Source: an uncultured virus (IMG/VR IMGVR_UViG_3300017989_000063) (taxonomy: Duplodnaviria; Heunggongvirae; Uroviricota; Caudoviricetes). Taken from it: a DNA stretch of 23,185 bases. The stretch lies in the IMG/VR virus record IMGVR_UViG_3300017989_000063. One strand, written 5' to 3'. Under the pieces are notes generated by a model. It was not told the origin of the DNA. It worked only from the letters and a program-made list of their open reading frames with translations, and did not search any database. This document shows, piece by piece, positions 1 through 23,185 of the stretch (the first letter of the stretch is position 1; each line of letters starts with the position of its first letter). The translations under genes and the position numbers were made by a program.

Positions 1-2
1 CC

Positions 3-3000
3 ATCCGCGTGGTGGACGGATCCGGAGACCCCATCGACCTCGCGGGCTACATCGAGCCGGGAGATGTCGCCACCATCACCGGGCACCCCGACGATGCGCA
101 GCCGTTCAACCACAATGGCAGCTACCTCGTCGAGCGCGTGGTCAAGGACCCGCTGCTGGACGTCAGCTCAGTGGTGTTCTTGCGGCCGACAGCTCCCCCG
201 ACAGGAGATCCGGAGGAGAGCCGCGGAGTACTCAACCACCGGACGGCCGGGGGATTCGGCAACGTCTCGTTCTACGCCGGCGGACACTTCTCGGACCATG
301 TCTGGTTGATGATCGACCCGCCGATCCCTCCGTGGTACACGGACATCTACCTGCGCGTCGGTCTCCGGGGGGAGTCGTCCTACCCGAGCGAGGACAGCTA
401 TCTGACGGACGTCGAAGCCCAGGGCGCCACCGCGCTCGAGCAGCTCAACATCCTTCGGATGAAGGGCACCTGGGTGTCGACGACCCTGGACTGGCTCGCC
501 GACCCGTTCACTGTGGGCCAGCCCGACCCAGGGATGCCGCCGTTCACCTACACCCCGCCCACGGGATTCCCGGGCGACAACCAGCTCTCGATGGAGGACC
601 TCGGGTACCGAATGGACCTGCAGGGCATCTACCAGGGCATGGCCCGACAGGCCGGAGGAGGTTCCTGGGCCGGTATCGACAGCGAGCCGTTCGAGACCAT
701 GTCGATGCACGGTACCCAGCTCCCGCAGCGCAAGGACGGCGCGCTCGTCACGACCATCAACAACGTGATCGCCAGGGTGAGCTTCGCCAGGGATGGTCTC
801 TTCTTGAGCTCGCCGACCACGGACTTCCGGTTCGACCAGCTCGGCGATATGGTCAAGTTCACCTACCTGCACCCCGACCTCGGCATCAACCTGGTGGCGT
901 CCCTGCGGCTGACCAACTACGTGCTGCCGACCCAGATGTACGCCAAGCTCGACCATGTGATGGCCGAGCTCGCTCCGGGCACCCTCATCGAGGACGCTCC
1001 GGCCAGCGGGAAGGTGGACATCGAGATCCGTCAGGGAGGGAGCCACTGGAAGCGTGGGATCCTGGAGTCCAGCATCGGGCGAGGAGAGGGCACGGTCCCC
1101 AGGGCATCGACTGTCGCTACGGAGGTCTCGGCCTCGGACGCATACGAGTTCTCGCACGGGGACACCCACGACATGTTGCTGGTCGATGCCCCGATGGAGT
1201 GCGAGCTCAACACCGACGGCACCATCACGTTCGACGACGGAGGGTTCGGGTTCGGATACCAGCTCCTCGGCATCTTCCTGTGGGGAGGCGGCTACTGGGG
1301 GATGTTCCCCACTCCGATCCACCTCGAGTTCGTGCCAAATGCGGGAGGAGATGGCGGCGGCCGCTACGCCGTAGAGAAGATCCTCACACGGAGCGACATC
1401 ACCGGAGTCGTGACTGCGCAGCTGTGCGAGGTGGGGGTTCCGGGATCGTTCTCAGGTCCGACCAACAACGGAACGACCGGGTACTGCTTCCTGTTGTCTG
1501 GGCAGGGGTACTACAACACGATCCCCTACCACGATGTCGATGAGGACGATGAGGTCAACTCCAGCTTCTTCGCCCGGGCCTCGTTCAGCGGTCCCGGAAT
1601 CACCGGAGACGCCACGTTCGACCAACCTGCGTTCTGGGGCCGCGCCTGCGTCCCAGCTGGGAGGGGCTTCGGGGCTGCCTGGCAGCCGACGGACTCGTTC
1701 CCCATCTTCGTTGGGCAGGTGCACCAGCCATACTGGGGCGACTCGTGGTGGCCTGCGCTGGGATCTGCGCTCTTCGAGCACCATGGCGAGATCTGGGAGT
1801 CCTCCACTCGCGTGAAGGCCAACCAGAACGTGCTGGGTGAGACCGTCGTCGGTAGGTTCTATGGGCAAGGGGCTGATGGTTCCGGGGCCGGTGGCTTCTT
1901 CCAGAGCATCCCCTACGAGGCCGGTCCTCCGGTGGGCAACCCCGGCAGTCCAGCTCTTGGGGCGTGGGGCGAGGACGTCGTCCGGACGACGGACATGCTG
2001 GACAAGTCGTTCGGCAACTCCCTGGCGTTCTTCGGCATCGCCAAGGGCCACAACGACTGGTGGCAGAGGGCCGTCCACGTCTGGAACGGCATGACGATGC
2101 TGGAGGACTCGGACCTCTGGGTCGTTACCAGCGCGGTTCCTCCGGAGATCTTCTACGATCCTGAGAACCCACTCATCGGGGACTGCGGATTCATCTCCAT
2201 GGGAGGCCTCAAGCTGCCGATCCTCCGTCAGCTGCAGCCGACCTACATCGACACGCTCGTACCTGTCGGAAGCCGTCAGTGGGGCATGATCGACGGTGCC
2301 AACAACTGGTACAACCTCTTCGGAATCGGACGCGACTCGTTCGAGTATCCGTGTGGGGGAGTCTCCAACGTCAACGTCCTCTGGGATGTGAGTCTGGCCG
2401 GCGGTGTCGCCACCATCATCGCAGGCAACCCGTTCACGGCCGACATGCTCGGCGGCTACGTCGTGCTCGTGAACCAGGTGGCGGGATCGGGACTCGACCT
2501 ATGGCGACACATCCCCGTCCAGAACGGCGTCGACAACGCCGACATGGCGAAGATCGTCGCCTACGATCCGATCGGAGGCACCGTCACGGTGAGTCCGGAC
2601 CCGGGCAACGCCAACTACCACATGCGCTACATCGGCCAGCTCTGGGACGACGCATTCATCCGCCGGGGACACTTCGAGCAGGGTATCTGGGCCCACGGCA
2701 ACGTACATCCGTTCGAGACGTTCGCCAGTTTCGTCAGCAGCGCCGGCGGCGGCTCGACCAGGTCTGGCGTCTACGGGCACTACCTCTTCGTGACCGACGA
2801 CTCGGAGGACAACCTCGGGCAGACGGCGCATCTGCTGTACCCGCCGTTCGCCAAGATCAAGAACTTCATGTACGCGGCCCCCTACTTCCATGCCCAGGGC
2901 GAGAGGACCGCGACGCAAGGAGGTCTCCCCGGTCCGGTTCCCTACGCGGCCTGGAGATGGGGAGACGTCGAGTTCTACGGGCAGGACGTGTGGGACTGGG

Positions 3001-4646
3001 AGTTCCCGAACGGTGCAATCGGGGAGTCGTTCAACCGGACCGTGGCCAACGGCTACCAGCTGCTCAACCCCATCGGCATCAATGGGCCGGTGCGCATCAC
3101 CGACGAGAAGTACTACGATACCAGTGAGGAGGACGACTACAACCCATTCACCTTCGCCCCTCCGAGGACGCGGAGGTCGATCCCGGACACGGACGGCCAG
3201 GAGTTCGATGTCTACCCGTTCGAGCTGGCCGAGCCCGACATGGGCTACTACAGCCGGGCTGCCGGTATCGGAGAGAATGCCTGGTTCATGAAGGATGGCC
3301 AGCAGGTCATCCAGTCGTACATCGACGATGGGACTGGAGGAAACCGCGCCGAGATGATCCTCTACTGGACCGGCGCCCCGGGAGCAGGTGTGCAACTCAC
3401 TCCCGCTGACCTCGGTCGGGAGATCGAGCTCTGGGACACCGGAACCGGCGTCGAGTACAACCTGCTGTGCACCGGATGGATCGAGGACTTCGACACCGAC
3501 GGCGCCTACGTAGGCGTCACGATGCCTCCCTACACTCGGGTCAAGGTCATCAGCCACAACCCGGACCCGTTCAGCGGCGCTGCGCCGGCTACACCGCAAG
3601 GTGTCTGGGTGCGCGTGAGAGGCACCCGCTGGCAGAGAGTGGCCGCCGAGTTCGTGCACGGTATCCGCTACATGCACAGCGGTGTGCCGTACAGCGAGCC
3701 TGGGTGGATCCAGCTCGGTCAGGTCGCGTCGTCCGCGGAGATCGAGGCTCACTCGGCCTACGCCCTGACTCACTCGCAAGGCCTGTGGAAGAGGTGGGTG
3801 CATCGGTGGGCAGGGCACGACTTCCAGTGGGTGAGTGGCAACTACGACACTGTGATTGGGCAAGAGGGGGACTATCTCTTCACCGACCAGGTCGGATACT
3901 TCACAGGATCTGCCAACAACAGTCCGTTCAGGGCACGCGGCTGCTTCGATGGCCTCGTCGTCGCCGAAGGCACCAGAATGCTCCAGTACCAAACTGTCGG
4001 CGGCGGATGGAATGGCATCAACACGGTGCAGGAACTCGTGTACGCACTGACCGACGCCATCCTCTGGGACGGTGTGTCTCCCGGGGCGGACTACGGACCT
4101 GTCGGAGGGTTTGCAGTGCACACCCTGGCCATCCCCCATGAGTGGAAGGCCAACGGGTCAAATCAGGATCTCGCCCCGATCATTAAGAGGGTGGGCTGTA
4201 CCATCAACGTCCCAGATGGAACTTACAGCGACCGCCCGTGGATCGCCATCGTGCGTCTGGATCTCACCGACGACTGGGATGGGACCAATCCTCCTCCGGT
4301 TCCTAACCAGGCGTGGGAGGTTGTGGCCGCTACTATCTTCGATCCCATCGGGAACGTGGGCGGCTACACGGCATTCATGAGACTGGACAGCATCGGGTTG
4401 AATTCCAATGCACATGGCATCACTGAGATGTCTGGTTTCCCTTGCGAGTGTCCGGTACAGAGGAGCGATCCCGACTTCGGAGCTCCTCCCTGGACCAACC
4501 CTCGTGCTGACACAGACCGCACGTTCGTCTACCTGATGTGCGTAGGTCTAGCTACCCAGACACTCCCGTCCGAGCTTTCCATGGATGTATCGTTCCACAG
4601 TGGGTGGTGTGAGTACTATCTGCCCGAGGTGCTCTCGGGCTTCTAG
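3..4646 (+). CDS. Very large virion structural protein (tail/baseplate-associated), 5'-truncated, >1545 aa
   Basis: Frame is open to the window edge. Gly/aromatic-rich, beta-type composition. Motif PGDVATITG...NGSYLVERV resembles SAGDFVQISG...NGLFEVAS in the 7071-8924 protein. Lies upstream of holin-like and fibre genes. Exact function not recognised. Confidence 0.6.
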   Translation: MRVVDGSGDPIDLAGYIEPGDVATITGHPDDAQPFNHNGSYLVERVVKDPLLDVSSVVFLRPTAPPTGDPEESRGVLNHRTAGGFGNVSFYAGGHFSDHVWLMIDPPIPPWYTDIYLRVGLRGESSYPSEDSYLTDVEAQGATALEQLNILRMKGTWVSTTLDWLADPFTVGQPDPGMPPFTYTPPTGFPGDNQLSMEDLGYRMDLQGIYQGMARQAGGGSWAGIDSEPFETMSMHGTQLPQRKDGALVTTINNVIARVSFARDGLFLSSPTTDFRFDQLGDMVKFTYLHPDLGINLVASLRLTNYVLPTQMYAKLDHVMAELAPGTLIEDAPASGKVDIEIRQGGSHWKRGILESSIGRGEGTVPRASTVATEVSASDAYEFSHGDTHDMLLVDAPMECELNTDGTITFDDGGFGFGYQLLGIFLWGGGYWGMFPTPIHLEFVPNAGGDGGGRYAVEKILTRSDITGVVTAQLCEVGVPGSFSGPTNNGTTGYCFLLSGQGYYNTIPYHDVDEDDEVNSSFFARASFSGPGITGDATFDQPAFWGRACVPAGRGFGAAWQPTDSFPIFVGQVHQPYWGDSWWPALGSALFEHHGEIWESSTRVKANQNVLGETVVGRFYGQGADGSGAGGFFQSIPYEAGPPVGNPGSPALGAWGEDVVRTTDMLDKSFGNSLAFFGIAKGHNDWWQRAVHVWNGMTMLEDSDLWVVTSAVPPEIFYDPENPLIGDCGFISMGGLKLPILRQLQPTYIDTLVPVGSRQWGMIDGANNWYNLFGIGRDSFEYPCGGVSNVNVLWDVSLAGGVATIIAGNPFTADMLGGYVVLVNQVAGSGLDLWRHIPVQNGVDNADMAKIVAYDPIGGTVTVSPDPGNANYHMRYIGQLWDDAFIRRGHFEQGIWAHGNVHPFETFASFVSSAGGGSTRSGVYGHYLFVTDDSEDNLGQTAHLLYPPFAKIKNFMYAAPYFHAQGERTATQGGLPGPVPYAAWRWGDVEFYGQDVWDWEFPNGAIGESFNRTVANGYQLLNPIGINGPVRITDEKYYDTSEEDDYNPFTFAPPRTRRSIPDTDGQEFDVYPFELAEPDMGYYSRAAGIGENAWFMKDGQQVIQSYIDDGTGGNRAEMILYWTGAPGAGVQLTPADLGREIELWDTGTGVEYNLLCTGWIEDFDTDGAYVGVTMPPYTRVKVISHNPDPFSGAAPATPQGVWVRVRGTRWQRVAAEFVHGIRYMHSGVPYSEPGWIQLGQVASSAEIEAHSAYALTHSQGLWKRWVHRWAGHDFQWVSGNYDTVIGQEGDYLFTDQVGYFTGSANNSPFRARGCFDGLVVAEGTRMLQYQTVGGGWNGINTVQELVYALTDAILWDGVSPGADYGPVGGFAVHTLAIPHEWKANGSNQDLAPIIKRVGCTINVPDGTYSDRPWIAIVRLDLTDDWDGTNPPPVPNQAWEVVAATIFDPIGNVGGYTAFMRLDSIGLNSNAHGITEMSGFPCECPVQRSDPDFGAPPWTNPRADTDRTFVYLMCVGLATQTLPSELSMDVSFHSGWCEYYLPEVLSGF

Positions 4647-4655
4647 GAGGTCGCC

Positions 4656-4994
4656 ATGCTTCAGGACGCACTCGACTTCATCTTGGCCTACCAGTACTTC
4701 CTCATCGCCACCGGTTCGCTGATGGCCGTCATCGAGACGGCGAAGCGGATGCCGGCGGTCAAGGAGTGGTTCAAGGAGGAGGCCTGGTTCCGGGAGTACG
4801 TGATGCCCTGGGTCCCGATGCTCGTCATCGGCATCCTGGGCGCCGTCGTGCCCGGGCTTCGCCCGGAGGGGATGTCCGTTGGGGTGGGTGCCATCACCGG
4901 CGTGCTCTTCGGGGCATTCGCCAGCGCCATCTTCAAGGGCTTCAAGTCGCTGTTCAGGGGGGTCGCCAAGGCCATCAAGAAGAAGACGGAGTGA
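4656..4994 (+). CDS. Putative holin (about 3 hydrophobic segments, basic C-terminus), 112 aa
   Basis: SD AGGAGG at 4645-4650. Hydrophobic stretches FILAYQYFLIATGSLMAVI, VMPWVPMLVIGILGAVV and VGVGAITGVLFGAFASAIF. Lys-rich tail KAIKKKTE. Confidence 0.65.
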   Translation: MLQDALDFILAYQYFLIATGSLMAVIETAKRMPAVKEWFKEEAWFREYVMPWVPMLVIGILGAVVPGLRPEGMSVGVGAITGVLFGAFASAIFKGFKSLFRGVAKAIKKKTE

Positions 4995-4997
4995 GCC

Positions 4998-5231
4998 GTG
5001 GCAGCGCCGAAGAGAATCGTCCAGGTCCGCGCTGACGGGAAGAAGATCCTCTGCATCAGGGAGGGGAGCAAGAAGGAGGTCTCCTTGGGGACCGCCGACA
5101 GCGTGGCGAAGGCCGCCGAGATGGAGCAGCTGCTGAGCATGGGCATCAAGCGGCGTGGGATCAAGGAGGCCGTGGAGGAGCTCCGGCGGAAGCGCAGGGA
5201 GCTCCGGAGTAAGAGACGGCCCGATGTCTGA
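4998..5231 (+). CDS. Small basic hypothetical protein, 77 aa
   Basis: GTG start 3 nt after the holin stop. Fills the gap in the operon, overlaps the next start, and has phage-like codon usage. Confidence 0.7.
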   Translation: MAAPKRIVQVRADGKKILCIREGSKKEVSLGTADSVAKAAEMEQLLSMGIKRRGIKEAVEELRRKRRELRSKRRPDV

Positions 5232-5778
5232 CGAGCAGAAGACCTGGCTGCAGCGCTGGGGCCCGCACCTGATGGGCCTGGCCGCCGTTCTGACGGCCGG
5301 AGCGACCTGGGCCGGGTCCTGCCAGTGGCTCCAGCCGGACAAGGTCGCAGTCCTCTTCGGGGCCGTGAAGGAGGCCGAGGAGGCCAAGACGGCCGAGGCC
5401 AACGCCATTCTCCAGGACATCCAGCTGTCCCTGGCCAAGCTCGAGGGGCGCGTCGAGAGCCTGGAGAAGCGCCTGGCCGCCGGCGAGGACCGGCTCGTGA
5501 GGGTCGCTGCCCGCTCAGCTCGCCCCAGACGGCCGATCTCGGCTTCCGGGGGAGCAGCGGCCGCGTCAGCCCCCTCTCGGCCCCCCACGGCCGCATCTGG
5601 GAGCCCTGGACCCCGAATTGAGGCCTCCGATGCCTCTCCGGCGCCCCCACCGGGCTGTGAGTCCAACCAGGACTGTTCCGAGGGGCAGGTGTGTATCGAC
5701 GGCCGCTGTATCAAGGTCAAGACCATCCAGTCCAAGCTGCCCGAGACCCTCGAGCAGGTGGTGAGGGAGGCGAAGTGA
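5224..5778 (+). CDS. Membrane-anchored or lipoprotein-like protein (hydrophobic N-terminus, coiled coil, Pro/Ala linker, Cys-rich module), 184 aa
   Basis: ATG at 5224 inside track ORF 5155-5778. Hydrophobic LMGLAAVLTAGATWAGS followed by Cys33. Heptad region ILQDIQLSLAKLEGRVESLEKRL. Motif CESNQDCSEGQVCIDGRC. Confidence 0.75.
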   Translation: MSDEQKTWLQRWGPHLMGLAAVLTAGATWAGSCQWLQPDKVAVLFGAVKEAEEAKTAEANAILQDIQLSLAKLEGRVESLEKRLAAGEDRLVRVAARSARPRRPISASGGAAAASAPSRPPTAASGSPGPRIEASDASPAPPPGCESNQDCSEGQVCIDGRCIKVKTIQSKLPETLEQVVREAK

Positions 5779-6149
5779 AAGCCCTACTCAACTGGTCGGT
5801 CAAGAAGGCGTGCCAGGCGGATACGAAGACTTGGGTCGTTATCGCCCTGGTCATCCTCCTGTTCCTGGGAGGAGGCATCGCCGGTACCATGCTGGTGCTC
5901 CGCAAGAGGAAGTATGGTAGGCTCGTCCACGAGCGGAACCAGCTCCTCGAGGAGAAAGAGGCGGCCAAGGCCCAGGCTGACGTGGCGTTCAACGAGAAGA
6001 GGCGGGCCGAGCTGGAGAAGAAGAGGGCGGCTCTGGAGAAGAAGGCGGATGCCATCGACGACAAGATCATCGGGCTCGAGCGGAAACACGACCAGGTAAA
6101 GCTCGGGTTGGAGGACGTCTCGTCGTGGGACGACTTGAGGATCAACTGA
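5775..6149 (+). CDS. Single-TM coiled-coil protein, possibly inner-membrane spanin-like, 124 aa
   Basis: GTGA overlap with the upstream stop, preceded by GGAGG. TM WVVIALVILLFLGGGIAGTMLVL, then a long charged heptad region. Confidence 0.7.
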   Translation: MKALLNWSVKKACQADTKTWVVIALVILLFLGGGIAGTMLVLRKRKYGRLVHERNQLLEEKEAAKAQADVAFNEKRRAELEKKRAALEKKADAIDDKIIGLERKHDQVKLGLEDVSSWDDLRIN

Positions 6150-6659
6150 GTGTCGCGCTACTTCCGGAAGCAAGATCTGGAGGAGCTCGCTCCCCTGTTC
6201 CGGCACCGGAAGCACCGGGTGTGGGACCACATCTTCAACACCCTGGTCGACCTGCTCGACCTGGGGTTCGAGGGTGTGGAGTTCGACATCGACGCTCTGC
6301 AGAATGCCAAGGTCTACGACTGCGACGCCTCAGTGCAGGTGGCGCAGGCCGTCTACATCGACTCGGAGGATCATGTCGCGCCGGCCGTTGCTGGGGCCGG
6401 GGGGAAGCCGGCGAAGGGCGTCGTCCTCTACAAGCCTTCGACCACGCAGGCCGTCATCATGTCGGACGGCCCGGTCGACGGATTCACCGGGCTCGTTCCG
6501 GAAGAGGAGTACTTCCTCTCGATGGTCACGCCAGGGGCGGTTGTGACACCAGCACAGCCGGCGGGACCACCGGGTTCGTTCGTTCAGTACATCGGCACGG
6601 CGGCGACGGAGACCGTCATGCAGGTAGACCCAGAGGATTCTCCGATTTACTTCGACTAG
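6150..6659 (+). CDS. Head/capsid fibre-like (DUF2190-like) domain protein, 169 aa
   Basis: GTG directly after the upstream stop. Pattern AVYID...AKGVV...GPVDGFTGLVP...YFLS..TPG...VQYIGTA resembles phage capsid-fibre/decoration domains (recognised by eye). Confidence 0.6.
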   Translation: MSRYFRKQDLEELAPLFRHRKHRVWDHIFNTLVDLLDLGFEGVEFDIDALQNAKVYDCDASVQVAQAVYIDSEDHVAPAVAGAGGKPAKGVVLYKPSTTQAVIMSDGPVDGFTGLVPEEEYFLSMVTPGAVVTPAQPAGPPGSFVQYIGTAATETVMQVDPEDSPIYFD

Positions 6660-6668
6660 GAGGTCGGC

Positions 6669-7043
6669 ATGGCTAAGGGGAAGCGGTCCGAGAGGGGGCC
6701 CAGGACGAAGAACAAGCCCAAAGGCGGGGAGAAGAAGCCGAAGGCGGCTCCCGAGCTGAAGCTCACGGAGCTCGAGCTGGAGAGGGTGCACCGCTACAAC
6801 TCGGACATCGCCCGCTGGGAGTCCGAGCGCAGGAATCTGCAGACCCAGCTCTCGGCGGTGGTCCGCAACGGGCAGGACGCCTCGAAGCGGCAGCAGGATC
6901 ACATCAACGGGATCAACAAGCGCCTCGGGGTGGACATCCGGAACTACGAGATCCAGGACGACGGTCGGCTGGCGCCGAAGAAGGCTCCCCAGCCGGCTCC
7001 TCAGAACACCGATCCTCCCAAGAAGGAGGAGGACAAGAAGTAG
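6669..7043 (+). CDS. Hypothetical protein with basic termini and central coiled coil, 124 aa
   Basis: SD AGGAGG overlaps the upstream stop. Strong GC3 bias. Confidence 0.8.
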   Translation: MAKGKRSERGPRTKNKPKGGEKKPKAAPELKLTELELERVHRYNSDIARWESERRNLQTQLSAVVRNGQDASKRQQDHINGINKRLGVDIRNYEIQDDGRLAPKKAPQPAPQNTDPPKKEEDKK

Positions 7044-7058
7044 GGCGCTTTGGTGCCC
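7043..7058 (+). promoter_or_regulatory. Short hairpin immediately 5' of the SD of the next gene
   Basis: GGGCGC-TTTG-GTGCCC (6-bp stem, one G.U), followed by GGGAGG and ATG 7071. Confidence 0.4.
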
Positions 7059-7070
7059 GGGAGGTAGTTG

Positions 7071-8924
7071 ATGGCTGTGACGCTTTTGAAGTTTGCCGCG
7101 GGTGCCAAGCGCACAGCGGTCAACCCGGCCACGGACGACATCGCCGTCCGTGGTGTCGAGGTCGCGGACGGGTACGGCCTGTCCTCGCAATCGGCCAACG
7201 GGACGATCGACATCGGCACCGACGCCAACACGGATGCCGTCGACATCGGCCGAACAGGCCAAACCACTACGGTCAAGGGCGACCTGGTGGTCGAGGGCAC
7301 GACGTTCACCGTCGAGGCGGAGACGGTCCGCTTCGAGGACAACTACCTCTACATCAACGACGGGTACACGGCCGACGCCGCCCACCCCGGCGGCATGGTC
7401 GTCAACTACGACCCGGATCCGGGCACGTACTCGGACACCGTCACGACCGGAGGCTTCACCGGGGCCCAGACCGTGGCCACGACCCTGGCCAGCGGCCTGT
7501 CGGCCGGTGACTTCGTCCAGATCAGCGGCGCGGCCAACACGAACAACAACGGCCTGTTCGAGGTGGCGAGCCACTCCGGCAACGTGCTGACCGTCAAGGC
7601 CGCCGGCGTCGCCGCCGAGTACTGCCAGGACACGTTCACGCCCGACTCCACGGCCCAGGGCACCCTGACCAAGGTGTCCGTGTCGGTCATCCGTGCCGGC
7701 ACCGACGGTGTGTGGGAGGTCGGTCAGGGCGCCACGAGCGCGGCCGTGTCCTTCCAGGACCTCGGCATCGGCACCCCGACGCTGGATGACGCCTACAACG
7801 CCTCGGGCGGCGCCTCCACAGTGGCGGTGGACGCCGGCAGCGTGACCTGGTCGCTGACCAACAACCACGACTTCGTGATCGACGATGGCTCGGGCAACGA
7901 CCTGTTCCGCGCCGACAGCAGCGCGCCGGCCGTCCTGCTGGGCAACGCGACGACCAACCCGGCCGTCACCCAGTCGGGCTCGGGCCAGGTCACGTTCTCG
8001 GGCAACGTGGACGCGACCAACGGCCTCGACGTCACCACCGCGGCCCTGACCGCGGCGGCCGGGTTCACGGTGAGTGGTGGCGCGGTCGACATCGACTGCA
8101 GCACATTCGCGCTGGACCCGACCGACAACGTCACCGTGTCGATGGACGCCACCAAGACGATCGCCATCACGCTGGCCGACGACCTCGACGCCGCGTTCAC
8201 CATCGGAGATGGCACCAACACCATCTTCGAGATCGAGACGGACGCGGGGACCCCGGCCAACGCCAAGGTGAAGTTCGGGTACGACGTCGAGCTCACCGGA
8301 GCCGGCCTCGACTACCACTGCTACGACGTGTCGAACACCAACCTGGTGGGCCTCTCGGACGCCGGCTCGAGCAGCATCACCTCCGGCGCGTCCGCCATCG
8401 GCGTCTACGCCGCCGGCTGGACGAACATCAGCCCGGCCGCCAACAACTCGGTGCAGGAGGCCCTCGACTCGGTCGACAGCCTGCTGACCACCGCCCTGGG
8501 CGATGCCTCCAAGGGCATCTACCAGATTGGCGGAACGACCATCACGACGACAGCCACCCAGGTCTATGCTGGGCAGGTGGTCAAGTACACCTACGACACG
8601 GACCATGTCGAGGTGTCCGGGGCCACCACCTCGGCCGATGACATGATCATCGGGTTGATGGAGGCCGCGGTCGCCGGCGACACCTCGCTGGACGCGACGC
8701 ACCGCGTGCTCAACATCCACGGCCAGGTCGTCACCATCGACACCACCAACGTGCGCAACGAGGCCTGGGTGACCGGCGACATCGGCTACCCGTGCTACCT
8801 GACGGGCACCGGCAAGATCACCAAGACGGCTCCCTCCACCGGCGACATCTGGCAGGTGGGCGTCATCGCGGGAACGGACAAGGTCCAGTTCCAGCCGCAG
8901 CGGCTGGCCGAGGACATCTCCTAG
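7071..8924 (+). CDS. Virion fibre protein with C-terminal capsid-fibre-like domain, 617 aa
   Basis: SD GGAGG then ATG 7071. Thr/Gly/Ala/Asp-rich beta composition; fibre-type segment TTVKGDLVVEGTTFTVEAETVRFEDNYLYINDG. C-terminus IIGLM...GQVV...GYPCYLTGTGKITKTAPSTG..WQVGV parallels the 6150-6659 protein. Confidence 0.7.
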   Translation: MAVTLLKFAAGAKRTAVNPATDDIAVRGVEVADGYGLSSQSANGTIDIGTDANTDAVDIGRTGQTTTVKGDLVVEGTTFTVEAETVRFEDNYLYINDGYTADAAHPGGMVVNYDPDPGTYSDTVTTGGFTGAQTVATTLASGLSAGDFVQISGAANTNNNGLFEVASHSGNVLTVKAAGVAAEYCQDTFTPDSTAQGTLTKVSVSVIRAGTDGVWEVGQGATSAAVSFQDLGIGTPTLDDAYNASGGASTVAVDAGSVTWSLTNNHDFVIDDGSGNDLFRADSSAPAVLLGNATTNPAVTQSGSGQVTFSGNVDATNGLDVTTAALTAAAGFTVSGGAVDIDCSTFALDPTDNVTVSMDATKTIAITLADDLDAAFTIGDGTNTIFEIETDAGTPANAKVKFGYDVELTGAGLDYHCYDVSNTNLVGLSDAGSSSITSGASAIGVYAAGWTNISPAANNSVQEALDSVDSLLTTALGDASKGIYQIGGTTITTTATQVYAGQVVKYTYDTDHVEVSGATTSADDMIIGLMEAAVAGDTSLDATHRVLNIHGQVVTIDTTNVRNEAWVTGDIGYPCYLTGTGKITKTAPSTGDIWQVGVIAGTDKVQFQPQRLAEDIS

Positions 8925-8938
8925 TTCGGTAACCTGAC

Positions 8939-8969
8939 GGGGCCCCGGGGGAGACCTCGGGGCCCCTTT
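8939..8969 (+). terminator. 12-bp GC hairpin with GAGA tetraloop and short U tail (weak terminator or mRNA stabiliser)
   Basis: GGGGCCCCGGGG-GAGA-CCTCGGGGCCCC-TTT, 14 nt after the stop at 8924 and directly before SD GAGGAG. Confidence 0.65.
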
Positions 8970-8981
8970 GAGGAGAACGGT

Positions 8982-11162
8982 GTGGCGACCGTCCCCATCC
9001 TCACGTTCAACTCGCCGAAGAGAACGGCGGCAGGCGCGGGTGACGACGCCACGCTAGGTGCCCAGGGGGACGCCCCAGACACCTGTACGTTCCCACCACT
9101 CGGAACTGCCTCCGCAGGACCAACCGAGTACACCTCGGTCATCCAGCGATACCAGTCGTCGGTCTGGGATGGCGCGTCTCCTCGTACCGCTACCTGGTAT
9201 GCAGGAGCCATCGGCATCTCGGGGATGGTGGCCAACGACACGAGCGCGTTCGGTCTCTCGACGAGCTCCGACATCATCTCGGAGGCATTCCTCTACGTCG
9301 CCGAGAACGTCACTCTGGGAGGATACGTCGCGGCCGGCTTCGGAGTCGGCGGCAGCGAGATCGCATTCGACGGAGATGGGAATATCATCCTCGATTGCGG
9401 GTCTGGGTCCTCCATCGCACTGGCTGACGACGGAAGTATCTCCATCTCTGAGACAGGAGGTTCTTCCATCCAGATGTCCGCCGGCGAGGTGACGATCGCC
9501 ACCAAGGACAGCGGCGACACGAACCTCAACTTGCAGGTCCGAGGAGACCTGGAGATCCAGGGGTCTGGTGCCAGCGCCAATCCGTTCGTCGCTATCCAAA
9601 ACACAGGTGTGTCGTTCGGGAAGGCCACCGAGTCGGGATCTGGATCCATCGCCGTCTACGACTCAGGAGGCACCAACAACGTCTTCCACATCGACAGCAC
9701 CAGCAACTACGACGTCACGGTAGGAGCTGACGCCCAAGGGACTAAGGCTACCCTCACGGTCAAAGGCAGCATCACCGCCGAGGGTGGTCTCTACGTGGAG
9801 GACACGTTCCGGGTCCTGGATGCCGACGACACCGCCAACTACCTGGAGATCGATTCTTCCGTGACGGAGGTGGCGACCCTCCGAGCAGTGGACGGTGGCA
9901 CAGGCTCCTACGACATGATCGAGTTCTTCTACCCCTCCGGAGGCCAGTTCATCCGCTTCCCCAAGATAGGGACCAGTACTGGAACGACGGAGGAGTACAC
10001 TTCTCGGCCGTTGCAGTTCGAGGCCTCGGTTTGGACAGGAGCTGCTGAGAGAGAAGCTAGATGGGCAGTGGAGACGATGGGTCTCTTCGCCTTCGTAGGT
10101 CAGGACAACTGGAGCGGTTGGGCTGTCTTCGCTCCAGACGGCAACGTCGTCTTCGCTGGTCTGGAGAACGCCGGGTCCATTGTCAGCGCCATTGTGGAGG
10201 CTCCTACTGTCAGCATAACTGCCGACGACATCAACTTGGATGGAGATGTCCAGGTTGGTGATGGTTTCGGCATCTATATGGGTAATGGTGGTGGAGATGC
10301 CGCCGGCGACTTTATCGTCGCTGATGGATCCCTCATCGTCTTCGAGATCGATGCTGGTACGAACTACGATGTCACCGTAGGAAACCGTAGTCAGTCAACC
10401 CCGGCCACGTTGTTGATCGATGGAGGTGATTTCAAGATCAGCGATGCCAGCGACAAGAAGCTGGTGAACATCGACAACGACAACCACATGTTCCAGGTCG
10501 GTGACTCCACGGTGGATACCGACCTCTTCATTTACGGGGATGTGCGCCCCCTGGTCAACGACACGAACAACTGCGGGGACGAGAACTACCGCTGGCTTGG
10601 TATCCAAGGGAAGAACATCGCGGCCGGCAGAAGCGGCTCTGGTGGCAGCAGAGTCGCTGGGTACTTGCGGGTCTACGACTCGGTCGATCCAGCGAACCAG
10701 GACTGGTTCACTGCTGACCCGGCCAACGACAGGTTCTGGGTGGAAGAGGATGTTGTCGTCTGGCCTGACGCTGCGCCCACCGTCGGCACTACGACTCGTG
10801 ACTCGAAGAAGCTGGCGATGCAGTCGATGTATTACAGTGGGGGAGCCCTCTCGGCCGAGGAGGTTTCACTGCGGGTGGTGCAGCTCTCGGTAGGCAACCA
10901 GAACAACGAGCTGCGACTCCGGTTCGGTACCACAGACGAGCTATTCTTCGATCGCTCAGGGATGTACCCGTCAACAGACGGAGGGTCGGCCCTAGGCACT
11001 TCTGGAAATGCGTGGGCAGGCATCCGGACGAAGGGAATGGTGTCCGAGGGGGACATCGAGGTCCTGGGATCCTCGAACGGGCTGATCCTGGAGTCCCCAG
11101 ACAACACCCGCTGGCGTGTTACCATCGACAACAGTGGAAATCTCCAGACGGCGACGGTATAG
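8982..11162 (+). CDS. Tail-fibre-like / receptor-binding protein with internal repeats, 726 aa
   Basis: SD GAGGAG then GTG. Gly/Ser/Thr/Asp-rich. Fibre-type motifs VRPLVNDTNNCGDENYRW and YPSTDGGSALGTSGNAW. C-terminus GDIEV..SSNGLILESPDNTRWRVTIDNSGNL. Confidence 0.7.
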   Translation: MATVPILTFNSPKRTAAGAGDDATLGAQGDAPDTCTFPPLGTASAGPTEYTSVIQRYQSSVWDGASPRTATWYAGAIGISGMVANDTSAFGLSTSSDIISEAFLYVAENVTLGGYVAAGFGVGGSEIAFDGDGNIILDCGSGSSIALADDGSISISETGGSSIQMSAGEVTIATKDSGDTNLNLQVRGDLEIQGSGASANPFVAIQNTGVSFGKATESGSGSIAVYDSGGTNNVFHIDSTSNYDVTVGADAQGTKATLTVKGSITAEGGLYVEDTFRVLDADDTANYLEIDSSVTEVATLRAVDGGTGSYDMIEFFYPSGGQFIRFPKIGTSTGTTEEYTSRPLQFEASVWTGAAEREARWAVETMGLFAFVGQDNWSGWAVFAPDGNVVFAGLENAGSIVSAIVEAPTVSITADDINLDGDVQVGDGFGIYMGNGGGDAAGDFIVADGSLIVFEIDAGTNYDVTVGNRSQSTPATLLIDGGDFKISDASDKKLVNIDNDNHMFQVGDSTVDTDLFIYGDVRPLVNDTNNCGDENYRWLGIQGKNIAAGRSGSGGSRVAGYLRVYDSVDPANQDWFTADPANDRFWVEEDVVVWPDAAPTVGTTTRDSKKLAMQSMYYSGGALSAEEVSLRVVQLSVGNQNNELRLRFGTTDELFFDRSGMYPSTDGGSALGTSGNAWAGIRTKGMVSEGDIEVLGSSNGLILESPDNTRWRVTIDNSGNLQTATV

Positions 11163-11177
11163 TGGGCGTAAGGATGG

Positions 11178-11432
11178 ATGAGGGAGCACCAGGTGGAACA
11201 CTTCGCTGCGGTGATAGAAGCGCTCAAGACAGGCGGTCCCTACGCCCTAGTCGCTCTGATCGGGTGGGCCTACATCAAGGAGAGAGCGAACAACAAGGAG
11301 CTCTACCTCAAGGTCATCGAAATCACGCAGCAGATGACTGCCTCCAACGTCGAGCTGAAAGCTGCGATGACTGCGTTGAAGGACGCCATGAACTCGCTGG
11401 CAATCCGTCTTCCCACGGGGAGGTCGTCGTGA
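11178..11432 (+). CDS. Putative BhlA/UviB-type holin-like protein (one TM plus coiled coil), 84 aa
   Basis: TM GGPYALVALIGWAYI, then KER and an amphipathic heptad helix. Located right after a fibre gene. Alternative GTG start at 11193. Confidence 0.55.
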   Translation: MREHQVEHFAAVIEALKTGGPYALVALIGWAYIKERANNKELYLKVIEITQQMTASNVELKAAMTALKDAMNSLAIRLPTGRSS

Positions 11433-11821
11433 ACCAGGAGAGGATGTACGCCGTGCACGCCGCAGCCGCCAGAGGAGCCGTCTTCGTCAAGAAGGGGCTG
11501 CTCACGATGGACCAGCTCGAGAGCGCGCTCGGTGAGGTGGCCAACGGAGCCAACTTTGATTCCATCATCCTTGGGCGCCGATGGATCACCGAAGACGAGA
11601 TCGAGTGCGTCGACCAGTGCCTCGAGGACCCCGACCGACCTCCCAACGGGAACGCCAAGCAGATCGCCCATGTCGCACTGAATCGGCTGCAGGCCCAGCA
11701 CAGAGAGACCGTGTCGGTGGTCCACGAGATCGGTCGTCTCGCGGGAGTCATCCAGGAGAGAGCGAAGTCGCTGCCGAAGCGTGAGCGACACGACACGGGG
11801 GAGTTCTGTTGCGAGTCGTAG
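11429..11821 (+). CDS. Hypothetical protein with degenerate MshEN/T2SSE_N-like repeat, 130 aa
   Basis: GTGA overlap with GGAGG SD (alternative ATG 11444). Sequence RGAVFVKKGLLTMDQLESAL...FDSIILGRRWITEDEI. Confidence 0.65.
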   Translation: MNQERMYAVHAAAARGAVFVKKGLLTMDQLESALGEVANGANFDSIILGRRWITEDEIECVDQCLEDPDRPPNGNAKQIAHVALNRLQAQHRETVSVVHEIGRLAGVIQERAKSLPKRERHDTGEFCCES

Positions 11822-12258
11822 CCGCCATCCTGCTGCTCACGTTCCCGGTGCAGGCGCTGGCCGGGCCGTTCGAGTACAGCTTCCAGGCCCTCCCTCGAGG
11901 GGAGAAGTGCGAGAACTCCGACCACTGGTGCTACACCCTCGACGAGTTCAAGCTCCTCATCAAGGGGGACAGCGAGATTATCACTCTTCGGGGTGAGGTG
12001 AGCCTGCTGAACGAGAAGCTGGCTGTCCAGGTCGACCTCATCAAGAACCTGAACGAGCAGCTGAAGCTACTGGTCAGTACGATGGCCGTCCTCCAGGGGG
12101 AGGTGAAGCGACTGTCCACGAAGTGGGCCGAGACGGACAAGGCGCTACAGGAGTGCAAGTACGACGAACCACTGTGGCCGTGGCTCGTTCTGGGGGGAAG
12201 TGGTCTGCTCATCGCCATCGCGGTGGGCATCGTGGTCGGCGTGTACGTGGGGAAGTAG
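11809..12258 (+). CDS. Exported coiled-coil protein with signal peptide and C-terminal TM anchor, 149 aa
   Basis: TTG start with GGGGAG upstream. Signal MRVVAAILLLTFPVQALA|G, long heptad region, C-terminal TM LWPWLVLGGSGLLIAIAVGIVVGVYV-GK. Confidence 0.8.
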   Translation: MRVVAAILLLTFPVQALAGPFEYSFQALPRGEKCENSDHWCYTLDEFKLLIKGDSEIITLRGEVSLLNEKLAVQVDLIKNLNEQLKLLVSTMAVLQGEVKRLSTKWAETDKALQECKYDEPLWPWLVLGGSGLLIAIAVGIVVGVYVGK

Positions 12259-12615
12259 ATGGCTCACCATCCGATCATCAGCGTCCTGAAGACGGTCAGC
12301 GAGTTGAGGAAGCAAGGCAAGCTGACCGTGGACGAGGCGGCCGAGAGGATCTCCAGGGGGCTGATGCGCCCACCTCCACAACCAGAGGAGCCACAGCCAA
12401 GCGAGCCGGTCATGCCGGCGAGGCCGGAGCCCCTCTTCGAGCTGAGGTCTGGGACCATCAGGCGCATCCAGGCTCTGCGCCGGTCCAGCATCGAGCTCAC
12501 ACCGCAGGGGGTCAAGGGTAAAAATTGGGGGGCCGGCGCACGGCCGACCCCCCAGAGAACCTCGACGACTACTGCCCGCGCTCGAGCTCGACAGCTGCTG
12601 AGACGAGAGCAGTGA
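12259..12615 (+). CDS. Hypothetical protein, 118 aa, last gene of the + block
   Basis: ATG directly after the upstream TAG. The N-terminal two-thirds look coding. The C-terminal 30 aa or so run through the - strand terminator and are less convincing. Confidence 0.6.
   Translation: MAHHPIISVLKTVSELRKQGKLTVDEAAERISRGLMRPPPQPEEPQPSEPVMPARPEPLFELRSGTIRRIQALRRSSIELTPQGVKGKNWGAGARPTPQRTSTTTARARARQLLRREQ
12520..12554 (-). terminator. Rho-independent terminator of the - strand replication operon
   Basis: On -: TGGGGGGTCGGC-CGTGC-GCCGGCCCCCCA-ATTTTT. The 12-bp stem has a U.G pair that forms only on the - strand, followed by a U5 tract. Confidence 0.8.
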
Positions 12616-12796
12616 TGATGCGACCGCGAGACCAGTCGTCGCCCACGGGGACGCCGACGTAGCCCGCGGTCTCGATCAGCTCCTGGTCGTCCATCTCACG
12701 CAGCTCCTCGGCCGTGACCACGGTGTAGTCGCCTTCACGAGGGAGAACGGTGTCGGGGCGAGGCGGAAGCGGTCCCGCCTCGGCCCCCTCTAGTCG
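12569..12796 (-). CDS. 75-aa -1-frame extension of the 12790-13413 gene (or a separate 50-aa gene from GTG 12721); Rho-N/HeH-like
   Basis: Manual translation RLEGAEAGPLPPRPDTVLPREGDYTVVTAEELREMDDQELIETAGYVGVPVGDDWSRGRIITALVSAAVELERGQ*. Phage-like codon usage. Stops 14 nt before the terminator. Not in the ORF track. Confidence 0.7.
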   Translation of the reverse strand, partial: RLEGAEAGPLPPRPDTVLPREGDYTVVTAEELREMDDQELIETAGYVGVPVGDDWSRGRIITALVSAAVELERGQ

Positions 12797-12802
12797 TTTC
12801 CC
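12755..12802 (-). promoter_or_regulatory. Candidate -1 programmed ribosomal frameshift signal
   Basis: In-frame X_XXY_YYZ heptamer G_GGA_AAC (12802-12796), spacer GACTAGA, then a hairpin of about 14 bp GGGG(C)CGAGGCGGGA-CCGC-TTCCGCCTCGCCCC (12787-12755). Confidence 0.6.
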
Positions 12803-13413
12803 TCATCGCCCTCGTCCTCGGAGTCGGAGGCCTCGGCCAGGCTGACCGACATCTCCACGAACTGGGAGAACGGGGCCGGCTCCTCGGAGAGCAGGCAGTA
12901 GAGGTGGTACGCGCAGGCCTTGGACTCGGCCAGCTCGGACCCGAGCTGCTGGACCAGGGTCTGCGTCTCGGCCACGGCGGTGCCGATGCCGTCGACGCGG
13001 TTGACCAGGTCGCCGGTGGTGACCTGCAGCTCCTGGATGACCTCGGCCACGGCCGCCGCGGCCTCGTCCTCGCCGCCTGCCTCCTCGTCCTTCGGCTTGC
13101 CCTTGCCGGAGCCCTTACCCTTGCCACCGCCCTTGCCCTTGCCGTTGCCGCCGTCCTTCTTCTTCTTGGCGGCCGCGCGGGCGGCGGCCTTGTCCTTCTT
13201 GCTGGGCTCGGCCGCATCGCCGCCGCCCTCGCTGTCCTGCTTCTGCGCGATCCAGCCGGCGAGCCAGTCGATGGGGCGGATCATCGCCAGGTTGTGATCC
13301 AGCTTCAGCTTCAGGGCCATCTGCCGGATCTGGTGGTGCTTGAGGCTCGAGAGCAGCTCCTGCTGCTTGGCCTCCTGTGCCTCGGTCAGGTTGAGAGCCG
13401 GAACGCCTGCCAT
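12790..13413 (-). CDS. Hypothetical protein: helical N-domain, Lys/Gly-rich linker, coiled coil, acidic tail, 207 aa
   Basis: SD AAGGAG and very strong GC3 bias. KKKKDGGNGKGKGGGKGKGSGKGKPK linker; tail EASDSEDEGDEGND. Confidence 0.9.
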   Translation of the reverse strand: MAGVPALNLTEAQEAKQQELLSSLKHHQIRQMALKLKLDHNLAMIRPIDWLAGWIAQKQDSEGGGDAAEPSKKDKAAARAAAKKKKDGGNGKGKGGGKGKGSGKGKPKDEEAGGEDEAAAAVAEVIQELQVTTGDLVNRVDGIGTAVAETQTLVQQLGSELAESKACAYHLYCLLSEEPAPFSQFVEMSVSLAEASDSEDEGDEGND

Positions 13414-13426
13414 CTGTCTTCTCCTT

Positions 13427-13627
13427 CTACTTCTTCGTGGGCTTCGCCAGCACTTCCAACGCCAGCTTCAGGCCCACGAGGCCAATGAACTCTTCCTTCG
13501 CTTCCAGGTCGATCTCTTCGTCGGGAGAGTACCCTCCACAGTGAAACCCCATCAAGATCTTCTTTGGGGTTGTCTTCTTGCACTCGCGGCCTGCCCGCCT
13601 GCAGCTGAAGCACGACGGGAAGATCAC
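13427..13627 (-). CDS. Small Cys4 (zinc-finger-like) protein, 66 aa
   Basis: GTGA overlap with the upstream stop. MIFPSCFSCRRAGREC...FHC. Fills the operon gap. Confidence 0.6.
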   Translation of the reverse strand: MIFPSCFSCRRAGRECKKTTPKKILMGFHCGGYSPDEEIDLEAKEEFIGLVGLKLALEVLAKPTKK

Positions 13628-13938
13628 AGTAGCCGCGACCGGTTGTTCCTCACACACAGCATCACCACGACATCTGGACATTCTCCCTCCACGCACTGCC
13701 CGTCGCAGGCAAGCTGTGACCGGAAGTACTGGCTGTTCTCCTCCAGCCACGTCCGGTAGCGTCTCCGCCAGGTCATCGTATCGTCTTCGGGGATCTCTCC
13801 CTCCGCCTCCCCGAGGTAGTGGGCGATCAGGTCCTTGGTCGTCAGCCGCCGGCTCACCCGTACCCCCAGCTGCTGGCGGATCAGCTCCCGGATCTCGCTG
13901 TCGTTCATCCGGTCAAGGAGCTCCTGTAGCTGGTCCAT
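13624..13938 (-). CDS. Hypothetical protein: Rho-N/HeH-like N-terminus plus Cys4 C-terminus, 104 aa
   Basis: AGGAGG/AAGGA SD. ELLDRMNDSEIRELIRQQLGV...TTKDLIAHYL; CDGQCVEGEC...C. Confidence 0.75.
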   Translation of the reverse strand: MDQLQELLDRMNDSEIRELIRQQLGVRVSRRLTTKDLIAHYLGEAEGEIPEDDTMTWRRRYRTWLEENSQYFRSQLACDGQCVEGECPDVVVMLCVRNNRSRLL

Positions 13939-14173
13939 CCTTCTTCCTCCTGAACTTCAGCTTCACGTTCGAGTAGTCGCACCCCTTGCAGGCACGGTAC
14001 GGCTGACAGATGCACGAGGCTATCCCTACCTGGAATCGCCTCATGATGCCATGCCGGCAGCACTCCACGTACTTACCTACCTTCCTGGACAGAGCCTTCT
14101 TCTCCGCCTCCGACTGGGGGGACTCCGAAGTCTTCCGGGTCTTGCGCCGTGATCGTGATTTCCGTCCGGACAT
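13913..14173 (-). CDS. Small basic Cys-rich protein (start ATG 14173 or GTG 14068)
   Basis: CCRH...CICQPYRACKGC. Fills the gap between the RusA-like gene and the 104-aa gene. Start is uncertain. Confidence 0.5.
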   Translation of the reverse strand: MSGRKSRSRRKTRKTSESPQSEAEKKALSRKVGKYVECCRHGIMRRFQVGIASCICQPYRACKGCDYSNVKLKFRRKKDGPATGAP

Positions 14174-14588
14174 GGCCAGGGTCCATCTCCTTTCTGATCT
14201 CTCCCACGAAGAACATGGAGTCGTCGATGTCCAGCGCGGCCTTGAGCGCGTTCTCGATGATGATGACCCTGTTGGACGTGTCCACGATCTTGTAGCGGTG
14301 CTTGGCTCCGCCCTTCTCCCCCCAGGTCTTGTTGATGAGGGTGTCGAAGACGAACTTGTAGTCGATGCGGAAGACGGTGACGCCGTCGTCGGGCAGGTCG
14401 CACAGCTCCTGCAGGTAGCGGGAGACGATGTCCGTCTTGAAGCGGTCGACGAATGCCCGCACCTCATTGTTCATCACCTTGGCCAGCTTCACACCGCCCT
14501 TCCCCCTCCGCAGCCTTGGGATGTAGGCGCGGTTGATGGAGGGCGGGATGTAGCCGATCTCCAGCCTCACGGACCAGGGTTCATTCAT
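14073..14588 (-). CDS. RusA-like Holliday junction resolvase family protein (divergent active site)
   Basis: ATGA overlap with AGGAGG upstream. N-terminal PPSIN motif. DTSNRVIIIENALKAALDIDDS aligns to RusA DxDNxxKxxxDAL...DD. Confidence 0.7.
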   Translation of the reverse strand: MNEPWSVRLEIGYIPPSINRAYIPRLRRGKGGVKLAKVMNNEVRAFVDRFKTDIVSRYLQELCDLPDDGVTVFRIDYKFVFDTLINKTWGEKGGAKHRYKIVDTSNRVIIIENALKAALDIDDSMFFVGEIRKEMDPGHVRTEITITAQDPEDFGVPPVGGGEEGSVQEGR

Positions 14589-15172
14589 CGCCACCTACCT
14601 CCTGCCCGTCCTCGGCCTGCGCCGATGTTGCTGGAGCGGTTCCCGGCCCGGGTCTGGTCTCCGCGCAAGGTGATGATGCGGCTGACGGTGTCTCGGCTCT
14701 TCTGCTGGATCTTCACCGCGGTCTGGACCCACGCACGGAGCCGCTTCGCCTTGCGCCAGTTGGCGTTGGCCTCGACGAAGCGCCGGTCGATGCGCACGGA
14801 GTGGTCCTTCTCGGTCACAGACCCGGCAGTCTCCTTCCAGATCTTGGACTTCACGAAGTCCTTCTGCTCCTCGCGCACCTCGAGCTCGTCCTCGACGACG
14901 GTCTCGAGGCCCATCAGGTATTCCTGCCAGATGCAGAGGTTGGTGAAGAGCGTCCCCAGCGCCTCGTCCGAGAGTGACGAGAGGTTGGGCGGCAGCGGCA
15001 TCTGCTCGATGGGAGAGCCGTCGGCCTTGCACGGCCGCTGTGGGAGAGCGAGGCCCATCTCCTCGATCTTGGAGAGCACGTCGATGCCCGTTGCCGCGTA
15101 CATGTCGACGCCCTCGGCCATCGAGGCGTGACTTCCCTCCGGCTCTACTGGCTGTCCCTTTCCCCTAGCCAT
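14585..15172 (-). CDS. Helical protein, possible UvsY-like recombination mediator, 195 aa
   Basis: TGATG overlap with the upstream stop. Long helices around SVTEKDHSVRIDRRFVEA and KSRDTVSRIITLR. Lies in a RecA/SSB neighbourhood. Family call is an inference. Confidence 0.5.
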   Translation of the reverse strand: MARGKGQPVEPEGSHASMAEGVDMYAATGIDVLSKIEEMGLALPQRPCKADGSPIEQMPLPPNLSSLSDEALGTLFTNLCIWQEYLMGLETVVEDELEVREEQKDFVKSKIWKETAGSVTEKDHSVRIDRRFVEANANWRKAKRLRAWVQTAVKIQQKSRDTVSRIITLRGDQTRAGNRSSNIGAGRGRAGGRWR

Positions 15173-15987
15173 CAGAGGTCTCCTTCCCCGTACTTGCAGG
15201 CGTGGTAGTAGACGCACTTCTTGCAGTCGAACGCGGGAACAGTCCGGTCGGGTACGGTCCCACCCTCCATGCTCCCACGGATCTCGGTCACGACCTCCTC
15301 CACGGCCGCGACCATCTTGGGGTCGAAGCCATTGAAGATCTGGATCGTCCGGTGCGGCCACGCCTTCTCCACGAACAGGAACAGGCTGCCGGGAAGGTCC
15401 TCGCACTTGTTGTAGGCCGCGTTCTGCATCAGGTAGTCGGAGCTCGGCTTCGTCCCCAGCTTGTCGATTGTCTTGGTGCTGGCCGACTTGATCTCGAGAC
15501 CGACACGGAAGCCGGGACCCTCGAAGATGCCATCGCAGCTCCCCACGATGTCCCACGGGGTGTAGGAGACCAGGTCCTCGTAGGAGAAGAGCACACCCGA
15601 GTCGGTGTTGAGCGGCAGGAAGAGAGGGGCGAGGTAGTCCAGCTGCCAGAGCTCGTGGATCTTGGTGCCGATGTCGAACGTGAGCCGGTCGGACAGCTCC
15701 CACCGCTTCTTCGGCTGGATGCCCAGGTACTGGAAGTACTGCTGCCGAAGGCAGCGGTTGATGCCGGAGGGAGAGAAGACGTTCAGGAGTCGAGGGTTCC
15801 TGACGAGGATGCCGGTGCCGTTGCAGTGCAGGCACGTCTTCCTGGATGGGTCCGTCCGCGGGTGCTCGTACTCCCACTCCTGTCTCGCCTTGAGCGCGGC
15901 CTGCACAGGGCCGACGACGTCCATCTGCCTGGCGAAGTCACGACGCTGCTTCTTGTCGAGGGCGAGCCACTGCTCACTCGTCTTCAC
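15172..15987 (-). CDS. Cas4/AddB-like PD-(D/E)xK exonuclease with probable 4Fe-4S cluster, about 271 aa
   Basis: SPSGINRCLRQQYF, GTKIHE, GSCDGIF, LEIKS, QNAAY and C-terminal CKKCVYYHAC. Start placed at GTG 15987, which overlaps the end of the upstream gene. Confidence 0.85.
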   Translation of the reverse strand: MKTSEQWLALDKKQRRDFARQMDVVGPVQAALKARQEWEYEHPRTDPSRKTCLHCNGTGILVRNPRLLNVFSPSGINRCLRQQYFQYLGIQPKKRWELSDRLTFDIGTKIHELWQLDYLAPLFLPLNTDSGVLFSYEDLVSYTPWDIVGSCDGIFEGPGFRVGLEIKSASTKTIDKLGTKPSSDYLMQNAAYNKCEDLPGSLFLFVEKAWPHRTIQIFNGFDPKMVAAVEEVVTEIRGSMEGGTVPDRTVPAFDCKKCVYYHACKYGEGDL

Positions 15988-16474
15988 CTCGGGCCCGTCG
16001 TACCTCTCGAATGAGTCCGAGAACATCGGCCCAACGGAGAATAGCGTATTGGCCGACGGCTTGGGCGCCTTCCGTGAAGTCGAACTGGAAGACTGGAACT
16101 TGGGCGTCTTCCGCTGCCTCGGCGAAGATCTTTTCAAGCTCGTCCCGCCGAACCGTGATTGAGGCGCGGCCTGTGGTTTTGAACTCATGTCGGAACCCCT
16201 CGTAGTGGTCGCTCGCGTCGGACTTCAGTCGCCAGTCGGACCCGGAGCGTTGATGTCGTTTCGCCCCGGCCTCCTTCGACCGGCGCCTCTCCTGCTTCTT
16301 GGACCGACGCTGTCCCCGCGACCTCTTGGGCCTAGATCGCGGGGACGCTCGTCGGAGAGCCTTATACGGGATTAGCGCCCCGCATTCCGTGCACCTAGCG
16401 TGGAACATGAACGTCCGAGCCGCCCGCAGGGACTGCTTGCCGCACTCCGTGCAGGTAGCCTTAGAGAGGTCCAT
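15974..16474 (-). CDS. Zinc ribbon plus Hjc-like PD-(D/E)xK Holliday junction resolvase, 166 aa
   Basis: CTECG...CTECG. KKQE...SGS...KSD...EFKTT...LEKIFAEA...PVFQFDF pattern of phage Hjc-like nucleases. Confidence 0.7.
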   Translation of the reverse strand: MDLSKATCTECGKQSLRAARTFMFHARCTECGALIPYKALRRASPRSRPKRSRGQRRSKKQERRRSKEAGAKRHQRSGSDWRLKSDASDHYEGFRHEFKTTGRASITVRRDELEKIFAEAAEDAQVPVFQFDFTEGAQAVGQYAILRWADVLGLIREVRRARGEDE

Positions 16475-17816
16475 AGCGCCGATCTCCCATCCCCGCGGCC
16501 TTCATCACCTCGGCCCGGAGGTAGCCCTGCAGGTTGGGCATCTGCACGAGCTCTTCCTTGAACGCCGGCAGACCCTGGCCCTTGATGAGTGGGTCGTCCG
16601 GATCCTGGCTCGGTCCGAGAAGCGAGTACCAGGAGCCTTTCTTCTGCACGACGCCGTGGAGGACGCCCATCAGCGTCATGTCGGCGAGGACGTCGGCTCC
16701 CGTACCGAAGTCGAAGACGAACTTGCCCTTGGCTCCCTCGTGACCGCCGGCCTTCTGCTTGATGACGTTCCAGTGGATCATCTTCGAGCGGGCGTCCCGG
16801 AACTCCTTGATGATCTCGTCCTCGTGCTCGATGCTGCCACTCTCCATGTAGAGGTTGGCCATGTTGTGGTGCTTGATCGACCAGCCGCCCTGCTCGCTCA
16901 TCTCCTGGCGAGGGCCGAAGGCGAAGCGGGAGCCGCCCACGTTGACGCGGTACTGGTTGATGAAGAGGAGGGTGGTCTCGTTGCTGCGGCCGTCGGCGTC
17001 GAGGCGGTTCATGATCGCCTGGTACTTGTGCATGAACTTGGTGTTGACAGACGAGGCGCCGGCGTAGGTGTCGTCCTCCATCGTGCCCTCGGCCTCGAGG
17101 GCGGGCAGCATCGCACCCAGGCTGTCCACGATGATGACCTGGAAGACGTTGGCCGCCACGGCCCGGAGGACGGCCTCGTAGAGGTTCTCCGCGGTGTCGG
17201 CCACGATCTCGGAGACGCCGGCCCCCACCTGGTCGCGGAAGAAGTCCAGCTCCTCGGGAGAGAAGCCGGTGAACTCGGGATCGTTCCGCTTGCGGACTGT
17301 CTCGAGCTCGTAGATCTCGTTCTCGGACAGCGCGGTGCGCACACCGATGGACGGGCTCTTCACCCAGAGCTTGTCGAAGCGGTTCTCCGTGAGGGCGACG
17401 GCGCCGGCGAAGCCATCCCCGTAGTAGCGCTGGACCTCGGCCATCGAGTGGAACGCCAGCCACGTCTTGCCCGAGGAGGGCTTGCCGATGATCTGGCTGG
17501 GGCCGCCGGCGGCGAACCCACCGGCGAGCGCGATGTCGAGGCTCAGCAGCCCCGTTGGCCGGCGCAGGGTGAGGTAGGGGAGGACGTAGTCCTTGCCGAG
17601 CGTGAGCCGAGCCGAGCCCTTGGTGGCCGTCTGGATCTGCTCCTGGACAAGCCTCACCTGGGCCTTGACGCTCAGCTTGGGAGCCTGCTTCTTCTTGGAT
17701 GCCTTCTTCGCCGGCTTCTTGGCGGTCTTCTTCGGCGTCTTCTTCGCCGGCTTCTTGGCAGCCTTGGCGCCCTTTTTCGCGGGCTTCTTAGCCGCGGTCT
17801 TCTTCGCTGTCGCCAT
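16461..17816 (-). CDS. recA: Phage RecA/UvsX-like recombinase with Lys/Ala-rich N-terminal extension, 451 aa
   Basis: PTGLLSLDIALAGG, Walker A GKPSSGKT, Walker B IIVDSLG, FINQYR, GGWSIKH, VIKQKAG, KKGSWYS...QG. SD GGAGG. Confidence 0.93.
   Translation of the reverse strand: MATAKKTAAKKPAKKGAKAAKKPAKKTPKKTAKKPAKKASKKKQAPKLSVKAQVRLVQEQIQTATKGSARLTLGKDYVLPYLTLRRPTGLLSLDIALAGGFAAGGPSQIIGKPSSGKTWLAFHSMAEVQRYYGDGFAGAVALTENRFDKLWVKSPSIGVRTALSENEIYELETVRKRNDPEFTGFSPEELDFFRDQVGAGVSEIVADTAENLYEAVLRAVAANVFQVIIVDSLGAMLPALEAEGTMEDDTYAGASSVNTKFMHKYQAIMNRLDADGRSNETTLLFINQYRVNVGGSRFAFGPRQEMSEQGGWSIKHHNMANLYMESGSIEHEDEIIKEFRDARSKMIHWNVIKQKAGGHEGAKGKFVFDFGTGADVLADMTLMGVLHGVVQKKGSWYSLLGPSQDPDDPLIKGQGLPAFKEELVQMPNLQGYLRAEVMKAAGMGDRRYGPL
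17676..17816 (-). repeat. Histone-H1-like low-complexity repeat (AKKP/AKKT) at the RecA N-terminus
   Basis: MATAKKTAAKKPAKKGAKAAKKPAKKTPKKTAKKPAKKASKKKQAPK: 21 Lys in 47 aa, with AKKPAKK three times. Confidence 0.9.
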
Positions 17817-18042
17817 CGAGCTTCCTCCTCTCCTCTTCGATCTTATGGTCGAGCTCGTTCACCAGGGCCTGCGCGGCCTCCCGCTCCTTCTCCAGGATCC
17901 GAATCCTGTGAGGGGTGGCCTCCGGCACCTTGCAGGTCATCACGCGGTCGCAGGTGTCACAGGCGTCGCAGTACCGGCGGGCGTCCCAGCACCCGGTGTC
18001 GAGCTCGGAGCTGTCGACGATCGCTATCTGCGGTCCGCTCAT
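17788..18042 (-). CDS. Small Cys-cluster plus coiled-coil protein, 84 aa
   Basis: ATGA overlap with GGAGG SD. C-x6-C-x2-C-x2-C-x5-C followed by a heptad helix. Confidence 0.75.
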   Translation of the reverse strand: MSGPQIAIVDSSELDTGCWDARRYCDACDTCDRVMTCKVPEATPHRIRILEKEREAAQALVNELDHKIEEERRKLDGDSEEDRG

Positions 18043-18212
18043 TCCTCCTCCGGCTTCTTCTCGAACGGCGCAGTGCCGTGGTTCGGGCAGATGACGACCT
18101 GGCCGTGGACCTCGCACTCGGCCCCGCAGATGGGGCAGAGCGGCTTGCCAGAGGCCGACTTCTCCAGCTCGTCGAGAGGGGTCTGAACGTTCCCGTGCTT
18201 CTCCATGCCCAT
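18039..18212 (-). CDS. Zinc-ribbon microprotein, 57 aa (not in ORF track)
   Basis: Manual translation MGMEKHGNVQTPLDELEKSASGKPLCPICGAECEVHGQVVICPNHGTAPFEKKPEEE*. SD AAGGAG at the end of the HU gene. Stop overlaps the next ATG. Confidence 0.8.
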   Translation of the reverse strand: MGMEKHGNVQTPLDELEKSASGKPLCPICGAECEVHGQVVICPNHGTAPFEKKPEEE

Positions 18213-18215
18213 GAT

Positions 18216-18539
18216 CTACTCCTTGTCCACGAGGGCCTCGCGGAAGGCCTTGCAGGGGGAGAACTTCACCACGAGCTTGCCGGGCACGTCGACCTCCTCG
18301 CCGGTGGCCGGGTTCCGAGCCGTGCGCGGTTTGCGGTAGGAGGAGGTCAGCTTCCCGAGGCCGGGGATGGTGACGTAGTTGGACGGTGACTCGGCCAGGT
18401 GGGCAGCGGTGGCCTCGCCCATCGAATCGAGGAAGATGCGCACCAGCTTCTTCGTGCTGGTCCGGGCGTTGAGAGCCCCGTCCTCGGCTCTGGTGGCCAT
18501 CTTCTGCATGATCCTGTCCACGAACTCGGAGATACCCAT
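18216..18539 (-). CDS. HU/IHF family DNA-binding protein, 107 aa
   Basis: VTIPGLGKL...RKPRTARNPATGEEVDVPGKLVVKFSPCKAFREAL is the HU arm signature. ATG 18539 with AAAGGA SD. Confidence 0.92.
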   Translation of the reverse strand: MGISEFVDRIMQKMATRAEDGALNARTSTKKLVRIFLDSMGEATAAHLAESPSNYVTIPGLGKLTSSYRKPRTARNPATGEEVDVPGKLVVKFSPCKAFREALVDKE

Positions 18540-18577
18540 GGTACGTTCCTTTCTACATTGGCGCTCTGACACGCCGG

Positions 18578-20512
18578 TTACTTGGCCTCACCCCAGTCGT
18601 CCACGATGTGCAGGTCGACCGGCAGGGGGACGGAGAGGGGCTCCTCGAACACGTTCTCCATGTTGCTCTGGATGATGGGGAGCGCCTCGTCGGCGTTCTC
18701 CTCGGGAACCTCGAAGACCAGCTCGTCGTGCACCTGCAGGATCATGTCGCAGTCGAGCTGCTTCAGGCGTCCATCGAACTCGCACATCAGCATCGCTTCC
18801 ATCGCGATGTCGGCCGCGCTGCCCTGGATGCGGCTGTTGACGGCTTGGCGCTCGGCGCCGGACCGAAGGCCGTAGTCGCGGTAGGCGATGGCCGGCAGGC
18901 GACGGTAGCGGCCCATGAGGGTCCGGACGTACTTCACTCGCCGGCACTCCTCGATGGTCTCGTCCATCCAGCGGTTGACCCCCGGGTAGGTGCCGAGGTA
19001 GGCCCGCCGCTTCTGCTCCGCCTCACGGACAGGAATGCCGAGCTGACCGGACAGACCCTTGGCCTGCTCGCCATAGACGATGCCGAAGCCGATGGTCTTG
19101 GCGATGGTCCGACACAGCAGGAGCTCCTTGTCGTGCTCCGTCAGGTCCTCCTTGTTCTTCTTCTTGGCCGCGATGATCTCCTCGTAGGCCACCCCCAGCA
19201 TCATCGAGGCTGTGAACGAGTGCATGTCCAGGCCGTCGAGGATGGCATTGATCATCTTCTGGTCGCCGCTGTAGTGGGCGAGGATCCTCATCTCCAGCTG
19301 CGCGTAGTCACCGACGATCAGCTTGCGTCCGGGAGGCGCGATGAATGCCTGCCGGATACCGAACTTGTCCTTGGCCGGGTTGGGGATGTTCTGGAGGTTC
19401 GGCTCCCGTGAGGACAGGCGCCCGGTCACGGGCCTGCCGAACGAGGTGTGGATGCGGAAGTTCTCGTCGTGGGCGTTGAGCAGCCCCTTGACGTAGGTGC
19501 CGTAGATCTTGGAGACGCCACGGAACTCCTTGAGCTTCTGCACCCAGAACCGGATGTGCTCGTCGTCGCTGGCTGCCCACTCTGCGATGACGTCCTTGTC
19601 GGTGGAGGGCTTCTTGTTGCCGCTCTTCCCGCCGGAGGTCATCTTCACGATAGGGGCGTCGAGGTGGTTGATGAAGAAGTCCGCGACCTGGTCGGGGCTG
19701 CTCAGCTTGATCGCGTGTCCCACCTCCTGGGCGAAGTCGGCCTGCAGCCGGTCCATGTCCTCGACCATCGGCGCTTCCAGTGTCCGGAGGTAGCCGGGCC
19801 AGATGAGCATCCCTCGGTGCTCCATGTTGAAGAGCGTGCGGGCGAACGGCACTTCCCGCTCCAGGTACCAGTTCCAGGAGGTGTAGTTCGAGGCGATCTC
19901 GATCTCGTCGAGGGCTGGGATGTATCCGTCCCACCCCTCCGCTCCGAACACCAGCGCCCTCGAGCCCCAGGCGTCTCCACTGGCGTAGTCGGCCGCGGCG
20001 TCGGGGTCGTTGACGAGGACACGGTAGATTCGGTCTATCGTGGTATCTTCGGGCTGCCCGCGCTTCTTGCGCTGCTTGGGGAACACCTCGTTGAACGGGA
20101 GCATGTTCATCCCGAGATGGTCTTCGCAGGTCTCCTTGAGGCCGTGGCGGTTGGCCCGCCTCTCCTCGTCGAGGAGCCAGTCCATCGTGAGGGTGTCCCA
20201 AAGGTCGCCTCGAAGGTCGATTCCAGAGTTGGCGAGCATGTGTCCGTCGAACCGGGTGTTGGTCCCGATCCAGATTCTCTCCGGGTCCTCCAGCAGAGGT
20301 CGGAAGAACGGGAGCACATACCTCGTGAGGCAGTATCGTTTCTCTTCGTCCGCGAGGGACCAGAGGACCACCGAATCGAAAGCGATGTTCTTGCCGGTGG
20401 TCTCTGTGTCGATCCCGAGGGGGATCTTCTTCTTGAGGAGCAAGTCGAGAAGCTCGATGGCATCTTCCTCGGTCTCGATCATGATCGGTATCGGCATCTG
20501 GACTAGAGCCAT
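18578..20512 (-). CDS. polA: Family A DNA polymerase (3'-5' exonuclease plus polymerase, no 5'-3' exonuclease), 644 aa
   Basis: ExoI DTETTG, ExoII NTRFD, ExoIII YASGD, TGRLSSREPNLQNIP, motif A DYAQLEMRILAH, motif B RTIAKTIGFGIVYG, motif C LQVHDELVFE. SD AGGAGG. Confidence 0.97.
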   Translation of the reverse strand: MALVQMPIPIMIETEEDAIELLDLLLKKKIPLGIDTETTGKNIAFDSVVLWSLADEEKRYCLTRYVLPFFRPLLEDPERIWIGTNTRFDGHMLANSGIDLRGDLWDTLTMDWLLDEERRANRHGLKETCEDHLGMNMLPFNEVFPKQRKKRGQPEDTTIDRIYRVLVNDPDAAADYASGDAWGSRALVFGAEGWDGYIPALDEIEIASNYTSWNWYLEREVPFARTLFNMEHRGMLIWPGYLRTLEAPMVEDMDRLQADFAQEVGHAIKLSSPDQVADFFINHLDAPIVKMTSGGKSGNKKPSTDKDVIAEWAASDDEHIRFWVQKLKEFRGVSKIYGTYVKGLLNAHDENFRIHTSFGRPVTGRLSSREPNLQNIPNPAKDKFGIRQAFIAPPGRKLIVGDYAQLEMRILAHYSGDQKMINAILDGLDMHSFTASMMLGVAYEEIIAAKKKNKEDLTEHDKELLLCRTIAKTIGFGIVYGEQAKGLSGQLGIPVREAEQKRRAYLGTYPGVNRWMDETIEECRRVKYVRTLMGRYRRLPAIAYRDYGLRSGAERQAVNSRIQGSAADIAMEAMLMCEFDGRLKQLDCDMILQVHDELVFEVPEENADEALPIIQSNMENVFEEPLSVPLPVDLHIVDDWGEAK

Positions 20513-20525
20513 CTTCTCCTCCTGT

Positions 20526-20555
20526 GGGGGCCCGGGACGCGTGCCCCGGGCCCCC
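20526..20555. promoter_or_regulatory. Perfect 11-bp GC inverted repeat between the SSB-like gene and the polA SD
   Basis: GGGGGCCCGGG-ACGCGTGC-CCCGGGCCCCC, with no U tract on either side. Confidence 0.65.
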
Positions 20556-20574
20556 GGGGATGTTCAGGTCAGGG

Positions 20575-21774
20575 TCAGCTCCGCTGGTAGTCGCGCACCT
20601 GGTCGCCCGAGGCGCCGGCCATGTGGGGGCTGCGGAAGCCCTTCCAGGCCTTCTTGATCTGCTCGGCCTGCATGTTCAGCGTGCGGGCATCGTCGCTCGT
20701 GGTGAGCAGGTTCTCGAAGTCGAACTGCTTCATGTAGGGCTCGACGTCCTTGTGCCAGTGCAGCAGGTCGGCGCCGGTCTCGGGATCGGTGTCGACCACG
20801 AGGAGTGGCTCGTCGTCGGTCGGCAGCTTGTAGTTGGTGGCTGCCATCGCCTTGACCATCGAGATGGCCGAGGACGTGCCCTTGCCCGTCTTCTTCAGCC
20901 AGATGATGGCCGGCACACCGCCGGGGATCGGGTCCAGGCACAGCCGGGTGGGCTCGTTGCAGGAGCTGCAGGAGCAGATCTCGAACGGCTCGTCCCGGGC
21001 GCCGCAGGCCGGGCAGGTACGAGGGCTGCTGGCGAACTTGGCGATCTGGTCGTTGGTCAGCTGCTCGTGGGGCGGCTTCTCCGCGTCCGCCTCGAGGTCG
21101 AGCAGAGGCGTCATGCAGTGGCGGCACATGTACTGGGTCGCCGTGAGCTCGCCGCCGCAGGAGCAGGAGTAGAGCAGCTCGCGGTCGATGCTGAAGAGGT
21201 TGTCGAGGTGGTTCGGGCCCAGGCCCTGGTAGCGCTTGGCGCCGAAGACCCTCTCGTGCCTCTCGGCGCAGTGCTGGCAGCCGCGGCCCTCGCAGGGGAC
21301 CTTGTCCATGACCGGCTTGCCGGCGTTCTCGCCGCGCGAGTAGGTCTTGACCTGGCCGGTGTCCTCGTCGACGACGGGCACCAGATGCCACCAGGTCAGG
21401 ACCACGCCGCCGACCGCGGCGAAGATGCGCTGCTTGACGGTGACGCCCTGGGGCGGCTTGTTCTCCTCGGCGTAGCAGCCGTTGCACTTGTTCTGGGAGA
21501 ACTCGTCGTGGCCGCGAGAGCAGAGGAAGCTCCCCAGGAAGTTGCCCCCGCTGAGCACGCTGTGCTCGAGGTAGGGGTAGTAGGGGATCTCCTTGGTCGG
21601 GTCCCGCGGGTCCTTGTAGTTGGCCGGGATGAACAGGAACGGCTCGCCGCGGGGATTCTCCTCCTCGAGCGGCGGCCGCCACTGCTGGCGCCAGTGGAAC
21701 TTACCACCCCCGCCGCGGCGCTTGCGGTAGGTTTGCTCCCGGTCCTGATGTCTGCTGAAGCCTCCGAATCCCAT
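20575..21774 (-). CDS. Putative gp32-like single-stranded DNA-binding protein with multiple extra zinc sites, 399 aa
   Basis: Position between primase and polymerase. H71-C85-C97-C100 spacing is like the T4 gp32 zinc site. WLKKTGKGTSS resembles the late OB-fold hairpin. 16 Cys in total. Very strong codon bias. Confidence 0.6.
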   Translation of the reverse strand: MGFGGFSRHQDREQTYRKRRGGGGKFHWRQQWRPPLEEENPRGEPFLFIPANYKDPRDPTKEIPYYPYLEHSVLSGGNFLGSFLCSRGHDEFSQNKCNGCYAEENKPPQGVTVKQRIFAAVGGVVLTWWHLVPVVDEDTGQVKTYSRGENAGKPVMDKVPCEGRGCQHCAERHERVFGAKRYQGLGPNHLDNLFSIDRELLYSCSCGGELTATQYMCRHCMTPLLDLEADAEKPPHEQLTNDQIAKFASSPRTCPACGARDEPFEICSCSSCNEPTRLCLDPIPGGVPAIIWLKKTGKGTSSAISMVKAMAATNYKLPTDDEPLLVVDTDPETGADLLHWHKDVEPYMKQFDFENLLTTSDDARTLNMQAEQIKKAWKGFRSPHMAGASGDQVRDYQRS

Positions 21775-22732
21775 GTGTTCTTCTCCATTCTCCAGGGTTC
21801 TTGGGGCGACTGAGCACCCTCTCCAGGTATCGAGGTTTCAAGTCGTCGGGTTGTAGATCAGGGTCGTCTGTCCCGTAGTCCACTATCTTCACCGGCAGTC
21901 TGCCTTCTAGGCGACCGGCGCTCTTGCTCGCGCCGATCTTGCCGGGCTTGTTGTTGTCAAGGAAGAACATCACCGGGCGGCCCATCTTGATGAGGATGTC
22001 CCTCTGGCGGTTCGACATCACGGTTCCCTGCTGGGCCACCGTCGTGAGGTGCCCATGCTGTCGAAGCCACAGGCCGGCCTTGAAGCCCTCCACCACGATG
22101 ACAGGCCCGGTCGTCTCCCGGACCACTCGATGGGCCATCCAGAGGAACTTGTGATTGTCGAAGTCGTAGTCGAACGGCACGAAGTCCCCGAGTACCGAGC
22201 GGATGACCTCGTCCAGGTAGACCTGGTACTTGGGGAGTTGCCCCTCGTAGAGTGGGCCGCCTACGAGGCCAGCGAGGTTCCCGTACAGGTCCCTCACCGG
22301 CCACGTCACGCGGCTGTTGATGACGTCTGCGCCGACCTCGTGCTCCTGCATGGCCGACTCTCGGAAGCCTGCCTGCACCAGGTGCACGGGACACCGCCGG
22401 AACGCTCCGAGGGTCCAGTCCGGCAGCGGGAACGGAGTCTCGAAGCGGTTGCGGCGGATGAACGACTCTCGGCGAGGAGCCTCGAACTCCATCCCCTCGA
22501 GCAGCCTCTCGACGAGCTGCTTCGGGACACGGACCTCGAGCAGTAGACGGTAGAGCGTCCCCGTCCAGCCGCAGGTGAAGCACTGGCCGACTCCTTTGGT
22601 CTCCGAGAAGCTGAACGACGGGTGTTTCTCCTTGCCTCCCTTGTGGAACGGGCATCGGAGCTGGATGTTGTTCCCTCGCTTCCGGATCCGGCTGTCGACG
22701 TACTTCTGGATGATGGCTGCGACGTCCTTCAC
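21701..22732 (-). CDS. DnaG-type primase (CHC2 zinc finger plus TOPRIM), 343 aa
   Basis: CPFH...HPSFSF...CFTCG; RVTWPVRD; VIVVEG; FFLDNNKPG; QPDDL. Directly downstream of the helicase. Confidence 0.88.
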   Translation of the reverse strand: MKDVAAIIQKYVDSRIRKRGNNIQLRCPFHKGGKEKHPSFSFSETKGVGQCFTCGWTGTLYRLLLEVRVPKQLVERLLEGMEFEAPRRESFIRRNRFETPFPLPDWTLGAFRRCPVHLVQAGFRESAMQEHEVGADVINSRVTWPVRDLYGNLAGLVGGPLYEGQLPKYQVYLDEVIRSVLGDFVPFDYDFDNHKFLWMAHRVVRETTGPVIVVEGFKAGLWLRQHGHLTTVAQQGTVMSNRQRDILIKMGRPVMFFLDNNKPGKIGASKSAGRLEGRLPVKIVDYGTDDPDLQPDDLKPRYLERVLSRPKNPGEWRRTHGIRRLQQTSGPGANLPQAPRRGW

Positions 22733-22733
22733 A

Positions 22734-23183
22734 TCATCCTCTCTTCCTCAGCCTCGCCCCGAATCGACTCGTGCCGTCCTGTGTCTGACGAGGACGCCGC
22801 TTGCGAGGCTCTCCGTCTCCGCCCTCTTCGGGCTGCTCGTCTTCCTGGAGCAGTCGGATCTCGGAGAAGTCGGTGGCCGGGTTGCCGTGGATGACGAGGC
22901 CCGCCATGTCTATCTCTCGGGCCGCGGCGATGATGAGGCTCAGCTGGATGCCCTCCTCCTTCTTCTCCTTGATGACTCGCACCGAGAGGTCGCAGTCCTG
23001 GGTGAATGCGTCGGCGTAGGCCTGCTCCGCGGTGTTCTGCCCGCGAGTCTTCTCGGCCGACACCTTCGCCTGGTTGGTGCAGACGATGGGGATCTCGAAC
23101 AGCCGGGCCGTGTGCTTGATGTCGTGGCTGATCTGGTACTGGTTCTCCCAGTTGGAGTCCGGCTTCTTGCTGCCCGGGACCTT
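22734..23183 (-). CDS. DnaB-like replicative helicase, C-terminal part (truncated by window)
   Basis: Frame is open to the window edge. Manual translation gives ISHDIKHTARLFEIPIVCTNQ (motif H3-like) and AYADAFTQDCDLSVRV (motif H4-like). Confidence 0.85.
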   Translation of the reverse strand, partial: KVPGSKKPDSNWENQYQISHDIKHTARLFEIPIVCTNQAKVSAEKTRGQNTAEQAYADAFTQDCDLSVRVIKEKKEEGIQLSLIIAAAREIDMAGLVIHGNPATDFSEIRLLQEDEQPEEGGDGEPRKRRPRQTQDGTSRFGARLRKRG

Positions 23184-23185
23184 CA

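Follow-up and report, generated by a model that had tools for sequence, protein, structure and literature searches.

A candidate programmed -1 frameshift signal at the end of a replication-module gene in an uncultured phage

Introduction

Does a 207-aa gene in the replication module of an uncultured tailed phage give rise to one protein or to two? The question is raised by a stretch of 23,185 nucleotides (hereafter the window, meaning the whole stretch analysed), in which this gene closes on a heptamer of the slippery type, followed by a GC-rich hairpin and by an open reading frame in the -1 register. The accepted frameshifts of tailed phages lie, to our knowledge, nearly all in tail-chaperone or capsid genes. 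Lambda G/GT slips on G_GGA_AAG and, as far as we know, needs no hairpin to do so. In the E. coli replication gene dnaX, a heptamer is preceded by an SD-like element and followed by a hairpin, and the two isoforms, tau and gamma, are made in a fixed ratio and differ by a C-terminal domain.

In the literature on these sites, the dnaX heptamer is given as A_AAA_AAG and the g-t site of a haloarchaeal virus as G_GGA_AAC (PMC5009743), the shift site of the Burkholderia phage KL1 tail chaperone is predicted at GGGAAAC directly before the stop (PMC3483164), and heterogeneous A-site codons such as AAC are described as shifting poorly in E. coli compared with AAG, the background of shifting in this host being reported at roughly 0.05% (PMC4066793). 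Here we describe the end of the 207-aa gene and weigh programmed -1 frameshifting against other ways of expressing the downstream domain.

Results

The gene and its setting

The 207-aa gene (P0001; Table 1) is the second-to-last ORF of a minus-strand operon for replication and recombination, where its neighbours are RusA-like, Cas4-like, RecA-like and PolA genes. P0001 matches no chaperone family in PHROG or Pfam, and together with the module this bears out the original prediction that the candidate lies outside the tail genes. GC by codon position is 0.70/0.42/0.95. The AlphaFold model shows a disordered, Lys/Gly-rich region (residues 64-114), a long helix (114-175) and another helix (182-198), and the protein ends in an acidic tail whose last residues are EGND. 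The N-terminal helical domain may resemble Rho-N/SAP, at the level of a lead from the model: Foldseek with the P0001 model gave nothing significant, the Rho N-terminal domain standing at rank 17 (prob 0.35). By BLASTP the N-terminal domain and the downstream domain described below have no similarity.

Seven sequencing runs from five studies contain the stretch, none of them listed as RNA, and P0001 occurs on four contigs from three sources. The four runs compared at the stretch gave identical fragments and low-complexity noise only, with no variant at the heptamer or hairpin; the contigs likewise show no indel or other letter. Sequencing or assembly error was rejected, given that P0001 is identical on the four contigs and the runs are free of indels. 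No Rfam family matched positions 12400-13000 at E <= 1, and the window holds no tRNA gene.

Table 1. Features at the end of the 207-aa gene; positions are those of the window.
Feature	Positions	Strand	Basis or remark
207-aa gene (P0001)	12790..13413	minus	ORF; strong SD AAGGAG
-1 frame TGA	12803..12805	minus	directly 5' of the heptamer
Candidate slippery heptamer G_GGA_AAC	12796..12802	minus	0-frame; codons G205, N206
0-frame TAG stop	12790..12792	minus	one codon (GAC) 3' of the heptamer
25-codon linker RLEGAEAGPLPPRPDTVLPREGDYT	12722..12796	minus	-1 frame; without ATG, GTG or TTG
GC-rich hairpin, 14 bp, one bulge, 4-nt loop	12755..12787	minus	folding
Predicted outer helix, 3' strand	12737..12749	minus	MFE and centroid structures; CU-rich, anti-SD-like
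50-codon ORF, helix-extended-helix (Rho-N/SAP/LEM-like) domain, stop included	12569..12721	minus	from GTG 12721
Alternative ATG start, GAGGAG 9 nt upstream	12692..12694	minus	public gene call, 41-aa P0013
Operon terminator, 12-bp GC stem then T-run	12526..12554	minus	terminator-like hairpin

The slippery heptamer and the -1 frame

On the minus strand the 3' end of P0001 reads GAT GAG GGA AAC GAC TAG, so that the heptamer stands one codon before the stop, as predicted, and falls into the X_XXY_YYZ pattern with GGA and AAC as 0-frame codons 205 and 206. Since the -1 frame carries a TGA at 12805-12803, a shift that yields a fusion is limited to four codons, and the heptamer lies inside this sole four-codon zone in the exact register. 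In-frame X_XXY_YYZ heptamers number 12 among the 7188 codons of the window's 23 candidate genes. Only two of the 12 have A or T as Y, the one described here and C_CCA_AAG in the ORF 13427-13750; with two A/T-type heptamers in 7188 codons, a chance hit in a four-codon zone is expected roughly 1 in 1000 times per junction.

In the -1 frame no stop occurs over 75 codons (12796-12572), and the stop that closes it (12571-12569) lies 14 nt ahead of the operon terminator, which agrees with the prediction on coordinates. The open frame carries little weight, because 83% of the 25-codon -1 windows inside genes are also without a stop. The codon usage expected of a phage gene is found in the last 50 codons, where 8/50 end in A or T. 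It is not found in the 25-codon linker, where 9/25 do so against 14.6% in genes (binomial P = 0.0066; gene GC3 0.854); constraints of RNA structure could explain part of these atypical third positions. The GAGG elements noted 5' of the heptamer are present, and are merely the GAG and GAC codons of the acidic tail. Transcriptional slippage was considered and rejected, the homopolymers at the site being no longer than G5 or A3.

Hairpins at this and other junctions

A hairpin of about 14 bp had been placed 7-8 nt past the heptamer, and folding recovers it: eight unpaired nucleotides (12795-12788) separate the heptamer from a 14-bp stem-loop at 12787-12755, within the 5-9 nt that usually precede a stable structure in such signals. 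Its MFE is -27.8 kcal/mol (z -2.99), and 1/200 shuffles is equally stable. In the MFE and centroid structures a further, outer helix is predicted, in which 12737-12749 would pair with 12806-12795, the heptamer region. Both other co-directional gaps of about 60 nt in the window hold GGGG...CCCC hairpins of 11-13 bp (20526-20555 and 8939-8966); given that such hairpins fill the other intergenic gaps, a stem in this 68-nt gap was to be expected anyway.

The downstream domain and its possible starts

An alignment (A3) with the IMG/VR relative L002, which carries it too, shows that the domain at the end of the -1 ORF is real and conserved. The domain bears the motif DYxxVxxxELRxM. GC by codon position in the 50-codon ORF is of the coding type (0.76/0.41/0.84). 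AlphaFold gives a pLDDT of about 50 for linker residues 1-20 and of about 90 over residues 31-70 of the downstream model. The model superposes best on 1a62_A (Rho residues 1-48) with Z 6.2 and rmsd 2.4 Å over 47 aligned residues, a Z under 8 being middling for a small helical unit, and on SAP and LEM domains with Z 4.4-5.1; Foldseek likewise finds Rho as its best matches, but at E about 2. These comparisons of a model suggest, as a lead only, a fold like the helix-extended-helix of the Rho N-terminal, SAP and LEM domains. Queries of 75 and 50 aa match no Pfam family (Rho_N, SAP and HeH included) at E <= 10, and the domain matches none of the PHROGs at E <= 0.01. The Rho N-terminal match spans model residues 27-74 and so sets in immediately past V26, the residue of the GTG codon.

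Between the -1 TGA and GTG 12721 there is no ATG, GTG or TTG. GTG 12721 itself lies 68 nt past the TAG, behind the -27.8 kcal/mol hairpin, with an SD spacing of 10 nt and an SD duplex of -4.3 kcal/mol; this is the second-weakest of 24 scored, gene starts lying mostly between -6 and -12 kcal/mol. The SD duplex of ATG 12694 (-8.1 kcal/mol) is mid-range among the genes of the window. Public gene calls split the domain off as an ORF of its own, P0013 (41 aa) in the window and P0012 (57 aa) elsewhere, and a word-based protein search with A3 returned only these two, the two phages' own gene calls. The closest ESM-Atlas clusters are small stand-alone viral proteins, a lead only, with scores <= 0.85.

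Homologs of the 207-aa protein

HMMER searches of 1.84 billion representatives gave nine matches, of which five full-length homologs (180-230 aa) were kept; P0004, P0005, P0007 and P0009 (409-1322 aa) were left out, as they match parts of the query in multiple short stretches (3-18). In-frame fusions were sought among the five full-length homologs and none is long enough to be one. Three of the five (P0002, P0003 and P0008) end in ...SGN, ...GGN and ...EGNDD, comparable to ...EGND in the window, and in shuffles of the last 12 residues GN lies that near the C-terminus in 4.5-9% of trials per protein. NNG GGA AAC encodes x-G-N; in the tails of the window protein and the three homologs x is E, S, G or E and in no case D, and E, S and G each have a codon with G in third position. 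At the protein level the tails are what a conserved heptamer would give, and they lend frameshifting indirect support.

Related loci came from viral_contigs, with P0011 and A2 as the only productive queries: L001 (= L002), L003/L004 (same two contigs) and L005. The window gene, its Cas4-like neighbour, alignment A1, P0002, P0003 and P0008 found no match in viral_contigs, nor did A1 and P0011 in metagenome_contigs or A1 and A2 in genome_contigs. Among GenBank phages, neither blastn with 12400-13500 nor tblastn with the 207-aa protein, the 75-aa extension, the 173-aa neighbour and P0003 gave a match. Word-based protein search retrieved only the window's own P0001 and no longer protein bearing the 75-aa extension.

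The junction in a distant relative

L002 is the only homolog read at the DNA level; it is also the most distant, and its C-terminus is different. As in the window, the downstream domain follows the L002 homolog in the -1 frame, and it occurs once in the 201,921-nt record; the 1547-aa ORF homolog of that phage has no family assignment. L005, which is syntenic but more distantly related, lacks a downstream domain altogether. The L002 gene ends GAC CCT TCC TAG, with no canonical heptamer at the junction (C GGG GGT comes closest), and the fold of the junction is no more stable than those of shuffles (z +0.97). In this sole homolog with DNA the -1 register is kept, but neither a canonical heptamer nor a significant structure is; the original prediction named homologs without the heptamer as a ground for refutation, and L002 fits that description. 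A recent frameshift mutation in the window was rejected, since the -1 layout recurs in L002, where protein identity is about 30%.

The two possible starts of the domain in L002 have SD duplexes of -3.2 and -2.2 kcal/mol (the latter at the ATG), whereas the other L002 genes checked (4/4) lie between -7 and -12 kcal/mol. Both phages place a GTG no more than one codon away from the domain boundary; that of L002 is only 14 nt past the stop, a spacing suited to re-initiation. An Asp-Tyr pair is shared by the window and L002 and precedes the candidate GTG start by the same distance in each; in the window, only ribosomes coming from the 207-aa gene could translate it. The 12 residues ahead of the Met at ATG 12694 are identical to L002 at 6/12 positions, against 11/40 in the 40 residues after it, which argues that the upstream residues are coding.

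Discussion

Programmed -1 ribosomal frameshifting, giving isoforms of 207 and 281 aa, is the reading of this locus that we favour, if narrowly, and hold to be nearly, and not quite, an even call. The signals, their geometry, a real and conserved downstream domain and the module context are seen in the sequence; that ribosomes slip, how often they do so and what the isoforms are for is inferred, as follows. Most ribosomes on the 207-aa gene would terminate at TAG 12792-12790. A minority would pause with GGA in the P site and AAC in the A site, stalled by a 14-bp hairpin that lies 8 nt further on and is hard to unwind, and the paused ribosomes would slip back by one base onto GGG AAA, then read CGA and go on for 75 codons. 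The 281-aa isoform would consist of residues 1-206, a Pro-rich flexible linker of roughly 22 residues and a helix-extended-helix domain (Rho-N/SAP/LEM-type) of roughly 50 residues. Such a module of the nucleic-acid-binding type would stand at both ends of the long form of this coiled-coil protein but only at one end of the short form, and the shift rate would fix the ratio of the two. The peptides ...DEGNR and LEGAEAGPLPPR, and the linker peptide RLEGAEAGPLPPR, would mark the product of slippage. The rare heptamer, the weak SD of GTG 12721, the GN tails and the -1 arrangement of L002, again lacking an SD, support frameshifting indirectly; the spacer and stable hairpin, the shared Asp-Tyr, the GGGAAAC sites of KL1 and the haloarchaeal virus and the reproducible stop and frames count in its favour as well. 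The points against it, equally indirect, are that L002 is without canonical heptamer or structure, the codon usage of the linker, the common occurrence of such hairpins and a predicted fold that starts at the GTG, to which come the missing domain of L005, the public calls of a separate ORF, the want of fusions among the five homologs, the stand-alone Atlas proteins (a lead only) and the A-site codon AAC.

Two ordinary genes are an account only slightly less probable. Here a stand-alone 50-aa HeH-like protein would start at GTG 12721, by weak initiation or by re-initiation after TAG 12790; the hairpin would be the usual intergenic stem-loop, serving RNA stability, processing or attenuation, and the heptamer a chance product of an acidic tail that contains Gly and Asn. 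Such an arrangement accords with the start of the predicted fold at the GTG, with the position of the GTG at the domain boundary in both phages and its closeness to the stop in L002, and with the similar hairpins in the other intergenic gaps. Non-coding-like codon usage in the linker, the L002 junction, the count of fused homologs (0/5), the stand-alone proteins of the nearest Atlas clusters (a lead only) and the poor shifting of AAC in the A site in E. coli speak for it as well. It has to accept the coincidence of a heptamer expected about once in 1000 junctions, and a GTG far behind the stop, with a stable hairpin between, a weak SD and a long spacing; GN at the extreme C-terminus in 3/5 homologs and the Asp-Tyr conserved ahead of the GTGs also stand against it. 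Were the domain instead a 41-aa protein from ATG 12694, as the public call P0013 has it, the mid-range SD duplex, the presence of P0013 in the protein collection and a Met at the matching position of L002 would be accounted for; yet the better conserved residues before the Met, the first helix of the model (residues 29-34), which lies upstream of the Met, and an L002 ATG without SD (-2.2 kcal/mol) make this very improbable.

Translational bypassing would be another route into the domain. Peptidyl-tRNA-Asp would leave GAC 12795-12793 and land on GAC 12754-12752, the first codon past the stem and in the frame of the domain, skipping 38 nt that include the hairpin and joining ...EGND to TVLPR. 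The layout resembles that of T4 gene 60, with matched GAC codons, a UAG after the take-off codon and a hairpin between, and bypassing would explain the non-coding look of the hairpin part of the linker. In T4 gene 60, too, matched codons flank a UAG-led gap with a stem-loop; the gap is 50 nt in gene 60 versus 38 in the window, the window hairpin excludes the take-off codon, and the window candidate has no known nascent-peptide signal. GAC is a common codon, and we put the probability of such a match arising by accident at roughly 5%, an estimate rather than a computed value. L002 shares the frame problem but has neither hairpin nor matched codons, so the layout is not conserved there, and the mechanism is extremely rare. 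We regard bypassing as a far-fetched explanation, and to the same slight degree we entertain a hopped coding gap, from UAG 12792 to the hairpin end at 12755, built on the recurrent GGGG...CCCC palindrome. GC-rich 'byp' inserts occur within reading frames in some yeast mitochondria. If bypassing were true, the recurrent palindromes of this phage could likewise sit inside expressed reading frames.

Returning to frameshifting, the candidate resembles the lambda G/GT type and KL1 gp18/gp19 in having an X_XXY_YYZ heptamer near the stop of the short form and a C-terminal extension, and the site predicted for KL1 is identical. It differs from the tail chaperones, which are encoded directly before the tape measure gene, in lying in a replication/recombination module and in having no chaperone similarity, and from lambda G/GT, which is not known to need a hairpin, in its strong one. 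With dnaX it would share a replication-associated gene, a heptamer, an SD-like element, a hairpin and two isoforms, the last as proposed here. The dnaX shift truncates the protein whereas the shift in the window gene would lengthen it; dnaX has AAG in the A site, efficient in E. coli, and the window gene AAC, poor in E. coli; and the two genes have no sequence relationship. With the Rho N-terminal, SAP, LEM and HeH domains the likeness is one of superposed models, yet without a Pfam match at E <= 10.

What would follow depends on which account holds. Should this not be a frameshift, the locus is a useful calibration case: in a GC-rich phage, a perfect heptamer, spacer and hairpin can arise next to an intergenic stem-loop. 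If frameshifting is true, gene callers would systematically miss the long isoform and label its domain as an orphan ORF of 41-57 aa, and x-G-N before the stop would reveal the shift site in the tails of the family's proteins. If it is both true and conserved, and if it sets the ratio of one-ended to two-ended forms of a coiled-coil protein of the DNA-binding type, it would be a rare non-structural -1 shift, placed in a replication module and hosted by uncultured phages of roughly 200 kb from sediment and seawater.

Candidate -1 frameshift cassette at the end of the 207-aa gene

We predict, tentatively and at close to an even chance, that programmed -1 frameshifting near the end of the 207-aa gene yields a 281-aa isoform beside the 207-aa protein. 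The sequence description on which the original prediction was built is accurate, including the register of the heptamer, the hairpin, the open -1 frame of 75 codons and the nearby terminator. Because a -1-frame TGA abuts the heptamer on its 5' side, fusion by a -1 shift is possible only within a 4-codon zone. G_GGA_AAC lies inside this zone at canonical spacing to the stem, which we counted in favor of frameshifting, as we did the rarity of A/T-type in-frame heptamers, found at 2 of the 7188 codons of the window's candidate genes. The hairpin has a minimum free energy of -27.8 kcal/mol (z -2.99), matched by an equally good fold in 1 of 200 shuffles, and a longer fold, predicted from the single sequence, pairs the heptamer region (12806-12795) with 12749-12737 as an outer helix.

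Sequence features at the 3' end of the 207-aa gene
Feature	Position	Strand	Remarks
207-codon ORF	13413-12790	-	ends GAT GAG GGA AAC GAC TAG
-1-frame TGA	12805-12803	-	immediately 5' of heptamer
Heptamer G_GGA_AAC	12802-12796	-	GGA and AAC are 0-frame codons 205 and 206
Hairpin	12787-12755	-	14 bp, one bulge, 4-nt loop; 8 unpaired bases after heptamer
-1 ORF, 75 codons	stop TAG 12571-12569	-	open from GGG AAA CGA
Terminator	12554-12526	-	12-bp stem and T-run; 14 nt past -1 ORF stop

Comparable sites have been described. Published reports place a predicted shift site GGGAAAC right before the stop in phage KL1 gp18/19 (PMC3483164) and G_GGA_AAC in the g-t of a haloarchaeal virus (PMC5009743). The PRFect preprint (PMC10274946) lists frameshifts in non-tail phage genes, so that frameshifts of this sort are, on that list, already a known kind.

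Genomic setting and predicted folds

PHROG and Pfam calls on the minus-strand neighbors bear out the proposed location in a replication operon. From 23184 to 12569 the minus strand forms a replication and recombination module encoding a DnaG-type primase, a family-A DNA polymerase with 3'-5' exonuclease, an HU-like protein, a RecA/UvsX-like recombinase, a Holliday-junction resolvase and a Cas4-like exonuclease, followed by several small ORFs, the 207-aa gene and the small domain ORF. The plus strand, with large unassigned ORFs and holin- and spanin-like genes, converges on the same terminator. Its last ORF (118 aa, 12259-12615) crosses the terminator hairpin and shares 47 nt with the 3' end of the domain ORF. 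With an Arg-rich tail that does not resemble coding sequence, this ORF may end elsewhere or may not be real. The stretch is present in sediment and seawater metagenome runs from five studies, and the 207-aa protein is recorded on four contigs of up to 199,302 nt; the identical protein on these contigs and the lack of indels in the aligned sequencing runs exclude an assembly error.

Upstream on the minus strand, the 104-aa ORF 13624-13938 and the listed 107-aa, Cys-rich ORF 13427-13750 share 127 nt. The conserved Cys-rich part sets in close to the stop of the former, so the start of the latter probably overlaps this stop as a coupled junction. The Cys-rich ORF carries C_CCA_AAG, one of the most efficient -1 motifs in E. 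coli, in frame at codon 62 (13567 region); its -1 frame offers only an Arg-rich ORF (13386-13613) that overlaps the 207-aa gene at its start. The heptamer looks like a chance site that serves as a control. A 173-aa protein without library match (14073-14594, minus strand) has PPSxNxAY and SNRV motifs in common with its relatives (4797-5327 in L002, 4971-5375 in L005). We take these motifs to be reminiscent of RusA-type resolvases; the protein would then be a second junction resolvase beside the PHROG-2002 one.

The 207-aa protein has no Pfam family, and its sole PHROG match is weak (E = 0.0028), to a family without assigned function. An AlphaFold model from a 5-sequence alignment (mean pLDDT 72) consists of an N-terminal helical domain (11-61), a disordered Lys/Gly-rich stretch (64-114), a helix of about 60 residues (114-175), another helix (182-198) and a disordered acidic tail; Foldseek returned no significant match, with Rho N-terminal and DEK chains as weak rows. 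In the model of the 75-residue -1 product the first 22 or so residues are disordered and are followed by helices 29-34, 37-46 and 57-74, with pLDDT about 90 over residues 31-70. Its best structural match is the first 48 residues of Rho (1a62_A; Z 6.2, rmsd 2.4 A, 47 aligned); SAP and LEM domains also match (Z 4.4-5.1), and the top Foldseek rows are Rho chains, but at E about 2. The predicted Rho-N/HeH-like domain therefore holds as a lead at the level of the fold and not as family membership, since Pfam gave no match at E <= 10.

Homologs and their tails

HMMER against 1.84 billion representatives (E <= 0.001) found nine proteins. Four of 409-1322 aa (P0004, P0005, P0007, P0009), which align with parts of the query through multiple short stretches (3-18), were set aside, leaving five full-length relatives of 180-230 aa: P0002 (57% identity), P0003, P0006, P0008 and P0010. 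None of the five is long enough to be an in-frame fusion with the extension. P0002 ends in ESGN, P0008 in NGGN and P0003 in DEGNDD, resembling the DEGND of the window; P0006 and P0010 both end in PS. NNG GGA AAC encodes exactly x-G-N, which we counted for frameshifting, and G is preceded by E, S, G or E, all with a G-ending codon, and never by D, the commonest tail residue. GN falls equally near the C-terminus in 4.5-9% of trials in which the last 12 residues of each protein were shuffled, and the GN-bearing tails are otherwise unlike in length and sequence. These tails, from contigs of 1059-2852 nt (ENA or JGI), hint at a conserved heptamer and, at the protein level, are the strongest independent sign of one.

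P0010/P0011 lies on the IMG/VR contigs L001 and L002, identical across 12,792 nt. L002 keeps the gene order of the window (RecA-like, Cas4-like, RusA-like 173-aa homolog, small ORFs, homolog) at about 30% protein identity. Its homolog ends GAC CCT TCC TAG. Four codons on, the -1 frame enters a domain with a gap-free alignment to that of the window from DYxxVxxxELRxM onward (32% identity), beyond which lie a terminator and convergent genes. This shows that the domain is real and conserved and once more in the -1 frame relative to the upstream gene, an arrangement that excludes a recent frameshift mutation. The register is retained, but in L002 no X_XXY_YYZ lies near the end of the homolog gene (nearest, C GGG GGT and C CCT TCC) and the junction is no more stably folded than its shuffles (z +0.97). 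At CCT TCC TAG (6784-6795), -1 re-pairing would give CCC and UUC with one G-U pair; the Pro-Ser ending of P0006 and P0010 may be a coincidence or a second, non-canonical shift site. In L005, a syntenic relative of lower GC, the homolog closes the operon with no domain downstream.

In both relatives a Cys-rich small protein (CxxC...C) and the 207-aa homolog share one ORF (5974-6795 in L002, P0011 of 264 aa, with an internal AAGGAGG and ATG; 5568-6317 in L005, 249 aa). In the window the Cys-rich ORF and the 207-aa gene are separate, in different frames and 13 nt apart; the family may have both fused and split versions of its N-terminal end.

Frameshifting or a separate gene

Could the domain instead be a separate or coupled gene started at GTG 12721? 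We consider this a substantial possibility, somewhat short of even. The Rho match spans model residues 27-74, so the fold begins one residue past the GTG codon (V26), and in both phages a GTG lies within one codon of the fold boundary. Public gene calls treat the domain as its own ORF (P0012, 57 aa, in L002's phage; P0013, 41 aa from ATG 12694, in the window's phage). The codon usage described as phage-like is so in the domain (8 of 50 codons A/T-ending, typical) and not in the 25-codon linker, which is not coding-like (9 of 25, vs 14.6% across the genes of the window, P = 0.0066). Hairpins of the GGGG...CCCC kind, 11-13 bp long, occupy both other co-directional gaps of about 60 nt (20526-20555, minus strand, between the 399-aa ORF and polA; 8939-8966, plus strand, between the 618- and 726-aa ORFs), and the stem in this 68-nt gap therefore needs no special explanation. 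For E. coli, PMC4066793 reports far less shifting at mixed purine/pyrimidine A-site codons like AAC than at AAG. Against a start at GTG 12721 we counted its Shine-Dalgarno, the second-weakest of 24 scored (-4.3 kcal/mol, 10-nt spacing), and its position 68 nt past the 207-aa stop behind a strong hairpin. We also counted for frameshifting the Asp-Tyr upstream of the GTG, conserved between the window and L002 at identical spacing; as no ATG, GTG or TTG occurs in the -1 frame before 12721, the window's Asp-Tyr is translatable only by ribosomes coming from the 207-aa gene. Both possible L002 starts (GTG 14 nt past the stop; ATG ATG) lack a Shine-Dalgarno, with duplex energies of -3.2 and -2.2 kcal/mol vs -7.0 to -12.2 at four other scored L002 starts.

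A 41-aa protein started at ATG 12694 is improbable: GAGGAG stands 9 nt upstream (-8.1 kcal/mol), but the 12 residues before this Met are more conserved between window and L002 than the 40 after it (6/12 vs 11/40 identical), and it cannot be the sole start. More improbable still is a gene-60-like bypass in which ribosomes leave GAC 12795-12793, skip the hairpin and land on the matching in-frame GAC 12754-12752; the remaining probability goes to no expression or some other explanation. Taken together, two genes are favored by the composition of the linker, a fold boundary that coincides with the GTG, a hairpin that is ordinary in this genome and the non-canonical L002 junction, whereas the heptamer coincidence and the GN tails favor recoding. 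A rough likelihood estimate for frameshifting runs from a quarter to seven tenths and is strongly sensitive to the prior for frameshifts outside tail genes, taken as low.

The GGGG...CCCC hairpins at 20526-20555, 12755-12787 and 12526-12554 (minus strand) and 8939-8966 (plus strand) sit at the operon terminator and in gaps of 57-68 nt that separate co-directional genes; two end immediately before the next gene's Shine-Dalgarno. Across the genome, such hairpins may form a class of elements for RNA stability, processing or attenuation.

If programmed frameshifting is true, a heptamer and hairpin would direct a -1 shift in a replication-module gene, giving a coiled-coil protein its second HeH-type module, and the event could possibly be traced over a small family by protein tails alone.
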